In this document: positions 1 through 64,000 of the stretch, piece after piece | Numbering within the stretch: position 1 is the first letter of the stretch | Layout: each line of letters opens with the position of its first letter | IMG/VR virus record: IMGVR_UViG_3300011008_000010 | Location: 1-64,000 of that record | DNA from: a virus | Lineage: Duplodnaviria; Caudoviricetes | Length of the DNA: 64,000 nucleotides | Direction: 5' to 3' (one strand) | Made by a program: the position numbers and the translations under genes | The notes under the pieces: model-generated | The model's database searches: none | Seen by the model: only the letters and a program-made list of their open reading frames with translations | What the model was told of the DNA's origin: nothing

Positions 1-481
<481 letters not shown>

Positions 482-483
482 TT

Positions 484-699
484 CTATTCCTCCTGTGCTC
501 CTTTCAAAGCCAAAACCCGATTGCGAACGTGGTATAATGCAACCCACGCCAAACCGTCAACATCGTCACTCCAAGTACCTACTTCTTCTTGCCATTTGTC
601 TATGATCTCTAATACCCGATCAATTTCTACAAGTCGTCTTTCCATCTGTGGTGTTGCGACGTATGCAGGGCGTATTCTATCTGCATCATATATCTTCAT
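484..699 (-). CDS. hypothetical protein
   Basis: 71 aa ORF with RBS, packed against the next gene. Confidence 0.7.
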   Translation of the reverse strand: MKIYDADRIRPAYVATPQMERRLVEIDRVLEIIDKWQEEVGTWSDDVDGLAWVALYHVRNRVLALKGAQEE

Positions 700-770
700 T
701 CTTGTTCCTCTTCTTTTTTATTCCTGTTATACGCTGTTATCAGTTCCTTTGCGGTTACCTTCATAAAAAC

Positions 771-1946
771 TCATTTTTCCACCCAATCATCCACAACCTT
801 CCCCGGAAATCTTAAATCAAAATACTTTTCGGCAGTTTCCGGATAATTGTTTTCAAAATCTGTCAATGCACGCATAGCCGTACACAACTTTCCTTCAGTC
901 TTAATCCTGGCTTGATTCGTAAGGCAGTATTTTCTAAACGTCATTTTCTTAAAGAAGTTTGGTTGATTACCCCATCTTGCCATAGTTATATACATTTCTC
1001 TATATTTAGAGCGCTTCCAGGGGGTATCATTTTTGTCTTGATACCGCATAATATATGGTAAGCACCTATACTGCATCAATAAGGCAATCCGCTTAAAGGC
1101 ATTTTCTATGTCAACATGATCTGTACTCTCAAATGCAACAAGAACGTAGAACTTCATACATGTTACACTAGTATACTTCCTTATCAGGTGGAGTTTTTCA
1201 TGTATTAAGTCATAGTCTGAAATGTTATCAAATGCGAAAGTGTAATCGCCATCATAATTCGCATTAAAAAGCATTTTGCATTTTTCATCCGTTAGCAGCC
1301 TCTCATCCATCCCTTGTTTAAATTTAAATGGCTTTTGTGTTGCTATAAGCTCTTCAATAATGTTTTTCCACTGTCCACAACCAAGGACATTATCGTCTAA
1401 TAAGCATATTTTCTTTCGAGTTGGATCATAAAATTCCTCTAAAGGACTATGTCTAAATACGTGATCATACTTCTGATTTACACAAAATGCGCATTTCCTA
1501 AAACAGCCTCTTGTCATAAACCCAATACTGTAATCTGTATACTCCTTAAATCGGTTCATATAGCTGGCCTTATTAAATTCAGATCCTTCTGCTATTGCTA
1601 TCTGCTCAGCTTTCTTTACCTCTTCTTCTATCCAGTCATCATACAGATGGTAATCAGGCATATGATGTTCTATCTCATCCGGAAGGTTTGGAGCTTTATC
1701 AAAATAAAATCCGGTACCGCCTATATGCACTTTTTCTGTTTCGTGTAGTCCTTCTGGTACCGGAGTATCAGTAAAAACCTTCGATATAAAAACTTGATCA
1801 TATTCATCAAATTTTTCATAATCAAGTTTTAGTTCAACAGTTGCACCTCTTTCCTTCCAGTATGCGGATAGTTTCTCGCAGACAAGGTTAGGAAAGCGAT
1901 GTTTTTGGCGACCAATAAGATCGGCATCGACAATTGCAATTTTCAT
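771..1946 (-). CDS. radical SAM protein
   Basis: TRGCFRKCAFC (CxxxCxxC), LLDDN, N-terminal FPNL..KLS..GGTG segment typical of phage-associated radical SAM proteins. Confidence 0.9.
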   Translation of the reverse strand: MKIAIVDADLIGRQKHRFPNLVCEKLSAYWKERGATVELKLDYEKFDEYDQVFISKVFTDTPVPEGLHETEKVHIGGTGFYFDKAPNLPDEIEHHMPDYHLYDDWIEEEVKKAEQIAIAEGSEFNKASYMNRFKEYTDYSIGFMTRGCFRKCAFCVNQKYDHVFRHSPLEEFYDPTRKKICLLDDNVLGCGQWKNIIEELIATQKPFKFKQGMDERLLTDEKCKMLFNANYDGDYTFAFDNISDYDLIHEKLHLIRKYTSVTCMKFYVLVAFESTDHVDIENAFKRIALLMQYRCLPYIMRYQDKNDTPWKRSKYREMYITMARWGNQPNFFKKMTFRKYCLTNQARIKTEGKLCTAMRALTDFENNYPETAEKYFDLRFPGKVVDDWVEK

Positions 1947-1957
1947 AGTTACCTCTA

Positions 1958-2251
1958 CTATTTAATAGGATTCTCCTCCGCATTATTATCTGGAATCATC
2001 TCCATAATGTCCGAAACATCGCAGTTTAATACTCCACATATCTTTGCCGGGGTGATAGCCAATGCAACATAGTTGTCAGCCATCCCTAAACCACTATGGA
2101 CATAGGTTATCTCGTATTCTTTTTCATCCAAGCCATGTGTAAAAACGGAACTCCATCCACTATCATCTACATCCTGTTTAATCCCTACCGCCGCCCCACA
2201 ACAAGGGCAATTATTGATCGAAATATCCTTCAAGTCTTTCCTCCTGTTCAA
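1958..2251 (-). CDS. chimeric ORF ending in the C-terminal part of a Cro/C1-type HTH
   Basis: C-terminus KICGVLNCDVSDIMEMIPD resembles the end of HTH_26 proteins; N-terminal helices missing. Confidence 0.45.
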   Translation of the reverse strand: MNRRKDLKDISINNCPCCGAAVGIKQDVDDSGWSSVFTHGLDEKEYEITYVHSGLGMADNYVALAITPAKICGVLNCDVSDIMEMIPDNNAEENPIK

Positions 2252-2420
2252 TCATCGGCATCATTATCTGCATCTGCTCCCGTATCGTATCATCCCACAG
2301 GCAGCAATCGTATAACTCTCCGTCACATACGCTGTCGCATACTTCACAACGGAGTCTGTAATCATCGTCCATGCCGAAGCTGTATTTACATTCAAGGCGT
2401 AGGTGAAATGGTATTTTCAT
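2211..2420 (-). CDS. hypothetical Cys-rich protein
   Basis: 69 aa ORF overlapping the MTase stop, GGAG RBS. Confidence 0.6.
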   Translation of the reverse strand: MKIPFHLRLECKYSFGMDDDYRLRCEVCDSVCDGELYDCCLWDDTIREQMQIMMPMIEQEERLEGYFDQ

Positions 2421-2767
2421 AGTTCCATCCTCCTTGCTATCTCGTAAATAACAGGTACGGTAACGCCGTTGCCTGACTGTTTATACAACTGACTGTCAGA
2501 ATTAACAAACTGTGTCCTCTCAAAATAATCATCCGTCCATCCCTGCAATCTAAAACACTCTATCGGCGTTAACCGCCTGATTGCTATGTAACATTGTTCC
2601 GGCTCGTACCAGACCGCATAAGCAATCACGCCTCCTTCAAGTTCGACAAATATCCCCTGATCGCTTTCTTCTGCATCCACCTCCACCTTTACATGCGGTT
2701 CGGCTTCATTCCCCGTGCCTTTGTAATATCGGGCAAGTATTGTCCCAGCGTTGTCAGCGTCTTTCAT
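2417..2767 (-). CDS. C5 DNA methyltransferase, C-terminal part (TRD-like module plus motifs IX-X)
   Basis: RRLTPIECFRLQG and QLYKQSGNGVTV; its ATG overlaps the upstream TGA (ATGA). Confidence 0.9.
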   Translation of the reverse strand: MKDADNAGTILARYYKGTGNEAEPHVKVEVDAEESDQGIFVELEGGVIAYAVWYEPEQCYIAIRRLTPIECFRLQGWTDDYFERTQFVNSDSQLYKQSGNGVTVPVIYEIARRMEL

Positions 2768-2925
2768 TTGCCCCCCCCCTCAATCCGACGTTTATCAAGG
2801 ATGACCGCAACGCCGCTCGTTTCGGCTTTATGACTGGAATATCCTTTGTGATATCTGCTCTGCAAACATCTTGCTTCATCTGTCAGCACCAATCCTCCGC
2901 CAATCGTCAAATCAACAAATTTCAT
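2764..2925 (-). CDS. C5 MTase TRD-like module (53 aa, below ORF track cutoff)
   Basis: MKFVDLTIGGGLVLTDEARCLQSRYHKGYSSHKAETSGVAVILDKRRIEGGGK; GGAG 9 nt upstream of ATG. Confidence 0.65.
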   Translation of the reverse strand: MKFVDLTIGGGLVLTDEARCLQSRYHKGYSSHKAETSGVAVILDKRRIEGGGK

Positions 2926-3172
2926 TTACGTCTACTCCTATCGCTATCTCGTGACGATCCTGCCCGGTCAGCGTGAAGGCATCCTCGCCGTTTTCCTTAA
3001 ACCGTCTGCCGTTCTGCCGCTTGTCCGCTCTGTCAGGCGTAAGAACGGGAATAACGACTTCCGGATTGTTCCCGTGCGCCTGCGCCCTGAGTGTAGGTAC
3101 AGTATCGCTCGGCTCGACCTCTTTATTCAGTCTCCCCCCCCTGTCTATCACACCCAACATGGATTGCGACAT
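2912..3172 (-). CDS. C5 MTase variable-region fragment (two TRD-like modules)
   Basis: VPTLRAQAHGNNPEV and IPVLTPDRADKRQNGRRFKENGEDAFTLTGQDRH, modules typical of Firmicutes phage multi-TRD MTases. Confidence 0.75.
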   Translation of the reverse strand: MSQSMLGVIDRGGRLNKEVEPSDTVPTLRAQAHGNNPEVVIPVLTPDRADKRQNGRRFKENGEDAFTLTGQDRHEIAIGVDVNEIC

Positions 3173-3695
3173 GATGCCCTCTACCGCCCCCCCCCCGCTG
3201 TGTCAAGGGCTTCCGTGATTCCGTCTCGGCTAAACACCTGCCGATTTCTTCTGTACCCGTCTTTGTGTCCGATGATTGAAACACGATTTTCTCTGTCTGC
3301 TGTTTCGACAGGAAATACTTCTGATCTACCGCATCCTCTAAGATGTCCGATAATGAATATTCTCTCTCGGTTTTGCGGGACGTAATCGGCAGAATTGAGA
3401 ACCTGCCACTCCGCATCGTACCCGCCTTTGTCCATTTCAACGAGAAGTCGGGCGAAATCCCATCCTCTATTAACACTAAGCAGATTTTTAACATTCTCAA
3501 TGAATAGGGTACGGGGTCTTTCTTCTTCTGGGAGTTGTCCCAAAAGGTACATAATTCTGAAAAACAGGCTTGAACGCTTTCCCGTGAATCCACATTGTTT
3601 TCCTGCAACACTAAGGTCCTGGCATGGGAAGCCGAAGCACCAACAGTCTGCCCGTGGGATATCTCCGGCATAAACTCGTCTAATGTCATCTGCAT
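3123..3695 (-). CDS. alternative-frame overlapping polypeptide inside the MTase (beta-chain-like)
   Basis: ~190 codons open inside the MTase; GGAG RBS 6 nt before MQMTLDEF; contains WTKAGTMRSG and YSLSDILEDAVDQKYFLS. Confidence 0.65.
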   Translation of the reverse strand: MQMTLDEFMPEISHGQTVGASASHARTLVLQENNVDSRESVQACFSELCTFWDNSQKKKDPVPYSLRMLKICLVLIEDGISPDFSLKWTKAGTMRSGRFSILPITSRKTEREYSLSDILEDAVDQKYFLSKQQTEKIVFQSSDTKTGTEEIGRCLAETESRKPLTQRGGGGRGHHVAIHVGCDRQGGETE

Positions 3696-3918
3696 ACCAT
3701 TCTCCATTCCTGTATTCCTCTTTCGTGATTTCCTTCTGCCTTTGTTTTAGGTCAAGAGAGGCAAGGCATTCCCGCTGCTGATCCGTTAAAAGGTGCATGG
3801 AAACATAACTCATATAGGCAAACTTATCAAACTCGCAGAATCCTACGCACTTATGCCCTGCCAATTCCATGCCCCGCCGAAATCCTCCAATCCCGGCAAA
3901 CCAGTCGATAAATGTCAT
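3181..3918 (-). CDS. C5 DNA (cytosine-5) methyltransferase, catalytic N-terminal part
   Basis: FAGIGG (I), GFPCQDLS (IV), ENVKNL (VI), QNRERIF (VIII); ends at TAG just after a G10 tract. Confidence 0.95.
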   Translation of the reverse strand: MTFIDWFAGIGGFRRGMELAGHKCVGFCEFDKFAYMSYVSMHLLTDQQRECLASLDLKQRQKEITKEEYRNGEWYADDIRRVYAGDIPRADCWCFGFPCQDLSVAGKQCGFTGKRSSLFFRIMYLLGQLPEEERPRTLFIENVKNLLSVNRGWDFARLLVEMDKGGYDAEWQVLNSADYVPQNRERIFIIGHLRGCGRSEVFPVETADRENRVSIIGHKDGYRRNRQVFSRDGITEALDTAGGGR

Positions 3919-4032
3919 GATCTTTCCCTCTCTACGCTGTCAAAATACTCCCTGTACCGTTCCTCTTTCCACAATCCTTCTGGCGGTTCACCGCCTAAAA
4001 GTGCGGTTTTCCAGTATTCGTACCGAAGCATC
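3915..4032 (-). CDS. small hypothetical protein
   Basis: MLRYEYWK... fills the gap, ATGA-coupled to the MTase. Confidence 0.35.
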
Positions 4033-4038
4033 TGGTTT

Positions 4039-4356
4039 TCATTCCACGACCTCTTTCTTATGTCGGATATACGGCACACCATTCCAGTCATAGCCATCAT
4101 CAAAATTCCATTTCAGTTCCCAGAAAGATACAAAATTGTCGCAGTAGCAAAAGTTCGGCGCGTTGTTATGCGGCATCCTTTTTCCCAGTTCATCCCACGG
4201 TACATAGTTATGACTTCCCCATCCCCATGCTCCGCACTCCCGCACTACCTCACCTTCAACGCCTAACAGATAGACGGTATCGCCCTCAATCAACTTCGAG
4301 CCGTGTATTCCTGCCTCATTTGGCGGCTCACTATAAAAACCGCTCCATTTATTCAT
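4039..4356 (-). CDS. hypothetical protein
   Basis: 105 aa ORF with RBS. Confidence 0.7.
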   Translation of the reverse strand: MNKWSGFYSEPPNEAGIHGSKLIEGDTVYLLGVEGEVVRECGAWGWGSHNYVPWDELGKRMPHNNAPNFCYCDNFVSFWELKWNFDDGYDWNGVPYIRHKKEVVE

Positions 4357-4402
4357 TTGTGTTTACCCCTTTTTCTGTACCAACCTTAAAAAATTATACT
4401 AT

Positions 4403-4663
4403 TCAAAATTTTGTGACATATCCAGTTGCTAAGAAAGGGCACTCATCTCCTTCATCTACGGCACATCTGTCATCCATTAAATGACAAACAAATATTTCTT
4501 GTTTATATTCGTCAGACACTTTGACTCCACCACAATCATCGCAATATTCCACATCTTCATTTTCTTCTAATTCTTCTAAAACCTCACTGTCAACAGCGAC
4601 AACATATGCAGAATACAAACATTCAAGTGGATCTGTGGGTATTGCGTCAACCAACAATCTCAT
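4403..4663 (-). CDS. hypothetical Cys/acidic protein
   Basis: 86 aa ORF, AGGAG RBS. Confidence 0.7.
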   Translation of the reverse strand: MRLLVDAIPTDPLECLYSAYVVAVDSEVLEELEENEDVEYCDDCGGVKVSDEYKQEIFVCHLMDDRCAVDEGDECPFLATGYVTKF

Positions 4664-4875
4664 CTATATATCTCCTTAAAAAATTTAATTAATTTCGGCA
4701 TTACAACCAAAATAAACGCCACAACTAAAACAATCGCGATATCTATCCATACAGGAAGTAATACCAAATACCAAGGCCAATCTATAACTCCGGTTAATCT
4801 AAGACAAATAAGTATAACCAACAGCGTACTAGACAAAGACATACCTGTGCTCGTCAATTTTCCGTTGTCTTTCAT
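4660..4875 (-). CDS. small transmembrane protein
   Basis: LICLRLTGVIDWPWYLVLLPVW, a common phage membrane motif; TAATG coupling. Confidence 0.8.
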   Translation of the reverse strand: MKDNGKLTSTGMSLSSTLLVILICLRLTGVIDWPWYLVLLPVWIDIAIVLVVAFILVVMPKLIKFFKEIYR

Positions 4876-6071
4876 TACCCCTCTCCAACCAACTCGTCCA
4901 ACCAAGATAAATCATCGTCTCCAGCCGTTGTCTTTTTTGTAACACCAAGCAAATCTTGTGCGGCTCGTTTTTCTTCCTCTTCTTTCGCAAGCCTATCGCA
5001 ATAAGCTGCAAGAGGCCGATGTTGTTCAATAGAATATTCACTTATTTGAATCAAAAAGTAACTATTTTTTTCAACACTTTCCTCATCATCCCACCATACT
5101 TGATCATCATGTTTCTCTTTCCACTCATGCATACGATTATCAATCTCAGAAACAATATCAATAATTTCTTTTCGAAGGTCATCATACATTGAAAGAGGAT
5201 CGTCAATTACAATGTAACAATCTTTGATATCAAACTTATTCTTTACGTTGTCCGGCAAATGTTCGATTGTATTGTTCTGAATCATAAGAGCAAGTATTTC
5301 ATTTTGTTCTTCTTCGGATAATTCTGTCTCTTTTAGCCACATAGCAGCTTTCTGTTGTAGTTTTTCACCAATCTGACATCTTTCAATCGTAGAAACTTTT
5401 GACTTGCCATTTTTTTGTATAATATCAACATTGCAATAGCGAAGCATATTAAACTGCGCTTTAATCTTATTTGCAGGAACACCAAGTTGTTCCAGGGCTT
5501 TGGCATAAATAATAACCTGTGCCGCCTTTTCTTTTAATTTTTCACCGGAAAAACCGGATTTGGAACTGGTTTTAAAATCATTGATGACGTAATTACCATC
5601 TGAATCTTTATAGATATCATCGGCATAACCGTTAATAACCAAGCCTGGTTGTATTTCAGTTACAAGGAATCTTTCCATCTCATGTTTTGTATCAACCGGT
5701 TTGTAATTCTCAAAGAAATGTTCCAAATCAGTCTTGTATTTCATAGCAATAGATTGATTCAGTTTTTCGTCTACGTTGTTAAACTTTAAACCAAACAATT
5801 CAATCTGAGTCATATACTCGGTTCGGAACTCTTCAAGCATATCTCCATATTTAATTTCTCCATTGTAATATTTCTCTAAAACACTATGAACAGCACCCCC
5901 AATGATCCCATAAGGAGAGACTATATCTTTTTTAGGCTGCTCGTGTTTTACATACTTCAAAAAGAATAAATACGGAGATGTGTGGAATGTATCTAATCTG
6001 CTATAACTCCAAAGTTCTTCTACATGATATTTTTCTTTTACTTTTTCCAGTTCTTCACTTGATAATCTCAT
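4875..6071 (-). CDS. PD-(D/E)XK (RecB/Cas4-like) nuclease
   Basis: WSYSRL, G.AVH..LE, GYADD...INDFKTS, Q...Y motifs. Confidence 0.85.
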   Translation of the reverse strand: MRLSSEELEKVKEKYHVEELWSYSRLDTFHTSPYLFFLKYVKHEQPKKDIVSPYGIIGGAVHSVLEKYYNGEIKYGDMLEEFRTEYMTQIELFGLKFNNVDEKLNQSIAMKYKTDLEHFFENYKPVDTKHEMERFLVTEIQPGLVINGYADDIYKDSDGNYVINDFKTSSKSGFSGEKLKEKAAQVIIYAKALEQLGVPANKIKAQFNMLRYCNVDIIQKNGKSKVSTIERCQIGEKLQQKAAMWLKETELSEEEQNEILALMIQNNTIEHLPDNVKNKFDIKDCYIVIDDPLSMYDDLRKEIIDIVSEIDNRMHEWKEKHDDQVWWDDEESVEKNSYFLIQISEYSIEQHRPLAAYCDRLAKEEEEKRAAQDLLGVTKKTTAGDDDLSWLDELVGEG

Positions 6072-7138
6072 AATGCTGTTCTCCCATACTTTATAATGTA
6101 GGCCTTGTGCATTGTTTCGTTATAAACCATTCTGTCATCAATCATTTTCAGGCAGTCTTTGTTTCTAAGATCTGCTATTGATTGTTTTGGTTTCAAAATG
6201 TTTCCGGTCAGGTCTCTGGTAAAACTAACCTTTTTATATGGATAGATCTTTTCGCATGCATAAAAAACTTCCTTTAAACTTACATCTTGATCAAATGAGA
6301 TAACTATCTCTGACACGTCCAGTGCCGCAAGTAATCTTTTTTGTTCATCTGATAAAGAGTGTCCGCTGATTGCGCAAAATCTTCTGTCTCCTAGCGAATG
6401 TCTTTTTAAGACACTCTTTTCTGATTCAACAACAATACAGCACCTTGCTTCTTCCATATATTTTCGATTTTCCCAAAGACCATAAATGTTGCTTGATTTT
6501 ATATATCCTTTGCTAATTAGGAATTTTGGAATCCCAAGTTCCTCATAGTTGTCTATAACTGTTCTGGCGTTGTAAGCAACCAGTTCGCCGTTTACAGCAT
6601 ATCGATGAGGATATATAATCCTTTTCTGTTCATATGAGTATTTGACACCAAACTCTTTACATGTTTTTGGTGTAACTCCTTCTCTGAAAAGCCCTTCCCA
6701 TTCCAGATCAACGAACCTGTTCATAATTATCTCATTGATGGATTCCACGGGCTTCACAGGCTTAACAACATATCTGTATCTTTTTAACCGAATAAAAGGA
6801 TTGTCTTTCGGAACAGCATTTACTGCTTTTTTATATCCTGCATATGGAAGTCCAAGCATTTGGCATATCCATTTATATGCAGGAAAAAACTCGCATCCTT
6901 TTATATTCTTTGTAAAAGAGATGATTCCTCCCCGGAAGCCTCTTGTCCAGTTAATGACAACAACCGAATCCTCGTTAATGTAACAGGTTATTGCGCTTGT
7001 ATTATCACCATCAGGATTGCTTGCGGTTATGTAATTGTCTTTTATTTTTATGTTGTCACATTGAAGTCCTTCTAATATTTTTGGCACTGCATCAATCGCG
7101 TTTTCTGCTATGTATATGTTCAACTCCCTTGCATCCAT
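6068..7138 (-). CDS. DNA primase-like TOPRIM protein (SPbeta yorJ position)
   Basis: VVESEKS and SFDQD TOPRIM motifs; follows helicase. Confidence 0.8.
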   Translation of the reverse strand: MDARELNIYIAENAIDAVPKILEGLQCDNIKIKDNYITASNPDGDNTSAITCYINEDSVVVINWTRGFRGGIISFTKNIKGCEFFPAYKWICQMLGLPYAGYKKAVNAVPKDNPFIRLKRYRYVVKPVKPVESINEIIMNRFVDLEWEGLFREGVTPKTCKEFGVKYSYEQKRIIYPHRYAVNGELVAYNARTVIDNYEELGIPKFLISKGYIKSSNIYGLWENRKYMEEARCCIVVESEKSVLKRHSLGDRRFCAISGHSLSDEQKRLLAALDVSEIVISFDQDVSLKEVFYACEKIYPYKKVSFTRDLTGNILKPKQSIADLRNKDCLKMIDDRMVYNETMHKAYIIKYGRTAL

Positions 7139-7152
7139 AGGAGCGACTCCTC

Positions 7153-8688
7153 TTACACATCTTCCGGTATCACACACTTGCCCAAGTCTTTAAAGGTATT
7201 TGTTGAAAAATCAAATTGCGTTACTATCGAATAAGTATCTTGCTGACCAAAACGATTCTTCCCGAAGAACCAAACCATATAATGATTTTGTTTTCCGGTT
7301 TTTTCGTCAACTGGTTCAAGAAGATATTCAATTCTGCTTCCTTTCCCCGCATCAATCCAGTACTTAATTTCCCTGTTACCGCCTTTCATTTCGCTATTAT
7401 CTACCCTTCTGAATAAAATAGAAGTAGAATACACGTCCGTTGCGTTTCTGGACATTCCGATGTCATAATTGGTTAAATGCTTCGTTTTCATGCTTGCTTT
7501 TGCAATTTGCATTGATACAATTAACGCCACATTTAAAGAAGCTGGTTTGATCGTATCGTATAACTTAACCGAATCTCTCAACATAGATCTCCAAGATTCA
7601 TCTTTTGTTCCTGCCGACTCTTTAAACGTATCAAGCACGAACAGATTAACATCAAATAAAGATTTGTATTTTTTTATAACCTTTATTGCGAGATCTGCCG
7701 TATATGTTTCAAGCGGAACAATTGTCAACAAGTGTTCTTCTGAACGTTCTTTGAGATATTCAGCGGCGCTATACAGAATCTCCTTTGTTTCATCATCAAA
7801 ATTGCCATCTCTTACAACACTCTTCTTTACAGGCGTTTTTAATATATTGGAGCAGCACCATAAAATCATTTCTCTTTTAACTTTTGCCTGATCCTCTTCA
7901 TTGATAATAAAAACACATTTTGTCTTATAATCAATGATTGAAGGCATAAGATAATTAATCAGTACTGTTGATTTTCCTGCTCCGGTGATACCTGCAAAGT
8001 TATAAATATTGCCCGGTCTAATCCCTCCTATTTCATCATTAATCATCATTGTCCGTTCGTTTGGACCAAACGGCACGCCAACCTGACTTCCTTTATCCCA
8101 TTCGTCAATTAATTCATTTAATCCTTCAAATCCATCGTATGACTCAATTTTGTTTTCTGCGTTTGCGAATACATGATTCAGCCTTCCTTCGTAAAGATAG
8201 TAAATGTCTTCTATATCCATATCCGAAAACTCCGAAAAGTTTTCAGCGACTGGGAATCCAAAGTCTACAAGTTGTCTGATCGCATTCCATTTTTTAACTT
8301 CTGATATAAAACCCTCAAAAGATTCCTCATCTACAAATTCACCTGCTTCCGCTACGGTTTTATATCCACCATATTCTTCCCATACCTCTTTCAACTTCTC
8401 GTGTTTGGCAAGATACATTCCGCAATTAATATCTGTAAGAGCCATATTTTCGCGAGTAACACCAAGCGCAACTTCCAAATAAACTCTGTAGATATTGTTT
8501 GAAAAATCAGTTGTTTTTAAATCAAGAGCGGCCAACTTATTAGGGTTTTTGTAGATAACACCCACAATGCTCGCCTCTGCATTCAATATAACTTCATTTA
8601 TTCTTTCTGAAATTTTCGCTTGTTCTTGCTGATATGGGCTAAGTTTCTCCTTTGCTTTTACTCCGGTTTGTAATTTAACGATTGCCAT
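7153..8688 (-). CDS. dnaB: DnaB-like replicative helicase
   Basis: Walker A GITGAGKST, Walker B VLDTFK, SMQ, KNRFG. Confidence 0.9.
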   Translation of the reverse strand: MAIVKLQTGVKAKEKLSPYQQEQAKISERINEVILNAEASIVGVIYKNPNKLAALDLKTTDFSNNIYRVYLEVALGVTRENMALTDINCGMYLAKHEKLKEVWEEYGGYKTVAEAGEFVDEESFEGFISEVKKWNAIRQLVDFGFPVAENFSEFSDMDIEDIYYLYEGRLNHVFANAENKIESYDGFEGLNELIDEWDKGSQVGVPFGPNERTMMINDEIGGIRPGNIYNFAGITGAGKSTVLINYLMPSIIDYKTKCVFIINEEDQAKVKREMILWCCSNILKTPVKKSVVRDGNFDDETKEILYSAAEYLKERSEEHLLTIVPLETYTADLAIKVIKKYKSLFDVNLFVLDTFKESAGTKDESWRSMLRDSVKLYDTIKPASLNVALIVSMQIAKASMKTKHLTNYDIGMSRNATDVYSTSILFRRVDNSEMKGGNREIKYWIDAGKGSRIEYLLEPVDEKTGKQNHYMVWFFGKNRFGQQDTYSIVTQFDFSTNTFKDLGKCVIPEDV

Positions 8689-9171
8689 CTACCACAGATC
8701 CTTTGACGTTTCTGATATATACCTGGAAGCCTTCGGTTTATATTTAGCGCCTATATGTTTCTCATCATAAATTATCTTCTTTGTTATTTCTTCAGTGTGT
8801 TTTTTTGTCTTCCACGCATCATAAACCATATTAAGTTTTGATGCTGCAATCGCACACAAATAAGCAACTGCATTTGATTCTGTTTTAAAATCTTTGTTTT
8901 CAGAAAACTTCAAATAACCATCCTTAGAAAGAACAATGGCTCCGTATACCACTTCTAAAGGATACTCGCCATTGTCTTTTGTTTTATTGTTTGCTATTAC
9001 CTTTCCATTCTGTAATCCCTTTAACCTAAGAACCGCTTGTTTTTGCAATCTTTGATTGTTATCATAGTGGAGAATGTCCTTTTCAACAAATAAAAATATT
9101 TTTCTCCATAATGCTTTTTCCTCTTCGGAATACTTTCTTTTTGGCGGTTGTTTTAGTTTGCTTTGAGACAT
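8689..9171 (-). CDS. hypothetical replication protein (yorH position, possible helicase loader)
   Basis: 160 aa, directly upstream of the helicase. Confidence 0.65.
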   Translation of the reverse strand: MSQSKLKQPPKRKYSEEEKALWRKIFLFVEKDILHYDNNQRLQKQAVLRLKGLQNGKVIANNKTKDNGEYPLEVVYGAIVLSKDGYLKFSENKDFKTESNAVAYLCAIAASKLNMVYDAWKTKKHTEEITKKIIYDEKHIGAKYKPKASRYISETSKDLW

Positions 9172-9563
9172 CAGTTTTTCTCTTCGCCGGGTACCGATTC
9201 GACATCATCAATGTCCATACCAATATCCTCATCAAATTCTTTGTCACTTAATCCATGATCGTTCAAACTGTCACGGATTACTTTTGCCTTTTCGACAATA
9301 TCCTCATATGTCCGTTCTTTTGGTTTTTTGTCTTCTTCATTTCCTTTTTCGTCCTCAATCTCCTGATCGTCCTCGATTCCATAATCCGGATCAAAAATGC
9401 CACACCCTTTATGTCTGATTTTATTTTTTCGTTCTTTGTTTACCGTAAAGCGCGAGATACCACAATAAAAGGAATCTCCGTGCGCCTCATCATAATAAGA
9501 GAATACGCAATCAGCACAATTGTTTGGCATTTTTTCAATCACATCAGGTTGAATACAAATCAT
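9171..9563 (-). CDS. hypothetical protein
   Basis: 130 aa, MPxxCxxCxF motif, acidic tail. Confidence 0.7.
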   Translation of the reverse strand: MICIQPDVIEKMPNNCADCVFSYYDEAHGDSFYCGISRFTVNKERKNKIRHKGCGIFDPDYGIEDDQEIEDEKGNEEDKKPKERTYEDIVEKAKVIRDSLNDHGLSDKEFDEDIGMDIDDVESVPGEEKN

Positions 9564-9733
9564 TATTTATTCCTCATTCCTAACTTTGGATAACCGGGGC
9601 TCTTCCGTGAGAAGAAAAGTTTGGATATAGTAATAACGAGGGTAATATCGTTATGGGGGACGATATTTTGTATTTTATTTTGGTTTGGGTTTGGTCGAGC
9701 CCCGGTTTCCCACACACACATATTACACACGAA

Positions 9734-10873
9734 TCAGAGGGATTCGATGTAATCTAATAAAGTTTGGGCATCCTCTAGTGTAGTTACATCAAGAGGGTTT
9801 GCATAGTTTAATTCTTTTGCTTTTGCGATCAAGCTCTTTGCTTTGTCGGCGTCTTTATTCTCTTTGCATATAGCAATAAAATCCCTAATTTTATCGATTG
9901 CGTTATCCAATTCCTTTTGTTTTTTGTGTTCGGCTTCTGCTTCGGCAATTTCTTTTTGGCGTTCGGCAAGACGAGCAGCGTCTTCTGCCTTAGATACCTC
10001 TATATCTTGACCGCCTTTTTTTGCCTCTGCTTCTATCGCATCTTTAATAGCCTTTGCAAATTGTTGAGCATCGCACTCAATTTCTGGAACGATATCCGCA
10101 AAACGACTTCCAGAATCAATAACATAAGAATCATCTCTGAATTTTATTTTTCGAGTCTCTTTCTTAAGTCGATTAATCTTATCCTTTCCGCTACCTTCAG
10201 AAACAATTTCTCTATCGACATATAAAAGAGCCAAAAAATGCAAATCTTTCTTAAGTTTATTAAAATAGTTTTGTTGTTGATCAGAAGTAAGTGTGAGGTA
10301 AGTGGATCCACTCGTTACGTCCACAACTTCTTTCCTTTTACAATGACCTATAAAAATGCTTTGAACACCAACTGCCAAAAGCCGATCTCTTAAATCGAAC
10401 ATAAGTTCCATTGCTTTTTTTTCGCCGCGACCAAAACCTCCCCACGATTCTAGAATTGATTTTACTTGAGGTTTATTATGTTCGCGTTGTTGTTTGTTAT
10501 ATAATCGAACGGCTTCTTTTTCCGCAATATCTATCGCTTGGTCATATGAATCCCATACGAGACAGCGAAGCTTGGGATACTGAGATTGCTTATTTTCTAT
10601 AATATCCTCACATAAATCACAAAAACCTATGGCGTTATTAAAACTGTCATATTCATCCATATTCCACGTAGGAGTGTTAATGTAATTTACTCCGCTTATT
10701 GCATCGCAGCCGCGTTCAGATCCAATTTCCGCGAACAGATAGCAGTCTTCTCCTCCAACAATTTTGCAATACTCATAAATCAAACTGGTCTTTCCGGCCT
10801 TACTTTCACCTAATAATCCAAGGCTGAATCGGAGAGGATCTAGGGTTATAGAATTCTTTTTACCATATGCCAT
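9734..10873 (-). CDS. AAA_24 / Sak4-like ATPase (yorG position)
   Basis: GESKAGKTS Walker A, VWDS, WGGFGRG, FIGH. Confidence 0.85.
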   Translation of the reverse strand: MAYGKKNSITLDPLRFSLGLLGESKAGKTSLIYEYCKIVGGEDCYLFAEIGSERGCDAISGVNYINTPTWNMDEYDSFNNAIGFCDLCEDIIENKQSQYPKLRCLVWDSYDQAIDIAEKEAVRLYNKQQREHNKPQVKSILESWGGFGRGEKKAMELMFDLRDRLLAVGVQSIFIGHCKRKEVVDVTSGSTYLTLTSDQQQNYFNKLKKDLHFLALLYVDREIVSEGSGKDKINRLKKETRKIKFRDDSYVIDSGSRFADIVPEIECDAQQFAKAIKDAIEAEAKKGGQDIEVSKAEDAARLAERQKEIAEAEAEHKKQKELDNAIDKIRDFIAICKENKDADKAKSLIAKAKELNYANPLDVTTLEDAQTLLDYIESL

Positions 10874-10925
10874 TTTATGTATCTCCTTTATATATCGCTT
10901 TCAAGGTTTGAAATCAAATTCTTTC

Positions 10926-12167
10926 TTATAAATCATTAAGCCAATCATATTCTCCTTCTTCCCCCTTTTCTTCGTCTTTAACTTCCGGAGGGTTCATAGC
11001 TTCATCGAAATCTCCATCGCCCTTTTCGGATTCTTCTTCTGCTTCGGCTTTTAAATTTCTGAAGTAATCCAGGTCTTCTTCATCATAAACTTCTTCAAAA
11101 ATTTGTACTACAGGAGTTGTTGTGCCATCATCATTGTTTGCGAGTTTGATTCTCGGTCGAACAATAACCATTTTTCTTTCTCGACTTCCACCTGTAGCGC
11201 AAGTAGCCAGAGCATCTTCTTCTGACATAAGCCCAATGGCAATCAAATCTTTAATATCGTCTGTAAGGTCATCAACTGTCATACTGACCGTTGCACCAGT
11301 AAACTCAAGGTCTCCTTCAACCGAAATCTGATTTACGGTTCCTTTTTTCTTAATGCCAAACAATTTTGAAATGGCTTTTTTTGCCATATCGGGATTTTTC
11401 TTCATTGCATCAGAAATCCTGTATACAAAACGATACGGAAGAGGTACGATCTGACCCTTGCCATCTTTTGTAGTAATGTCAATGCCATCATATGTCTTTG
11501 TGTATTCAAGAACGTATCCGGTTACATCAAGTTCGCCGGTTTCTTTATCAACCGTTCCTTTACTGTTCTCGTCAATTAACATAGACTGCGTGAAACGCGC
11601 AAAAAATTCAGATTCGTCTTCGATATTACTGAGTGCAATACTTGTGATTTCATAATTTGGAATGACGTTTTCGTTAAAGAAATTGTATTTAATGTTCCCT
11701 CGAACATGTACAATCATATCGTTTTGCAAATGGTCTGACATGTATTGCACCAAGTCATATCCAGAAATAAAATTTTCATATACCGTCTTGCCTTTTGTAT
11801 CTTTCTGCAAGCCGCCATTAAGAAGGGCCATTCTACCAACCTGCTTTACAATTTCAGGATCTTTTCTATCCTCAAAAGAAATCTCAAGACGCGTGGAATA
11901 ATCATCGCTCCCGTCTTCTCTTTTCCCGTGCGCATAGATTTTAGAATTGCCACTTAAAGAATAACCGCCCATACACTGAGTATATACAAGACCATGTTTT
12001 TCTCCGCAGTAAATTGGAAGGTTGACACGGCTATACATCCAATCACTCTTTTCAGATTTCTGATCAAGAGCAAATGCATTGTCGTTTAATCTTACGCTTC
12101 CGGTCAGCGCAAACGTACTGACATAATTCGTCTTTTTCAATTCTGTTCTTTCTTTTTTCTTTGCCAT
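10926..12167 (-). CDS. yorF-position protein, probable ssDNA-binding protein
   Basis: Beta-rich sequence with acidic tail ending EYDWLNDL; upstream of the AAA ATPase as in SPbeta-like phages. Confidence 0.6.
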   Translation of the reverse strand: MAKKKERTELKKTNYVSTFALTGSVRLNDNAFALDQKSEKSDWMYSRVNLPIYCGEKHGLVYTQCMGGYSLSGNSKIYAHGKREDGSDDYSTRLEISFEDRKDPEIVKQVGRMALLNGGLQKDTKGKTVYENFISGYDLVQYMSDHLQNDMIVHVRGNIKYNFFNENVIPNYEITSIALSNIEDESEFFARFTQSMLIDENSKGTVDKETGELDVTGYVLEYTKTYDGIDITTKDGKGQIVPLPYRFVYRISDAMKKNPDMAKKAISKLFGIKKKGTVNQISVEGDLEFTGATVSMTVDDLTDDIKDLIAIGLMSEEDALATCATGGSRERKMVIVRPRIKLANNDDGTTTPVVQIFEEVYDEEDLDYFRNLKAEAEEESEKGDGDFDEAMNPPEVKDEEKGEEGEYDWLNDL

Positions 12168-12221
12168 TACTTGAATCCCTCCTATGATGTTTGTATATGT
12201 GAAATAAATCAAAATAATTTG

Positions 12222-12446
12222 TTAGTAATTTTTCTTTCCCCTATATTGTCCTTTGGAGGTTCTTATGTAAAAGTCGTCGTGTGGATTTGCCAATTTTAAA
12301 ATAGTAAATCGTTCACTTTTACAGAATGGACAAGCGGGTTTTGTTACAGAAAATACAGGCTTTTGCGCGGCGTCTTTGATATCGAATCTTTTACCGCAAG
12401 CAAGACACTTACATAATGTTTTATTTTCGTCTTTTTGTTTTGCCAT
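12222..12446 (-). CDS. zinc-ribbon protein
   Basis: CLACG...CPFCKS. Confidence 0.75.
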   Translation of the reverse strand: MAKQKDENKTLCKCLACGKRFDIKDAAQKPVFSVTKPACPFCKSERFTILKLANPHDDFYIRTSKGQYRGKKNY

Positions 12447-12485
12447 GATTCGCCTGACTTCCCCCGTTAGAAAAAGTGTACTTGA

Positions 12486-12514
12486 ATTATATATCCCCTT
12501 TACTACGGCGTCAA
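12486..12514 (-). promoter_or_regulatory. sigmaA promoter for the replication operon
   Basis: TTGACG-17 nt-TATAAT. Confidence 0.8.
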
Positions 12515-12563
12515 GACGATTTTGATTAAAAAATCATGAAGTTTGGAAAGGTTCAATAAAACA

Positions 12564-13475
12564 TCAAATTTCTTGAACCAATTTCATTTCATTATACATT
12601 TTTTTGATGGAATTAATTGGATATCGGCTTTGATATTTTATTTGAATCTCATTGATTTGTTCTTTTGCGGCCTCAATACTGCCCGCTTTTTGAACTGCTT
12701 TGTCTACTTCGCTTAAGAATCCAGACGTATAAAGCATTCTGATCCCGAATGTTTTCCTGTCCAAATGCCGTTTTAATCTTGAAAACTTCTTTTTGATTTG
12801 AATTTCTCCGATAACATCCAACGACCCTTTTGTATCAAGAGGTTTAAACACCAGATCTGTATTTATCAACGGTCTTTTCTTGCCATTATATTCGGCAACG
12901 TAGGTGTCTGCTGCGTCTTCCATAATATTATAAAGCATATTCGAAACCACAATTTCTCTATCTGTATACAGCCGAACCCGACCATTTCCCAATAAATCTT
13001 TTTTTCTTAATTTTAAGAGTTCGCACAAATCCTCTCCATATATGCCTTCAAATGGAGCCAGTATAATATATTTATCTCTCGGATTGTCAAATATAGAAAT
13101 AATATCTTCAACTTCTTCTCTCGAAATATAGGTTTCTGCCATTTTCTTTTTATCTACAACCTCGTTGTACATTGCGGTTGTAACTTCTATATAATGATTT
13201 AATCCTGTTTTTGAAAGACCTTTCGAAATACAAAATTGCGTATATGATTTTAAAAGACTGATTTTAAAACGGATTGAAGCAATATCTCCGCTTTTAAAAG
13301 AACGAGCCAGATCCAAAATTTCCGGTAGCACAAATAAACTACAGTCCTTATTTAACGCCTGTTCCAGTTCTTTTGTTTTTGAAAAAATGGTATTGAAAGT
13401 AAACTCCCCGACTATCCCCTGGTAACTATTAATGAATTCCTGCTTTATGGATTCGTTGTACCAATTTGTAGTCAT
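12564..13475 (-). CDS. MrpR/YopR-like repressor (degenerate tyrosine-recombinase fold)
   Basis: YNE..K..F, E...NKD...F, NPRDKYIILAPFEGI.G...EL..L; no HxxR/Tyr set; third gene of the trio. Confidence 0.75.
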   Translation of the reverse strand: MTTNWYNESIKQEFINSYQGIVGEFTFNTIFSKTKELEQALNKDCSLFVLPEILDLARSFKSGDIASIRFKISLLKSYTQFCISKGLSKTGLNHYIEVTTAMYNEVVDKKKMAETYISREEVEDIISIFDNPRDKYIILAPFEGIYGEDLCELLKLRKKDLLGNGRVRLYTDREIVVSNMLYNIMEDAADTYVAEYNGKKRPLINTDLVFKPLDTKGSLDVIGEIQIKKKFSRLKRHLDRKTFGIRMLYTSGFLSEVDKAVQKAGSIEAAKEQINEIQIKYQSRYPINSIKKMYNEMKLVQEI

Positions 13476-13476
13476 C

Positions 13477-14676
13477 TTAATTTTTGGCTATAGACCGAGC
13501 CGCCCTCCTTATTGTATTAATTGATTTGGTCTCTTCTTTATGCTTTACCAAATAGACTTTTAATTTCTCATACCCTTCTCTATATTCTTTTGTTTCTTGC
13601 ATATCTCCCACAGCCTTCACATAAGAAAGAAGAATTTTCATGTCATAATCTGAAAAAGAAGCGGGTAACCCATCTGAAAGCAAAACATTTGTTCCGTTTT
13701 CAATCTGTCTTGTAATCTCATTTGCATCTTTCATTGTTTTTGGCGCAAATAAGAATTTGATTGCTCCTGCGGTTTTCCCAAAATCAAGTTGTCTTTTCCC
13801 AACGGCCTTTATTTGACCAAACAATACGCAGTTTGAATTTTCATTCAACCTTTTTACAATAATCGAATCATATTTTGTATCATCCAAAGATTTCGCAAAC
13901 GACATATTAATCTTATTTCTCTTATCCTGCTGGGCAACAAATCTTCTGGCTTTTTCTTCGGTAAAGTTCATGATATTTAATACGAACGATTGTTCGAATT
14001 CTGGATCTGAATTCATTACCTGAATAATAGCCATTGTTCTATGAAAACCATCAAGTATATCTATAATTCCGTCTTTTAAAACAAATTGTGCTTTTTGTTC
14101 ATCGTAATAAAAATTGTTTTCTTCTCTGCTGCCCACGTTAAAAGACAAGTCATTATAGATATATAACCCACGCTCCATAAGGTCCCGTATCTCGTTTACG
14201 GAATAACGATTGATATTGATTTTGTAAACCTCTTTCCCGTCTTTATAATAGATTTTTGGAGCGCGTTGCGTTCTGATATTATATGCCAAAACGCTATTGT
14301 TATAAAGTTCGTACAACTTCTGAGTACTAATTATTGTTACAAATTGATCATCTGATACAGGAATCACATTTTCAAAAATAACCGGATACAGTTTTTTCTC
14401 AATCCTTACTTTACTTTTTGAATATTTTTTCTGTTCTTCTTCTGAAAAATATTCTTCAACATCAATCCCGCTTTGCTTGTAAGATGCAAACCAATATAAT
14501 TCCTCGTCAGAGAAATTATCCAAGGGAATCATATTGAACACATATCCATTAAACCTTCCCCGATTCATTCCTCTTTTTGACATTGCGGAATATAATTTCT
14601 CTTCCGAAACTTTATCGGAATACAAGGAATTGAAGAAGGTGCTCAGTTTTTCAATTGCTTCCTTCCTGTTAATCAT
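13477..14676 (-). CDS. DndB/DGQHR-like ParB-fold protein (YopQ-like)
   Basis: YNIRTQR, ILDGFHR, F....A..F..Q. Confidence 0.75.
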   Translation of the reverse strand: MINRKEAIEKLSTFFNSLYSDKVSEEKLYSAMSKRGMNRGRFNGYVFNMIPLDNFSDEELYWFASYKQSGIDVEEYFSEEEQKKYSKSKVRIEKKLYPVIFENVIPVSDDQFVTIISTQKLYELYNNSVLAYNIRTQRAPKIYYKDGKEVYKININRYSVNEIRDLMERGLYIYNDLSFNVGSREENNFYYDEQKAQFVLKDGIIDILDGFHRTMAIIQVMNSDPEFEQSFVLNIMNFTEEKARRFVAQQDKRNKINMSFAKSLDDTKYDSIIVKRLNENSNCVLFGQIKAVGKRQLDFGKTAGAIKFLFAPKTMKDANEITRQIENGTNVLLSDGLPASFSDYDMKILLSYVKAVGDMQETKEYREGYEKLKVYLVKHKEETKSINTIRRAARSIAKN

Positions 14677-14715
14677 TGTATTCTGTTGCCTCCATTTGGG
14701 ATGTTACATAGAGAT

Positions 14716-14744
14716 AGTATACTACTTCTGGTACGCGTTGTCAA
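14716..14744 (-). promoter_or_regulatory. sigmaA promoter for the DndB-like and MrpR-like genes
   Basis: TTGACA-17 nt-TATACT. Confidence 0.8.
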
Positions 14745-14795
14745 TATTACGATTATTATTTATCTCTTTTTGGTTTTATGACACGAATTCCGTTT

Positions 14796-15803
14796 TTAGA
14801 TCATAGATCCAAGTTTTGCAGAAAGTTCAATTTCCTTCTTAGAATAATCCGTATTGATATATCTTTGAGTGGTTGTAACATTAGAATGCCCCGCAAACTT
14901 AGATGCCTGAACAATGTCATTCCCGTTTAATTCATACATTGCGGTAATTGCAGAGTGTCTCATTTTATGGACAGACATTTCATTTCCGATGGCAGCTTTT
15001 GTATACTGCTTAACCACATTTGCAATCGTTCCATAACAGCATCGTTTCTTTTTCTCACTCACGAATAACGCATTTGTATTTGGCTCCATCTTTTCTCTGT
15101 CAACAAGCCATTCTTCTAATGATTCTGCAAGCTCTCTGCTTAATGGCTTTTCAAAAACTTTCTCTCCTTTATCCCTGTAAATGATTTTCTGATTTTTCAG
15201 ATCCAGATTGTCTACGTCAATACAAATAAGCGCACTGCATCTAATTCCCAATTCTAAAAGCATTCTTATGATAGCAACGTTCCTGCTTCTGAGATGATCT
15301 TCGTGCGTAATAGAATTTCTTTTTGTTGCAGCATTTTCATGCTGTACAAACTTAACAACAGATCTCATCTGCTTGATCGTTAGATGCTCCTGAGAAACAT
15401 CGTCGGTTACTTTCGGCCGTTTCATTTCCGAAATGGGATTTTCTTTTATAACTTTATTTATTCTTAGAAATTCAAAAAAGTTTTTGAGTGCGCTATACGC
15501 AGTTGCCCTGTAACTTGTACTCGTATTGACTTCTCTTCCGTCTTTCAATTTTTTTGTCCTGATTGCGTTAAGATAATTCGAAACATCAAGCGGAAGGATT
15601 TTTTTCACAGATTCGGCCGTGCATTTATTGTTTATGAATTTCATAAACGAGATTACATAAGACACATATAACTTTACGGTTGTCGGCTGCTGTCCGGAGC
15701 TGAAACAGTATGATATATATCCTTTTAATAATTCTGGTTGATCTGCAACCATATTTTCAATCCTATTTTCAATCTGCGATTTTCTTTCCTCTCTTCCAGT
15801 CAT
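14796..15803 (-). CDS. tyrosine recombinase/integrase (YopP position)
   Basis: GIRCSAL, KG, HKMRHS, GHSNVTTTQRY: full catalytic set. Confidence 0.9.
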   Translation of the reverse strand: MTGREERKSQIENRIENMVADQPELLKGYISYCFSSGQQPTTVKLYVSYVISFMKFINNKCTAESVKKILPLDVSNYLNAIRTKKLKDGREVNTSTSYRATAYSALKNFFEFLRINKVIKENPISEMKRPKVTDDVSQEHLTIKQMRSVVKFVQHENAATKRNSITHEDHLRSRNVAIIRMLLELGIRCSALICIDVDNLDLKNQKIIYRDKGEKVFEKPLSRELAESLEEWLVDREKMEPNTNALFVSEKKKRCCYGTIANVVKQYTKAAIGNEMSVHKMRHSAITAMYELNGNDIVQASKFAGHSNVTTTQRYINTDYSKKEIELSAKLGSMI

Positions 15804-15813
15804 GATTCCCTCC

Positions 15814-16113
15814 TTATTCAGATGCTACAAAATAAAGTCCGTCTACCTCAACCAACTCTGGTTCTATGTCTCTTTCCAAAATCTTTTCAAACACCATATC
15901 CCATGCCTCTTTTTGTCCGTGGTTCTTCTTTCGTTCTTCATAGTATTCTCTGAAGTCATTTGCATTCCAGTATTTCGGATGTAAAATCCCTTGTTTTATT
16001 AATTCTTTTCGTCCTGCCTCTTGATTTTTGAGCCAATCCTTTTCTGCCGCATCCAGATCATCTATGAATTCGGAATTCCGATCCTTATCAAATTCCACGA
16101 TTTTATTCTTCAT
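15814..16113 (-). CDS. hypothetical protein
   Basis: ORF in packed operon with RBS. Confidence 0.7.
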   Translation of the reverse strand: MKNKIVEFDKDRNSEFIDDLDAAEKDWLKNQEAGRKELIKQGILHPKYWNANDFREYYEERKKNHGQKEAWDMVFEKILERDIEPELVEVDGLYFVASE

Positions 16114-16864
16114 TGTAATTTCTCCTTTCTTTTGCGATTTCTTCCCCTATTGACCAAATAACAAATAAAACGAGTGCTAAAACACAAAGTCCTAACGGAA
16201 CCGCCACAAGCAATCCTCCTATAAATTGAGGAATGTTATAAACAAGATCCGATAATCCGTCAAATACAAACGCGATACAAAACATGCCAATAAAAAGCAT
16301 AATTATAATTGCCAATACTCTATCGAAAATAAATCTTGACAAAGAAAACCTTTTTCTATCTTCATCTTCTCCCTTCCATATTTTTTCTGCTTTTGTCAAA
16401 TCATGAATCTTCGTTTCGCCTTCCTTTTTACAAAAATAAGGAAGTTCAAATCCAAACATCTCATGATAGAATACGATTCTCTCTCTTGATAGAACAACCG
16501 AGTGAGATCGAATCTTAATTTGATTTCCGTTTTCATTTTCAAATACAAGAAGTTCTTTGATCCAATCATTAAGATATGGAACCTTCTCGTGTTCTTCATC
16601 AAAACAGATATCTACAAATTTATACATTCCAAAATCATATTTAATTCTTCCTTCTTTAAACTCTTCGTACTGAGGACCAACGAAATACATCTTCCCAAAT
16701 TCTAAGTCATCCGGATAATACCGAATTTTATTTGGATTTTCTTCATGTAATGTAAGATTGCCATTGCAATTGAATGTTGTTTTGTTATACATCCAATCTA
16801 AAAATCTTTCAAACGTTTTATTACTTGGTCCGGTTGTAATTCTGCTATATTTGTAACTTGCCAT
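16103..16864 (-). CDS. membrane protein (2 C-terminal TM helices)
   Basis: Hydrophobic C-terminal segments; AAGGAG RBS. Confidence 0.75.
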   Translation of the reverse strand: MASYKYSRITTGPSNKTFERFLDWMYNKTTFNCNGNLTLHEENPNKIRYYPDDLEFGKMYFVGPQYEEFKEGRIKYDFGMYKFVDICFDEEHEKVPYLNDWIKELLVFENENGNQIKIRSHSVVLSRERIVFYHEMFGFELPYFCKKEGETKIHDLTKAEKIWKGEDEDRKRFSLSRFIFDRVLAIIIMLFIGMFCIAFVFDGLSDLVYNIPQFIGGLLVAVPLGLCVLALVLFVIWSIGEEIAKERRNYNEE

Positions 16865-16884
16865 TTCGCATTCTCCTTTCTAGA

Positions 16885-17364
16885 TTAAAATTCAATAATG
16901 TTTCCATATTTATCTATTGCCCATAAATTACATCCCTCTTGTAATCTTCCTACGACATACACGTCTTTATCGACGTTGCTATTTTCAGCAAAGATTGCCA
17001 TTGTCTTTTCATATTCGATATATTTATTCCAACTGTCTTCTGGCATTTCATTTTTTGGAACGCCACTAACATATATATAAATCGAGTTTTGAGAGTCGCT
17101 AATCAGAATATCCTTTACAGCATCCGTATTCATATCCCATACGCACCACACAAACTTTTCATCATTTGATTTCAGATCCCATTCTGCCCATTCTTTTTCA
17201 TTTTCTTCATGCAATCTATCTAGTTCAGCAACTATCCTTTCGTACTCCTTCTTTTCTTTTCTGGCAGAGTAACTTGGATATACCAGAATCAATAGTAATA
17301 AAAATATAGCACCAATCCTTAGCAGATCGGTTTCTCTAAACCATGATTTTCTCATAGCAATCAC
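16885..17364 (-). CDS. membrane-anchored hypothetical protein
   Basis: N-terminal TM segment. Confidence 0.7.
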   Translation of the reverse strand: MIAMRKSWFRETDLLRIGAIFLLLLILVYPSYSARKEKKEYERIVAELDRLHEENEKEWAEWDLKSNDEKFVWCVWDMNTDAVKDILISDSQNSIYIYVSGVPKNEMPEDSWNKYIEYEKTMAIFAENSNVDKDVYVVGRLQEGCNLWAIDKYGNIIEF

Positions 17365-17634
17365 TCCTATTTATTTACAGGTCAGGATTTCAACTTTTAT
17401 TTCGACAATTGATTTAAGATTTTTAATGCTGTTTCTATGAACAAATTGTAACTTTATTAGGCAGCTTATAGCTGCCCACCCATCTAAATGCCATACAAGA
17501 TATTGCAGATGGATTTGATGTTGATGGATAGATCTTGTGGTTGATCGGAATTATTTTTCTCTTTTTGCACTTCAATTTCTACCCATCCGTCTTCGGTTTC
17601 TCTTGCTTTTATGATTTCCATGCCGCCTCCTTTC

Positions 17635-18381
17635 TTAATACTTATATGTTTTCGGTTTCTGTCTGCTTTTTCCTTTATACTTCACACATTCTTTTACCCA
17701 GACAACTTTTCCGGATTTCAAATGCCTGTAGTGTCCACGCACACCAACCTCTCTATCTGGTGCGGTCCATTTTCTAGGTTGGCCAGGAATTCTTATTTTC
17801 TTTTCATCAAAATCCTTTATAATATATGTCTTCCTTACAAGAGATATTGGTGATTTGTATTTTGATTTCATAGCCCTTGCAACTCTTTTGGTACGAGGCT
17901 TGTCTTGTGAATGATCGACCTCTACGATCTCATCGTAGAAATTCATGAACGCCATTATACATTCCATTTTATATATCTGTTTTCCAAATGTATTGTCCAT
18001 GAAGGCGACCATTTTCATTTTGCGTTTTGCACTTGGATCTTCGGCATATACTTTTAGATCTATAAATTCTTCCTCATAATTAACTACCGGTTCTGTTTTT
18101 GTGAGATCCACCTTAAATGAAAAGCATTTAAAATATTCATTTAACTGATTATGGTATAAATATAATATGAATTCTGTAAGGCCGTTCTCTAAGTCGTGAA
18201 ACTCACATTGTATTCCCTCTTCTTCATGGCAAATAATGCCATCATGCATGGGAAATTCCATCTGATCGTTTGTAATTTTTACGATATAATCCTGATTTTC
18301 TTGGAACCAATCGATGATCTTTTGCATCTGCGCATTACTGGAAATTATAATTCTATCGAGTTCCTCCTTATTGATTTCCAT
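17635..18381 (-). CDS. hypothetical protein with C-terminal VRGHYR basic motif
   Basis: VRGHYRHLKSGKVVWVK; RBS AAGGAG. Confidence 0.8.
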   Translation of the reverse strand: MEINKEELDRIIISSNAQMQKIIDWFQENQDYIVKITNDQMEFPMHDGIICHEEEGIQCEFHDLENGLTEFILYLYHNQLNEYFKCFSFKVDLTKTEPVVNYEEEFIDLKVYAEDPSAKRKMKMVAFMDNTFGKQIYKMECIMAFMNFYDEIVEVDHSQDKPRTKRVARAMKSKYKSPISLVRKTYIIKDFDEKKIRIPGQPRKWTAPDREVGVRGHYRHLKSGKVVWVKECVKYKGKSRQKPKTYKY

Positions 18382-18392
18382 ATTCAATCTCC

Positions 18393-18659
18393 TTACCAAA
18401 TTTTGTTTGAATATTTGTCTGCAAAAACCAATTCGAATTTTGGTCTGTTTTTTGGCGCTTCATTCTTATACTTTTCGATTTCCTCGTAAAGATATGCCGC
18501 CGCGTTATAAAGATCTGGTTCATATTTTGTTGATGTAAGCGTTCTTACACTATCTTCCAGATCATATCTTTCAATTCCAATCCTGATTTCGTCTTTCAAA
18601 AAGTCGCGAACACTCATTATTTTTCCATCATATGTTACAACTCCAGATGTGGCGCTCAT
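18393..18659 (-). CDS. early hypothetical protein
   Basis: GAAAGGAG RBS, packed. Confidence 0.7.
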   Translation of the reverse strand: MSATSGVVTYDGKIMSVRDFLKDEIRIGIERYDLEDSVRTLTSTKYEPDLYNAAAYLYEEIEKYKNEAPKNRPKFELVFADKYSNKIW

Positions 18660-18868
18660 TATTTATCTCCTTTCAATTGTTTGATAAAATTATCGGCAAA
18701 CTCACTCATTAAACGAACCGGACCATTTTTATCTCGAATTGCAATCATGATTTTATTATCAACACCGGTTCCGATATTTAACATATATCCATTTTCAAGA
18801 TCAATATAAATCTGATCTGTATTCATGAACTTATGATCCTGTTTCTGGTTTAAATACTCAACTCTCAT
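18659..18868 (-). CDS. early hypothetical protein
   Basis: GAAAGGAG RBS, packed. Confidence 0.7.
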   Translation of the reverse strand: MRVEYLNQKQDHKFMNTDQIYIDLENGYMLNIGTGVDNKIMIAIRDKNGPVRLMSEFADNFIKQLKGDK

Positions 18869-18888
18869 TTATTTATCTCCTTTCTAAA

Positions 18889-19182
18889 TCAATATCCTGG
18901 ATAAGCATTTCTGCCGGTCTGATATTCACACCAGTCCAAAACTAGGTTTTCCCAATTCTTTTCGACAGTTCCATCGTTGTAAACGGTTTCTCCATACATA
19001 TTTACTTCTGGATTTAGATTGAGCAACCTGATAACCTCATCGACTTCATCGCCACAAGCCAACCAATCATCAGCATCAATGATTGCATTTGCAATTTCAA
19101 TCGTCTCATCGTCTTTGGTTGTATCAAAGCCTCTTTCCTTTGCCTTTTCCAGAAAGTAATTTTCTCTACCGTGCATATTCAT
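18889..19182 (-). CDS. early hypothetical protein
   Basis: GAAAGGAG RBS. Confidence 0.7.
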   Translation of the reverse strand: MNMHGRENYFLEKAKERGFDTTKDDETIEIANAIIDADDWLACGDEVDEVIRLLNLNPEVNMYGETVYNDGTVEKNWENLVLDWCEYQTGRNAYPGY

Positions 19183-19196
19183 GACTCTTCTCCTTT

Positions 19197-19550
19197 CTAC
19201 CGATCATAATATTGTATAACACCAAAATCATAATTATAAATAAAATAATTGTCACCCTCCTGTTCGACGGTGAAAATGTCAGGATCCTCAAAGACGGGGT
19301 TGTACTCTACTCCATCAAAAATATAAGGATCTCCACCCTCCCTCAAAATATCCTCCTGATAGCAATAATTATCCCCGACCACAGGGGTAACCATACGGCA
19401 AAAGTCATCGAGCGTGTCGATTTGCGACCCGGATAGAACGTGATATCCCTCGAATGCTTCTAAAATTTCGTCCCATGTTAATAATATTTTCCCGTCAGAA
19501 CATGTCATTTTTGCCACCTTTCTGCGCTGTTCGCATTTCCTTTTTGCCAT
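19197..19550 (-). CDS. early hypothetical protein
   Basis: ORF; start may be the MTCSD ATG. Confidence 0.65.
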   Translation of the reverse strand: MAKRKCEQRRKVAKMTCSDGKILLTWDEILEAFEGYHVLSGSQIDTLDDFCRMVTPVVGDNYCYQEDILREGGDPYIFDGVEYNPVFEDPDIFTVEQEGDNYFIYNYDFGVIQYYDR

Positions 19551-19557
19551 CCGTCTC

Positions 19558-19755
19558 TTACAACTGAACTCCGTAGATTTCCTTAATCCAATCCAAAATC
19601 TTGCTTGTGTATCCGATAATGCCTTCGCTCTTCAAAATTGAATCCAGAACGTAGAACGGTGGGTTCTCTTCAATCAACTCTTCGTCCTTACTCATGTCGT
19701 CCTCTTCCAAGCCGTTCATTTCACGAAGCCTCATCATAATGCTTTCTGAATACAT
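19558..19755 (-). CDS. early hypothetical protein
   Basis: AAGGAGG RBS. Confidence 0.7.
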   Translation of the reverse strand: MYSESIMMRLREMNGLEEDDMSKDEELIEENPPFYVLDSILKSEGIIGYTSKILDWIKEIYGVQL

Positions 19756-19943
19756 ATCAAATCCTCCTTTCAAATTTTAATTGGTTCGTCGGCAAAACTA
19801 TACGCTATGCGTATTGAATTATAATATGCTAATCAATATAACGACCTCCACCATTTGACCATCCATTTTGGGTATCTATCTACATTTATTGCCGTCGATT
19901 TCGCGTCCTATTTTCATATACGATTTTAAGGTATCTGTCAAGG

Positions 19944-20228
19944 TTATACTCTCTTTCTCATAATCGTATCGCCGGCAAATATCCGATCTAATTCCTGTTT
20001 GTTTACATGAAATGCATTTTCCCATCTGGGTTTGTCGCTAACTCCGCTGCCATCACCGCCAATATTCAATAAATATTGTACTGTATATGCGTCTGCTCCT
20101 ACATACCGGATTAATCTTGCGCCATACTTTTTGTAGTATGTATTTGAATACTGAATTAGACGGTTAATTTTGTGCGCTGGAAGAACAACGACTTCGGTTT
20201 CTAAACTTGATTTTATTTTTGTTTTCAT
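19944..20228 (-). CDS. early hypothetical protein
   Basis: AAGGAGG RBS. Confidence 0.7.
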   Translation of the reverse strand: MKTKIKSSLETEVVVLPAHKINRLIQYSNTYYKKYGARLIRYVGADAYTVQYLLNIGGDGSGVSDKPRWENAFHVNKQELDRIFAGDTIMRKRV

Positions 20229-20229
20229 G

Positions 20230-20469
20230 TTATGCCTCCTTTCCACCATAGATACCATATGCCCATTCATACATTTCGATTTCATGTTTGTTGGAAAGCT
20301 CAGCCAAGATGTATGTATTATCGCCTACATATTCGACCCATGATTTCCACGCTTCGTTATCAGGATCGAAAATGTTTTCCGTATTGTAAGTTTCCTTTTT
20401 ATATGCTTCATTAATCACATTGACATTCGTTAATGTTCCAGGCAATTTACAAAATCTTACGTATGCCAT
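20230..20469 (-). CDS. early hypothetical protein
   Basis: AGGAGGT RBS. Confidence 0.7.
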   Translation of the reverse strand: MAYVRFCKLPGTLTNVNVINEAYKKETYNTENIFDPDNEAWKSWVEYVGDNTYILAELSNKHEIEMYEWAYGIYGGKEA

Positions 20470-20470
20470 A

Positions 20471-20746
20471 TCACACCTCCTGTAAAATAGATTCATAGAA
20501 CAATTTGTCTTCGTAGTAATGCTTATCGTACTTATCAACGAAGTCACTCCAATGAAATCCGTGTCTCTTCAAGAATTCCATTTCCTCTTTCGTTTCAAAA
20601 TCGCAACTTGAATGCCAGTCTGCCAGAATTCCCCAGGCATATTCGTCTTTAGAACTAAGAGACGCAACCTCGTTAAACTCTGCCATTTCTTTTTCAAAAT
20701 ACCTACTCAAACCACGATCCGGCAAGTTTCTATCAATCATATTCAT
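20471..20746 (-). CDS. early hypothetical protein
   Basis: AAGGAGG RBS. Confidence 0.7.
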   Translation of the reverse strand: MNMIDRNLPDRGLSRYFEKEMAEFNEVASLSSKDEYAWGILADWHSSCDFETKEEMEFLKRHGFHWSDFVDKYDKHYYEDKLFYESILQEV

Positions 20747-21135
20747 ATCAAAGCCTCCTTCCCATATTTCGTTCTTAAATCCGGGCAAGGAAAATCACCC
20801 CACCAATCAACAGACGGCGATTCATAATCTTCGTCTTCTTCGGAAACATTATTTGGATCTGCAATTTCATACAGATAATCTTCTATTTCTTCGCAAATGC
20901 AGTGCTCCTGAAATAGTTCATAAATCGAAGCACATACCGCCCTAGGCGACCATCCATCTTTCAGTGCGGCTCTGACCATCGGTTCATAAAACTGTTTTTC
21001 AAATTCAAATGCAGTTTCATTATCAATGTCATGACTTGCTCCGCATTCAGAACAAACTCTGTGATAGCCGAGATCGTCGTTATAAATGCGATCCAACTCT
21101 GTTTCTTTATTGCAATTCCAACAATATAATTTCAT
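20743..21135 (-). CDS. zinc-ribbon acidic protein
   Basis: CWNC...CSECG. Confidence 0.75.
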   Translation of the reverse strand: MKLYCWNCNKETELDRIYNDDLGYHRVCSECGASHDIDNETAFEFEKQFYEPMVRAALKDGWSPRAVCASIYELFQEHCICEEIEDYLYEIADPNNVSEEDEDYESPSVDWWGDFPCPDLRTKYGKEALI

Positions 21136-21315
21136 TTATTTATTCCTCCTTTCTATACCCATTTATCAAACTAACCATATTAACTGCGTCGTCAACAGGA
21201 ATTAAAATTTCCTTTTTACCATCAGTTTCGCATCCATCTCTTACAGCGGAAATACAAATCTTAATATGATTCGGTTGCATTCTGATAAACGCCTTTAAAT
21301 AATCAATAAAGTCTT

Positions 21316-21627
21316 TCATTCCTTCACCTCCTGATAATAGAACTCTTCTGTGCTATAAAACTTCAAGTCGCCCAGTCCAAATTTTTCATCGGCGATTACA
21401 ACATTTTCTTCTTCCGAATTTCCTACGACATCATATGCACAATCCCCAAAATCAAAAAATGTAACAGCCATCACTTTTTCAGGAAGATGTTGAACTTCTA
21501 TATCGGGTTCGTCGTCATTTACAAATTGTAAAGCCCCATATTCTTTACAAAAAGGACAATGTTCAATTCCAATAGAACCGTACATTTTCTTTTCGCAATT
21601 TCCACAAAAAACATGATCCACAATCAT
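21316..21627 (-). CDS. zinc-ribbon protein
   Basis: CGNC...CPFC. Confidence 0.75.
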   Translation of the reverse strand: MIVDHVFCGNCEKKMYGSIGIEHCPFCKEYGALQFVNDDEPDIEVQHLPEKVMAVTFFDFGDCAYDVVGNSEEENVVIADEKFGLGDLKFYSTEEFYYQEVKE

Positions 21628-21664
21628 ATTCACACCTCCTTTAGTTTGCAATTATTTATCTTCC

Positions 21665-22102
21665 TTATGCCAATAGAACAACATCTTCTGGATTATCATT
21701 GTCATGAAACAGATCGTATCTAGCAGCTTCTTTTATGGATCCTAAATCAGAATCGAAACCCCACCATAAAGCATGGTATCCGTTGATCTCATCGTCCTGT
21801 GAAATTAACACTTTCTTATCTCCAAGACCTTTTGCGATTAGTGTGTCGCATTCTACTTTTAAATCCTGTACCGTTAATTGCTTCATTTCTTTTTCCTCCT
21901 TTGCGTTTTCAAAGAACTGACGAATTTCGTCTTCTTCGATTCCAATATCATCGACAAGAAATATAATTGTATTTATAATCTCATGATCCGCTGCATTTTG
22001 TTTAATCGCATATTCAATTGCGTTTACCACAAGACGCCTTGATGTACCATCTAAAGTAAAGTTTTCGTAAATATAATCAATTAATGCGTTCTTGTTCAAC
22101 AT
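21665..22102 (-). CDS. early hypothetical protein
   Basis: AAGGAGG RBS; looks like two fused modules. Confidence 0.7.
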   Translation of the reverse strand: MLNKNALIDYIYENFTLDGTSRRLVVNAIEYAIKQNAADHEIINTIIFLVDDIGIEEDEIRQFFENAKEEKEMKQLTVQDLKVECDTLIAKGLGDKKVLISQDDEINGYHALWWGFDSDLGSIKEAARYDLFHDNDNPEDVVLLA

Positions 22103-22197
22103 TTGGATTCCTCCTTAGTCAAAAGCCAATTGCAAACTACGATCTTTTCTTCCATTATCATTCTCCTTTCGCTATAACAAATTATTGTTTGTTTCAA

Positions 22198-22497
22198 TCA
22201 ACCAAAATTATCAACAATATATCTGTCGAATTCCTCATCTGAATATGTTTTTAAAACTTCTTCCGGAACATAGCAGAAGATTTGTTCGTCCAATTTCTTC
22301 GCTTCTTCGTCTGCGAACTGGCTACAATCGTATTTATTAAGCAAATAATTATCTTCAAATTCTTCTGTTGCAATCATTCTTTTTCCATGCGTGTCTTCGT
22401 TATACGGAAAGATATTCGCCTTTACAAATCTCACCGGAAATTCATATCCGTGATACCAAACAACATCGAAGTTATTGCTTTTTGTTTTAGTTTTCAT
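22198..22497 (-). CDS. early hypothetical protein
   Basis: GAGGAGG RBS. Confidence 0.7.
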   Translation of the reverse strand: MKTKTKSNNFDVVWYHGYEFPVRFVKANIFPYNEDTHGKRMIATEEFEDNYLLNKYDCSQFADEEAKKLDEQIFCYVPEEVLKTYSDEEFDRYIVDNFG

Positions 22498-22711
22498 TTC
22501 TTTTTTCCTCCTCAATTTGATCTGCTATCAATGTTGCCCATTCATAAAGCAAAGTCCCAATTTCAGAATCAAATTCTGGATGTTCGTCTGGCGAAAAGGG
22601 TTTTACTACTGAGTTCCTAATAGAAGATTCTGGATCGTAAACCTCAACCGAAATATTAGATAGATCTTCATCAATGGTAATCATAAGATCAAGCGTTTTA
22701 TTCATTTCCAC
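22487..22711 (-). CDS. early hypothetical protein
   Basis: GAAAGGAG RBS. Confidence 0.7.
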   Translation of the reverse strand: MEMNKTLDLMITIDEDLSNISVEVYDPESSIRNSVVKPFSPDEHPEFDSEIGTLLYEWATLIADQIEEEKRNEN

Positions 22712-22782
22712 ACTCCTTTCTGTCTTCTAAAATTATTCCAATTTTGTTCTTAAGCGAATTTCGTAGTACATATTCTACCCTC

Positions 22783-23004
22783 CTATTCTTTTCCATAGAG
22801 CAAATCGTCAATGCTTTTCTTCGGAGGGATTTCAATATTGCCATTCTCGTCAATAATTTCCGTTACCCAATAAAGATTGTCCTCAACGTCATTTGGATCA
22901 AGTTCGTTGGCAGCCATCTCCAAAGCGTCTTCTTCTGTCTCGGCTTCAAACTCGCCAACGTCAAACAAAATCTGTCTCATTAGAATTTTATACGTTTTAG
23001 CCAT
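22783..23004 (-). CDS. small acidic early protein
   Basis: FEAETEEDALE.A motif; RBS. Confidence 0.7.
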   Translation of the reverse strand: MAKTYKILMRQILFDVGEFEAETEEDALEMAANELDPNDVEDNLYWVTEIIDENGNIEIPPKKSIDDLLYGKE

Positions 23005-23019
23005 TTTTCTTTTCTCCTT

Positions 23020-23307
23020 TCAATTTAAATCACCGATCACAGTTCTCGCATACATTCCATAGAACAACGCGAGATTCTCTCTCTTTTCATATTCTTGAAT
23101 CTTCGTACAACATCCATAGCTATACACATCCCCATCGGCAACATCGTAATATACTTCTTCTTCGTCGTCGTTATTTGCATCATAAAAATAAATCCTAACC
23201 CCTTTGATTCGAATCACGTTGTCTTTTACGCAAAAAGAATCTGGCATTTCATCTGCAAGGTTACTGATGTGATGCACGTTTTCAAGATGTAATTCTTGTC
23301 TTCCCAT
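23020..23307 (-). CDS. early hypothetical protein
   Basis: GAAAGGAG RBS. Confidence 0.7.
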   Translation of the reverse strand: MGRQELHLENVHHISNLADEMPDSFCVKDNVIRIKGVRIYFYDANNDDEEEVYYDVADGDVYSYGCCTKIQEYEKRENLALFYGMYARTVIGDLN

Positions 23308-23323
23308 TTTTAATTCTCCTTTC

Positions 23324-23821
23324 TCAATGTAATCTCGCAAACCCATAGGAAATATTCAGTCTGCCGTTGTCCGTTTCCTCTACAAAGAGTTTCAATTCAT
23401 AAATTGCTCTGTAAAATTCAATTGGTGTTCCCTGCATCAGCCTGGACTCTATAAAGGAGTTATAATCTACGCCGTCCTGTCTAAATCCAAACAGAAAACT
23501 GATTTCTTTTTTCTTTTCGCCATCCAGAAACTCAAGTGGATTATCTAATACGCGGTGTTTGACTTCTTCAATGTCTACAATAATGTCGCTTGCATAACGC
23601 TCACACCACCGTCCTGCATTCTGCACCAGAATTGTATATTCTGTAGACAAATTCGATTCAAAAATACGTTCCAATTTCTGCTTTCCATATGTAGTTTCAT
23701 CTGCTAATTCCTTATAAATATGATAAGAACAAAGCTCGTTAATCTTTTCAAAATCTCCATAGACTTCAACGGCTTCAGGCACTTGCATTAAACTCTTTTT
23801 AACTCTGATTGATCTTTGCAT
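23324..23821 (-). CDS. early hypothetical protein
   Basis: GAAAGGA RBS. Confidence 0.7.
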   Translation of the reverse strand: MQRSIRVKKSLMQVPEAVEVYGDFEKINELCSYHIYKELADETTYGKQKLERIFESNLSTEYTILVQNAGRWCERYASDIIVDIEEVKHRVLDNPLEFLDGEKKKEISFLFGFRQDGVDYNSFIESRLMQGTPIEFYRAIYELKLFVEETDNGRLNISYGFARLH

Positions 23822-23867
23822 TTTTTCCCATCCTTTCTGGCTTCCGAGAACCACATCACTCTGTCAT

Positions 23868-23896
23868 TTGACGGTTCCCGGAAACCGTGCTATACT
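23868..23896 (+). promoter_or_regulatory. antisense sigmaA promoter within the early region
   Basis: TTGACG-17 nt-(TG)TATACT on + strand; spacer carries the ACGGTT..AACCGT dyad. Confidence 0.7.
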
Positions 23897-23900
23897 TTAG

Positions 23901-24044
23901 TTACTCAGAAACGGCGTTGGCATTTTCGATCTCTCTAATGGTTTCAGTCAATTCGTGGTCGTCACAACTCGATTTGAATTCGCCATTGTAGTAGATCATC
24001 CAGTGTCCTTCGCCGTTTTCGATTTTCCAAACTCTTTTAATCAT
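23901..24044 (-). CDS. 47-aa early protein (below ORF cutoff)
   Basis: GAAAGGAG RBS; MIKRVWKIENGEGHWMIYYNGEFKSSCD... Confidence 0.7.
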   Translation of the reverse strand: MIKRVWKIENGEGHWMIYYNGEFKSSCDDHELTETIREIENANAVSE

Positions 24045-24089
24045 TCGTTTCTCCTTTCCAGTTTGAAAATCGGTTTATATGTATCCTCC

Positions 24090-24380
24090 TTACGGTTGAG
24101 TGATGCCTGATTGCTGATATTTTTTGGCTCTCTCTGTCAACCAATCAGCCATTTCTTTTGCCTCTCGCTCTCTATCCCTTTCAATCGGATAAGCAAATGG
24201 GATTTCATACCAAGGATCGTTATCAATCTGATCTCTGAAAGTTGTTACAAGGTTTCGGAAATCATAATTCTGAACCAGATTTTTGCTGATCGTGTTCATT
24301 CTCAAATACAAATCCGATTCGTGATGATCAATATCCTTTGCGTCCATTTTCTCAACTGCAAGCTCATAAATGTTCATCAT
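24090..24380 (-). CDS. early hypothetical protein
   Basis: IDHHESDLY...WYEIPFAY. Confidence 0.75.
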   Translation of the reverse strand: MMNIYELAVEKMDAKDIDHHESDLYLRMNTISKNLVQNYDFRNLVTTFRDQIDNDPWYEIPFAYPIERDREREAKEMADWLTERAKKYQQSGITQP

Positions 24381-24408
24381 GATTATTTATCTCCTTTCGT
24401 TTGTTTGT

Positions 24409-24768
24409 TTACCAATTTAAAGCAACTGTTTCGCCATCAAACTGGTTAAAGGCTTTACGCCCATCTTCGTCTACAAGATACATACGAATTGCATATCCTC
24501 TCGGATCATAGTTAATATAGCTATTGCAGCCTACATATTCACGAAGCAAGTCCCTTGCCAATTTTGATTTTCGTTCTCGGTTTTGAGATTGTTCTTCAGA
24601 AAGCTCATAATTACAAGCGTCACAGTTTAATCTACCAATCGTTGTATCTAATCTGTGCAGCCGCTTTGCAAGTCCAAAGAAATCATATTCCGGTTTTCCA
24701 TTTGCTTTTGCAGTTGCCCTTAGACATTTCACCACATATTCATAATTTTTTCTACTCTCATTCGTCAT
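24409..24768 (-). CDS. early hypothetical protein
   Basis: DPRGY motif; RBS. Confidence 0.75.
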   Translation of the reverse strand: MTNESRKNYEYVVKCLRATAKANGKPEYDFFGLAKRLHRLDTTIGRLNCDACNYELSEEQSQNRERKSKLARDLLREYVGCNSYINYDPRGYAIRMYLVDEDGRKAFNQFDGETVALNW

Positions 24769-24783
24769 GCATGCGCTCTCCTT

Positions 24784-24966
24784 TCAATCTGTTTCCTCCT
24801 GTGCCGCCCATTCACGTCCTTTCTTTTCATCGTCTGTAATGTCGCACATCAAATGCATCTTGCTGCCTTTGCGAAATCTCACCGCATAACCGGCATCAGT
24901 AACGATATTAATAAATCCTACAAGGTCACGTTCCAATGGCTTACGTAATTTAATTGATGCTGTCAT
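24784..24966 (-). CDS. early hypothetical protein
   Basis: AAGGAGGT RBS. Confidence 0.65.
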   Translation of the reverse strand: MTASIKLRKPLERDLVGFINIVTDAGYAVRFRKGSKMHLMCDITDDEKKGREWAAQEETD

Positions 24967-25003
24967 TCTGCACCTCCTTTCAAAACCAAAACCGCTTAAA
25001 GAT

Positions 25004-25330
25004 TTAAACCTCAACTTGCTCGTTACGAATCATCCTCGATTCTAAAATTAAATCCTCTTTCCAACTTTCGTTGTGAATCATGGCTCCTGTTATGGCCTTC
25101 AATGCACCGTATAAGAATCCGTTTACGGCTTCAATACTATCCAACTGACATACATACTCTCTAAAATCGTCTTTGCTATTTTGGGGTACGATGTAAAAGT
25201 ACCTTGGAGCATATACGGCTTTAAAAGTTTTGATTTCATAATCTGGAAAATGAACCGTGAATGCCTTTAAAGTTGTGCTATGCAGCTTTGAAAGTTGTTT
25301 CTCATTTATAGTATCCATCACGTTTCCCAT
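25004..25330 (-). CDS. early hypothetical protein
   Basis: AAGGAGGT RBS. Confidence 0.7.
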   Translation of the reverse strand: MGNVMDTINEKQLSKLHSTTLKAFTVHFPDYEIKTFKAVYAPRYFYIVPQNSKDDFREYVCQLDSIEAVNGFLYGALKAITGAMIHNESWKEDLILESRMIRNEQVEV

Positions 25331-25341
25331 TTTGCACCTCC

Positions 25342-25779
25342 TTATGCAAATTGTTTTATGTACCACTCTTCTGTTTCGATTTTCTTATTCAAATACCGCT
25401 CTTCGCTTTCAAACAGCTTAATTGATGTATCGCCCTCACAATATGTATAAATCATCATCTGTTCATCGTCATATGCCCACCATGAATAACCGTTATTTCC
25501 TTCTCCCATTTCCATTCCTAAAAGAGCGATTTCATCATAGGGATGATAGCTTCTGCTAAACAACAAGTACTCACCTTCTTCAGATTCGGCTTCTTCATTA
25601 AACCATTTGTCGATTCTGGTTTTATTTTCCGGTTTAATTTTTGTAAACCGCTCCAGATCCAGAGGTATGATTTCAATTTCGTCTGCCTCTCCGGAAGTGA
25701 TTCTGGAAACATCTTCTCGAATCCAATTCCAATATTCGTTTCTCGTCATTCTCGGTTTTGCCATCGCTGCCGTACTCAT
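25342..25779 (-). CDS. early hypothetical protein
   Basis: YTYCEGD motif; RBS. Confidence 0.75.
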   Translation of the reverse strand: MSTAAMAKPRMTRNEYWNWIREDVSRITSGEADEIEIIPLDLERFTKIKPENKTRIDKWFNEEAESEEGEYLLFSRSYHPYDEIALLGMEMGEGNNGYSWWAYDDEQMMIYTYCEGDTSIKLFESEERYLNKKIETEEWYIKQFA

Positions 25780-25948
25780 ATGTCGTTCTCCTTTCGATTT
25801 TCATCAATATCACCAATAGTTACTTTGCTCAAATACCATTCGGGATGCCGTTTAAGAAGCTCTTCCAATTCTTCTTCCGAATATCCGACCGGATAAGCTG
25901 TTATCCTTTTTGTAAATTTTTCCCTGTAGCACAATTCCGTTTGCATAA

Positions 25949-26143
25949 TCATGCCTCCTTTGCAGTTTCAAGTTTTACTCTGCGTTTCACAATTCTGTGT
26001 AAATATTGCAGTTCGTTTTCTTCGTAGCACCTCAACTGTGCTTTCGCCTCCCTCCATGTTTCTTCTGTACAAAGTACATCCCATCCATATCCATAATTGC
26101 CTTGGATTTCATATTCGTCTTTCGTTTTTCTTACGTAACTCAT
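25949..26143 (-). CDS. early hypothetical protein
   Basis: QGNYGYGW..EA...L..Y.ENE, a common phage early-protein pattern. Confidence 0.75.
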   Translation of the reverse strand: MSYVRKTKDEYEIQGNYGYGWDVLCTEETWREAKAQLRCYEENELQYLHRIVKRRVKLETAKEA

Positions 26144-26442
26144 TTCTCAAACCTCCTTTCAATACATGCAGCGCACTGGCATCTGTTTGCTAATTCTGTT
26201 TCTAATTCGGATTTGTGATTATAAGACAAAATATCGATGTTATATTTCGCACTTCCGAAACATTCCACACGATCATATTTACCCCAGTATCCAAGTCTTC
26301 TCATTCCTACAACGCTTCCGGTTACATCTATGTCTGGATGTACTGTATACCTGCATCCTGTCGAACCATCATCTACATATGCAATTCCGGTTTTCTTATT
26401 GATTTTGATTTTTTCGATCAGTTTTGGATTTGGTTTGTACAT
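26140..26442 (-). CDS. early hypothetical protein
   Basis: HPDI..TGSV.GM...GYWG, C-terminal CxCxxC. Confidence 0.75.
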   Translation of the reverse strand: MYKPNPKLIEKIKINKKTGIAYVDDGSTGCRYTVHPDIDVTGSVVGMRRLGYWGKYDRVECFGSAKYNIDILSYNHKSELETELANRCQCAACIERRFEK

Positions 26443-26469
26443 TTCAATCTCCTTTCTAATTTTCGAGTT

Positions 26470-26793
26470 TCATACAAACGGTAACGCTTCGCCCTGTGAT
26501 CTTGCGTCATAATCGTCTACAAGCCGCTTTGCTTTTCGGTATTCGTTCATGTCTGGAGAATCCATATATTTAACCCACCAATCATATGCGTCTTCTAATT
26601 TCGAATACCAAACTCGCATCGAATAACCATCTATGCAAAGCGAATCCCGATCATAAATTTCATATCTGGTATTCATATACGGTCCGATTCCTTTAAAAAG
26701 AAATCTTTTTTCGTCCGGATGAACATACAAAACGTTGTCACGCAAGGTTTCAGATTTAAGAAATTTTTTTAAAAGAGTTTTTTGTTTTCCCAT
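26470..26793 (-). CDS. early hypothetical protein
   Basis: RBS, packed. Confidence 0.7.
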   Translation of the reverse strand: MGKQKTLLKKFLKSETLRDNVLYVHPDEKRFLFKGIGPYMNTRYEIYDRDSLCIDGYSMRVWYSKLEDAYDWWVKYMDSPDMNEYRKAKRLVDDYDARSQGEALPFV

Positions 26794-26805
26794 GACGTTT
26801 TCCTT

Positions 26806-27114
26806 TCACATTTTAAATACAAACTTCGTCATCACATCGTATATCAAACCCATTGCATTGTCTCCGGAAACGACCACATCATAATAGCCACTATTTCCGT
26901 TTCCGTCTTTAAAAATTGGTCTTACAAAATCTTCTGTCGCTACTCCGTTGTGGATAAACTTTGACATGTCTCCTTCGCATTTTGTGCCTTTGGGAATGAA
27001 TTCCATCTTTATAACCGAATTGTATCTATCATCACCCAAATTACTTGTGAGTCTGATTAGATTGAGAATTGCGTCGCACACCTCTTGTTTGTTTTCTATA
27101 AACTCATTGTACAT
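26806..27114 (-). CDS. early hypothetical protein
   Basis: RBS, packed. Confidence 0.7.
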   Translation of the reverse strand: MYNEFIENKQEVCDAILNLIRLTSNLGDDRYNSVIKMEFIPKGTKCEGDMSKFIHNGVATEDFVRPIFKDGNGNSGYYDVVVSGDNAMGLIYDVMTKFVFKM

Positions 27115-27128
27115 TTTGATTTCTCCTT

Positions 27129-27389
27129 TTAAATTTCAACTTCGGTTTCAAAATACGCTTTGTCATGTAGCCAATAAGGATTACTGTTTACAATTTCTGT
27201 TACCAGTTTCTCTTCCGCATCAAAGTCTCTCAGAAAAGTTTTGAAGTTATTAATCGGCGGTATGTTATTAATCTGGTTTCTAACTTCAATCGGCGGGTCT
27301 ATATACAAATCCTTTTCCGAATCGTAAACCCACCACTGTCTTGTGTTTGGACCAAACATAACTTCATATCGATCATTCATTTTAATCAT
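27129..27389 (-). CDS. early hypothetical protein
   Basis: GAGGAGG RBS. Confidence 0.7.
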   Translation of the reverse strand: MIKMNDRYEVMFGPNTRQWWVYDSEKDLYIDPPIEVRNQINNIPPINNFKTFLRDFDAEEKLVTEIVNSNPYWLHDKAYFETEVEI

Positions 27390-27546
27390 CCTCCTCAGTT
27401 TCCTCTGGTAAACTCGCAAACGCAATCGGTACAAAGTCCCGATCCCAATTTAGTTCTGCCGGACTTTTAATGTGATATGCGTCCATGATTCTTTTCTGCG
27501 CTTCCTCCGTCAGATCGGTAAAATAAATTTCAAACATGCCTTCCAT
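27382..27546 (-). CDS. early hypothetical protein
   Basis: FEIYFTDLTEEAQ...NWD..PIA. Confidence 0.7.
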   Translation of the reverse strand: MEGMFEIYFTDLTEEAQKRIMDAYHIKSPAELNWDRDFVPIAFASLPEETEEDD

Positions 27547-27560
27547 TTTGTGATCTCCTT

Positions 27561-28148
27561 TCAAATTTTAATTGGTTCGTCGGCAAATCCACAGGAATGT
27601 GTTTTACAAAACTCTACTGACCAATCTTCACGATCTACTAAAATTGTTGCAAAATCCGAAAGCAAAAACCCCTTTTTTGCAGCGTCAATCATGAAGTCAT
27701 ATTCATCAAATCCTTCCTGGAGATATTCACTCATCATTTCGTTAAGCAAGAGGCTTCTGCGAATCTGATTCCAATTTTCAATTAGCCAATCAAAATCAGT
27801 TTCGCAAACGTTACTCACTTCTGAATCCCAAATGATTTCAGAATCGTCGTTATAAGGCATATCCCAATCAATATCATAATCGCATTGCATGATATTGTTT
27901 TTAGATTGGAAACCAACTTTTGCGCATAGAGAATAACCGTCTATAGTGTCGGGATCATCTTTGTCAAAACCGTTTTGCCATGCAACTACAATTGCGTAAT
28001 CGTTTCCACCTATTCTTTCAAGGTTCAAAATCCATGTGCCCAGCAACTGCTCATCGCTTGGCGTTTCCTTCTTTGCTGATTTAATAATCGCTTCAAAATC
28101 GGCTTTGTATTTTGCAATTTGTTCTGGTTCGAGATTTACATTTTTCAT
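27561..28148 (-). CDS. early acidic hypothetical protein
   Basis: 195 aa, MQCDYDIDWDMPY. Confidence 0.75.
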   Translation of the reverse strand: MKNVNLEPEQIAKYKADFEAIIKSAKKETPSDEQLLGTWILNLERIGGNDYAIVVAWQNGFDKDDPDTIDGYSLCAKVGFQSKNNIMQCDYDIDWDMPYNDDSEIIWDSEVSNVCETDFDWLIENWNQIRRSLLLNEMMSEYLQEGFDEYDFMIDAAKKGFLLSDFATILVDREDWSVEFCKTHSCGFADEPIKI

Positions 28149-28186
28149 GTGCGTATTCTCCTTTCGTGTGTGGTGTGTGATTTGAT

Positions 28187-28453
28187 TTACAAATTGGTAC
28201 GCATGATTTCATCTAAATAATATCTACGATTTAACTTTATAAAATACACCCTACTGTCTTTCTTTTCTGATCTGGGTTTTGTATATTGGATTTTGGATTC
28301 GGAAAAGTTTTTTCGACCATTCCCAAAATCAAAGCATGTTACAACGCTATCGTCGATTCCGTATTTAATATCTAAAACCACCAAACCTCCGAAGTTGCTC
28401 ATGACATAAACGCCAATCGGTTCTGTTTCTGCATATTCTTTTGCTAAACTCAT
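28187..28453 (-). CDS. early hypothetical protein
   Basis: RYYLDEIMR motif; RBS. Confidence 0.75.
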   Translation of the reverse strand: MSLAKEYAETEPIGVYVMSNFGGLVVLDIKYGIDDSVVTCFDFGNGRKNFSESKIQYTKPRSEKKDSRVYFIKLNRRYYLDEIMRTNL

Positions 28454-28468
28454 TTTATTTTTCTCCTT

Positions 28469-28732
28469 TCAATCCAGAATATAAGATGCCACCTGTTCGT
28501 TTGCCCAACGTCTTTGCTTTTCAGCAATATATTCCTCACTAATCTCTTCAGCATAGAATTTGCATTTGTAATATGGATGTCCTTCCCATTCTTTGTCTGA
28601 AAAATTGCTTTCCATATCGTTCGCTCGTTTTATTGCTTCTTCTCTGTTATCAAAATAATCCCATTCTTTTTCCCAACACATATCCTCATCATAAGACGGA
28701 TAACATTTTCTAAATACAGTCCAGTAAGTCAT
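28469..28732 (-). CDS. early hypothetical protein
   Basis: RBS, packed. Confidence 0.7.
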   Translation of the reverse strand: MTYWTVFRKCYPSYDEDMCWEKEWDYFDNREEAIKRANDMESNFSDKEWEGHPYYKCKFYAEEISEEYIAEKQRRWANEQVASYILD

Positions 28733-28891
28733 TTTGCATTCTCCTTTTCATATACGATTTCCGCTGCGGTTTCCATATGCAGAATCATTTCTTCGATGTC
28801 GTCATAAGATAGCTCGTTCTCATATAATTTGCTGTTCACTTTCACTTCGTAACACCGATCATCGTTGGACTTTGGATTTCAAATATACGAT

Positions 28892-29215
28892 TCATTTGTC
28901 ATCCTCCTTATCTCCACTACAAACTCCGTTGCAGAAAAGTCCTCCGGATTTATATGCGCTTGCCATTCTCCGCAGGAAGCACCGCATAAGTTCTTTGAAA
29001 TCATCATCATCTTCGCAATAGATTTCTAAATCCTCGTCAGAAACTTTTTCTTGCCAGTAATCAATATCTCCATCTGCAACTCCGCCCATAAACCAACCCA
29101 TAAGCACGTCTTCGTTATTGATCTGGCGACATATAAACTCCATTGCTTTTACCATCATGAAACGTTCTTTTGGATTTGTTTTAATCAAACCGCCAAAGTA
29201 TTCTTTAATTTCCAT
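28892..29215 (-). CDS. early hypothetical protein
   Basis: W...GVADGD motif; RBS. Confidence 0.7.
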   Translation of the reverse strand: MEIKEYFGGLIKTNPKERFMMVKAMEFICRQINNEDVLMGWFMGGVADGDIDYWQEKVSDEDLEIYCEDDDDFKELMRCFLRRMASAYKSGGLFCNGVCSGDKEDDK

Positions 29216-29229
29216 TTCGGATTCTCCTT

Positions 29230-29496
29230 TCAAAACAAACATTCATATAAGGTCATGCCTTCTTCTTCACACCACTCGCATTTCATAGACCCGTCCGGCT
29301 CTTCAAAGGCTTCGTCGCCGACAAAAACTTTTTCTCCCCTGGATTTAATTGCGTCTATGCAATTCTTACAAAGGTATATGGTTTTGAATTTTATTTCCAT
29401 ATTTGACTCTCCTTTCGGTTCTATGAATTTGATTCCGCTTTCGTTTGTGATTTCATAAAACTCTATAACCCCATAATCTTCGAGAATGTTTTCCAT
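29230..29496 (-). CDS. Cys-motif early protein
   Basis: LCKNCIDAIKSRGE...CEWC. Confidence 0.7.
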   Translation of the reverse strand: MENILEDYGVIEFYEITNESGIKFIEPKGESNMEIKFKTIYLCKNCIDAIKSRGEKVFVGDEAFEEPDGSMKCEWCEEEGMTLYECLF

Positions 29497-29608
29497 TTTC
29501 GTTTCTCCTATTTTGTTTTGTCTTCGTTTTTCATTTCGGTTTCGTCTTTGAGGGTGCAAGGCGAATCCTCACACCCTCGCAGACTTCATATGCACGACAA
29601 AGGGAAAG

Positions 29609-30925
29609 TTAGTTAGCAGTTTCAAAATTCAACGTGACTTTGGCATCCCACGCGTCACCACATAATCCATAAACTTCGTTCACGTCGTAACCATACGTTT
29701 TTTCTCCGTCCATCGAAACGTCAAACAAGATGTTTAGGGGAATTTCAACGTCCTTTTCACATTCTATATTCAGAAGCGATCCCGCTCCGTTCCAGGGACC
29801 GTAAAGACCGCACATAACAGACTTGTCAATCGTAATTGATTCTTTGGTTTCGATTTTTAAATCCTCTTCCGTGCTTACCGCATAACTTCGATTATCTCTA
29901 CGTTTATCGCGTTCCCCGTTTACTCTGCGCTTTAACTCAAAGAAATCATATAAAGGCATGGTTACAAGGAATGTCATGGTTCCCATATGGGATGATAGAT
30001 TTTCCCATTCCTGAATTGCAGACTTGACAAATTTATTTTTGACTTCTAAATCGCGATTTTTAATTTCGTCTTGTAATTTATTGTCAAGATCACGATCTAT
30101 CGCTTCAATTTCCGTTTCAATTTGCTTTTTCAAAACGACAAGTTTATCCGCCATGTTAGCAACATTCTCATATAAATTTCCGTCTAATAGATCTTTAATT
30201 ATGCGTTTCGGATCCTCATATGCTTTTTCTAATTCCTCTCTCTTTTTGATTTTTAGATCACAATACTGGTCTTGTAATTTTCCAATTACCCCATAATCCC
30301 GAACTGCTTTTCTTAACTCGTCCTCAAGGCCTTGTTGCTTCGCAAGCCATAAAAGAGAAGATCGCGAATTGATTTCCAGTTCGTTTTCGTTTCTTTCTCC
30401 GTCGGCATCAAAACATATGTCGTTATAATATCCACAATAATTTAAGATGGAATCACAAACACAATCGTAATTCCAATTCCCGGAATCAATCATAATATTG
30501 ACTTTCACATCCCGATTCAAAAACGATTCGGGATATTTCCAATAGCAGTTATCCCAAATCCACTGACGGATTTCGTTTGTAAATTCGTTAGTGGATTCTT
30601 CCCATTCATCGCCTAGACTTGTAAGATACTTTTCGATTTCATCCTGCAAACCGTCCTGCTCATAATCGACGTCGTTATGTTCCCATATCTCTTCCTCAAA
30701 TGCCTGACAGTAATCGGGAAGCTGTCCCTTTTGCCGATATTTTTCTGCATTTTTAATTGCTTTTTTGATCGTATAATCCGAAATCTCATCCCGGTAATCC
30801 ACGTAGATTTCAAACTCATAATCGCCGTTTCCCGTTTTATTTCTGCCGTACTCATCCTGCATGAACTTTTCGATTTCCTCATACAGCATGTCTTTCGTGA
30901 TCGTTCTCTCCATTGTCGCTTCCAT
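29609..30925 (-). CDS. large early hypothetical protein
   Basis: 438 aa, AAGGAGG RBS, central coiled-coil-like insert. Confidence 0.85.
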   Translation of the reverse strand: MEATMERTITKDMLYEEIEKFMQDEYGRNKTGNGDYEFEIYVDYRDEISDYTIKKAIKNAEKYRQKGQLPDYCQAFEEEIWEHNDVDYEQDGLQDEIEKYLTSLGDEWEESTNEFTNEIRQWIWDNCYWKYPESFLNRDVKVNIMIDSGNWNYDCVCDSILNYCGYYNDICFDADGERNENELEINSRSSLLWLAKQQGLEDELRKAVRDYGVIGKLQDQYCDLKIKKREELEKAYEDPKRIIKDLLDGNLYENVANMADKLVVLKKQIETEIEAIDRDLDNKLQDEIKNRDLEVKNKFVKSAIQEWENLSSHMGTMTFLVTMPLYDFFELKRRVNGERDKRRDNRSYAVSTEEDLKIETKESITIDKSVMCGLYGPWNGAGSLLNIECEKDVEIPLNILFDVSMDGEKTYGYDVNEVYGLCGDAWDAKVTLNFETAN

Positions 30926-30974
30926 AATGATTCCTCCTTTGTAATTTATATATCTTGTGTAAAATACAATCTGC

Positions 30975-31298
30975 TCATGAAATGAGCTCGAGTCTGCCTA
31001 AAGGGAAACCACTTTCTGTTTCTGAAAATTCAATCATAGCATCGTCTCCCGAAATCTCGATTGTATTTTCGTTTGCCTCTTTGGAAAGCCAAGGTCTCAG
31101 ATCATAATTGCTATAATACCTGTACGCAGGAAACTTCTTCTTTTCGGTTTTCAATTTCTTAATCAGTTTCGCGTCTGACATTGCACAAATATCCCGAAAC
31201 TGATAGATAATTCCAGTTCTGGAAACGTTATTGACCTCAAAACCCTCGTCAGGGTTTCCCCATACGTCCGAATACTCTACAAGTTCAAATTTCTGCAT
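30975..31298 (-). CDS. early hypothetical protein
   Basis: DVWGN..GFEVN motif. Confidence 0.75.
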   Translation of the reverse strand: MQKFELVEYSDVWGNPDEGFEVNNVSRTGIIYQFRDICAMSDAKLIKKLKTEKKKFPAYRYYSNYDLRPWLSKEANENTIEISGDDAMIEFSETESGFPLGRLELIS

Positions 31299-31311
31299 GG
31301 TGTTTTCTCCT

Positions 31312-31473
31312 TTCAGATTTCAGATTCTACTGCCTCTTTTAAGGCAAGGCAGGCTTTTATCATCGGCAGATATTCAGTCGGAATCTCATACTTGATCCCG
31401 ATTTCGTGATAATCCTTTGCCCGATATCCGAGCAGATACCACCCGTCAATGCACTTGTCAAAGGCGTTTTTCA
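31312..31473 (-). CDS. 53-aa early protein (below ORF cutoff)
   Basis: GAAAGGAG RBS; MKNAFDKCIDGWYLLG... Confidence 0.6.
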
Positions 31474-31507
31474 TTTTTGGTTCTCCTTTCTGATTTGAGT
31501 TTTGTTT

Positions 31508-31846
31508 TCAGTTTCTAATCTCAAAAGCGGAATACTTAACTTTCACAGGTATGTCATCCAATACATTTTCCGTTTTGTTGTCATACATCAAGACAGAAAC
31601 CACTTCGCCCACATTCAAATCCTCTGGCGGATTCTGGATTGTATATTCGATTCCAGTTGAGGTTTCCGCTTTGAAATTTGTTTCTGAAGTTTCGGTAATC
31701 CTCAATGTTACAGGATAGTAACGGTCCAAAGAAAATACGGCTTTCAGGTTGAAAACTGTTATTCCAATTAACAGGATTCCTGTAAGAAAAACCATTATCG
31801 TTGCTTTTAGGTCGTGTGTGTTGTGTGTCTGGATTTTCTGGTTCAT
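31508..31846 (-). CDS. membrane-anchored early protein
   Basis: N-terminal TM; MYDNKTENVLDD. Confidence 0.75.
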   Translation of the reverse strand: MNQKIQTHNTHDLKATIMVFLTGILLIGITVFNLKAVFSLDRYYPVTLRITETSETNFKAETSTGIEYTIQNPPEDLNVGEVVSVLMYDNKTENVLDDIPVKVKYSAFEIRN

Positions 31847-31893
31847 AATTATATATCCCCCTTTTGATTTTGATAGGGTTTTTAGGTTCTGAT

Positions 31894-32157
31894 TTAGTTT
31901 TCAAATTCCAGTTTCAGAAACTCCGCCTTATTCAGACCGCAAAATTCCTTAATGTGCCTGCCGGTAGTTGTGGAATAACCCACTTTTTCTGCCCATTCAG
32001 ACGGAATGCGAAACATATTTCCGTTTTCATACTTCGTCATAATGGGCGTACCGTAGGAAACAAGAACCTGCCTGGATTTCTCCGGCTGAAAGACAATATA
32101 AGCCTTTCCATAGAAACTTTTCTGATTTGAGGGTTTCAATTCGATTTTGGGTTCCAT
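31894..32157 (-). CDS. early hypothetical protein
   Basis: QKSFYGKA...SYGT...STTTGRHIKEF. Confidence 0.75.
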   Translation of the reverse strand: MEPKIELKPSNQKSFYGKAYIVFQPEKSRQVLVSYGTPIMTKYENGNMFRIPSEWAEKVGYSTTTGRHIKEFCGLNKAEFLKLEFEN

Positions 32158-32179
32158 TTTTAGATTCTCCTTTCTAAAA

Positions 32180-32392
32180 TCAGACTGCCATTCTCGTTTT
32201 TGCGTCACGAACCTCATAAGGGAATTTCGGATTACAACCGTTCATACGATCACAAATTTCCCTTGCTTCTGTCAAATCGGAATACACCGCAGGCTTATAA
32301 CAAGGACGTTCAATCCCGTCAACTACGGTAGCCGTAAAGACATACGGCTCCTTATTGTGGTGCGGATTGGTGCTAAAGATTGCGTAACGCAT
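32180..32392 (-). CDS. early hypothetical protein
   Basis: GAAAGGAG RBS. Confidence 0.7.
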   Translation of the reverse strand: MRYAIFSTNPHHNKEPYVFTATVVDGIERPCYKPAVYSDLTEAREICDRMNGCNPKFPYEVRDAKTRMAV

Positions 32393-32443
32393 TTTGGATT
32401 CTCCTTTCTAAAATGTGTTGTGGTTTTTGGTTCCAAATTCGGT

Positions 32444-32581
32444 TTACAGTTTCTCACACCAGATATAGCCATTACTTTCAATCATGGCTTCATAGGTTTC
32501 TCTGTCTTCTTCGTAGGTGGAAAACGGGTTTAACCAGGATTCATCAAAATCCAGATCATAGTTTCTGTTTGCGGATTCCAT
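32444..32581 (-). CDS. small acidic early protein
   Basis: GAAAGGAG RBS before MESANRNY. Confidence 0.55.
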   Translation of the reverse strand: MESANRNYDLDFDESWLNPFSTYEEDRETYEAMIESNGYIWCEKL

Positions 32582-32600
32582 TTTATATATCTCCTTTCCG

Positions 32601-32897
32601 TTATGAAATAGCCGTGCAGAACCAGTCAATTCGTTCGGCTTGTAATTTGCAGTCAACATCTCTCGTTGCTCTTACATAAAGGCTATACAGCAACTCTTTC
32701 GCATACTCAAACTGGCTTTCAGAAATCGTTCTTATAATCCGTTTTTCATCACCGTTTCTGAGTTTCTTATTGAATTTCGCTTTGAAAAACCCGTCCTTGT
32801 GGTAAATGCATAACGCTCTGTCATCCCACGAACCGTTTTCTAAAGCGGAATTTCTCCAGTCAAAAGCGTCTATTCTCGGATACATTCTGGTTTTCAT
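32601..32897 (-). CDS. early hypothetical protein
   Basis: AAGGAG RBS. Confidence 0.7.
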   Translation of the reverse strand: MKTRMYPRIDAFDWRNSALENGSWDDRALCIYHKDGFFKAKFNKKLRNGDEKRIIRTISESQFEYAKELLYSLYVRATRDVDCKLQAERIDWFCTAIS

Positions 32898-33063
32898 ATA
32901 AAGGTCTCCTTTTTATAAATCCGAATATGGATTGCATTTTATATATCGCTTTCCAGTTTCACAATCCATATTCGGATTTGGTTTTGGTTCTGATTTTGAA
33001 ATCCGGAATGATAATTCAAATCTGAAATCCGATCTGGACTTGTAATCCGGATTCAGATTCGGT

Positions 33064-34047
33064 TTAAACAAATGCAAACCCGATTTCGTTTTCAGACTTG
33101 GACTTAGAAACCGTTTTGGAAACCTTGCGTGTGCCACGATTTCGAACCTTCTTTGTCTTAGGCTCTTCAAGCAGGACTGCGGTTTCAGAAACCTTTTCCA
33201 AAATCTCTTCGGTCGGCAGATTCTTTAAAGGCTGTTTTTCTTTCGGGCTTTCCGTTGCCGGCTCCTTTTTCTTTTTCGGAACCTCAATCGGATTTACAGC
33301 AATCACATTCTTTTCCTGAAGAATGCTTCTAAAGTTCGCCATAACCGCATCGTAGAATTTGGCTTCCGTATAGGGAATTGCATCTTGATCCATACGGTAT
33401 GCAGCTCTTAAACCCAGAACCTGTTTTCCGATTCCCTTTACCAGTTCCTCCGCCATAAACCGCAGTCCCTTTGTGCCAAATGGAACCCGAATTCCAATTT
33501 TAAGGAAGGTTTCCACTTCTTTTAAATATTTTTCTTTTTCCTCAGAGCCGGAACCAACCGCCATATAAGCCAGATACGATTCAAAAAACGAATTTCCAAA
33601 CAGCGGTTCGTAGATCTTATGCAAGTCTTCCTTGCGTTTCTTTGCGAGTTCACGATACTTATTTCTAATTTTATCCTCTCTCAAGTTGTACTCGACCTGA
33701 TTGTCTTTGTCAAGACAAATCCAGGTTTTGTCAATGAGATTTCCTTTAAAGGCATCTTCGCCCTGAAGCAGAGCCAGATCGTTCTTTCTGTTTTCCTGAT
33801 CTTTAGCCATTTGGTCTCTTAAATTCTTCCAGTCGGATACCTTTTTAAGTACGTCCTTGTGCTTGTCGTCCTTTAAGATACCGAAGTTGACCTTGTTGCT
33901 GGTTATCGATGCCTGTACCTTTTTAACGTTGGTTGCTGTCGTCTTTGTAGTGGCGGTTGCTTTCTTCATGGTTTTGGTCTCCTTTGCTTTGTTGTTAGCG
34001 GTGGTCGTCTTTGTTGCCTTTGTTGCCGTTGTCGTTGTTTTAGCCAT
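33064..34047 (-). CDS. early protein with Lys/Thr/Ala-rich N-terminus and Lys-rich C-terminus
   Basis: 327 aa, strong RBS. Confidence 0.85.
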   Translation of the reverse strand: MAKTTTTATKATKTTTANNKAKETKTMKKATATTKTTATNVKKVQASITSNKVNFGILKDDKHKDVLKKVSDWKNLRDQMAKDQENRKNDLALLQGEDAFKGNLIDKTWICLDKDNQVEYNLREDKIRNKYRELAKKRKEDLHKIYEPLFGNSFFESYLAYMAVGSGSEEKEKYLKEVETFLKIGIRVPFGTKGLRFMAEELVKGIGKQVLGLRAAYRMDQDAIPYTEAKFYDAVMANFRSILQEKNVIAVNPIEVPKKKKEPATESPKEKQPLKNLPTEEILEKVSETAVLLEEPKTKKVRNRGTRKVSKTVSKSKSENEIGFAFV

Positions 34048-34096
34048 GATGTTGTCTCCTTTCGTTGAGTAAGAGTGGGTGGTGTGTGTGGTATCT

Positions 34097-34336
34097 TTAA
34101 GCCGCCATCAGTTCGCTTGCCTTAGCAAACACATCGGCGACTAAGCAAACCTCGGCAATGCCGTTAAAGCTGTCGGCACAGTACGCTGTCTTATAAGGCA
34201 TGTAAACCTTTGTGGCGTCTGTGGTCTGGTCGATCAGGATGTCCTGAAGAGTGTAAGTACGGTATCTTGCGATAACCTCTTTAAGCGTGTCGGACAGTGC
34301 CTGTCGTCCAATGGTGTAAAGTACTGAGTAATTCAT
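34097..34336 (-). CDS. early hypothetical protein
   Basis: GAAAGGAG RBS. Confidence 0.75.
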   Translation of the reverse strand: MNYSVLYTIGRQALSDTLKEVIARYRTYTLQDILIDQTTDATKVYMPYKTAYCADSFNGIAEVCLVADVFAKASELMAA

Positions 34337-34385
34337 GGTGTGCTCCTTTCGTTGTAAGTGTAATGTGTGTGGTTGACAGTTGCTT

Positions 34386-35279
34386 TAAAGGACGCTGTAG
34401 GTCATAAAGGACGTTGTAGGTTATGCACTACTTCATGGTCGAACCAACGTCCTTGTAAGGGAGGAAGATTAAGCACATGGTTTACAAGCGATCTCAACCG
34501 ACCCGCCATTATCCTTTAATAACGAACCGACCGAGCAGACCTTGTAAGGAAATGGCTGTATAGCTTTGAAACCATACAGCCAGAGTTACTATATTCAGTT
34601 GTACTTTATTCAGTTTTTACAATATTTAGTTTTTTCTTAAAGCCAACAAGTCTCTCGTTTTAGCTTTCACGATAATGGACATGTCAACGCTTGACTTGTA
34701 AGTAGCGTAAGGGAATCCACCTTACATTACCGTGGGGGATTGCTCGCAGAATGTTTTTAAGCGCCCTGTCGCCATTTTATCTGCGGCGATTCACACGAGT
34801 TTCGATTCAGGCCAACCCATAAGGTAATTTGTTTAAGAGTTGATGAAACTCTCTTATGGATTACTTTAAGTGTGTTTCCCCGGATTAAAGGAATTAGACC
34901 TTAGCTGAAAGATAAGATACAAACGAGACGCGATTATATAATAACCGGTACTACCCTTTAATCGTGGTCAATCAGACATTAAACACACTGATCTCTCCCT
35001 TTCAATTCTTTCCCCTTAAAAAGCGCATAGTATTTTAGAGGTTTGCTTAAAGATCGCTGAAAACTCAACTTTTCGCGGTCTAATGTAGCACGGGACAGTT
35101 TAAACAGAAATAAACTGTTTTTGTCCAAAGTGTCGGACTTTATAAAAAGATCCTCTAAAATCTAACCTTCTCCCACTTAATAAAGGACGGGCCTTTTACA
35201 CCCTGGTCTTTATAACGATAAAGTCTACGAACGACTTATATCTGATTGTAAAGTAAAGTACACTACGAACGTGCCTTTA
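34386..35279 (-). ncRNA. candidate large structured non-coding RNA
   Basis: No ORF >=60 aa over ~1 kb in a gene-dense phage; many nested 7-10 bp helices (see findings). Confidence 0.55.
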
Positions 35280-35356
35280 TTGCATATCACGGAATTGAAC
35301 CGCAATTAAAAGAGGCTCTCTTATGAGAGCCCCTTTTAAGCAACCTTGCTATGCAA
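35280..35356 (-). ncRNA. tRNA-like element (acceptor stem plus T arm, long hairpin in place of the anticodon arm); hairpin could also act as a terminator
   Basis: TTGCATA/TATGCAA stem, TTGCGG-TTCAATT-CCGTGA T arm, 15-bp hairpin TTAAAAGGGGCTCTC/GAGAGCCTCTTTTAA. Confidence 0.6.
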
Positions 35357-35366
35357 ATCGACGAGA

Positions 35367-35792
35367 TTAGATATTGACAATGCCTTTATATTCTTTCGGC
35401 ATGGTCTTGTGGATAACGTTTCCGCTGTTCTCAAGAGCTTTAATGCCTTCAGGCTTGACGATCGCCCAGCAACCATGACCTTTAAACCAGTACGCCTTAT
35501 AGTTCTTCTTGAGAATCTCACCGACGGTCTTATCATAACCGCCGCCGTTTAAAGCCACAAGAATGATTTTCTCACCGGTTTTAGTATGCTTTGCATACCA
35601 GGCAGAAACGCTTTTTTTCGTCGTTTTCGGCGTTGCAATCGGCGTTTCCGCCATTTGCTGCTGCTTCAAAGCCGTTTCGGCTTTTTCGCGGTTTAAGGCT
35701 TCGATCATGGTATTAAAAGCCTTGAGTTCAGCAGGGGTTAAGTCCATGAAACGATCGACGAGTTGAGAGAGAGTGATTTCCTGTTTTTTCAT
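35367..35792 (-). CDS. first gene of the leftward early transcript, hypothetical
   Basis: 141 aa, GAAAGGAAGGT RBS. Confidence 0.8.
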   Translation of the reverse strand: MKKQEITLSQLVDRFMDLTPAELKAFNTMIEALNREKAETALKQQQMAETPIATPKTTKKSVSAWYAKHTKTGEKIILVALNGGGYDKTVGEILKKNYKAYWFKGHGCWAIVKPEGIKALENSGNVIHKTMPKEYKGIVNI

Positions 35793-35896
35793 AATGCCAC
35801 CTTCCTTTCGTTGAGTGTATGAGTGTTAGAAGACCGCGCATCCGTATCGCGCTTGCTTCTCCGTATCCGCGTCCGGCGTCGCCACCGACCACTCAT

Positions 35897-35925
35897 AGCA
35901 TGGCATCGATCACAAATCCTGTCAA
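35897..35925 (-). promoter_or_regulatory. sigmaA promoter of the early region
   Basis: TTGACA-17 nt-(TG)CATGCT. Confidence 0.65.
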
Positions 35926-36557
35926 ATTCGAAAGTTTGTTTGGGACGCAAAAATTGCCCGCAAAGCCGCACGGGTACTACAAAAAAATTTTTTTCGATTG
36001 TGACAAATAACAATTTATTTCAGTCGATCGGGGGAAAAATTTTCCATGCCGGGGGGGTACGGAAAGCCCATAAAATCAACATTTTTTTGTCGGAGGCCCA
36101 ATCACTCACCTTCATACACAGACCAAAAAATACCAATCCAGTCACTCCCAAAATAATATACAAAACAAATGTTCTTTCTCCAAAAAACCTCCTCTCCCAC
36201 ACTCACATCCATCTAATAACTCATATAAAAAAAACAGAAACTATGTTCGATAAAATATCTTCCTGGAACCTCTCTTTTTCAAAACCTCAAACTGCGAAAT
36301 ATGTTCAAAATTACTACGATTTTTTCCAACCCCTTTTAACTATCATAAAATATTCATCAGTGACACATTTTTTATCGTTTTATGATTATCTCACAACTGT
36401 ATTAATTCCATCTTAACAATCCCAATAATTATATCCCGGCACATCCTAACGCTAATCCTTCCCTCACATTTAAACCATATGTTCGATATTTATAAAATTA
36501 TAAAGTTCTAAAAATACTCTAAACACCATTCCACCCGATTTTTTAACAATTATCTGC

Positions 36558-36586
36558 TTGCATATCTCGCCATTCTGGAGTATTCT
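36558..36586 (+). promoter_or_regulatory. possible rightward sigmaA promoter
   Basis: TTGCAT-17 nt-TATTCT. Confidence 0.45.
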
Positions 36587-36934
36587 ATAAGCACATTAAT
36601 CCGCAGAGAGATAAATAAACTTCGGTTTGTCGAGAGCATATGAACAAATCATGAACAAAACCCCAGAAATCCATCAACAGGAACCTTTGAAAATCATTTA
36701 AAAACAAATCAAATTTAAATATTTTTATTTAAAACAGGATGTTTTTTGATAAAACGAAACAAAAACAATTCAAAACCAAAAACAATTAAAATAATTGTCA
36801 GACAACTAATTAATTTAACCAAATCTCGGCTAATGCACAATAAAAAAAATAACAGAAACGTGTCAAGGTAAAAATAGATAAACCAAACACCAGGCAACCA
36901 TCAACCATCATCAAGTTCAAAAAGGGGGAATCTC

Positions 36935-37357
36935 ATGGTATTAAGGGAACAGTTCATTTGCCACATCGACAAGATCAGAGACTACGACAATTTTCAACAA
37001 CAGATTGATTCTCTTACCGGATCTGTCCGGGGAATGAATTCAAATCAAAGCGGTATGGTCGAATTAGACATTTATCCTATAGTCGTAGAAATGCTTCGTA
37101 CACTGGATGATTGTTTAGATACGCCTTATGTTAATATCCTTGACTGGACAATGAGCAGAAAAGTCGATCCTGTTATGCAAAAATCCGGATATGCGGAATA
37201 TACCGTAAGGCTAATTGAAACCTGGGCCACCGAATTTGAATATGGGACTCAGGCAAAAGAAATTTATGATCTGGACGCAGGTGTCAAAATTTATCTGCAA
37301 ACAACTGATGATCTATACGAATATTTGTTCTTGAACCTGCTGCCTCATAAAACCTAA
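36935..37357 (+). CDS. hypothetical protein
   Basis: 140 aa, RBS; ends LQTTDDLYEYL. Confidence 0.75.
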   Translation: MVLREQFICHIDKIRDYDNFQQQIDSLTGSVRGMNSNQSGMVELDIYPIVVEMLRTLDDCLDTPYVNILDWTMSRKVDPVMQKSGYAEYTVRLIETWATEFEYGTQAKEIYDLDAGVKIYLQTTDDLYEYLFLNLLPHKT

Positions 37358-37369
37358 AGGAGATAAATA

Positions 37370-37606
37370 ATGGTTACGTTTATCATAGGATCTATCATAA
37401 TACTGTACGCGCTATGGGCAATTACATTTCTTGTATTATGGATTGCCAATTACAGACTGTTAAAAATCATTGCTACTTTGGAAGAGGCTATAGACTATAC
37501 TCTTTTGAAAACAGATCTCCCCGAAACAGACCCGGAAAAAGAAAAAGCAATCAAGACAAAGATGGAAATTATCAAAGAACGTATCAAAAAAGATTTTGAC
37601 GTATAA
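37370..37606 (+). CDS. small membrane protein
   Basis: N-terminal TM, AAGGAG RBS. Confidence 0.75.
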   Translation: MVTFIIGSIIILYALWAITFLVLWIANYRLLKIIATLEEAIDYTLLKTDLPETDPEKEKAIKTKMEIIKERIKKDFDV

Positions 37607-37624
37607 CAACCATAAGGAGAAAAT

Positions 37625-37852
37625 ATGATTAGATCTTGGGAATGTCGTGATACAAGACCATGTTGGTTCCGCAAAAAAGTATATGGAACATATCAATGTG
37701 CAATTCTGGAATCAACCTACGAAGGCAATACTTGTCCTTTTGCGAAACCAAATTTGAATAAGTTATCTTATTCTGTTTTAGAACTGAGAAGACAAAAGAA
37801 ACTTGAAGAAGAAAAGGACAGGAAGGAAAGGAGATTAAAAATCGATGTCTAA
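37625..37852 (+). CDS. Cys-rich hypothetical protein
   Basis: C.DTRPC...C.IL...CPF.K. Confidence 0.75.
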   Translation: MIRSWECRDTRPCWFRKKVYGTYQCAILESTYEGNTCPFAKPNLNKLSYSVLELRRQKKLEEEKDRKERRLKIDV

Positions 37853-38222
37853 AAAAAATAAATACGCAAAGAAGCAGCAAAACTACTTTGCAAAAAAGGG
37901 TATGTTGGAGACTCTGAAAAAAGAGCAATATAATCTTTTGAAACAAAAAACAGAAGATCAGGTTGTAATTGATGATATCTGGAAAACTCAGATTGTATCA
38001 GACAAATATATTTTATTGAATCCGGCATTTCCGATAGAAACAGCATATGCTTTACTTAATGTGCATAATAAAGTTAAAGCAGGTATGTTGATCAAAGGAA
38101 AACCGGAAGATTTTGAAGATAACCCGAATGAAGTATACAGAGTTGTCAAAGAACGCAAAATACTGGATATAAACAAGAAAGATGTTAATAAAGCAATTGA
38201 GAATGGAGTTGATTTTAAATAG
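37845..38222 (+). CDS. hypothetical protein
   Basis: 125 aa, RBS. Confidence 0.7.
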   Translation: MSKKNKYAKKQQNYFAKKGMLETLKKEQYNLLKQKTEDQVVIDDIWKTQIVSDKYILLNPAFPIETAYALLNVHNKVKAGMLIKGKPEDFEDNPNEVYRVVKERKILDINKKDVNKAIENGVDFK

Positions 38223-38224
38223 AC

Positions 38225-39595
38225 ATGAGCAAAGAAAATAAGCAAAAAGATAAATACTGGAAAACAGAATTGCCGATTCACATCGAACATCTTGGAGACG
38301 AATATGATCCTTTTATCTCTGCTTTGTTGATTCCGGAAGATCCTGATGATTCGGAACAAAAGGATTTGTCGCTGTCATACAATGAACATTTTAAAGGATT
38401 ACCGTCACCAAAGGTTAATCCCGTTCTTGAAAGAAGGAAACAAAGACAAAAAATTACATTGCAAAGCCAAAAAGAAGACAGGGAAATAGTTAAAAAGTTA
38501 AAAGCTGAGGGTAAACTTTATGAAGATAGAGACAGAATTATGCGTCTTATAAAGGCCACAGACGGAGCATCTCCAACTTTTATAGTTGAACAATCAGAAA
38601 CAGGGAGAGAATTTCTTTGTTGTATTTGTGGAGGAAAACCGATTATTATCCGGGGGAGAAATACTTCTGCCGCAAAAAGAAACAGCGGAGAATCATATAG
38701 TATATATTGTCAAAAATGTCATGTTTCTACCGACTTTCATATGCGTCTGGATTATGCCAGACGAATGTGGAATTCCCATGTAATCTTAGGAGCAATCAAC
38801 AGTGATAAATGGGATGATTATGATAAATATGTTTATGGTTCGGGAAAAGCTACACCGCAGGAAAATGAATATAAGTTAAAGTTAAAAAAAGCCGAACAGT
38901 ATCTGGATACGATGAAATTGTTTTATTCATACGATATGTTATATGCAGAAAAAATAAATGATATGTTAGAAAAAGGAATGGTGTTTAAAAACTATCAGGA
39001 ATTATGTAGTTATCTCGGAGAAATCCCGGAAAGACAAGTAGGAAAAGCACATGGAAGAAATTATTATTTTCACTACAAATGGTGGAAGAGATTTTTTGAT
39101 TTTGAAAAATCGGGACACAAAATTATCATAAAAGAGGTATATGGATCCTATATTCCTTGGAGTGGAGATGAGCAGTATCCAAACAGAGGAAGAAGAATAA
39201 CTACATTCCGGCCAAAACTGATAAATGAGGCTGATGATAGTGGATGGGGCGTAGCAATTAGAGATTATAAACTTTTACCAAATCGAGCCAACACAAGAAA
39301 TATAATAACCACAACCGATATCGCAAAAGCAGCAGAGAATCAAATAAGAATTGAAAAGGAACTGAAAAAAGAAAAGAAAAAGAAAAAAGATATGGTGTTT
39401 GAAGAATATGAAGTCTATGAAGAAGATTGGGATGACATTTACGAAGATGGAGAAAATGATATTGAAAATGATTATGAAATAGATTATGAAACAGACGAAG
39501 AGAACAATCATGAAAATAATCATAGTATCGAAATAGAGACAAATAATTTTGATGATGATGATTTTGATGATGATGAAGATATTGAGGAAGAATAA
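38225..39595 (+). CDS. multidomain protein: Lar-like zinc ribbon, putative DNA-binding domain, acidic tail
   Basis: CICGG...IYCQKC...ARRMWN; FKNYQELCSYLGE; D/E-rich C-terminus. Confidence 0.75.
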   Translation: MSKENKQKDKYWKTELPIHIEHLGDEYDPFISALLIPEDPDDSEQKDLSLSYNEHFKGLPSPKVNPVLERRKQRQKITLQSQKEDREIVKKLKAEGKLYEDRDRIMRLIKATDGASPTFIVEQSETGREFLCCICGGKPIIIRGRNTSAAKRNSGESYSIYCQKCHVSTDFHMRLDYARRMWNSHVILGAINSDKWDDYDKYVYGSGKATPQENEYKLKLKKAEQYLDTMKLFYSYDMLYAEKINDMLEKGMVFKNYQELCSYLGEIPERQVGKAHGRNYYFHYKWWKRFFDFEKSGHKIIIKEVYGSYIPWSGDEQYPNRGRRITTFRPKLINEADDSGWGVAIRDYKLLPNRANTRNIITTTDIAKAAENQIRIEKELKKEKKKKKDMVFEEYEVYEEDWDDIYEDGENDIENDYEIDYETDEENNHENNHSIEIETNNFDDDDFDDDEDIEEE

Positions 39596-39607
39596 AGGAG
39601 AGGTAAT

Positions 39608-40186
39608 ATGACCATCGATATGTCAAAAAAAGAAGGTCTTAAAACCGGAGAATTATTACTTTTGGAAGACATATTGTATTTAAGCAAAAAGTATGTGAGC
39701 AAAGAATCGGAAAATTTTGAAAATGAAACTAATGATTTTTCTGAAAATTTTGAACAGGAAGAAATACCGACAGGAGATCATTATTGCATAAAATCTAAAA
39801 AAGGATTGGCAAAAGATCTGAATGTATCTCTTAAGACTATATATAACTATCTTCTGACTCTTGAAAAATATGGGTTTATTTATCGTGTAAAAAAGTATCC
39901 GAAAAGAATCTATGTCAACATGAAGGATATTTCTAAATATTTAGGAGGTATTGATGAAGATGGTCATGTTTTAGAAGGGGCTAAAAGATTTTCGGTATAT
40001 CTCGATCATATCAGATTGTTAGAAATGGATCTAAGAACATGGAACAGAGAAAAGAATGATTGTATAAAAACAGAAACGCAAAAAGGGACAGAACAAAATT
40101 CTCAAAATACAAAAATAATTGAGAATAAAAACGGGCATATATACTCTGTTTTAGATGAAGATGATTTTAGTTGGGTTAAAAATTAG
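39608..40186 (+). CDS. winged-HTH protein, probable replication initiator
   Basis: GLAKDLNVSLKTIYNYLLTLEKYGFIYR; immediately followed by iterons. Confidence 0.7.
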   Translation: MTIDMSKKEGLKTGELLLLEDILYLSKKYVSKESENFENETNDFSENFEQEEIPTGDHYCIKSKKGLAKDLNVSLKTIYNYLLTLEKYGFIYRVKKYPKRIYVNMKDISKYLGGIDEDGHVLEGAKRFSVYLDHIRLLEMDLRTWNREKNDCIKTETQKGTEQNSQNTKIIENKNGHIYSVLDEDDFSWVKN

Positions 40187-40207
40187 TTAAAGATTAAATG
40201 AAAAATT

Positions 40208-40281
40208 GTAAGTATTTACCGCTTTGTAAATACTTACCGCTTTTTTTGTAAATACTTACAACGTTTTTTGTAAATACTTAC
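40208..40281. repeat. iteron array: GTAAATACTTAC x3 at 22-bp spacing plus one inverted copy
   Basis: Direct copies at 40226, 40248, 40270; inverted copy at 40208. Confidence 0.9.
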
Positions 40282-40391
40282 ACACATAGATATATATAAA
40301 AGATTGTTTCGCCCTCTCCGAGCGGGCGATGGTTGAGAACCATATTTTAATTTTTTTATTTATTTCTTTTGTTTATATATATCTTATTGTT

Positions 40392-40517
40392 TGTAATTTA
40401 AATAATATCTGTAACCTAAACAATAATTATAATTTAAACAATATCTGTAATCTAAATAATACTTGTAACTTAAATAATGTTTGTAACTTAAATGATAATT
40501 GTAATTTAAATGATAAT
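40392..40517. repeat. 7 x 18-bp AT-rich tandem repeat (TGTAAYYTAAAYRATANT)
   Basis: Units start at 40392, 40410, 40428, 40446, 40464, 40482, 40500. Confidence 0.9.
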
Positions 40518-40624
40518 TATATCGCGCGCGCGCGTAATGCGTAAGGAAGGTATATGTCTGATAAAATAAATATGGCTGATAAAATAAAAAATTTTTTTCG
40601 CCCCACATTCTTATAACTTCCCTC

Positions 40625-40653
40625 TTGCAATTCTTTTAAAAGAGATATATAAT
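40625..40653 (+). promoter_or_regulatory. sigmaA promoter
   Basis: TTGCAA-17 nt-TATAAT. Confidence 0.7.
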
Positions 40654-40711
40654 CCAATCAGTGAGGCGAACGTTTTCTTAAATTTGCTTAGGTGGCAAGG
40701 AGAAAAATCTT

Positions 40712-40951
40712 ATGGCAGTAATGAGTCAGGAAGAAATCCAAAGAATTGAAACACAGAAAGAATATGACAAAGGGTTTCTGAGACTTGTTAAAGCTAAATA
40801 CTCCTTGAAGTATAAAGCTCCACAAATTGAAATGATGTCTGCTTCAATCTTGAGAGAACTTGAAAAGATTTACAAGTATCTTGAAGAACAGGATCAGGTT
40901 GAATACCGGAAGGATTTAATTGCAAGATTAAAAGCGGCTGATGAAGAATAA
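40712..40951 (+). CDS. hypothetical protein
   Basis: 79 aa, AAGGAG RBS. Confidence 0.75.
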   Translation: MAVMSQEEIQRIETQKEYDKGFLRLVKAKYSLKYKAPQIEMMSASILRELEKIYKYLEEQDQVEYRKDLIARLKAADEE

Positions 40952-41166
40952 AGAGCGAAGAGTGATGGCTTGATGGTTGATGAATGAAGAGTAGAATTTT
41001 AGAGATAGGTGCTGTGAAGCCGTCAGATGCCCTCAGATCGATTTTAAGAGTGGTTTAGGTAAAAAGTATCGAGGAGATATATAAAATTGATTCTGGGGCA
41101 AATGGTAAGACGAGAAGGGTATATTAATTTTTTAGAGAGAGGCAGAAAGAAGGAATTAGTGTTGCT

Positions 41167-41487
41167 ATGAATAAGACAGAGTTGATTAAAGCGGTATCTG
41201 ATAAAACATATTATTCCCAGGCTCTTGTAAAAGAGATTCTTTATGCCGCACAAGACGTTGTTGTTGAGAATATGGCAGATGGAGAAGAAGTAAGAATTTC
41301 CGGGTTTGGAAAGTTTTGCGTGAAGAGGAGGGCTGCAAGAAAGTATAAAGGATTTGACGGAAAGGTACGTCGAAGAAAAGAAACTTATATCCCTTGTTTT
41401 GTTGCTTGGGAAGGGCTCAAGAAAAAAGTAAAGAGGGCTGGAAACATAAGAGAAAATTTTTGGTCCGGTGCGAAATACAATCGTTAA
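41167..41487 (+). CDS. hup: HU-family DNA-binding protein
   Basis: MNKTELIKAV...GEEVRISGFGKF...P.F.....LK..V. Confidence 0.9.
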   Translation: MNKTELIKAVSDKTYYSQALVKEILYAAQDVVVENMADGEEVRISGFGKFCVKRRAARKYKGFDGKVRRRKETYIPCFVAWEGLKKKVKRAGNIRENFWSGAKYNR

Positions 41488-41891
41488 AGCATTTAATAAG
41501 ATTTTTATGGTGCAGAGGTGAGAGGTGAGGATACAAAAAGCCAATCTGTGCGAAAAGAGGATAGAGAATAGAGAGGTCCTGCTTTAGTGGACGATTCAAA
41601 ATAAAGCGGTGCGTCACGTATGACGAACGTGTGTCCGTATAGCATTCAAGAGAACGGCCTTGCTACCGTGAGGATGCGAAAAACTATCTGTAAGAGATAG
41701 ACCATAGACCGTGATAGCAATAGTCGGTGATTTACAGATGTGTGCCGGAGTTGGGCAAGGATGCCACCTTTAAGGTTTAGCAAGTGCATCGAAGCGGTTT
41801 CAAGGCACATAGAAACAAAAAACGCAATTTTTGTATTTATAGACGCTGATTTGTGGAAAAATCACATCTATAGAAACAGAAATGTAAATAA

Positions 41892-41962
41892 TGGGCGTTA
41901 GTTCAGCAGTAGAACGGAAGTCTTATAAACTTCTAAGAGGTGTGCAACTCACCTACGCCCGA
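41892..41962 (+). tRNA. tRNA-Ile (anticodon UAU)
   Basis: TGGGCGT/ACGCCCG acceptor, GTTC/GAAC D stem, GAAGT-CT TAT AA-ACTTC anticodon arm, AGGTG-TGCAACT-CACCT T arm; no encoded CCA. Confidence 0.8.
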
Positions 41963-42019
41963 TGCGCTCATACTACTACCCTAACTGGTTTTATGAGTTT
42001 CCTTGGATCCGAGGTGGTT

Positions 42020-42090
42020 TGCGTGGTAGCTCAGTTGGCTAGAGAGCACGATATATCGTGAGGTCGCAGGTTCGAGTCCTGCCCATGCTA
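42020..42090 (+). tRNA. tRNA-like gene with collapsed anticodon loop (pseudo-tRNA)
   Basis: TAGCTCAGTTGG D arm, GCAGG-TTCGAGT-CCTGC T arm, but anticodon arm is CACGA-TATA-TCGTG. Confidence 0.7.
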
Positions 42091-42375
42091 TTTAAATATT
42101 TCATGTTTCGTGGCCGTGCGGTACGGTCAGGAGAATGCATAATAAGGGAATTCCTCACACCTTTCTTTTTCCCCGCGTTCCCGCATAATATACCGCAAAT
42201 GTGCGCATCGGTATTTTGGGTGTTATATCACGTAGGCTCGCGATAAGAGCATGGTAAACGCGCACATGGCGAAATCTGTGAAATTCAGAGCTTCGGATGC
42301 TTATTCTCCTCTTTTAAACCGAAACCGTTAAAGCCGGGGTTATGGAAATTTTATAAAGAGATATATAATTCTTCG

Positions 42376-42405
42376 TTGACTTCTTTTTCTTTTTCGTGAT
42401 ATAAT
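42376..42405 (+). promoter_or_regulatory. sigmaA promoter ahead of the structured RNA and RNA polymerase
   Basis: TTGACT-18 nt-(TG)TATAAT. Confidence 0.75.
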
Positions 42406-42411
42406 TTCCAT

Positions 42412-42852
42412 CGGCGATAAGAGGATTCTTACGTTTTAGAGAAATGGATGTCTCTGTTTCAAACGCAGGTTGTAACCAAAGAGGTCGGCCAGGGTCGATT
42501 CGGAGAGAGACAACCGAAATAAACAGCCTGTATGAGCATTGTTGGAAACAATAATGCGGCTGTAGCCCAAAGCAGTTCTGGCAAGTCCGTCCTTGCAGAC
42601 GGTGAGCAAGGTAAGTCCTGTGTGGGAACGCAGGCGCGGGGAGTTTATCCAGTTTACCATAACAAACTGGCATCATACGGAGTAGCACACGGGTATCCGC
42701 TCGGCGTCGTGAAAGAGCGTATGAAAGAATCATTAAACATGTAGCCATAACCAGGAAAATTGTGAAACTTAAAAACGAAACGCGTTGATATCCTAGGGTT
42801 TTTGATCGGGGACGCAATTTAGATGGTTATGAGGAAGAGCGCGTTCTTCCCC
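42412..42852 (+). ncRNA. candidate structured ncRNA or long 5' leader
   Basis: GC-richer than flanks; multiple helices with G-U pairs on + strand and GNRA tetraloops. Confidence 0.55.
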
Positions 42853-43027
42853 CATATTTCAAAAAATATGGAAGCACAGCTTCTTCTTTTGCACATTGAG
42901 AACAAGGAAAAGGTTTCGAGCGAAAGCTTCCTGCACAATCAAGCTTATGCCTGTTGATGTGAGGAGGCTTATTGGTCGTAAGTGGAATAAAAGGATTAAC
43001 AGTCTGTCGTATAAAGAGGTATTGACA

Positions 43028-45757
43028 ATGGCTCTGTCAACACAGTATTTCTCCTATTCCGTATCGACCGGAGACTTCGACACGCCGGAAGAACGGGAAT
43101 TATACAACAAGATGATGTTGAATAAAAGGAGAAATAAGGGATTAGCGGATATAAAGGACCGGATGATCAAAGAAGGTCGTGCGGTACGAGGATTTAAAGG
43201 GAATAAAAAAGACAAAGAAGAACTTAAGCGGGCTGTCATTGAAAAGTACAAGGCAGTTGCAAAAGAACGAAGTTTTTCAAAACGCGCCGCAGAATACAAA
43301 GAAATGTATTCAGAGGCGTTAAAGGCGTGTACAGAAGTAAGATCTCTTTCTCCCGGTTCAATCTGTGAATATAATCAAATTTCTTTGTTTGAATCAATTC
43401 TTTCAAAGACTCTTGGGATTAAACCTAATGAAACAACAATGGATCTGATTACGGTTCAGGTATATTTCTATACAACAATGGAACAACTTATCAAGAGAGG
43501 TTTTACTTTAAACGGTGAAAAATACCAATACTATACTTCTTCTGCTGCTGCGATTCGTTTGAAAAAGGGTATGTTTATTAAGTCTTCAACTTATGAAAAA
43601 CATAAAATGGCTTTGACTTGTGGCATGCCGGTTGAAGAGATTAATAAACGTGCCCAGATTAACGCCACAAAGTTTTTGGCTTATACTGCTCTTCCGTCTT
43701 CTGCCGTTGATATCTGGCCTACGGATTTTGTTGAAGCTTTAAGGATGGGAATGGGTTCTTTTAATATCCGCAGATGCATTGTTGTTCCGGATTATGAAGT
43801 AACGGTCAGAGGCGTTGTCGATCATCTTGACAACGAAACTTATGCAATCACCCGTCAGGAGATGGATGTTGCTTTTGACAGAGTGGACGGATGTGGGATG
43901 GTTTTGCCCAGAGTGAGTGATAAGAATTTTGTTTTTCGTGCGCCTTGGATGAAGGGGCTTCTTTGCAGTTTTGATTTTTTGAGGTTCATTGAAGAGAACT
44001 ACGCTTCTCCGAAGATTGTTGATTATTGGGGAAAAGAATGGGACGTCATAGAGGATGATATTGAAGTTATCTTTACGGACTCTATGCTGAAGCTTGCAAA
44101 ATGTTACAAGAGCTGGGACGAGTATTGTACAAATTTTGAAAAGTATGGTTGTCTTGCCGGTATTGCAAATATGGAAGGTCCGAAACCGTTAAAGGCCAGA
44201 TATAATTATCAGTATCTGCAATCTCTTACTGATATGACAGATGATGAGATTCGGATTTTGACCATGCAGTCTAATACGACGCTTAGAGAGTTGTCGAGCG
44301 ATAAAGAAACGATGCTTCGTGTTCTTGGTGCGACAGATTATAATATGAACCGGACTCCTTGGCAGAACGCGTTGGCTTTGTATCCGGAACTGTTAAAGGA
44401 TGAATATGCAAAGAAAAAATTGAGAGACGCGAAAAACAGTTTGGTTAAGAAATTTAAAAGCGCAAAGCTTGAATCCAGAGGGTTTTTTACTTTTGTCATT
44501 CCGGATCTTTATGCGTTTTGCGAACATTTGTTCCTTGGAGAAGAAACGCCAAAGGGATTATTACATGCGAACCAATGTTCGTGTAGGCTGCTCTCTCACT
44601 CTGACGAATTGGTTGCTATGAGAAGTCCTGCTCTATATAGAGAACAGGTATTGTTAAAAAATATTTACAGAGACGATCCGAGAATACAGGATTATTTTGA
44701 TACGGACGCAATCTATATTTCCAATCATGATATGTTGGCCAGAGTGGTTCAATTAGATTATGATGGAGACAGGCTTATGGTAACTGCCGATCCAACATTT
44801 AGAGAGGTCGTAAAGCGCAATTGGAGAAACGATGATGTGGTTCCTCTGTATTTTGATTTAAAACACGCAGAGGGCGTCGAATTGAATTCTGAAAACATAT
44901 GGATTGCTTTACAGAGGGCATTTCAGGCAAATAAGATTGGAGTTTATGCGAATCTTATTACTAAAGCATGGAACAGCGCAGAGGATTGGCTTAGTATGTC
45001 TTCTGAAGACAGGCAATTAATTTTAGACGTGGTAAAGTATTTGACACTTGAAGAAAATATCAATATTGACAGTGCAAAGTCCGGATATAATATGACCAGA
45101 ACAAGCGAGGTTGATAAAAAAATAAAAGACTGTATCGGAGGCAAGAAGGTTCCGTATTTCTTTAAATATGCAAAAGACAGGGCTGACGAACAGGTTGAGG
45201 AGTGGAATGCCAGCGTTATCAATCGTATCGGATCTGCAATCATTAACCCTCGTATTAAGTTTACGGCTGAAAATCTTGGGAAATTAGATTGGCGTGTGTT
45301 GGTGAGTAATCCGAACATACGTGTAGAAAATGATGTGGTGAACGTATATTCGAATGCGGTTAGAGGGTCTCATATCAGACTAACTCCACCCAAGTCCGAT
45401 TATGGTAACGCCGAAACTAATTATTATGCTGCTATCAAAAATTTACAGGACGAGATCAAAGAAAGTCTTCCGGAATATTCCTGGCAGGACATATGCGATA
45501 TGGTATTCAAGTATTTATATTACATTCGCAAGAATGTTGTTCGAAAAGATTTTGCCTGGGCTGTATTTGGGGACGTAATCGTAGAAAACATCCGAAAGAA
45601 AGTGCCGAAGGAGTCTGTACAGTGCGAGGTTTGCGGTACAAGATTTATTCCACAGACGGCGAGCTCTCATCAAAAGTATTGCGAGCATTGTGCAAGGGAT
45701 GTTCGACGCGCAAAAAACAGGGAATACAAGAGAAAAATGAGGGCTAAACTTTTGTAG
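43028..45757 (+). CDS. yonO: YonO-like single-subunit DNA-dependent RNA polymerase
   Basis: DGCG, FRAPWMKG, NYQYLQSL, RSP, catalytic LDYDGD, C-terminal CEVC..CEHC zinc ribbon; GAGGT RBS at 43028. Confidence 0.9.
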   Translation: MALSTQYFSYSVSTGDFDTPEERELYNKMMLNKRRNKGLADIKDRMIKEGRAVRGFKGNKKDKEELKRAVIEKYKAVAKERSFSKRAAEYKEMYSEALKACTEVRSLSPGSICEYNQISLFESILSKTLGIKPNETTMDLITVQVYFYTTMEQLIKRGFTLNGEKYQYYTSSAAAIRLKKGMFIKSSTYEKHKMALTCGMPVEEINKRAQINATKFLAYTALPSSAVDIWPTDFVEALRMGMGSFNIRRCIVVPDYEVTVRGVVDHLDNETYAITRQEMDVAFDRVDGCGMVLPRVSDKNFVFRAPWMKGLLCSFDFLRFIEENYASPKIVDYWGKEWDVIEDDIEVIFTDSMLKLAKCYKSWDEYCTNFEKYGCLAGIANMEGPKPLKARYNYQYLQSLTDMTDDEIRILTMQSNTTLRELSSDKETMLRVLGATDYNMNRTPWQNALALYPELLKDEYAKKKLRDAKNSLVKKFKSAKLESRGFFTFVIPDLYAFCEHLFLGEETPKGLLHANQCSCRLLSHSDELVAMRSPALYREQVLLKNIYRDDPRIQDYFDTDAIYISNHDMLARVVQLDYDGDRLMVTADPTFREVVKRNWRNDDVVPLYFDLKHAEGVELNSENIWIALQRAFQANKIGVYANLITKAWNSAEDWLSMSSEDRQLILDVVKYLTLEENINIDSAKSGYNMTRTSEVDKKIKDCIGGKKVPYFFKYAKDRADEQVEEWNASVINRIGSAIINPRIKFTAENLGKLDWRVLVSNPNIRVENDVVNVYSNAVRGSHIRLTPPKSDYGNAETNYYAAIKNLQDEIKESLPEYSWQDICDMVFKYLYYIRKNVVRKDFAWAVFGDVIVENIRKKVPKESVQCEVCGTRFIPQTASSHQKYCEHCARDVRRAKNREYKRKMRAKLL

Positions 45758-45987
45758 CTTTAAAGGCGATATATAAATTAGTAGTGTCAGCATTCGACTT
45801 TATGTTCGATTGTCTTAAAATCCCATAAAATCAAGCATTTCTAAATCTTGTATGATAGAGTTTCTAATACACAACATCTTGAAACCCAATAATTTCAATC
45901 ATTTTGAATGTTTTTTATTTTACGCTTTATGGAGACCTTTTTTTGTCTCCGTGGATTAAAAGGTAAAAAGGTTAGAAAGGATCTTCT

Positions 45988-47457
45988 ATGGCGGTATTAA
46001 TCACGGAAGAAGGGGCGAGAAAAACTCGGAAAACAACTACAAGTGAAAAAGATGTTTACCGATGTTTTTATTGCGATAAAAAGCAACACAAAACTGCTTT
46101 TTATAAACACGAGGTTCATTACAACAAGGCAAGTATTACTCCTATTTGCAAAAAATGTGCAAATGAAATTGCTAACAGGGTTGAATATGGCATATCTCAG
46201 GGCATGACTATGGAAAGCATGCTATTCGCACTCAGGCTTATGGATAAACCGTTTATACGTTCGGTATTTGAAGATGCGGATATGGCAGCTAAAGACCCAA
46301 ATATGGACGCACGACATACAAGAACCACTTTTGGAAACTATATGGCAATTTTGGCAAGGACCAGATATGCAAATGGAACGTGGGATGATACGGAAGCTCG
46401 TACAGTCAGAGATCTCGAAGAGGTTAGAGAAGGTTTCAACGCAAATAAAAATCTCCCTCAAGCGGAATTAGATGAAATAACTGCTGAGATGGATATTAAC
46501 AGAGCAGATTGTATTAGATTAATTGGATACGATCCGTTTGCCAATGAGTCTGAAGAAGACAAACCATTGCTTTATGCGCAGATGATTAAGTATCTTGACT
46601 CCTCTCCGGAATCTAACGAAGACGCCATGAAGGTATCTTCTATCATTCAGATTGTAAAAGCATATCATCAGGCAGGTAAAATTGATGACGTTATTTCTAA
46701 AATCACATCCGATCCTGGTAAATTATTGGATAATGCCGGTACGTTAAAAAATCTTCATGCAACACAGAAGACTTTAATGGATACGGCGTTATCTTTAGCT
46801 AAAGATAATGGGATTTCATTTGCTCACAACACAAATAATTCAAAAGGTGCAAATACATTATCCGGCAAATTGAAGAAAATGAAAGAACTTGATCTTAGAG
46901 AGATTGAAGTAAATGGTTTTGATATCGGTACGGCAGCCGGTATCAAGATGGTTTCAGATATTTCCACTGCTTCCATCCTTGATCAGATAAGAATTAATGA
47001 GAATGACATTCCCGAAATGATCGCAGATCAAAGAGTTTTGATTGAAAAATGGGAGCGCGTTGCTTATAAAGCTTCTGAACAAGCCAGGATTCTTTTAAGA
47101 GAAAACCAAGACCTGAAAGAATATTTACGTTCGATTGGAAAAGAAGATGTTGTAAAGAACAGGGCGTTTCTTCTTGATGACGAAGGAGGAGTAAACGATC
47201 CGGATATTTACGAAAACGAATTCCAACAGTCGATGCGTGAAAATGACCAGGGAGATATTTGGACATTAGAAGAAGATGAAAATGCTGAAGAAGTATTGGG
47301 ACAAGACAGGATTGATGTTGAGTTTATTGAGGAAGATGTTGATGAAGACGATGACTTCGAAGTAGACCCGGAAGACATCGATGATCAAAATGAGGAGGGG
47401 CAGGATGCCGGATCCGAAGAAAATATCGGAACAGAAAAGTCCGGTGTTGATTCCTAA
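45988..47457 (+). CDS. zinc-finger protein upstream of TerL, probable terminase small subunit-like
   Basis: CFYC...FY...PICKKC, MDKPFI, acidic tail; position. Confidence 0.6.
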   Translation: MAVLITEEGARKTRKTTTSEKDVYRCFYCDKKQHKTAFYKHEVHYNKASITPICKKCANEIANRVEYGISQGMTMESMLFALRLMDKPFIRSVFEDADMAAKDPNMDARHTRTTFGNYMAILARTRYANGTWDDTEARTVRDLEEVREGFNANKNLPQAELDEITAEMDINRADCIRLIGYDPFANESEEDKPLLYAQMIKYLDSSPESNEDAMKVSSIIQIVKAYHQAGKIDDVISKITSDPGKLLDNAGTLKNLHATQKTLMDTALSLAKDNGISFAHNTNNSKGANTLSGKLKKMKELDLREIEVNGFDIGTAAGIKMVSDISTASILDQIRINENDIPEMIADQRVLIEKWERVAYKASEQARILLRENQDLKEYLRSIGKEDVVKNRAFLLDDEGGVNDPDIYENEFQQSMRENDQGDIWTLEEDENAEEVLGQDRIDVEFIEEDVDEDDDFEVDPEDIDDQNEEGQDAGSEENIGTEKSGVDS

Positions 47458-49426
47458 AAACTATTACGTCTTCAACAAACCAACCGATCTTGAAATATCC
47501 CAAAAAAAATATGATTCGTACAAAAGGTTCTGTGAGATTATCCAGGCAGGCAGAAAAAATCCTGTTTGGTTTGCAGAAACTTTTTTAGGTGTAACGCTGT
47601 TAGATAATCAGAAATATGTCTTTATGCGTTCGTGGAATACACAGTTTTGCATTTGGCTGGAATCAAGAGCAATTGGTAAAACAACTCTTGGTGCAATTTT
47701 TTTAATGTCCAAATGTTTGCTGTTTAATGACTATAAATCTGTTATCAGTTCCGGTACGGCGGCACAGTCTATTGAAACCTACAAGAAGATTGAGGATATT
47801 GCAAAGAACAATATTACGTCTTTTACGGGCGTGACAGATATTTTTGCAGGCGAAGTAATTAGACATGCCGCGAACTCGGATGGTTTCATTCACAATCCTG
47901 CTTCATTTACGTTTCAATTGTATAACGGTTCAAACGTAAGAACAATCAACAGTTCTGTTGATACGCAACGTGGTAAGAGAGCCAATCTTGTATTTTTTGA
48001 TGAAGCAGGTTGGTTATCAGAAGAAGTGCTAACTGTTATTGGCGCTTATACGACAAACAGCTCAGATTTTAAACTTGGTGGCGCTCTGGATGTTAGAACG
48101 CTTCCAAAGGAAATACCGAATCAGATTATTATCGCTTCTTCTGCGTCCTCTGTTGATACCGAGTTATACATAAGGTATCGGGATTATTCAAAAAAGATGC
48201 TTTTGGGCGACAGCAGATATTTCGTTGCTGATTTAAACTGTGATGTTGCAATTAATGCGACTTATATGGGGAAAAAGTATCCCGTATCTCTTTTGACCCA
48301 AGAAACGGTTGATTCTGAATTAAGAGCAAATCCATATAAGGCAAATCGGGAGTATTATAACCGGTTTACACAGGATGGTGGCGAGAACCAAATCATTAGA
48401 CGTGAATGGGTAACAAGAAATTGTGTTACTGCTCCTCCGATTTTAGAAAGCGATGGAGAAGATAGTGAATTTGTGTTTACTTACGATAGCGCAAGAATGG
48501 TGGACAATTCGTTCATTCTGATCGGAAAGTTTGTTTATGATAAAGCAAAAGGATGGACGATGTTCTTATGCAACGGAATTAACTTTGCTGATGTCGGGTT
48601 AAGAAATAAGTCTCCTATGCGCATGCCTGAGCAGATGGATTTTATCAGAGAATTGCTTTTGGCATATAATGGGAAATCTTTAGACTATGAAAAAATCACA
48701 ATGTATTCTGATGCGGGAGCCGGTGGTGGAGGCACAATTATTCCGGATTATCTGATTGAGCCTTGGAAAGACAAGGTTGGGATCGAACATCCTGGCATCG
48801 TCGATGATGAATATAGCAAAGAACAGTTAGATAAATTCCCAAGTGCAAAGAGAGTTTTGCATGTAATGCCTCCGAGTGCATATAAATCAGAGTTTTATGA
48901 AGCCTTGATTCAATGTGTACAGAATGACTGGTTTGTGTTTACGGAAGAATATAATCAGCATGGGTTTTTAAACATTGTTGATGTTAATCAGGCACATATA
49001 GACAAAGTAAGAACCAAGTTAAAAAAGCAAGGAAAGTCTGACGAATTTATTTCCAAGTATCTTAAGAAATTAAACACCGCAAGTACAAGCATAAGAAAGT
49101 TGACGCCGGAAGAAGAGATTTCTCTTAATCAATTAGATATGTTAAAAGAAGAAATTGTAAATATCTGCCGGTACAAAACAGAAAGTGCAAAAGACAGATT
49201 TGCATTACCTGCGCATAAGAATGCTGATTCTGGAATTAACCACAGCAACAATACTTTGCATGATGACAGAGCTTATTGTGCTGCTATGATGGCATATGCT
49301 CTTTTGCAAAAAAGAAACAGAGATCGTCTAAGCAAGTATGACAAAGAAAAAGATATGACGCCCGTACAACTTCTTAGTTCAACGCTTAAGAAGAAAACGT
49401 TGGCGTCGTTTAAAAGCATTGGCTGA
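47405..49426 (+). CDS. terL: terminase large subunit
   Basis: SRAIGKT Walker A, RGKRANLVFFDEA Walker B, YDSAR..DNS, HDDR nuclease motifs. Confidence 0.92.
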   Translation: MPDPKKISEQKSPVLIPKNYYVFNKPTDLEISQKKYDSYKRFCEIIQAGRKNPVWFAETFLGVTLLDNQKYVFMRSWNTQFCIWLESRAIGKTTLGAIFLMSKCLLFNDYKSVISSGTAAQSIETYKKIEDIAKNNITSFTGVTDIFAGEVIRHAANSDGFIHNPASFTFQLYNGSNVRTINSSVDTQRGKRANLVFFDEAGWLSEEVLTVIGAYTTNSSDFKLGGALDVRTLPKEIPNQIIIASSASSVDTELYIRYRDYSKKMLLGDSRYFVADLNCDVAINATYMGKKYPVSLLTQETVDSELRANPYKANREYYNRFTQDGGENQIIRREWVTRNCVTAPPILESDGEDSEFVFTYDSARMVDNSFILIGKFVYDKAKGWTMFLCNGINFADVGLRNKSPMRMPEQMDFIRELLLAYNGKSLDYEKITMYSDAGAGGGGTIIPDYLIEPWKDKVGIEHPGIVDDEYSKEQLDKFPSAKRVLHVMPPSAYKSEFYEALIQCVQNDWFVFTEEYNQHGFLNIVDVNQAHIDKVRTKLKKQGKSDEFISKYLKKLNTASTSIRKLTPEEEISLNQLDMLKEEIVNICRYKTESAKDRFALPAHKNADSGINHSNNTLHDDRAYCAAMMAYALLQKRNRDRLSKYDKEKDMTPVQLLSSTLKKKTLASFKSIG

Positions 49427-49438
49427 TGGAGGAGCGAC

Positions 49439-51055
49439 ATGCCGAAAAAAGTGAATACGGAAGCGTCTGCTCCGGAAAAGAGAAAAAGAAAATATAACAG
49501 AAAGAAAAAGGAACAACTTGATGTCGAGGCAATTGCCGCTGAATTTGCAAAAAGAGAAGTAGAAAGAGAAAGAGAATTTTTTAAAAAAAACAAACCTCTC
49601 GATCAATTGCAGTTTAGAGACTTTACAAAAACACCATCAAGAACATTTCAGATTTTTTCGAAAGAAAGATTGCGCACTTATATGCGCAACCCTGTTTCGC
49701 AGGAAGCGAATATCAGAAATCTTTCAAGGTTTTTGTATCGGGTGTCTTATCCTTACAGAAGAATTGTTCATTATTTTGCAGAGATGTTTGATTCAACTGC
49801 TTACACCGCTGTTCCAAAGGGCGTAAGCATGTTAAAGAAGCCTTCTGATAAAAAGGTTATTAAAGATTATGAGCAGGTGATTGCGGAATTAGAAAAAATG
49901 AATATGCCAATGCAGATATTTAAGATGCTTGTTATAGCATGGAGAGAAGATATTGTATATGGCTATACATATGAAAATGATTCTGCGTTCTTTTTAATGC
50001 CGCTCGATCCGGACTATTGCAGAATATCATCTTACAACTATGATGGTACGATTAATTTTGCATACGATTTTGCTTATTTTGACGCTTATCCGGATGATCT
50101 TGAATGGTGGGATTCCGAGTTTAAAGAGAAATATAATAAGTGGAAAAATGGTACGGAAGAGCAATGGCAACAGTTGGATGCAAATAAAACGTTTTGCTTA
50201 AAGATCAATATGGACGATCTTGGGTTGATTCTGCCCCCATTCGTTGCGTTGTTTGAACCAATTATTGATTTAATTGATTTACAGAGCATTGAGGCTGTTA
50301 AAGAAGCGCTGAGTGCGTACAAGCTTGTTTATATGACGGCAGAAACATTGGAACGCGCAGAAAGACCGAATCAGTTTAAAGTTGATCTGGATATGGCGGT
50401 TGCATATTATAAAAAGTTTAAAGACAGCCTTCCCGATGAGGTTGCTTCCGGCATTTCATTATTGCCAATTGATACAGTTGACTTTAAGGGGACAACGCCA
50501 GAAGACACAAATATGATCTCCAATTCAATGGCAAATCTTTTCCAGAATGGCGGCGTGTCTCAAATTCTTGATCGTAAAAATATGTCCGGTGCAGTTCCGT
50601 TTACTGCCGCAATGATTAGTGACACGATGTATGCTCTTCGCCCGCTTCTTCCTCAGATTGAAGCCTGGGTGAACAGATACATTAACTATTCGTTGAATGG
50701 TGCGAGTACGCGTATTAAGTATTTGATGGTAAGTCCGTATACTAAGCAGACATACAAAGAAAGCGTTGTTAATGCTGCACAGTATGGCGTTCCGGTCAAG
50801 TTACAGATTGCTGCAATGCACAGCACAGATCCATTAGAGTCATATCAAACGCAATATCTTGAGAATGGAATTCTTAAGTGCCACAGCGAATGGATTCCTC
50901 TTCTGTCTTCGTTTACGCAATCTTCTACCGCAAGGACAGACGAGCAGATCAAAAATATTACAGGAGAAGGATCCGAAGAAAAGACTGACGAAAATATTTC
51001 TGAAGAAGACAAATCTGATGACAAGGACGAAGAAGGAGATAATGTTGCTGAATGA
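49439..51055 (+). CDS. portal protein
   Basis: 538 aa directly after TerL; LSRFLY..S..YRR, PLDPDYCRI, IPL.SS.TQS. Confidence 0.85.
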   Translation: MPKKVNTEASAPEKRKRKYNRKKKEQLDVEAIAAEFAKREVEREREFFKKNKPLDQLQFRDFTKTPSRTFQIFSKERLRTYMRNPVSQEANIRNLSRFLYRVSYPYRRIVHYFAEMFDSTAYTAVPKGVSMLKKPSDKKVIKDYEQVIAELEKMNMPMQIFKMLVIAWREDIVYGYTYENDSAFFLMPLDPDYCRISSYNYDGTINFAYDFAYFDAYPDDLEWWDSEFKEKYNKWKNGTEEQWQQLDANKTFCLKINMDDLGLILPPFVALFEPIIDLIDLQSIEAVKEALSAYKLVYMTAETLERAERPNQFKVDLDMAVAYYKKFKDSLPDEVASGISLLPIDTVDFKGTTPEDTNMISNSMANLFQNGGVSQILDRKNMSGAVPFTAAMISDTMYALRPLLPQIEAWVNRYINYSLNGASTRIKYLMVSPYTKQTYKESVVNAAQYGVPVKLQIAAMHSTDPLESYQTQYLENGILKCHSEWIPLLSSFTQSSTARTDEQIKNITGEGSEEKTDENISEEDKSDDKDEEGDNVAE

Positions 51056-51291
51056 AACAATTAATGCTGTTCACAAAAAATGAAACGACTGCAAATCATT
51101 TAATCGAACAAGGCTTTCCTCTTGTAAACAAGACCATTGATGGTTGGACGTTTATGAATTTTACAGACAAAAATGCTTCTATGTCTGAAGAAGATAAAGC
51201 CAATGTTGTTGTTACGGATCGGTTATGCATGTCAGCAACCTCACGCCTAAAGGCAGAGGTTTCCAGAAATGCTAAATCTGATGAGGTCTAG
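51052..51291 (+). CDS. small head-region protein, C-terminus extended by an inserted scar
   Basis: LFT....TA..L...GF.L......TF.N pattern. Confidence 0.7.
   Translation: MKQLMLFTKNETTANHLIEQGFPLVNKTIDGWTFMNFTDKNASMSEEDKANVVVTDRLCMSATSRLKAEVSRNAKSDEV
51231..51280 (+). mobile_element. IS200/IS605 (IscB-type) end-hairpin scar
   Basis: GTCAGCAACCTCACGCCTAAAGGCAGAGGTTTCC...followed by ATGA; removal restores ATA TGA stop. Confidence 0.6.
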
Positions 51292-51296
51292 GAATT

Positions 51297-53024
51297 ATGA
51301 CTAAGATTTTAACAATGGATGCGCTGTGTGAATACTTCGAAAAAAAAGGTAAAGATATTCACTTTAATGCAGAAAGCGCACAAAAAGAGCTTGTTGTTCG
51401 AACAGACGGAAGAATGAAGTTCGAAGAATTAAACGACGAAGAGTTGTTAAAAGTTGTTTTACAATCGTGTCATGTTGGAAAAAATTTGAACGGTTCGTCT
51501 ATCACTTACGAGGCAATGCAAGACGCATTGCCTTCGTTTTATTCAAGACCGATTCTTGGGTATATACATGAAGTTGACGGACAGTACGAATTCAAGAGTC
51601 ATGAAATGTACCAGGACAAAAACGGAGAGATCGTTTATGAAGAAATCCCGGTTGGTGTAATTACTTCGAAAGAAGGCATGATTGAACACGATTACGAAAA
51701 GAATAAAGATTATGCTGTTGTCTCTGGTGTTATTTGGGAGAAATATACAAAAGCGGCAGAAATATTAAAGAGAGATAAGAAGGCGGCTTGTTCTGTAGAA
51801 CTAAAGCTGAACGATCTTTCTTATGATGCGAACGAAAAAACTCTTATTATTAACTCGTTCATTTTTACCGGGGTTACAATTCTTGGTAAAGATGAGTATG
51901 GTAAAGATGTCGAGCCTGGAATGGATGGTGCAAACATTTTTATTGAAGAACAGTTTGCTGTCTCTGATGGTGAGAGCGTACCCACAGAGTTAAGCGATAA
52001 TAAAAATCCGGAAGAAAGGAGGATAACCGAAATGGCGAAGGATTTACCGAAAGGCGCTGAAGAGGCTATGCCGGAGGAAATTGACCAGATGACCAAGTTT
52101 GATGGTGAAGATGGTGCCTCTGATGCTTCCGGCGATGGAGCAGATAGTGGTGCTTCTGATGGGAATAATAACGGCAATGAAGGCGCAGGAGAAGATCAGC
52201 CTGATATGAGCAATCAGGACGATCAAGATGGTGACGGCACTGGAGAGTCTAACGTGTCTGGAGCTGACAGTGAACCTGTCGCAGAAGAACCAGAAGAACC
52301 AGTTGTTGACAATGCCAATGGTGAAGATGGTACTGGCGATGCGTCTGAACCTGTAGCAGAAACATCTGCTGAAGAGTCTCCTTCTGATGGAGCGGACTCT
52401 GGCGATGATGGAGAAAAGAAAAGAAAAATCTTTTCTGTCCAGATTGAAGACAGAACATTTGAACTGTCTTTAACGCAAAAGGCTTGGGCTATTGAAGACC
52501 TTGTGAATGCGACTTATGGCTACGAAGATAACGATTATTATATGTGTGAAGTGTATGAAAGCCATGTTATTATGAAGCCTTGGTGCGGTTCTCAATGTTA
52601 TAAACAGGGTTATGCCGAAACTGAAGAAGGCGTGTTCTCGCTGACAGGCGAACGCGAAAAGGTGTTCGCGGAATATTTAACCGAGGCAGAACGTGATGCG
52701 CTTAATATGATGCGCTCTACATATGCCGAATTGAAACAGTACAAAGAACAGGCCGAGATTCAGAAAATCGAATCTGAAAAAGATGCAGTATTTGCGTCGT
52801 TCGATGAACAACTGAAGGACAATCTGGAGTATGTTGCTCTTAAAGGAGACAGAAATAAATACTCTGCTTCTGAATTAGAGCTTCAGTGTAATGCAATTGT
52901 CGGAAAAGAGACAATGCAATATGCCGTTAAGAAAGAAGAATCTCAGAAAGATATGATTAGAGTGAGTTTTGCTTCTGATAAAGCAAAAGAGAAAGCGAAA
53001 CCTTACGGTTCCTTGTTTGACTAA
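51297..53024 (+). CDS. prohead protease / scaffold protein
   Basis: CHVGKNLNGS, PILG, CSVE, FTGVTILG..VEPGM; acidic linker and coiled-coil C-terminus. Confidence 0.85.
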   Translation: MTKILTMDALCEYFEKKGKDIHFNAESAQKELVVRTDGRMKFEELNDEELLKVVLQSCHVGKNLNGSSITYEAMQDALPSFYSRPILGYIHEVDGQYEFKSHEMYQDKNGEIVYEEIPVGVITSKEGMIEHDYEKNKDYAVVSGVIWEKYTKAAEILKRDKKAACSVELKLNDLSYDANEKTLIINSFIFTGVTILGKDEYGKDVEPGMDGANIFIEEQFAVSDGESVPTELSDNKNPEERRITEMAKDLPKGAEEAMPEEIDQMTKFDGEDGASDASGDGADSGASDGNNNGNEGAGEDQPDMSNQDDQDGDGTGESNVSGADSEPVAEEPEEPVVDNANGEDGTGDASEPVAETSAEESPSDGADSGDDGEKKRKIFSVQIEDRTFELSLTQKAWAIEDLVNATYGYEDNDYYMCEVYESHVIMKPWCGSQCYKQGYAETEEGVFSLTGEREKVFAEYLTEAERDALNMMRSTYAELKQYKEQAEIQKIESEKDAVFASFDEQLKDNLEYVALKGDRNKYSASELELQCNAIVGKETMQYAVKKEESQKDMIRVSFASDKAKEKAKPYGSLFD

Positions 53025-53130
53025 TGCGGGTTGGTCAACAAGAAATCTTTATGCATGCAATCAAAATCGATATTCATAAACAAAACAAAGCTGCTTCATG
53101 GCAGCATTATTTATTTAAAGGAGAAAAGAG

Positions 53131-53619
53131 ATGGCAGTAGGATATCTTGATTTCTCTAAACACCATACTGTGGCATGGTCTAGTGATCTGCTTGGTACGG
53201 AGTACGGAGAACACATTTTTAATGTACAGATGGCCGAAGACCATGACAACGGCGTTGTTTTGGGTCTTGGTGATTTTGTCGAATATAACTATTTTGCGGA
53301 ATCAAAGGCCACTGGATTTGAAGGCGTTATTTTAATGCAGGAAGCTGCCCCGGATATGTGGCAGGTTTTTGTGAAGAAAGCCGCTGATGGCGACGTTCTG
53401 ATTTTAAGTGCGCCGGAAACGAAATATGAGTTCGAGTCTGAGGCTATGGCGGAACGTCAGTTCTATAACGAAGAAGGCTATATTGCAAGAGCATATCAGC
53501 TTCGTTATGGTGACAGATTCTCTCTGTCCAAAGAAGGTTTTACAACCGAGCCTGACGAGAATTCCATTGGCAAAACTGTAACTGTTGACCCGGCCACTGG
53601 CAAGCTGGTCATTGCTTAA
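53131..53619 (+). CDS. capsid decoration/cement-like protein
   Basis: DNG...G, F.NE.G..ARAY.L..GD.FSLS; between scaffold and capsid. Confidence 0.65.
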   Translation: MAVGYLDFSKHHTVAWSSDLLGTEYGEHIFNVQMAEDHDNGVVLGLGDFVEYNYFAESKATGFEGVILMQEAAPDMWQVFVKKAADGDVLILSAPETKYEFESEAMAERQFYNEEGYIARAYQLRYGDRFSLSKEGFTTEPDENSIGKTVTVDPATGKLVIA

Positions 53620-53638
53620 TCGGAAAGGAGGATAAGTC

Positions 53639-54730
53639 ATGTTTTTAACGGATAATAAATCTCATATCAATGCCGTATTTGCAGAAAGCAAGACGACTAT
53701 TGAAGAATTTCAGACGCTCCTTACCGATGTTGCGAAAGGTGATTTGCAGGCGGGCGTTACGAAAAAAGAAGCAGATGATAAGATCTGCATGATGTTTAAC
53801 AAACTGTATGGCTTTGATAAAAAGCCTACTATTTTAGAGGCTGAGAAGGCTTTGCGTATTAATCCGTATATTGCCTTTGAAGTTATCGAAGATGTTGTTC
53901 CGAATCTGATTCAGTCTGGTTGGGATGCAAACCCGTTCTTCCGCGAATATGTCGATGTTCGTAATCTTGCTCGCGGGGACGAGAATGTTTTTTATACGGA
54001 GCAGAACGTCATTTTGAATGTTGCCAGATTAAATGGCGATCATTGGGATATGCCGAGACAGCGCCTTGGGGCCAAAGAGCGTTATCAGGTTAAGACACAG
54101 GAATATGGAGCGGCGGTCTATGCGGAATTTGCACGTCTGATGGCTGGTTATGAAAACTGGTCTGATTTGGTTGGTACTATTGCGAAGGCTTTTACCGAGA
54201 AGATTAATAATGAGTTGTATGCTGCGTTTACCGCTGCCGCTTCTCAGCTTCCGACGCAGTTCCAGGCCACTATTGACACGAGCACTGCCGAGGCAGGTCG
54301 CGAAGCCTTAATGGATCTGATTGCTGATGTTGAACGTTCAACGGGATACGAGCCCATGATTGTTGGTACTCGTTCTGGCCTTGCAAAGCTTCGTAAGTTG
54401 GATGAGATTAACTGGATTTCCAACGGTATGAAAGAAGAGTTGTATCAGACTGGCCGCCTTGGAAACTGGTACGGCGTCGATCTTATTGAACTGAAACAGG
54501 TCAATAAAATCAATACGACAACGAAGATGCTTGATGATACCAAGCTGCTTGTCCTTCCTCGTTCTTCTGAGAACAAGTTCATCAAATTGGTGAACGAAGG
54601 CACTGCTTTGGTTCGTCAGATTGCGGATAATACATCTAATCAGGATATGACGTATGATTATCGCTACATTCAGAGATTTGGTATTATGGTTGTTATCGGT
54701 CTTCTGTTTGGCGCTGTTACACTGGAGTAA
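53639..54730 (+). CDS. major capsid protein
   Basis: 363 aa, FEVIE, DVRNLARGDENVF, RQRL; followed by a terminator. Confidence 0.85.
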   Translation: MFLTDNKSHINAVFAESKTTIEEFQTLLTDVAKGDLQAGVTKKEADDKICMMFNKLYGFDKKPTILEAEKALRINPYIAFEVIEDVVPNLIQSGWDANPFFREYVDVRNLARGDENVFYTEQNVILNVARLNGDHWDMPRQRLGAKERYQVKTQEYGAAVYAEFARLMAGYENWSDLVGTIAKAFTEKINNELYAAFTAAASQLPTQFQATIDTSTAEAGREALMDLIADVERSTGYEPMIVGTRSGLAKLRKLDEINWISNGMKEELYQTGRLGNWYGVDLIELKQVNKINTTTKMLDDTKLLVLPRSSENKFIKLVNEGTALVRQIADNTSNQDMTYDYRYIQRFGIMVVIGLLFGAVTLE

Positions 54731-54765
54731 TGTGTTTTTTTCATAATGCTACCTCCTTTGTATTA

Positions 54766-54801
54766 CCTCGTACTCTTTCATCGGAGTGCGAGGCTTTCTT
54801 T
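54766..54801 (+). terminator. intrinsic terminator after capsid gene
   Basis: CCTCGTACTC/GAGTGCGAGG stem then CTTTCTTT. Confidence 0.7.
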
Positions 54802-54831
54802 GTACAGAAGTGCAAAACTTAAAATTACCAA

Positions 54832-56429
54832 CTGAAACTTCCCACACCAAAAGGTGTGTTGCACATTGAAAATTCAATATTTTAGCCGAAAAAGAAAGGC
54901 ATAAACCCGTTTCTTTTGGTATGATTGAATTAGCGAAAAACAAAAATTCCAAAAGGAGGCTTATGCCATGTCAATCATACCACAGAATCAAGACGATTTG
55001 AACCTTGTCAATGCAATTGAATCGTTCATCTCCGAGTTCAGAATCGGCAGGTTGCTCGACCGTTGCAATGCCCGCAAAGAGAAGGGCATACCGGTCATGC
55101 AGGTGTTTCGATACAAGCTCTGCAATGTTTTCAACGGCATGAGCATGTATATGCAGCAACGCACAAATTCGTTCCGCGAGAGTTTTTCAAAAAACACGTA
55201 CTACCGATTCCTAAACGGAACGAAAACAAACTGGCAACGGTTTACAACTTTGCTCTCTGCGGATATCATAAACAAAAAGCTTCGAGACCTCACCGCAGAG
55301 GACAGGGTAAACGCTTTCGTCATTGATGACAGTCTCCATGAGCGTCAGGGCTACAAAAGGACGGAGCTGGCATCATCGGTTTTTGATCACAGCGACATGA
55401 AATACAAAAAAGGCTATCGGCTGATGACGCTTGGGTGGACGGATGGCAACACATTTATGCCAATCAACAGTTGTTTGCTCGCTTCGTCAAAAGACGAAAA
55501 CATTAAGGGCACCACCAAAGTGTTTGATAAGCGTTCCGTTGCCGGTAGGCGCAGGGCACAGGCCAGACGCAAGGGAACGGATGTCATGCTGGAACTTCTC
55601 CGGACAGCGTGTTCTGCCGGACATTCCGCAGAATATGTGCTGTTTGACAGCTGGTTCGCGAATCCACATCAGATTGTCAGCATCAAGGATATGGATCTTG
55701 ATGTTATCGCCATGGTAAAAAAGAGCTCACGAATTCACTATCAGTTTGAAGGAGAGTCTCTCTCCATTAAGCAGATATTCTCTCGCTGTAAGAAGAGACG
55801 CGGTCGTTCCAGATATCTGCTGTCAGTCGATGTTATGGTCGGCAAAAATGACGGTGAAAGCGAGCATCCAATTCCGGCAAAGATTGTATGCGTCCGAAAC
55901 AAGAAGAACCGCAATGACTGGATCGCGTTGATCTGCACGAACACAGATCTTTCCGAAGAGGAGATCATCCGCGTTTATGGAAAGCGCTGGTCGATCGAAG
56001 TGTTCTTCAAAACGTGCAAGTCGCGGTTGAACCTCGTAAAGGAATGTCACTCTTTATCCTATGATGCACTCACGGCCCATGCTGCGATTGTCTTTACCCG
56101 CTACATGATGATTGCTCTTGAACAGCGAAGGAATGAGGATCAGCGGACACTTGGCGAATTGTTCTGTTACTTTGTCGCCGAGTTGTCGGATATTACATTC
56201 AGCAGGTCGCTACAGATCCTGTTTGACGCACTGATGGAAAGCCTTCTGTCAGTACTAAAGCTTACCGAAGAGCAAATATCCGCATTCATGAACGATTTCG
56301 TCGGACGGTTGCCGGATTACATGCAAAAAGCACTTTTACCTGAGCCCTCGGCCGCCTGAATGATAATTGGCACGGCTAAACTATTGATTTTTCAAGGTGC
56401 GTGTCCCATTTACGTATGGGAAGTTTCAG
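54832..56429 (+). mobile_element. insertion sequence (IS4-like DDE)
   Basis: Terminal IRs CTGAAACTTCCCA/TGGGAAGTTTCAG; flanking direct repeat TTACCAA (54825-31, 56430-36). Confidence 0.92.
54968..56359 (+). CDS. DDE transposase
   Basis: VIDDS, LFDSWF, YGKRWSIEVFFK (Y-2-R-3-E-6-K type signature). Confidence 0.95.
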   Translation: MSIIPQNQDDLNLVNAIESFISEFRIGRLLDRCNARKEKGIPVMQVFRYKLCNVFNGMSMYMQQRTNSFRESFSKNTYYRFLNGTKTNWQRFTTLLSADIINKKLRDLTAEDRVNAFVIDDSLHERQGYKRTELASSVFDHSDMKYKKGYRLMTLGWTDGNTFMPINSCLLASSKDENIKGTTKVFDKRSVAGRRRAQARRKGTDVMLELLRTACSAGHSAEYVLFDSWFANPHQIVSIKDMDLDVIAMVKKSSRIHYQFEGESLSIKQIFSRCKKRRGRSRYLLSVDVMVGKNDGESEHPIPAKIVCVRNKKNRNDWIALICTNTDLSEEEIIRVYGKRWSIEVFFKTCKSRLNLVKECHSLSYDALTAHAAIVFTRYMMIALEQRRNEDQRTLGELFCYFVAELSDITFSRSLQILFDALMESLLSVLKLTEEQISAFMNDFVGRLPDYMQKALLPEPSAA

Positions 56430-56463
56430 TTACCAAAAATATTACAGAAAGGAGTCCGAGACG

Positions 56464-56835
56464 GTGACACGCGGAGGAGATATTTTCTACACCCTTGTCT
56501 TAAAAAATATTGAACTTGATCAGATTGCAAAGGCAAGAGTTACGATTGAACAGAATCGTGGAAACAGAACTGGTGATGATATTGAAGTCACGAAAAACGG
56601 TGCTGTTACATATGACGAAGATGGTGTTGCCACAGAGGTTGAAGGAAGCGAAGTTCATTTTGATTATGAAAATAATGCTGTTACGTTTTCTTTGGAGCAG
56701 ATTGAAACGTACGCTTTTGATTCCGGAACCGCTGAAGTGCAGCTAAAGCTAACGACGATTTATGGAAACGTGATACCCACGCTGATCAATACAATACGCG
56801 TGAATCCTGTGCTGAATACGGAAGTTTTGAGGTGA
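56464..56835 (+). CDS. BppU-like virion accessory protein
   Basis: GTG start after GAAAGGAG; LEQIETYAF..G...VQL. Confidence 0.65.
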   Translation: MTRGGDIFYTLVLKNIELDQIAKARVTIEQNRGNRTGDDIEVTKNGAVTYDEDGVATEVEGSEVHFDYENNAVTFSLEQIETYAFDSGTAEVQLKLTTIYGNVIPTLINTIRVNPVLNTEVLR

Positions 56836-56841
56836 TGTGTT

Positions 56842-57429
56842 ATGCCTAAACAATCAGGAGCGGAAACGCTCGCAATGAAAAACAAAATATATATGACAGT
56901 GCAGGAATCTGTGATTGGCGCAGGCACGGGGAATTATAATAAATTGCAGAATATTCCTATCGTCAATCTTTTCGGAGAATCTCCATTAAATGCTGTTGAT
57001 CTCTCTGGGTTAAATCCTGGACATTTTATTTTAAACGGATACTACAAAACATCAAGTGTAGGGGAAGTAGAGCACAGAGAAGACCCCATTGATCTTTATT
57101 CTTTGCAAGAGGAATTGGGCGATGGCGGTCAGACCGTAACAAAAAAGGTTTTGTACTATATATATGCCAAGAATGGGCATCTTTACATCAGAATGATGGT
57201 TTATGTTGGTTCTGTATTGGAGACAGATATTGATGTTTGTCTTACAAAACCTTTGATTTATTGGGAAGAGGAAGAAGATGAAGACGAGAGTGTTGTAATT
57301 CCGACTCCCACTCCAGTGGATCCTGTCAATCCAAGCGATCCTTCTGACCCGAATGATCCAAATGATCCTGTTGATCCAAATAATACTGATCCAAATCAGG
57401 ATCCGAACCAGAATGGGGAAGGAGAATAA
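56842..57429 (+). CDS. virion accessory protein with Asp-Pro-Asn repeat tail
   Basis: NYNKLQNIP.VN; (DPx)n C-terminus. Confidence 0.7.
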   Translation: MPKQSGAETLAMKNKIYMTVQESVIGAGTGNYNKLQNIPIVNLFGESPLNAVDLSGLNPGHFILNGYYKTSSVGEVEHREDPIDLYSLQEELGDGGQTVTKKVLYYIYAKNGHLYIRMMVYVGSVLETDIDVCLTKPLIYWEEEEDEDESVVIPTPTPVDPVNPSDPSDPNDPNDPVDPNNTDPNQDPNQNGEGE

Positions 57430-57431
57430 TT

Positions 57432-58016
57432 ATGGCAATAGCAATTAGATTTAAAAAGGTAAACGCTTTGCCAAGTTCTCCTGTTGACACCTCGTTTTAT
57501 TTTGTAAATGATAAGGATTTATATCTTGGCAACAGAAAATTAAATAACGAAGATGATTTGTCTGCGCTTGTGGCGAGAGTCGAAACGATTGAAGGTATTA
57601 TACCCGGTATCGCAACAGAAGCGTCTGACATTATTGTTAATGACAAAGACGGATTAATTGACGCCAATAACGTCGAAGACGCACTTGCAGAACTTGCAAG
57701 AAAAATTGGAGCTGCTGGCGGTGCGTTTGAAGATTTTTCTTTGTTGAGAATCACTCCTGATGATTGGACCGGTTATGTCCGAGAAGGTGGACGTTATTGG
57801 AATACTGCGACATTTAATGTAACGGAAGTCAATGGCAATATTATCCATGCAATACCATGTGGTGGAACATTGGATGTTATGCCTACATTAGAGGAAGAAC
57901 AGCTTGTTTATGGGATGAAGGCATATATCGACCTTGATGATAACAAGGCAACTTTTTATTCTCCTGTTATTCCGGAAATAAGCGTTGTGTTGGCGATTTC
58001 TCAAGTCGCATTTTGA
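57432..58016 (+). CDS. fiber-like virion accessory protein
   Basis: FYFV...LYLG, ASDI...ANNVEDALAEL. Confidence 0.65.
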   Translation: MAIAIRFKKVNALPSSPVDTSFYFVNDKDLYLGNRKLNNEDDLSALVARVETIEGIIPGIATEASDIIVNDKDGLIDANNVEDALAELARKIGAAGGAFEDFSLLRITPDDWTGYVREGGRYWNTATFNVTEVNGNIIHAIPCGGTLDVMPTLEEEQLVYGMKAYIDLDDNKATFYSPVIPEISVVLAISQVAF

Positions 58017-58046
58017 TAAAAAGGGATTAAACGGAGGAATGTTAAT

Positions 58047-58409
58047 ATGAGGCTTCTTGAATTTTCTGAGGAAGAAAAGAAAGAGCGCAAGATCAGGATT
58101 CGTATAGCTATTGAGGATAAATACAATACGCTAAAGCATTATAAAAAAAAGACCGGCATGACTTCTTTACAAGGTTTAGATAGTATGATTAACAGCAAGA
58201 CTGTTCAGACGTATTTGAGGCTTTGCAGGGATCTGAGATTGGATCCGTATGATCTTATTTCAATCGATTCTTTTTATGAAAACAGAAAAGAAAACCTTCT
58301 TGAAAATAGACTTCTTTCGTTTTACTGCATGTTAAATCGTGATGGCCGTGAGCGTTTTCTGGATTTATTTGAAGACGTTATCAGCATAGAGAAATACAGG
58401 CGAGTTTAA
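58047..58409 (+). CDS. XRE-like HTH protein
   Basis: VQTYLRLCRDLRLDPYDL and LL.FY..LN.DGR C-terminal motif. Confidence 0.6.
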   Translation: MRLLEFSEEEKKERKIRIRIAIEDKYNTLKHYKKKTGMTSLQGLDSMINSKTVQTYLRLCRDLRLDPYDLISIDSFYENRKENLLENRLLSFYCMLNRDGRERFLDLFEDVISIEKYRRV

Positions 58410-58437
58410 AAAGGACAATAAAGAAAGGAAGGAACAA

Positions 58438-59037
58438 ATGGCTTACAGAAAGAGAACAGCGCCGGAAACAGAAATGGAACAGATTGACGGAGACGATTTT
58501 TTACAGAAGGAGGAGCCTGAAATTCAGGTGGTTGAAAAACAGGTACAGAAAGAAAAACCTGTTGTAAAACAATATGCTCCTACAGATTTAATTCCGTGTA
58601 GATCTGTTGTACAAGGAGCGCTGCTCTTCAAGGGAACAAAAACAAATACATCTTACAAATGGGAGGCTGCTAATGATGTAGTTGAAGTAGAATATCAAGA
58701 TCTTCGATCTGCAAAGGCATCAAGGCACGCGTTTTTAATGAGAGGGTATTTTATTATTGAAGACCCAGAGTTACTTGCATTACCGGAATGGGAAGATGTT
58801 AGGAAGAAATATGGAGAAATGTATTCCAGAAAAGATTTGACGTCTATCTTCAAACTGGATGTCGCGGATATGATCAAAGCAATTAATAGTTTGCCTGATG
58901 GCGTAAGAGCCCAGATGGGTAATATTGCAAAAGGTTTAATGGAAGCCGGGTCTCTGGATTCTATTAAAAAGATCACGGCGATTGATACCCTTCTTGGCAC
59001 AGATCTCATGTTATTTGTAGGTGGCGGAGAAAAATAA
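58438..59037 (+). CDS. head-associated structural protein (yonA position)
   Basis: IPCRS...G.L...Y.W...EVEYQDL; LDS..KI..I...LG. Confidence 0.65.
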   Translation: MAYRKRTAPETEMEQIDGDDFLQKEEPEIQVVEKQVQKEKPVVKQYAPTDLIPCRSVVQGALLFKGTKTNTSYKWEAANDVVEVEYQDLRSAKASRHAFLMRGYFIIEDPELLALPEWEDVRKKYGEMYSRKDLTSIFKLDVADMIKAINSLPDGVRAQMGNIAKGLMEAGSLDSIKKITAIDTLLGTDLMLFVGGGEK

Positions 59038-59051
59038 TACGGGTGATCTAT

Positions 59052-59528
59052 ATGGGAACCGCTTTTACTGAAATATACGCAAGATTCTCTAACAAGGTTA
59101 CTGATTATATCTTGCTTGAATTGTCGGATCAGGATGCTGTGGATATAATGCATGGCTATCTGCTGAGCGCCATTTCGAAACTACGAGAGCTTCGGAATGG
59201 CGCTTTTGACTATACCGAAAATGAAGAAGAAATTGATGATGATGAAGAAGTGTATTTAATTGGGCCTCATTTTATCAATAATCTTATAGAAACGGAAAAA
59301 GAGCTTCTTGCTCTTGGTATGGTTGAAGAATGGATGGAGCCCCAGATTAATAGTGTGTTAAACACAAGACAGTTTATTTCTTCAAAAGAAACAAACTTTT
59401 TTGCCCAACACAATCATTTTAACGGGCTTCTTCATCTCCAAACGGAAACAAAACATGAAAAAGATTATTTATTGACGCAGTATAAAACGCTGCACAATGA
59501 CTATCTCGGAACTACTGAGTTGGTGTAA
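59052..59528 (+). CDS. head-tail adaptor
   Basis: T.F.EIY.RF.NKVTDY, E.E.LA.GM...W. Confidence 0.7.
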   Translation: MGTAFTEIYARFSNKVTDYILLELSDQDAVDIMHGYLLSAISKLRELRNGAFDYTENEEEIDDDEEVYLIGPHFINNLIETEKELLALGMVEEWMEPQINSVLNTRQFISSKETNFFAQHNHFNGLLHLQTETKHEKDYLLTQYKTLHNDYLGTTELV

Positions 59529-59540
59529 AAGGATATTTAT

Positions 59541-59846
59541 ATGGAAACAAAATACTGTACGCTTTCCGAAGATCAGAGGGCCGGTACAATCAAAAGTTTA
59601 CACAGTAGCATTTACTGGTGTCTTTTATACAAGGAACGTAATGATGAATGTCTCGAAAAGTATTTCGAATTCCTGATGTTTAAAATTGGTGGAATTAATA
59701 GTCTGCTTGGTTATCCTGCCAAGATGGTTGAACTTCTTACTCTTTTAGAAGCCGCAAGGCTCGAACTTCAGAAGGGTGAGAACTTTAACTCTAAGCTTTA
59801 TAGAAAAGCAATCCTTGATGCGGAAACTGTGGTAGATAAATTGTAA
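59541..59846 (+). CDS. hypothetical structural-module protein
   Basis: 101 aa in head-tail cluster. Confidence 0.7.
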   Translation: METKYCTLSEDQRAGTIKSLHSSIYWCLLYKERNDECLEKYFEFLMFKIGGINSLLGYPAKMVELLTLLEAARLELQKGENFNSKLYRKAILDAETVVDKL

Positions 59847-59861
59847 AAGAGGTGCAGCCGC

Positions 59862-61043
59862 ATGACTAAGAATTACTGGGATTTATATAAGACCCGTTTA
59901 AATCAGAATTACGGAAAGATAATTCCCGAAAGAATCAGAGAAGCGGCTGACATGGTGCAATTAAACGGATGGTATAACGATCCGCAGGTTATCATAGGAG
60001 CCGTGTTATATCGTCACTCAGAAAACGGACATGGCTCTAAATACGATATTGTTGCTGTTGAAGATGTCAAGTTCATTCGCAAAGAAGAACAGGCATTTGC
60101 GTCGCAGGCAGTAGAATTTTTTGTGCAATTCAAACCCGGCGTCGAATATGAGTTGGGTACATATATTGATATTCCAAATCATAGAGGAGAATTGCAAAGA
60201 TGGCTCATCGTCGATAAGTCAGAAGAATTGCAGTTTATCAGATTTAATATTTTAAGATGTAATTACGTTGTTAAATGGGTTAAAGATAATTATATCTGGG
60301 AATGTTTGTCTGTAGTTCGAAATGTTAATTCTTATAGTACTGGCATTTACAGAGGACAGACAATTCTTACAACAAATAATATGACGAAACTTATCATGCC
60401 AAGTGATTATGTTAGCAACGCGTTGTATTATGATATGCGAATTGTCGTATCATCCGAAGACAGAGAAATTCCATTTGTATGGAAAACGTCTAAGATTGAA
60501 GAACTTACTCCTGCTGGCATCAGCGCGTTTACAATGATTCAGGATGTTTATAATGAGCATACTGATTACAACGAAAAACATGGTGTAATTGCGGACATTA
60601 ATAAAGAGGTCATTTTCGAAGAGCCTGTTAGCAATGATATCAGACGTGGTACTGTTGATCTTTATATTTTGAAAAGAATCGGTTCTGCAAAAGAATATGT
60701 CAAGGTTTATGACAACGTTGTTAAAATTGGACAAAGAGTAAAGTTTGTTGCCACATTTTACAATTATATGGACGATCCTATTGACATACCTGCTTCATGG
60801 AAAATAGAAGGTCTTGAGATTTATAAGCAAGATGCAAGAGGAAACATTGTGGAAGATGTTTTCGGAGAACCCGTTGTTATCGGACAAAGTTATTCGGAGT
60901 ACGCTTTGGATGATAACGACAGAGAACTCAGCTTAAGGATTAATAAAGATTACTATATTGGCGGAACAAGATTCGTTGTGACAATGCAAGATACGGCTGG
61001 TGATTATGAGCCGGTTGAAATGGAAATTATAGTGGAGGCTTAA
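59862..61043 (+). CDS. head closure / head-tail joining protein
   Basis: G.YIDIP...WLI...ILRCNY..KW, RNVNSYSTG. Confidence 0.7.
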   Translation: MTKNYWDLYKTRLNQNYGKIIPERIREAADMVQLNGWYNDPQVIIGAVLYRHSENGHGSKYDIVAVEDVKFIRKEEQAFASQAVEFFVQFKPGVEYELGTYIDIPNHRGELQRWLIVDKSEELQFIRFNILRCNYVVKWVKDNYIWECLSVVRNVNSYSTGIYRGQTILTTNNMTKLIMPSDYVSNALYYDMRIVVSSEDREIPFVWKTSKIEELTPAGISAFTMIQDVYNEHTDYNEKHGVIADINKEVIFEEPVSNDIRRGTVDLYILKRIGSAKEYVKVYDNVVKIGQRVKFVATFYNYMDDPIDIPASWKIEGLEIYKQDARGNIVEDVFGEPVVIGQSYSEYALDDNDRELSLRINKDYYIGGTRFVVTMQDTAGDYEPVEMEIIVEA

Positions 61044-61048
61044 CGGTC

Positions 61049-61675
61049 GTGTCGAATTTAATTGCATCGAATACATTTTTAAGAGATTTCGAAAAAGATC
61101 CCATTATCACCCTGAAACGTAAAATAGATGAAATCCTTAGAGCAGACGACGATATTATTAAATTGTTAAAAGATAGGGATGGGGAAACACCGTTATATCA
61201 AGGTGATGAACTTTTTGAATATGACGGTATTTATCCTTTTGTATTTGTTCCGGAAGTACAAGCCCAGGACAAATGTTATATCTGTTATAAGGTAGATTAT
61301 GATGTCGTAGAAACTTCAAAAGCTCTTTCTACAATTACTCATATTATCACATTTGTTACGTTTTGTTCTGTTCAAAAGCAGGACACGGGTATGCATTGTA
61401 ATCGTGTTGATGCGATTGCTTTTTGTATAATGGATCTTTTCCAAAATAATAATCCACATGGATTTTCATGGACATTAATGGAGAACGAGGAGACGATACT
61501 GACAACCGGATATGTTGCCAGAACTTTGCAGTTCAGGTACAAGAATCCGAATCGCGTTCCAAAGACAACGTTTAAAGATAAAGGCGGTTATCTTGCTAAA
61601 ATCGAACATGATGTCAATGATGCGATGTTTACAAACAGGAATGGAGCCGTAGTTTATACGGATCCTGAAGAGTAA
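61049..61675 (+). CDS. tail terminator-like protein
   Basis: IYPF.FVPEVQ....CYIC, NRVD.IA..I; position. Confidence 0.6.
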   Translation: MSNLIASNTFLRDFEKDPIITLKRKIDEILRADDDIIKLLKDRDGETPLYQGDELFEYDGIYPFVFVPEVQAQDKCYICYKVDYDVVETSKALSTITHIITFVTFCSVQKQDTGMHCNRVDAIAFCIMDLFQNNNPHGFSWTLMENEETILTTGYVARTLQFRYKNPNRVPKTTFKDKGGYLAKIEHDVNDAMFTNRNGAVVYTDPEE

Positions 61676-61682
61676 TGAGATT

Positions 61683-62435
61683 ATGGAATTTAAAATTGAT
61701 ACAGATTGGAAGATAGATGAAGTAAAGATGTATCGTGGCGACGATTATCGTATTAACGATGTTATCTATATTCATCAGCCTAAAGTCGGTGAGATTATTG
61801 ACATGGGCGAAAAAGAATATTATGGAATGCTTTCTGCGTTCACTGCTATTCCTTCTGATCTGAAGGCGCAGTTATGGGAAAAACAAATCAATTGGATGGA
61901 TATATCGGATTTTGATTTATTTTGCATGCTGGTTCGTTCGGTTAAACCCGAACAAAGTTCTCTTCTGTTTGGAGAAGAACTTGATTTTACAAAATTTTAC
62001 CCGTATCTGAACACACAAAACAATATGATAATTCTTGAGGATGACAATGGTGTCCGGATAGATGTCAATCTTTATAACGGTATCGCTCAATACCTCAGAA
62101 AGATGCACGGCATTGTTCCCAAGGTTGAGAAAGCGGCCAATAAAGTTACTTGGAAAGTTCTTATACGCGAATCCCAGATGAATCTGGCCGCAAATGCAAA
62201 GAAGCCGTACAAGTCTACTATGCAGCCTATGCTCTCTTCTATGGTTAATTCTCCGGGATATAAATACAACCTCAAAGAAACTATGGATATTGGTATTGTG
62301 GAGTTCATGGACTCTATTAAAAGAGTTCAGACCATTAACTATGCGCGTGACCTTACGCTCGGCATGTACATGGGAAATATCGATTCTACAAAGATCGATA
62401 AAAAGCAGCTTAATTGGCTGCGAAAACTCGATTGA
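61683..62435 (+). CDS. tail assembly protein (yomV position)
   Basis: I.IHQPKVGEIID.GE..YY; G.ID..KI....LNW. Confidence 0.65.
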   Translation: MEFKIDTDWKIDEVKMYRGDDYRINDVIYIHQPKVGEIIDMGEKEYYGMLSAFTAIPSDLKAQLWEKQINWMDISDFDLFCMLVRSVKPEQSSLLFGEELDFTKFYPYLNTQNNMIILEDDNGVRIDVNLYNGIAQYLRKMHGIVPKVEKAANKVTWKVLIRESQMNLAANAKKPYKSTMQPMLSSMVNSPGYKYNLKETMDIGIVEFMDSIKRVQTINYARDLTLGMYMGNIDSTKIDKKQLNWLRKLD

Positions 62436-62463
62436 CTCATTATTCTAAAGGAGATAAATAATC

Positions 62464-63285
62464 ATGTTTGATGTAAATAATTTCATCATTGATCGTGTTC
62501 TTAGAGGTGTTGCCTTTAAGACAAATACGTGGGATATGATTTGGTCCGTCAATCAGCTTACGGATGTCACGCTCTCCTGTTCTAGCGAAGAGACGACTGC
62601 GACCGACGCGCTTGGCACGACCATCATGACTTTCGAACGTGCAAAAACTGCACAGCTTACGGCTACAAATGCTATGTTTGATTTAGGCCTGCTTGCTCAT
62701 ACATTTGGCACAGAGAAAGAAATTGCTTCTTCGTCCAATAAGATTGCTACGCCCAAGTTCGAAGTAATCACGGTTGAGGATGGCGTGTCTGAATACACGC
62801 TGAGTCAGATGCCGAAAGAAGATGTCACGAAGATCTATTCTTTGAATGGAGATGATACGGTTGGTACGGCTTATGATGCGGCAACCGCTGCCTCTGCCAC
62901 CGAGTTCGTGTATAGTGCAGGCAAGATCACGGTTCCGACCGGCGCCGTTGCTGGCCAGGAATTTATTGTAATGTATGAATATGATGCGGAAGAGGCTGTT
63001 TCCGTTATTAACAGCGCGACGAAGTTCCCGACTGCTTTCAAGTTTATCCTTGAGGTTGTTGGTGCGGACGTTTGCGATCCTTCCACGCTGATCTATGCTT
63101 ACATTATCTTCCCGGCTGCGAAGCTGTCTTCGACGGTCGACATCAACATCGCAACCGATGGCGGTGTTCCGATTACGATTAACTGCTATCAGGAATACTG
63201 TGATCGCGAGAAGAAACTGTTCCAGATTATTGTTGTTGGCGATGAAAATGATGGCAGCGTAACTCCGGTCGTTCCGACGCCGTAA
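62464..63285 (+). CDS. major tail (tube) protein
   Basis: 273 aa Thr/Ala-rich, strong RBS, followed by a terminator. Confidence 0.75.
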   Translation: MFDVNNFIIDRVLRGVAFKTNTWDMIWSVNQLTDVTLSCSSEETTATDALGTTIMTFERAKTAQLTATNAMFDLGLLAHTFGTEKEIASSSNKIATPKFEVITVEDGVSEYTLSQMPKEDVTKIYSLNGDDTVGTAYDAATAASATEFVYSAGKITVPTGAVAGQEFIVMYEYDAEEAVSVINSATKFPTAFKFILEVVGADVCDPSTLIYAYIIFPAAKLSSTVDINIATDGGVPITINCYQEYCDREKKLFQIIVVGDENDGSVTPVVPTP

Positions 63286-63340
63286 TGGTTATTAGAAAAT
63301 AAACAGACTTTTTCGTTTGTCATGTTTTCCTCTTATTTTG

Positions 63341-63373
63341 GGAGAGATGGGGTCAAACCCATCTCTCCTATTC
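63341..63373 (+). terminator. intrinsic terminator after tail tube gene
   Basis: GGAGAGATGGG/CCCATCTCTCC stem then TATTCT. Confidence 0.6.
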
Positions 63374-63423
63374 TGGCAATCAATACGCCGGAAACAAATC
63401 ATTCAGAAGGAAAGGATTAAATT

Positions 63424-63960
63424 ATGTCTAAACTTATTTGCAAGGTTTGTGGGTCTGCGTATTCGTATTGCCCAGGGTGCGTTAAAGACATGTATAAACC
63501 TAGGTGGATGGTCAGTTTTGACAGACGTGAATGCAAAGACGTGTTTGACGCACTGGTGATGGCATCTTCTGGGGAGTTGTTGCCCAGTGAGGCGCTTGAT
63601 ATTGTTGATAATTCTGGTGTAGAAGTTAAATCAGAAAGCATTCTAAAGCATATCGCACAGCTTCGTGGAGAAGGTGGTAATAAAGATGTTGCTGCTATAT
63701 CCAAAGAAGTTGTTGAAGAGAAGAAGGAAGAGATAAAAGAAGAGGTCGTAGAAGAAAAACCTCATTCTTTATTCAAAGAAGAAAAGAAGGAAGACGTAAA
63801 AGAAGAATCTAAACAGGAAAAGGGTTTAGGTTCTTTGTTTGGCAAAAATAATAATTTCTCTTCCAATAGTAGAAACAAAGAAAAAACAAAACAGGATGCT
63901 GTGTCAATTGGTTCTGCCATTGAGCAGCTCGACGAAAAACAAGGATACAAAGAGCTCTAA
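63424..63960 (+). CDS. zinc-finger tail-region protein
   Basis: CKVCG..YSYCPGC...W...F....C; K/E-rich tail. Confidence 0.7.
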   Translation: MSKLICKVCGSAYSYCPGCVKDMYKPRWMVSFDRRECKDVFDALVMASSGELLPSEALDIVDNSGVEVKSESILKHIAQLRGEGGNKDVAAISKEVVEEKKEEIKEEVVEEKPHSLFKEEKKEDVKEESKQEKGLGSLFGKNNNFSSNSRNKEKTKQDAVSIGSAIEQLDEKQGYKEL

Positions 63961-64000
63961 AAGAAATGTCGTTACCTTACGCTGATAGGTTTTAAAACGA

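Follow-up and report, generated by a model that had tools for sequence, protein, structure and literature searches.

The C5 methyltransferase gene of this phage contig is divided on the minus strand into four coupled open reading frames (ORFs) of 245, 86, 53 and 116 aa lying in three frames, and the variable region between its conserved catalytic motifs contains three poly-G tracts. Our preferred explanation, which we hold at a probability of about 0.55, is that the gene is a horizontally acquired anti-restriction orphan C5 methyltransferase of the multi-TRD SPbeta/phi3T type, the variable region of which serves as a contingency locus. The evidence comprises the anatomy of the locus, the excess of tracts, the homology of its TRD-like modules to those of multispecific enzymes, and the recurrence and length polymorphism of tracts in related loci.

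Organization of the methyltransferase gene

The division into four pieces, proposed in a sequence-only reading of this DNA, was confirmed from the ORF list and by comparison with Pfam (Table 1). PF00145 was matched by chain 1 (E 1.9e-42, profile positions 1–166) and by chain 4 (E 7.3e-12, profile positions 274–322), and the C5 methyltransferase motifs I, IV, VI, VIII, IX and X were found in canonical order, but spread over these two ORFs. Chain 1, which contains the motifs FAGIGGF, GFPCQDLS, ENVKNL and QNRERIF, showed 76–83% identity to hundreds of phage methyltransferases. Comparison of an alternative-frame ORF at 3123–3707 (…LSDILEDAVDQKYFLS…) with Pfam, including PF00145, gave no significant match, and a scan of positions 1900–4800 for promoters and terminators gave a signal no better than that of shuffles.

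Table 1. Features of the methyltransferase locus, with positions in the window.
Feature	Positions	Strand	Description
Chain 1	3181..3918	-	245 aa including stop; motifs I–VIII and first half of module A (GITEALDTAGGG)
Tract T1	3187..3196	-	G10; within the Gly-Gly-Gly turn of module A
Frame-2 tail	3123..3186	-	RGHHVAIHVGCDRQGGETE, then stop; homologous to the conserved end of module A, GGGRGHHVAL
ORF2	2912..3172	-	86 aa; module D (…VPTLRAQAHGN…) and module C (PVLTPDRADKRQNGRRFKENGEDAFTLTGQDRHEIAI)
Tract T2	3134..3141	-	G8; in module D of ORF2, in frame
GGAG motif	2935..2938	-	Shine-Dalgarno-like; 9 nt upstream of the ORF3 ATG
ORF3	2764..2925	-	53 aa; module B (MKFVDLTIGGGLVLTDEARCLQSRYHKGYSSHKAETSGVAVI…); 14-nt overlap with the end of ORF2
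Tract T3	2771..2779	-	G9; 3 nt upstream of the chain 4 ATG
Chain 4	2417..2767	-	116 aa; module B' (NAGTILARYYKGTGNE…), motif IX (RRLTPIECFRLQGW), motif X (SGNGVTVPV)

Each of the four pieces has an ATG and a purine-rich upstream motif, and the pieces are tightly coupled: chain 1 and ORF2 are separated by 8 nt, ORF2 and ORF3 overlap by 14 nt, and ORF3 and chain 4 share an ATGA. The ATG of ORF2 is located 8 nt past the chain 1 stop codon, with GAGGG 4 nt upstream of it. At 2925, where ORF2 gives way to ORF3, the frame change is not at a homopolymer and is accompanied by the GGAG and ATG that had been pointed out there. The ORF3 ATG is preceded by three in-frame stops (TAG, TAG and TAA) and coincides exactly with the first residue of module B: when compared with module B of the uninterrupted relative P0088, ORF3 aligned from residue 1 with 74% identity, Met1 lying opposite Leu255. 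The start codon of chain 4 overlaps the ORF3 stop as ATGA, again as previously read, and the G9 run of T3 could act as the chain 4 ribosome-binding site. A second non-tract frame change was located at ~3160–3150, where it separates RGHHVAI from LGVID, and module A is incomplete in the assembled state (T1 = G10).

The read-through product would have 499 aa, the relatives having 420–572 aa, with ~270 aa between motifs VIII and IX and without extra stops in the homologous frames. It contains five TRD-like modules of T(L/I) type, the number counted in the sequence-only reading. Their order, A-D-C-B-B', matches no relative examined.

Poly-G tracts and predicted products

The G10, G8 and G9 runs were verified on the minus strand. 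All three lie inside 430 bp of the gene, in the variable region, where they occupy Gly-Gly(-Gly) turns opening, or inside, TRD-like modules; the catalytic part contains no tract. The tracts are real and far above chance. Elsewhere in the window, that is, the whole stretch of 64,000 nucleotides analysed, C runs do not exceed 5 and the sole other long G/C run is a G7 at 36051, while the whole contig of 137,795 b contains a single further G/C run of at least 8, a G10 at 104186–104195. When the 1,502-nt gene was shuffled at the mononucleotide level, three runs of at least 8 were reached in one out of 20,000 trials, and GGG is the least used Gly codon of the contig (12%). Since the A8 and T8 runs of the contig sit in unbroken ORFs of 539–1,488 aa, there is no sign of a general homopolymer error in the assembly. 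That T2 is in frame was evident from the segment GVID-RGG-RLNKEV, which matches GVID-PQG-RKAKRV of the relatives on both flanks.

The G10 run at 104186–104195 is in frame in a gene of the fibre cluster, a typical contingency target, for which PHROGs gave no family.

Enumeration of the tract lengths reproduced the frame arithmetic of the sequence-only reading. With T1 at G10 translation ends at the stop at 3181; with G9 or G12 module A is completed (…GGGGRGHHVAIHVGCDRQGGETE) in a product of 264–265 aa, these being the only lengths at which the frame-2 tail is translated; and with G8 or G11 chain 1 is fused to modules D and C (334–335 aa). A change of T2 to G7 or G9 cuts ORF2 to 14–16 aa, and with G7 at T2 and G9 at T1 modules D and C follow the completed module A in one N-chain, again of 334–335 aa. 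At T3, G9 leads to the stop at 2764 and G10 fuses module B to chain 4 in a product of 169 aa. Among the enumerated products, the N-chain thus has 245, 262–265 or 334–335 aa and the C-chain 116 or 169 aa. Both core chains stay open whatever the tract length, in agreement with the claim that both conserved halves can always be made. A single-chain enzyme was given by none of the tract combinations, the break at 2925 being non-repeat, and an active form would have to be a two-chain enzyme like M.AquI.

In the mechanism proposed for such a contingency locus, the catalytic core would be made as two chains, an N-chain with motifs I–VIII and a C-chain with motifs IX–X, and the recognition modules would be encoded between them in shifted reading frames and each behind a start codon of its own. 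Through replication slippage at the three poly-G tracts, the set of modules that are complete, or covalently attached, would change. T1 would decide whether module A is truncated or complete, or whether modules D and C are fused to the N-chain; T2 would be an off switch for modules D and C; and T3 would either join module B to the C-chain or free it. The modules may have distinct specificities, and tract lengths may vary in this phage itself. Methylation repertoires would then be mixed, heritably and reversibly, within a phage population, as a hedge against restriction systems that differ between hosts. The strongest form of this proposal, combinatorial bet-hedging with a heritable methylome, in which slippage plugs modules of the frame-offset array into either half of the two-chain core or frees them as mini-proteins, so that one stock holds many repertoires, is considered less likely than not.

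Related loci and alternative explanations

A total of 82 related loci were examined, the best 80 IMG/VR loci and two GenBank phage records. Single intact ORFs with a variable region free of tracts were found in 78 of them, and the tract-bearing, multi-frame layout is therefore a minority state. The truncated relatives were obtained by selecting truncated proteins, which introduces an ascertainment bias. Conservation of the tract positions in homologues had been set beforehand as a check, and the codon position of T1 recurs as a tract in five independent relatives: G9 in L085 and L086, G8 in L088, and G7 in L087 and L092. Tract-less homologues write the GGG of T1 as GGT GGT GGG or GGA GGC GGA, and their G runs reach 5 at most. 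The counterpart of T2, at the opening Gly-Gly of the second module of the relatives, is a run of G7–G11 (offset 873 in L085, 814 in L087, 818 in L088, 822 in L093 and 819 in L109).

Differences in tract length were seen among contigs 88–96% identical. L086 and L092, with a DNA identity of 96%, have G9 and G7, respectively, where the in-frame length is G8. At offset 491, G9 is present in L088, L089 and L090 and G8 in L091 and L093, and at offset ~820 L088 has G11 versus G8 in L093. Furthermore, in L087, L088, L093 and L109, and in the proteins P0059 and P0134, two adjacent modules differ in frame, and the non-tract offset between them is conserved. As read from these sequences, the upstream tract in that subclade picks one of the two frame-offset modules. 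Both states occur naturally: P0117, present in 4 contigs, P0134 and P0059 are of the form "module X then stop", and P0126 is of the form "skip X and read Y". Since such runs change length among related phages, the tracts probably act as mutational switches for the attached recognition modules. The idea of a specificity switch put forward in the sequence-only reading is partly supported: it gains from the tract excess, the location of the tracts at module turns, the recurrence of T1, the length differences and the module choice in relatives, and the phi3T/SPbeta and M.AquI parallels described below, and is weakened by the lack of any single-chain state.

The modules of this locus recur, in mosaic arrangement, in the variable regions of the relatives, of which 63 were distinct. 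Module C is ~86% identical to its relatives when compared by eye, and ORF2 showed 51% identity to gene 2 of L085. The nearest relatives of the present copy do not exceed 83% protein identity, no near-identical contig was found, and in DNA mosaic mapping against 80 homologues the identity was ~72–80%, too diverged for placing recombination junctions. Exact-protein look-ups of chains 1 and 4 gave no match, and DNA patterns across T1, as well as a 26-mer between T1 and T2, were absent from the viral and metagenome contigs searched, from which records close to this DNA may have been withheld. Tract-spanning patterns from L085 and L086 likewise found no match among viral contigs, the chain 4 relatives in IMG/VR have no tracts, and for the neighbouring 398-aa gene IMG/VR contained no relatives. 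T3 was considered as the tract opening the ALNARDYKG module of L088, the two being alike by eye (SGGG-MTETALALNARDYKG and EGGG-QMKDADNAGTILARYYKG); this assignment was unsupported by BLAST and was not adopted.

Among the chain 4 relatives is a phage of 150 kb, L094, whose homologue is intact and intein-bearing.

A serious rival to the contingency-locus explanation is decay, by which a cassette from a lineage with slippery tracts would now be dead, its frameshifts being lesions and its start codons coincidental. No nonsense codon or additional indel is present in the homologous frames, in which the modules are conserved; each piece starts with an ATG at or near a module boundary; and multi-frame layouts with conserved non-tract offsets persist in several diverged lineages, as would not be predicted from random decay. 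These observations are set against four or five frame changes in one gene, two of them non-repeat, the restoration of one chain by no tract state, the breakage of the relatives L063 and L082 as well, and the base composition of the cassette, whose GC content of 47–54% against a background of 34–38% marks a foreign accessory gene that may be dispensable. On balance we consider decay rather unlikely.

Simple on/off phase variation, in which the tracts toggle methylation or parts of the enzyme and the modules do not differ in specificity, is the usual mode for phase-variable bacterial methyltransferases. It would suit L086, which is one T1 slip from the full-length enzyme, and the G8/G9 tract at offset 491 of L088, L091 and L093, which lies in the catalytic domain and would be a plain on/off switch. 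In the present copy, by contrast, the tracts are all at module turns of the variable region and leave both core chains open at every length, and in relatives a tract picks between alternative modules, which makes this explanation of the locus improbable.

A homopolymer error of sequencing or assembly in a real gene with fewer breaks is very improbable, even though G9–G10 runs are prone to error and the contig was assembled from a metagenome, given that such an error can alter the length of a run but cannot make one, that the 2925 break and the ~3160–3150 frame change are not at homopolymers, that A8 and T8 runs leave other genes unbroken, and that an identical tract length was found in three independent samples (L088, L089 and L090). 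An origin of the poly-G runs as an artefact of sequencing chemistry was also rejected, as it would not produce internal runs coinciding with conserved Gly-Gly codons.

Comparison with known systems and biological meaning

By tblastn, ORF2 matched the variable region of phi3T (M13488.1) and SPbeta mtbP with 45% identity and 87% query coverage (E 2e-11), and the parallel drawn earlier with the modular TRDs of phi3T was thereby borne out for modules 2 and 3. M.Phi3TI, M.SPbetaI/mtbP and M.SPRI are multispecific C5 methyltransferases of Bacillus temperate phages (Trautner et al. 1996, as cited in PMC12707154). Common to this type and to the present locus are an orphan phage C5 methyltransferase, an enlarged variable region and consecutive TRD-like modules of ~40 aa. 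Whereas the phi3T/SPbeta/SPR enzymes are one polypeptide with a fixed TRD set, the modules here lie in different frames, with their own start codons and three poly-G tracts.

The two-chain precedent invoked in the sequence-only reading is documented: M.AquI is a natural two-polypeptide C5 methyltransferase, split within the variable region, in which the smaller chain contains the distal variable region and motifs IX–X, and inactive fragments of several C5 methyltransferases complement one another (PMC3404938). The same layout was found here, chain 1 containing motifs I–VIII with the proximal variable region and chain 4 the distal part with motifs IX–X, and by analogy with M.AquI the two core chains would assemble into an active enzyme. 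The genes of M.AquI are two and repeat-free, in contrast to the present locus, where the halves are separated by two additional module ORFs that slippage could fuse to either of them. M.EcoHK31I is another natural two-polypeptide C5 methyltransferase. A permissive fold prediction for chain 1 with chain 4 gave 0.89 versus 0.01 for the best of 3 controls, a result expected anyway from the likeness to solved single-chain C5 methyltransferases; contact agreement between runs was at least 83% and the partner pLDDT at least 64. Of 80 solved complexes, 58 reached the mark used in this prediction, as did 2 of 110 mismatched pairs. Because single-chain C5 methyltransferases have been solved, passing it indicates that the halves resemble one fold, not that they bind.

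Among methyltransferase genes known as simple sequence repeat (SSR) contingency loci is the poly-G Type IIG gene cj0031 of Campylobacter jejuni (PMC4889913). The present locus has in common with phasevarion SSR loci a G tract in the coding sequence, changes in the length of which shift the frame and would alter methylation. Phasevarion loci are, however, bacterial genes that mostly encode N6-adenine enzymes and usually have a single tract with an on/off effect, while here three tracts would re-partition the recognition modules of a phage C5 enzyme. Hypermutable poly-G tracts are reported for Campylobacter Fletchervirus phages (Sorensen et al. 2021 Cell Rep, as cited in PMC11959909). These are likewise phage genomes using poly-G tracts for phenotypic diversity, and the contig studied also has its G10 in a fibre-cluster gene; the Fletchervirus tracts are, according to that citation, in receptor-binding protein genes, whereas those described here are in the methyltransferase of an AT-rich, gut-type phage. 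In a literature search of incomplete coverage, no account was found of a phage cytosine methyltransferase that is phase-variable or has poly-G tracts.

Orphan methyltransferases give phages a main escape route from restriction. The set of recognition domains of a multispecific enzyme has so far been thought to be fixed, and phase variation of methylation through repeats has been described for bacterial genes. Annotation pipelines routinely label broken methyltransferase genes of viromes as pseudogenes or assembly errors. If the contingency-locus explanation is true, phage populations would contain standing variation in the restriction systems that they evade, with consequences for host range, phage therapy and the way in which such "broken" genes are read. 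The locus is a natural system in which to study how C5 methyltransferases recognize their targets in a modular way and assemble from split chains, and, if its free-standing modules act in trans, it would represent a new mode of target recognition for these enzymes.

Pieces, tracts and products of the split methyltransferase

A C5 cytosine methyltransferase, whose core matches M.HhaI and M.HaeIII (PDB), is encoded on the minus strand at 3918–2417, spread over four ORFs and carrying three poly-G tracts (T1–T3) with exactly the lengths and positions of the sequence-only reading. Each piece has its own ATG: that of ORF2 lies 8 nt past the chain 1 stop codon with GAGGG upstream, chain 4 starts at an ATGA overlap with the T3 run directly upstream, and the non-homopolymer break proposed at 2925 was found as the ORF3 start, whose ATG follows three stops and has GGAG 9 nt before it. 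In an uninterrupted relative, module B is matched by ORF3 from residue 1 onward, at 74% identity.

Pieces and tracts of the methyltransferase and neighbouring features of the window
Feature	Position	Strand	Description
Chain 1	3918–3181	-	245 aa; motifs I–VIII
T1	3196–3187	-	G10
ORF2	3172–2912	-	86 aa
T2	3141–3134	-	G8
ORF3	2925–2764	-	53 aa
T3	2779–2771	-	G9
Chain 4	2767–2417	-	116 aa; motifs IX–X
Alternative-frame ORF	3123–3707	-	194 aa; frame 2
GC island	~2000–4400		45–54% GC
Cys-rich ORF	2211–2420		69 aa
Radical-SAM gene	771–1946		phrog_9298
Dipeptide-repeat ORF	2–547	-	contig end

As expected, five modules bearing T(L/I)-type motifs were found in the variable region: A (GITEALDTAGGGGRGHHVAI), D (LGVIDRGGRLNKEVEPSDTVPTLRAQAHGN), C (PVLTPDRADKRQNGRRFKENGEDAFTLTGQDRHEIAI), B (FVDLTIGGGLVLTDEARCLQSRYHKG…) and B' (NAGTILARYYKG…). 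They reappear as a mosaic in 63 distinct variable regions of relatives (195–346 aa). With frames named f0, f1 and f2 (start coordinate modulo 3), the coding sequence passes from f0 to f2 after T1, then to f1, to f0 at 2925 and to f1 after T3. Alignment refined the earlier reading at two points: both sides of T2 are in frame with module D, which leaves ORF2 intact as a unit in the sequence as assembled, and the switch from the module A tail (f2) to module D (f1) occurs at ~3160–3150, outside any repeat. Four single-base changes (deletion of a G at T1, of a G at T2 and of a base at 2925, and insertion of a G at T3) give a 499-aa read-through that aligns with relatives over its whole length.

Products were enumerated from the sequence, tract length by tract length. 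At T1, G10 gives a 245-aa N-chain with module A cut, and G9 or G12 completes module A before a stop (264–265 aa); as had been proposed, modules D and C are attached by G8 or G11 (334–335 aa) or by G9 together with G7 at T2 (334 aa). G7 or G9 at T2 destroys the stand-alone ORF2 (14–16 aa). At T3, G9 yields ORF3 and chain 4 as separate products, and G10 the predicted fusion of module B to the motif IX–X chain, a 169-aa C-chain with modules B and B'. None of the tract-length combinations gives a single-chain enzyme, because the frame change at 2925 is not at a repeat.

The alternative-frame ORF, which overlaps the catalytic domain, holds LSDILEDAVDQKYFLSKQQTEKIVF, resembling a common C5-methyltransferase segment; Pfam gave it no PF00145 match. 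Relatives L001, L088 and L109, and even the distant L094, keep the same peptide open and conserved, and in the window the ORF continues through T1 only owing to the extra G.

Tracts and module choice in relatives

The loci examined (n = 82) were the best 80 of 475 IMG/VR relatives and two GenBank phage records. Of these, 78 have one intact ORF (420–572 aa) whose variable region lacks G/C runs of 6 or longer; at the T1 position they encode Gly-Gly-Gly as GGT GGT GGG, GGA GGC GGA or similar. Conservation of tract positions held in part: several shorter matches terminate just past this same Gly turn, and on their contigs, in five relatives, poly-G occurs at the identical T1 codon position (L085 and L086, G9; L087 and L092, G7; L088, G8). 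The closest relatives are at most 83% identical (5.8 billion proteins and the aligned IMG/VR loci), so within the collections searched this lineage is isolated. An intein-like insertion lies within motif IV (GFPC / …VHN / CQD) of two homologues (L002:3019–4551 and L094:602–2752), one of them on a 150-kb phage contig.

A gene in decay, the main rival explanation, is a tentative possibility. The breaks were nevertheless found not to be randomly placed within one subclade: L087, L088, L093 and L109, and proteins P0059 and P0134, carry two neighbouring modules (…TLRATDYKDP… and …NPTLTCNKNEG…) whose frames differ, the offset being conserved and not at a repeat, and both module states are natural (P0117, on four contigs, versus P0126). 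There the upstream tract sets whether the first module is read and then stopped, or is passed over in another frame, free of stops, so that the second is read. Tract lengths also differ between close relatives: L086 (G9) and L092 (G7) are 96% identical in DNA, the in-frame length being G8; offset 491 is G9 in L088, L089 and L090 (three samples) and G8 in L091 and L093; offset ~820 is G11 in L088 versus G8 in L093. L088 has six runs and L109 five.

Plain on/off switching, the next alternative, is improbable. Because the truncated relatives were picked as truncated proteins, the proportion of them in an "off" state is uninformative. After the tract-bearing three-piece methyltransferase of L085, small ORFs (L085:5561–5792) include Lar-type restriction-alleviation genes (PF14354), and by predicted gene content this is an anti-restriction neighbourhood.

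G runs and composition of the contig

The window is the opening 64 kb of an IMG/VR virus contig (137,795 b; estimated completeness 77%). The contig has a single further G/C run of 8 or more, a G10 at 104186–104195. C runs elsewhere in the window reach 5 at most, and a G7 is the one remaining long G/C run there. Three runs of at least 8 were reached in 1 of 20,000 shuffles of the methyltransferase gene, and GGG is the rarest glycine codon across the contig (12%). Pure assembly error is very unlikely, since A8 and T8 runs sit within intact ORFs of 539–1,488 aa and homopolymers are thus not generally mis-sized.

The further G10, outside the window (L084:3187–3196), is in frame (…SSAGGGL…, SQSSAGGGLNIV) at codon ~47 of a tail-fibre cluster gene (294 aa; 37% GC; no family in PHROGs), where a one-base slip would leave the N-terminal anchor only; it shares the local context GC-G10-C with T1.

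The methyltransferase cassette has 47–54% GC against a 34–38% background and was therefore probably acquired horizontally. It forms a GC island with small flanking ORFs, including the Cys-rich ORF overlapping the chain 4 end, and is adjoined by the radical-SAM gene. The ORF at the contig end terminates in a long Gly-Tyr/Gly-Asn/Gly-Asp repeat (GYGNGYGNGNGYGDGDGDGYGNG) over a short-period DNA repeat (AVAVAV… on the opposite strand), a further simple-sequence repeat that could change length.

Possible two-chain assembly and known systems

Similarly to the multispecific phi3T/SPbeta enzymes, whose variable region ORF2 matches (45% identity, E 2e-11), the protein is modular. M.AquI is a natural two-chain C5-methyltransferase split within the variable region; M.BspRI, M.BsuRI, M.HhaI and M.SssI also have fragments that complement one another (PMC3404938). 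When chains 1 and 4 were folded together in silico, the prediction scored 0.89 versus 0.01 for the best of three controls, a mark attained by 58/80 solved complexes and 2/110 mismatched pairs; runs shared at least 83% of contacts, with partner pLDDT of at least 64. The predicted interface places the motif X helix on motif I as in single-chain enzymes, so the model indicates likeness to the solved fold rather than binding of the chains.

Poly-G phase variation is known in bacterial methyltransferases (PMC4889913) and is described for receptor-binding genes of Campylobacter phages (Sorensen 2021, as cited in PMC11959909); in the literature searched, no paper was found that describes recognition modules switched by poly-G in a phage C5 methyltransferase. 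The observation of the sequence-only reading was confirmed and its interpretation, a specificity switch, partly supported. With a probability of roughly 0.55, the tracts are best read as a putative contingency locus that would re-partition candidate recognition modules of a predicted split enzyme.

Follow-up and report, generated by a model that had tools for sequence, protein, structure and literature searches.

The minus-strand RNA of positions 35356-35280 in the window analysed here (64,000 nucleotides, the first 64 kb of the 137,795-bp IMG/VR virus record of an SPbeta-like phage) folds into a tRNA-shaped structure in which a terminator-like hairpin occupies the place of the anticodon arm. 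Its minimum-energy fold, calculated with ViennaRNA, is a closed four-way junction of -34.5 kcal/mol that leaves no junction base unpaired (z -6.1 against dinucleotide shuffles), and this junction is also kept when the element is folded within a 291-nt context. The fold is real and unusual. The interpretation favoured here, which is tentative and has somewhat less than an even chance of being right, is that the element acts as a partial terminator, and that the RNA produced by read-through completes a mimic of the top half of a tRNA, which would then be cut by RNase P and RNase Z. The parts of the element and the gene preceding it are as follows.

35350-35356, minus strand: 5' strand of the acceptor-like stem (UUGCAUA), from sequence and fold
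35340-35349, minus strand: D-like mini-hairpin with a GCA/UGC stem and the loop AGGU, from the fold
35306-35339, minus strand: central hairpin in the position of the anticodon arm, from sequence and fold energy
35287-35305, minus strand: T-like arm with a 6-bp stem and the 7-nt loop UUCAAUU, from fold and motif
35280-35286, minus strand: 3' strand of the acceptor-like stem (UAUGCAA), from sequence and fold
35367-35792, minus strand: upstream gene, an orphan 141-aa ORF with a strong RBS

The coordinates and letters of 35280-35356 agree with those given in an earlier sequence-only reading of this DNA, and the fold also bears out its description of a T arm with a canonical loop on which an acceptor-like stem of 7 bp is stacked, a terminator-like hairpin taking the place of the anticodon arm. 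The D-like arm, on the other hand, had been drawn as GCAA gg TTGC, where the 2-nt loop cannot close; the actual stem is GCA/UGC, or a 4-bp AGCA/UGCU in the other isomer of the junction, and the loop AGGU holds the GG. Both isomers are related by the migration of the junction by one step, with arms of 7+3+15+6 or 6+4+14+7 pairs, which makes 31 pairs either way. The outer helix UUGCAUA/UAUGCAA consists of 7 bp, all of them Watson-Crick, and is preceded by a U at 35357, where a U.U apposition blocks any further extension. In the T-like arm, the exact GGTTCRANYCC motif, the closing G-C pair, and the equivalents of U54 and A58 are found together with two G.U pairs, a third one being located in the central hairpin. 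The 3' acceptor strand abuts the T stem without a spacer and is followed by UAAAGG, with no CCA. Acceptor and T stems stack into 13 bp in the simplest register; a count of 12 bp requires the outermost U-A to be assigned to position -1 and discriminator 73. The central hairpin combines a GC-rich 9-bp core with an A4/U4 extension, reaching 14-15 bp under the loop AUAA. A covariance model built from this single sequence gives 120.3 bits on the minus strand versus 31.5 bits on the plus strand, and the minus strand is the better RNA strand because the three G.U pairs become A-C mismatches on the other one.

The phage encodes a YonO-type single-subunit RNA polymerase (42896-45757, plus strand), which shares 37-39% identity with the one of SPbeta, a Bacillus phage. 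Hundreds of relatives of this polymerase exist, and since those with a name come from Bacillales, the host probably belongs to this group as well. Left of approximately 36 kb the genes lie on the minus strand, and the base skew switches sign near 36-38 kb. The 141-aa ORF is the first well-supported leftward gene; its stop codon, TAA, lies at 35369-35367, and the element starts 10 nt later. The encoded protein belongs to no Pfam or PHROG family, finds no match except itself among 5.8 billion proteins, and yielded no lead in a protein-atlas comparison. The element is followed by approximately 0.95 kb without a long ORF, and then by genes for proteins of 79 and 327 aa. Word-indexed and exhaustive searches with these two proteins and the 141-aa one returned only the queries themselves or low-complexity matches, and no homologue of the flanking orphans emerged from tblastn or protein-pattern scans.

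Upstream of the 141-aa gene, the region 35974-35890 (minus strand) holds a terminator-like hairpin (35974-35957) followed by a TTGACA at 35926, with a GC-rich leader of about 100 nt between this hexamer and the gene. The leftward early unit probably begins here, whereas gene callers put a 197-aa plus-strand ORF at 35823-36416, an arrangement that leaves the divergent genes only 30 bp apart. On the other side of the element, the ORF-free stretch (34337-35279, minus strand) carries a 13-bp hairpin at 34582-34553 and has no Rfam match at E values up to 10. Immediately 3' of the element there is a direct repeat (35271-35255 and 35233-35217, minus strand), where CGTTCGTAG, a gap of 0-2 nt, and ACTTTA occur twice, 38 nt apart. 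Beyond these two copies, CGTTCGTAG has no further occurrence in the 138-kb genome, and the repeat may represent an operator or a promoter element for a factor other than sigma-A. A plus-strand promoter-like site at 35195-35224 (TTTACA-18-TAAAGT, 9/12 matches) is directed into the element, and an antisense RNA of approximately 110 nt starting from it is conceivable, since A and U tracts flank the central hairpin on either side.

Judged by its sequence, the central hairpin together with its U-tract would serve the first leftward early gene as a Rho-independent terminator. It is GC-rich, lies on the coding strand 28 nt past the stop codon, and is directly followed by the U-tract UUUUAAUU (35311-35304). 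In a dedicated scan for terminator-like hairpins, no other strong one turned up on the minus strand across the leftward genes. A consensus terminator scanner did not list it, a silence attributed to the absorption of the U-tract by the A4/U4 pairs. Termination at this site is probably leaky, because the minus strand from the element to the next genes showed no sigma-A-like promoter in a consensus scan; if these genes are driven from the TTGACA near 35926, read-through would be needed for their expression.

According to the favoured interpretation, this leaky terminator would be nested within a tRNA-shaped fold, whose outer half, the 7-bp helix stacked on the T arm, would copy the top half of a tRNA. 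Since the U-tract precedes both the T arm and the 3' acceptor strand, the mimic would be completed by read-through transcripts alone. RNase P is predicted to cut at 35356/35355, or just 5' of 35356, and RNase Z after 35280 or 35279. These cuts would separate the message of the first gene from the downstream RNA, which would acquire a defined 5' end, possibly to the benefit of the phage. An earlier proposal that the element toggles with termination finds little in the fold, as no alternative antiterminator pairing was seen by eye between the 5' flank and the 5' arm of the terminator; any coupling to termination would be kinetic only, the 3' half of the mimic lying past the U-tract.

What RNase P and RNase Z need at the sequence level is present in the element, namely a U at position -1, no CCA, and an A/U-rich trailer. 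The RNase Z of B. subtilis acts on precursors that lack CCA, which RNase P is able to cut (PMC1874595), and CCA blocks RNase Z (PMC7479834). The ruler of RNase P measures 12 bp from the elbow (PMC4919913), which is the length of the stack in the -1/73 register. In plant mitochondria, t-elements have been found with the motif GGTTCRANYCC, and their ends coincide with mRNA ends (PMC1920247); the phage element likewise holds this motif in a non-canonical cloverleaf with an acceptor-like stem. Against the processing interpretation, an efficient terminator would keep most transcripts from forming the mimic, the element is a singleton, its stack measures 13 bp in the simplest register, and tRNA detectors are silent on it.

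In a more ambitious form, which is rather unlikely, the phage would have built its terminator into the tRNA top-half mimic in such a way that the termination decision is read out by the tRNA-processing enzymes. Terminated RNA would keep a protective 3' hairpin, and RNase P and RNase Z would release from the remaining transcripts a delayed-early RNA with a processed 5' end that includes the ORF-free stretch of approximately 0.9 kb. If true, this model would describe a bacterial or phage counterpart of the organellar t-elements, coupled to termination.

The main competitor is an ordinary intrinsic terminator, without any role for a tRNA-processing enzyme, where the complementarity of the flanks and the T-loop-like heptamer are either fortuitous or form a clamp that stabilises the RNA ends. 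This explanation is possible, although the weight given to it stays well below an even chance, and the evidence bearing on it comes from two measures that disagree: the fold energy of the flanks is unremarkable, whereas their specific arrangement is rare. Regarding the energy, most of the stability of the fold, and most of the overall z-score, comes from the central hairpin, which alone accounts for -21.8 kcal/mol. The flanks add -12.7 kcal/mol, compared with -8.3 +/- 2.8 for shuffled flanks, which equal or beat the real ones in 158 out of 2000 cases (8%); when 16 other terminator-like hairpins of the phage are considered as well, this contribution ranks second and is not an outlier. The GGTTCRANYCC motif is expected 0.7 times per genome by chance and occurs three times, in the element, in a tRNA-like gene at 42069, and at 111900 (plus strand). 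The last of them, the 11-mer GGTTCAATTCC, also present in the element, has no stem at that site, as the ordinary-terminator explanation would allow.

Regarding the arrangement, a strict definition demands, besides the motif, a stem of 5 bp or more and a perfect 7-bp helix that directly abuts it and pairs with a segment 30-110 nt upstream. Once the motif is given, this arrangement has a probability of 7.9e-4, which results in approximately 5.5e-4 expected sites per 138-kb genome and speaks against a fortuitous origin. A laxer definition raises the expectation to 0.12 chance sites per genome, which is more favourable to an ordinary terminator, and among the approximately 250,000 windows scanned, tens of chance cases of even the strict arrangement are expected. 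The element is the only such site in this genome. Two hairpins take up its interior exactly and leave no junction base unpaired, which lowers the chance expectation further, and the outer helix ends exactly at 7 bp; both features speak against an ordinary terminator. The silence of the tRNA detectors, the singleton status of the element, and a plain terminator at the analogous place in a relative (L004, described below) fit that explanation well, in contrast to the several other real non-decoding tRNA-like elements in the lineage. Taken together, the tRNA-like half of the fold is probably not accidental.

The first of these other elements is a tRNA-like gene of the window itself, at 42020-42090 (plus strand), to which the Rfam tRNA model gives 44.9 bits. 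A palindrome of 5 bp closing a 4-nt loop forms the central arm, which leaves the gene without a usable anticodon. A homologue is found at 8788-8865 (plus strand) in L004, a locus whose YonO relative shares 47% identity with the polymerase of the phage. In this homologue, the D and T arms are nearly letter-identical, the central arm differs (it has a 9-nt loop), and the acceptor stem shows three compensatory changes. The conservation of the arms together with the compensatory changes indicates, at the level of sequence comparison, that the non-decoding tRNA-shaped RNA of 42020-42090 is under selection. Near 9205-9240, L004 holds in addition a T arm accompanied by a short acceptor-like helix. 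A more distant locus, L045 (YonO relative at 41% identity), carries two acceptor/T-arm elements, at approximately 3600-3641 and 3880-3940 (plus strand), both between the YonO terminator (3487-3532) and a ClpP-like gene, and ARAGORN is silent on both. The first consists of a helix with a 9-nt linker replacing the D and anticodon arms, and the second is a three-way junction with a local match of 20.9 bits to the tRNA-like domain of the tmRNA model. The presence of two GGTTCRANYCC motifs per 13-19 kb locus in L004 and L045 is far above the 0.7 expected per 138 kb; SPbeta, phi3T, and Perkons have none.

These lineage elements provide indirect support for the element at 35280-35356. They have in common with it a canonical T arm on an acceptor-like helix, the lack of a usable anticodon loop, and an intergenic location. 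However, they have no sequence homology to it, and none of them encloses a terminator itself, the two of L045 following one. A scan for tRNA top halves detected no further element of this type in the phage genome. L004 is also the nearest relative with the region available, and there the first leftward gene is followed by a plain terminator without tRNA-like flanks. After that terminator, approximately 700 nt without a called gene (1008-1735, minus strand) include a GC-rich structured stretch that itself ends in a terminator; no sequence similarity was seen between this region and 34337-35279 of the window. Closer YonO relatives (85% and 74% identity), from the samples ERZ27252073 and SRR33322320, are found only on contigs of 3.7 and 7.2 kb, which stop short of the region.

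A tRNA gene proper can be discarded for the element: an anticodon loop is missing, ARAGORN passes over the element in a default run, and the Rfam tRNA model is silent (RF00005 has no match to it at the gathering score, and nothing on 34200-35500 at E values up to 10). At a very relaxed threshold, ARAGORN makes 220 calls, most of them spurious. The anticodon arm with its 7-nt loop is replaced by the hairpin of 14-15 bp with the 4-nt loop AUAA. What the element does have of a tRNA is a UUCRANN T loop, closed by a G-C pair and stacked directly on the 7-bp acceptor stem; an L-shaped fold is not assured, because the 8-9 linker and the variable loop are absent and the D arm is minimal. A tmRNA was also rejected, since ARAGORN finds none and position 3 is a G-C pair instead of G3.U70.

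Relatives of the element were sought at several levels. Megablast and blastn searches with the region and the element against 50,697 phage records yielded only chance matches to the hairpin, an exact-pattern scan of IMG/VR found no relative, and the covariance model of the element detected no paralogue within the 138 kb of the phage. Apart from the record itself, the region was encountered only in a near-identical 5.5-kb JGI contig, which has no change across the element. A structured pattern with the acceptor letters and the T loop fixed and the interior free, applied to IMG/VR and metagenome contigs, gave 24 matches, most of which are real tRNAs (Leu, Gly, Tyr, Met, Gln), the rest being unrelated and not called by ARAGORN. 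The tRNAs matched, from phage and metagenome contigs, carry the acceptor letters UGCAUA.../...UAUGCA plus A73, so these letters are natural for tRNAs. One of the unrelated sequences, recovered in four loci (at 3417-3497 in L020, and also in L022, L031, and L035), is a tRNA-like element without an anticodon loop from a 251-kb viral contig; it has a 7-bp acceptor, a T arm, and three short tetraloop hairpins (one of them GAGA), and ARAGORN is silent on it as well.

The acceptor letters shared with real tRNAs would be compatible with a relic of a phage tRNA or tRNA-like gene, in which the D and anticodon regions were remodelled into a terminator and the tRNA-like half was inherited without a function. 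Some of those tRNAs can be aligned end to end with the single-sequence model at 14-20 bits, and the phage has tRNA genes elsewhere in its genome, as identified by ARAGORN. Such an origin is nevertheless improbable: decay is unlikely to leave 31 mismatch-free pairs and a perfectly closed junction, the D arm and the 8-9 linker would have gone entirely, and no similarity to tRNAs extends beyond the parts fixed in the search pattern.

It is similarly doubtful that the element serves, instead of as a processing signal, as a ligand or decoy for a protein or RNA that binds the elbow and acceptor of tRNAs, such as a host defence nuclease directed at tRNAs, the CCA-adding enzyme, or a phage protein. 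A copy of the tRNA top half from which the decoding part is absent would suit this role, as would a second anticodon-less tRNA-like gene in the same phage. However, decoying of anticodon nucleases, included in the earlier suggestion of a decoy for tRNA-targeting defences, is unlikely because the anticodon loop is missing; moreover, the element does not stand alone as a gene, a separate promoter for it was not seen, the internal terminator would truncate the RNA, and no partner gene was identified among neighbours that are all orphans.

A function on the other strand or at the DNA level, either as a bidirectional terminator of the short antisense RNA from 35195-35224 or as an attP with a tRNA 3' fragment, is most improbable despite the A and U tracts on both sides of the hairpin, the 9/12 promoter-like site, and the two tyrosine recombinases of the phage (14844-15311 and approximately 118 kb), because the plus strand pays for its three A-C mismatches with a score of 31.5 instead of 120.3 bits, the recombinase genes are approximately 20 and 83 kb away from the element, no resolvase was found in the phage, the 5' acceptor strand would be superfluous for an att site, and no bacterial tRNA gene has the same T arm and acceptor 3' segment (a search with both in one genome per bacterial species gave eight matches, about the number estimated by chance, of which one is a tRNA with a different stem).

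If the processing interpretation is true, host tRNA-maturation enzymes would punctuate the early transcripts of Firmicutes phages, transcription termination and RNA processing would be compactly coupled, and the presence of several non-decoding tRNA-shaped elements in the lineage of YonO phages would have a reason. If it is not, the element stands as a caution that a T-loop heptamer next to a terminator can mimic a tRNA convincingly. So far, the punctuation of transcripts by tRNA-maturation enzymes is known chiefly from organelles, along with a few long non-coding RNAs of eukaryotes.

Among known systems, the plant mitochondrial t-elements resemble the phage element in their GGTTCRANYCC T arm, acceptor-like stem, and non-canonical cloverleaf, as well as in their intergenic or UTR location by a protein gene and in the proposed way of making mRNA ends, with RNase P acting on the 5' side and RNase Z on the 3' side (PMC1920247). 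Contrary to them, the phage element belongs to a phage of a Gram-positive host and not to an organelle, is not homologous, and holds what is predicted to be an intrinsic terminator in the place of the anticodon arm, so that only read-through RNA would form it.

The mascRNA of MALAT1 and its MEN-beta counterpart of NEAT1 are tRNA-like folds at 3' ends, whose use by RNase P and RNase Z sets the ends of the neighbouring RNA. They share with the phage element a tRNA-like fold embedded in a longer transcript. However, both are eukaryotic nuclear RNAs, their anticodon-arm-like stem has no terminator function, and their processing has been shown experimentally.

Like canonical tRNAs (RF00005), the element has a four-arm topology with an acceptor helix of 7 bp and a T arm whose loop fits the consensus, although it lacks the 7-nt anticodon loop, the 8-9 linker, and the variable loop, and has a 4-nt D loop and a 13-bp stack. 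The tRNA-like domain of tmRNA is similar in that the acceptor and T arm are kept, the D arm is reduced, and a long helix replaces the anticodon arm; unlike tmRNA, the element has no G3.U70, CCA, tag reading frame, or pseudoknots. Were it to function as proposed, the element would be a variant of the tRNA-like processing signals, which are of an already known kind.

Follow-up and report, generated by a model that had tools for sequence, protein, structure and literature searches.

The window analysed here, a stretch of 64,000 nt, comes from a 137.8-kb IMG/VR virus record (IMGVR_UViG_3300011008_000010) of an uncultivated SPbeta-like phage. On its + strand it carries a yonO homologue (43028..45757) encoding a single-subunit two-barrel RNA polymerase of 909 aa. 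The gene starts with an ATG at position 43028, its product is 37% identical to SPbeta YonO across 99% of the length, and a borderline Pfam RdRP match was obtained for it. Polymerases of the YonO type run the late programme of SPbeta-like phages. On the 5' side, 936 nt separate yonO from tRNA genes (41892-42091), and the RNA leader described here lies within this interval. The same order, namely one or more tRNA genes, approximately 1–1.1 kb without called genes and then yonO, was observed in all close relatives with enough flanking sequence.

A convincing gene was also missing from positions 40186-41891, the 1.7 kb on the 5' side of the tRNA genes, so that about 2.8 kb preceding yonO is gene-poor. 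The 230-nt gap on the 3' side of yonO (45758-45987), where a late promoter used by YonO would be expected, contains an extended -10-like site, TGTATGAT, and a strong terminator hairpin (GGAGACC-TTTTTTT-GTCTCC) located just 5' of a YonG_N-like gene. In phi3T, Goe11, Goe14, SPR, BUCT083 and other phages, the yonO match fell into two parts separated by extra ORFs, one of which is a GIY-YIG nuclease. This arrangement suggests that introns or inteins with homing endonucleases reside inside yonO in these phages.

All useful relatives were obtained by exact-protein look-ups of the closest YonO clusters and are metagenomic contigs. They comprise a group at 85% YonO identity (L085–L088 and L175–L177) and a group at 74% identity (L002, L089–L091, L173 and L174). 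The leader family is narrow, with about eight distinct sequences, all of them metagenomic, and the samples appear to be of rumen or gut origin. The region had no match in 50,697 phage records searched with blastn, nor in 80 distant yonO loci searched with blastn and nhmmer. In IMG/VR, scanning for patterns of the 3' module of the leader and of RNA1, a neighbouring structured RNA, gave nothing. BLAST against 401 sampled genomes of one candidate host order (the order of one Lachnospiraceae genome) revealed no copy of the leader and returned only chance matches of 25–47 nt to the AT-rich promoter.

For the polymerase itself, no close relatives were found in IMG/VR by searches with the single protein or with the close-clade alignment. 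The close-clade alignment yielded one distant relative (37%) in JGI metagenomes, and a broader alignment of 16 YonO sequences gave no relative above 42% identity in GTDB genomes. Most distant yonO genes, including that of SPbeta, have a small ORF directly on the 5' side and a short leader, with no long gap. The long leader therefore represents a solution specific to this lineage at the point of entry into yonO.

A sigma-A-type extended -10 promoter was identified by a consensus scan at positions 42376..42405 (+ strand). It consists of the -35 element TTGACT (42376-81), an 18-nt spacer, TG at 42397-98 and the -10 hexamer TATAAT (42400-05), and it agrees with the consensus at 11 of 12 positions. 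It was the sole promoter-like site detected by the scan across 41500-43200 (1.7 kb), and no second site of this kind was found between 42405 and yonO. Judged from the position of the promoter, transcription would start at about 42412. The distance from the end of the -10 hexamer to the yonO ATG is 623 nt.

The promoter architecture, TTGAC(T/A)TC, an 18-nt spacer and TG(G/A)TAT(A/G/C/T)AT, was kept in three clades (L085/86/87/88/176, L089/90/91 and L173/174), and the distance from promoter to yonO was 544–654 nt in every relative reaching that far. The promoter formed the best-conserved block of the interval between the tRNA genes and yonO, with diverging flanks. An earlier note on this DNA, made from the sequence of the window alone, had placed an extended -10 promoter more than 600 nt 5' of yonO, and both its near-consensus sequence and its conservation in relatives bear this out.

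Several coding explanations of the interval were considered and rejected. A minus-strand ORF of 167 aa (42314-42817) and an ORF of 70 aa (42532-42744) showed no Pfam match, no RBS by eye and no conservation of frame. For plus-strand ORFs of 44 and 36 aa in the region, a Pfam match and, by eye, an RBS were likewise missing. Stop-to-stop frames of the leader exhibited no cross-clade similarity, translated matches between the window and L086 switched frames, and the gene callers behind the relatives' contigs called nothing in the leader interval. A decayed yonP was also rejected, as tblastn of 108 small ORFs from the 5' side of yonO in other phages gave no match in the leaders.

Known RNA families were searched with cmscan against Rfam 15. 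No match was obtained for positions 42092-43027 at E<=10, and around the locus only the two tRNAs were reported. The leaders of L085/86/88/89/91 and L176/177/173 gave only tRNAs and one chance-level CrcZ match. In the case of the T-box (RF00230), there was no match at E<=10, and neither a T-box sequence nor a specifier architecture was detected. A conserved AUAAC hairpin loop holds an Ile codon, yet this codon does not track the neighbouring tRNA: L085 combines tRNA-Ile(GAU) with AUA, and L091 combines tRNA-Ile(UAU) with AUU. GOLLD and ROOL were not matched in the window at E<=10 or in the relatives at E<=1.

A group I or group II intron, intact or decayed, was rejected because no intron model matched at E<=10 and no ORF was present; the leader, moreover, is not inserted in a gene: a promoter precedes it, and the yonO start that follows is intact. 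According to the earlier note, a known family, a decayed intron or a lack of covariation would speak against a structured RNA at this place. No family or intron model was matched, covariation was found in the 3' module, and the proposal of a structured RNA therefore stands.

The strongest part of the leader in terms of evidence is this 3' module of 150 nt (42741..42890, + strand). It contains stem P_a (42746-52/42825-31) and stem P_b (42757-64/42813-20), junction hairpins at 42774-86 and 42791-812, the latter carrying UAUCCUA, and further hairpins at 42833-50, 42852-71 and 42872-82, after which a U-rich tract follows. A covariance model, R1, was derived from just two sequences, those of the window and L086, and over its first 91 nt its structure coincides with the minimum free energy (MFE) fold of the window. 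In addition to L086, it matched L177 (2e-44), L176 (4e-26) and L085/L088 (1e-5). The junction core of the module was absent from L085.

In an alignment of five distinct sequences, which was partly fitted to the model and leans towards it, 97.1% of pair cells were standard, compared with 39–52% when the 3' partners were slid by 1–3 columns. Both sides were altered in 16 of the 45 pairs, and the observed values were attained in 0 of 500 shuffles. Because of the fitting, the pair count was repeated for just the four collinear rows. Among the pairs that differ from the window in these rows, 23 were kept and 3 were broken, while slid controls kept 28–55%. The module was also more conserved than its surroundings. 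Stem P_a occurred as CAUAACC/GGUUAUG, CAUAACU/AGUUAUG, CAUAAUC/GAUUAUG and CGUUUAC/GUAGACG.

G-U pairs in the 3' module outnumbered A-C mismatches by 26 to 4, which identifies the + strand as the RNA strand, the one that the earlier note had favoured on the basis of G-U pairs. GNRA loops, which it had read in the same sense, were not conserved, with GAAA replaced by UUU(A) and GGGA by UUCG in relatives. Two of the helices it had proposed, 42746-53/42824-31 and GGAAGA/TCTTCC, were backed by covariation.

At the end of the 3' module lies a weak terminator-like hairpin, GGAAGCACAGCUUCU, with six pairs, three of them G-C, at 42870-42884, followed by UCUUUUG (together 42870..42890, + strand). Its sequence was kept in L086, L176 and L177 and, with changes, in L085. 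In the terminator scan, the equivalent was not called in L086, and nothing comparable was observed in L089 of the 74% clade. Since the hairpin is weak and was not found in the L089 clade, attenuation is only a candidate mechanism. An alternative pairing, AGGAAG/CUUCUU, exists as well, although its purine/pyrimidine-rich composition makes it uninformative.

A nearly invariant 14-mer, TTGCACATTGAGAA (42889..42902, + strand), was present in all leaders of L085/86/87/88/176/177. A second copy of this 14-mer, TTGCACATTGARAA, the only other one in the 137.8-kb record, was located on the + strand at 54859-54872. It lies just 3' of a hairpin (CACACC-AAAA-GGTGTG) in a 238-nt gap before ORF 54968-56359, at 109 nt from this structural-region gene of 463 aa, and an extended -10 element, TGGTATGAT, is found 3' of it at approximately 54919-54927. 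The 14-mer was chosen post hoc, with about 0.6 chance repeats of that length expected per 620-nt query, and the significance of the repeat is therefore weak. Searches of the phage record with the models and the 14-mer gave no further copy of the leader modules.

The distal 5' UTR (42903..43027, + strand) comprises a hairpin at 42924-32/42962-70, with the equivalent AGGCUUCU/GGAGGCCU in L086/L085, and the RBS AGAGG at 43015-19, so the leader is folded up to the RBS. In L175, a phage of the 85% clade, a free-standing HNH endonuclease gene (L175:2-1129; 375 aa, PF01844) extends to within 6 nt of the shared GAGG ribosome-binding motif, and the last base of its stop codon lies 9 nt before the shared ACGAGGTATCGGGGG block. 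The L175 contig stops inside this gene and covers nothing on its 5' side. As the HNH gene abuts the RBS motif, translation initiation in that phage would not be coupled directly to the fold.

The remainder of the leader was divided by alignments into a 5' module (42412..42526, + strand) and a central module (42527..42740, + strand), the latter also by a second covariance model, R2. Two motifs, AACCAAAGAGG (42474-84) and UAUGAG (42531-36), were common to the window, L086, L085 and L176. A hairpin in the 5' module, UUCGG/CCGAA (42499-518), covaries, with CCAGA/UCUGG in L086 and CCGGAA/UUCCGG in L085. The helix 42465-73/42523-31 of the earlier note was predicted in the window alone, and no counterpart was found in L086.

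In the central module, the window and L086 were about 70% identical, and each hairpin was kept with changed sequence. The first hairpin (42536-57) is GCAUUGUUG/CAAUAAUGC in the window and CAUUGUU/AACAAUG in L086, and its sequence is changed in L085 as well. The second (42558-76) has the conserved loop AGCCCAAAG, which reads AGCNCAAAG in both the window and L086. At 42587-602, CCGUC/GACGG in the window corresponds to GUCCU/AGGGC in L086, and at 42616-34, CCUGUGU/ACGCAGG corresponds to CCUC-UUCG-GAGG. The hairpin at 42649-70, with loop ACCAUAAC, is CCAGUUU/AAACUGG in the window and UCGGUUU/AAACCGA in L086, a case of two double changes. One double change separates the stem 42673-79/42718-24 in the window (UCAUACG/CGUAUGA) from that in L086 (CCAUACG/CGUAUGG); it encloses a hairpin at 42690-703 (CGGGU/GCUCG in the window, GGGGU/GCCCU in L086).

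The helices that the earlier note had drawn at 42536-57, 42617-34, 42649-55/42664-70 and 42673-79/42718-24 were thus recovered in L086. For CCGTC/GACGG, the sequence proved specific to the window, and what L086 retains is a different hairpin at the same position. Altogether, seven of the eight helices in that note have a counterpart in relatives.

Model R2 detected L086 at 4e-71 and L085 merely at 0.0016. In L085/L088, L176 and L177, flanks 92–97% identical to those of L086 surround unrelated sequence in the central interval, and near-identical flanks around unrelated centres mark the central domain as an exchangeable cassette. Between L085 and L088, a helix of the cassette differed as AUCCUG/UAGGAU versus ACCCUG/UAGGGU (U-A to C-G). 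The thermodynamic z-scores of the cassettes were modest, ranging from -0.7 to -4.1, with -0.7 for the central module of the window. Cassettes of 200–270 nt were located at L085:2512-2724, L176:~480-730 and L177:1-268. Short blocks were distributed among them as a mosaic, with GGGGUAUCCGCCCUAAG in L086 and L176 and GGGACGUG in L176 and L177.

The folding energy of positions 42412-43030 corresponded to z = -2.5 on the + strand and z = -1.1 on the - strand. Conservation of the overall fold was assessed by moving the whole-leader single-sequence MFE structure to a relative by sequence alignment. The transferred structure kept 38% (window to L086) and 47% (L089 to L173) of the varied pairs, compared with 32–45% for slid controls, while double changes exceeded those of slid controls in both cases (13 versus 3–9 and 16 versus 4–8). 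As the transferred structure hardly beats the slid controls, only the local helices are supported. One global fold across the 615-nt leader was not conserved, and the centre was unalignable among L085, L176 and L177. RNAalifold on plain MAFFT alignments of the divergent variants was uninformative due to misaligned stems.

The earlier note had described a single RNA of about 450 nt. Its length holds approximately, as the structured part extends to about 42890 (~480 nt). The picture of one RNA has to be replaced by a chain of modules, with more hairpins up to the RBS, a centre exchanged between close relatives and a global MFE fold that is not conserved.

In the 74% clade (L089, L091 and L173), the leader is equally long, and RNAalifold predicted 131 pairs for it from these three sequences, with double changes in 28. 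Leaders of this type were not detected by models R1 and R2. In common with the window, they have the promoter, the position, the length, the same total span and five ordered motifs (UAUGA, CCAAAGC, AUAAC, UAAC-AGG and UAUCCUA). On these sequence features, the leader of the 74% clade appears analogous to that of the window and is probably homologous to it.

Between the tRNA genes and the promoter, covariation revealed a separate structured RNA, designated RNA1 (42199..42337, + strand, in the context 42092-42375). Its long-range helix (42199-206/42260-67) is changed on both sides in four lineages, being AUGUGCGC/GCGCACAU in the window, GCAUGCGC/GCGCAUGC in L086/85/88/176, CGAACAUGC/GCAUGUUCG in L089 and CGGAUAUGC/GCAUAUCCG in L091. 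The hairpins GCUC/GAGC, UCUG/CAGA and CCG/CGG are enclosed in RNA1, and the inner hairpins covary as GCUC/GAGC, GUCC/GGAC and GCCUC/GAGGC and as UCUG/CAGA versus UAUG/CAUA. The MAFFT alignment of RNA1 contains gaps at odds with these helices. In L085/86/88, an intrinsic terminator lies between RNA1 and the promoter. RNA1 had no Rfam match (cmscan, Rfam 15, E<=10), and a search for RNA duplexes between RNA1 and the leader returned only meaningless full-length duplexes.

The two tRNA genes, both on the + strand, are a tRNA-Ile(UAU) at 41892-41962 and, directly 5' of RNA1 at 42019-42091, a tRNA-like gene that has no normal anticodon loop. tRNA genes occupied the same position in all relatives. 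In L089 (1900-1960) and in L091, a different, truncated tRNA-like element was observed, with D and T arms and almost no anticodon arm. The tRNA-like element may serve as an RNase P/Z processing signal for RNA1.

Taken together, the region 5' of yonO very probably contains a real, uncatalogued RNA leader, structured and strand-specific, that is preceded by a conserved promoter of host type. The central claim of the earlier note, a structured + strand RNA with its own promoter directly 5' of yonO, was thus confirmed by the conserved promoter, the covariation and the lack of a match to a known family. With respect to function, the best explanation is that the yonO mRNA begins with a modular 5' leader that would act in cis to control yonO expression, for which a probability of roughly 0.5 appears appropriate. 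In its favour are counted the promoter conserved in three clades, the lack of a strong terminator before yonO, the folding that reaches the RBS, and the 74%-clade leader, which is of similar length and has double changes in 28 of its 131 predicted pairs.

In the proposed mechanism, the host sigma-A RNA polymerase would start at about 42412, before YonO exists, and would have some 615 nt to transcribe ahead of the yonO start codon. The resulting RNA would fold as a chain, consisting of the 5' module, the exchangeable hairpin cassette and the conserved 3' module. In the latter, two stacked stems are predicted to close a three-way junction, followed by three hairpins and the U-rich tract, and one more hairpin would form just before the ribosome-binding site. 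The leader and yonO would be co-transcribed, and the fold would act in cis on the amount and timing of YonO. Via YonO, the leader would time the switch to YonO-dependent late transcription. The likeliest routes would be partial premature termination or pausing at the 42870-42890 hairpin and U tract, and/or effects on mRNA stability and ribosome access.

The earlier note had offered a riboregulator and a standalone RNA as alternatives. Of the two, the riboregulator is better supported, since a second promoter is missing between the RNA and yonO and the one terminator-like hairpin there is weak and not universal. Against it, a sensor of one conserved signal would not be expected to have unrelated centres in near-identical phages.

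In the main rival, one or more stable non-coding RNAs, released by weak termination or processing, would act in trans, with yonO expressed by read-through. Such RNAs could be decoys against host defences that are RNA-guided or depend on an RNA antitoxin, or partners of YonO or another phage protein. We regard this reading as possible though doubtful. In its favour, the cassette is replaced between 92–97% identical flanks and each version keeps its own helices, a pattern of diversifying or modular selection; the turnover could also be neutral replacement of a tolerant peripheral domain. A hairpin and U tract do end the 3' module, but this terminator is weak and not universal, and a processing site could not be identified. 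RNA1 appears free, being bounded by the tRNA-like element and, in L085/86/88, by a terminator. Against the rival, the Rfam scans matched no module to a catalogued antitoxin or decoy RNA, and no copy was found in the 401 sampled genomes of the candidate host order or elsewhere in the phage record.

A more far-reaching reading, considered unlikely, is that the leader is more than a cis regulator and carries exchangeable RNA modules released in the cell as decoys or antitoxin mimics against RNA-dependent host defences, or as an RNA cofactor, template or mimic engaging YonO. The two-barrel polymerase YonO is a relative of cellular RNA-dependent RNA polymerases, and 6S RNA engages bacterial RNA polymerase. 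If this version were true, the tRNA-flanked RNA1 would belong to the same set of RNAs, and engagement of YonO would be 6S-like. The earlier note had likewise suggested an RNA partner of the polymerase, a suggestion that nothing in the present results supports.

It is rather improbable that the region is a mostly non-functional spacer, left by a decayed gene, an intron or recombination, in which hairpins arise by chance or act as simple mRNA stabilisers. Modest thermodynamic z-scores (-0.7 to -2.5), the non-conserved global fold, the narrow family and the homing endonucleases and introns active around yonO in relatives would all agree with a spacer. They have to be set against a 3' module more conserved than its surroundings, with 23 pairs kept and 3 broken, and against an equally long, covarying leader retained in an independent clade. 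Moreover, no group I/II intron or other Rfam match at E<=10, no ORF and no YonP remnant was found.

Very unlikely is a DNA-level element such as a pac/genome-opening site, an origin or a YonO-specific autoregulatory promoter: the 950-bp non-coding yonR-yonP gap 5' of yonP-yonO in SPbeta holds the pac/opening point, a pac site could lie within the 2.8-kb gene-poor region of the window, and the 14-mer recurs once, again after a hairpin, in a structural-gene intergenic gap, but the helices keep pairing through double changes, the 26 G-U pairs against 4 A-C mismatches on the + strand fit RNA and not duplex DNA signals, the 14-mer repeat is post hoc and near chance expectation, the gap after yonO, the expected place of a late promoter, contains no 14-mer, and pac sites are not known to require covarying stems.

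Under the preferred reading as a cis-acting leader, the fold at the entry to yonO would represent a concrete candidate control point for the timing of the polymerase. The uncatalogued RNA family, together with the second one next to it, joins the few large structured RNAs beside phage tRNA genes. Cassette turnover between near-identical phages is unusual for a leader and, if selected, would point to RNA modules in phage–host conflict.

Among known systems, the yonR-yonP-yonO region of SPbeta resembles the window in having a non-coding stretch before the yonO transcription unit. It differs in lacking a long leader, since its best promoter-like site is only 27 nt away from yonP on the 5' side, in that its gap holds the pac/opening point, and in having no sequence similarity to the leader of the window. 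An unannotated RNA has been reported in SPbeta at the YonO late promoter, located 3' of yonO and before yonK, and how YonO finds its promoters is an open question (Forrest et al. 2017, PMC5467207).

GOLLD and ROOL are comparable in their size of several hundred nucleotides, their ornate fold, their phage or prophage setting and the tRNA genes directly on the 5' side. In contrast to them, the RNA of the window has its own promoter, runs into a protein gene, belongs to a narrow family and is supported at the level of local helices only.

Processive antitermination RNAs such as HK022 put and the Bacillus EAR act in cis on the host polymerase and are elements of about 70–120 nt with defined two-stem architectures. 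By analogy, the leader may be likened to them as a folded stretch at the head of a phage or long operon, although no similarity was found in the Rfam scan and no series of downstream terminators to be bypassed is evident. The P4 CI RNA and the c4 RNA of P1/P7 are small stable immunity RNAs of phages of Gram-negative hosts, cut from the leader of the operon they control. Their specificity regions, which differ between phages, may be analogous to the exchangeable central cassette; no sequence or Rfam match was identified, nor any target repeats with complementarity to the cassette.

The closest likeness is to the structured cis leaders of Firmicutes, namely the T-box (RF00230), ribosomal-protein and attenuation leaders and orphan riboswitch candidates. 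These likewise combine a sigma-A promoter, a long folded non-coding leader, hairpins with a U-rich tract and a controlled gene, with conserved junction nucleotides and variable stems. The leader of the window differs from them in having no Rfam match at E<=10, a weak terminator that is absent in one clade, and an exchangeable centre. Unlike most of them, it is also longer (615 nt), and the gene that it would control is that of a phage RNA polymerase.
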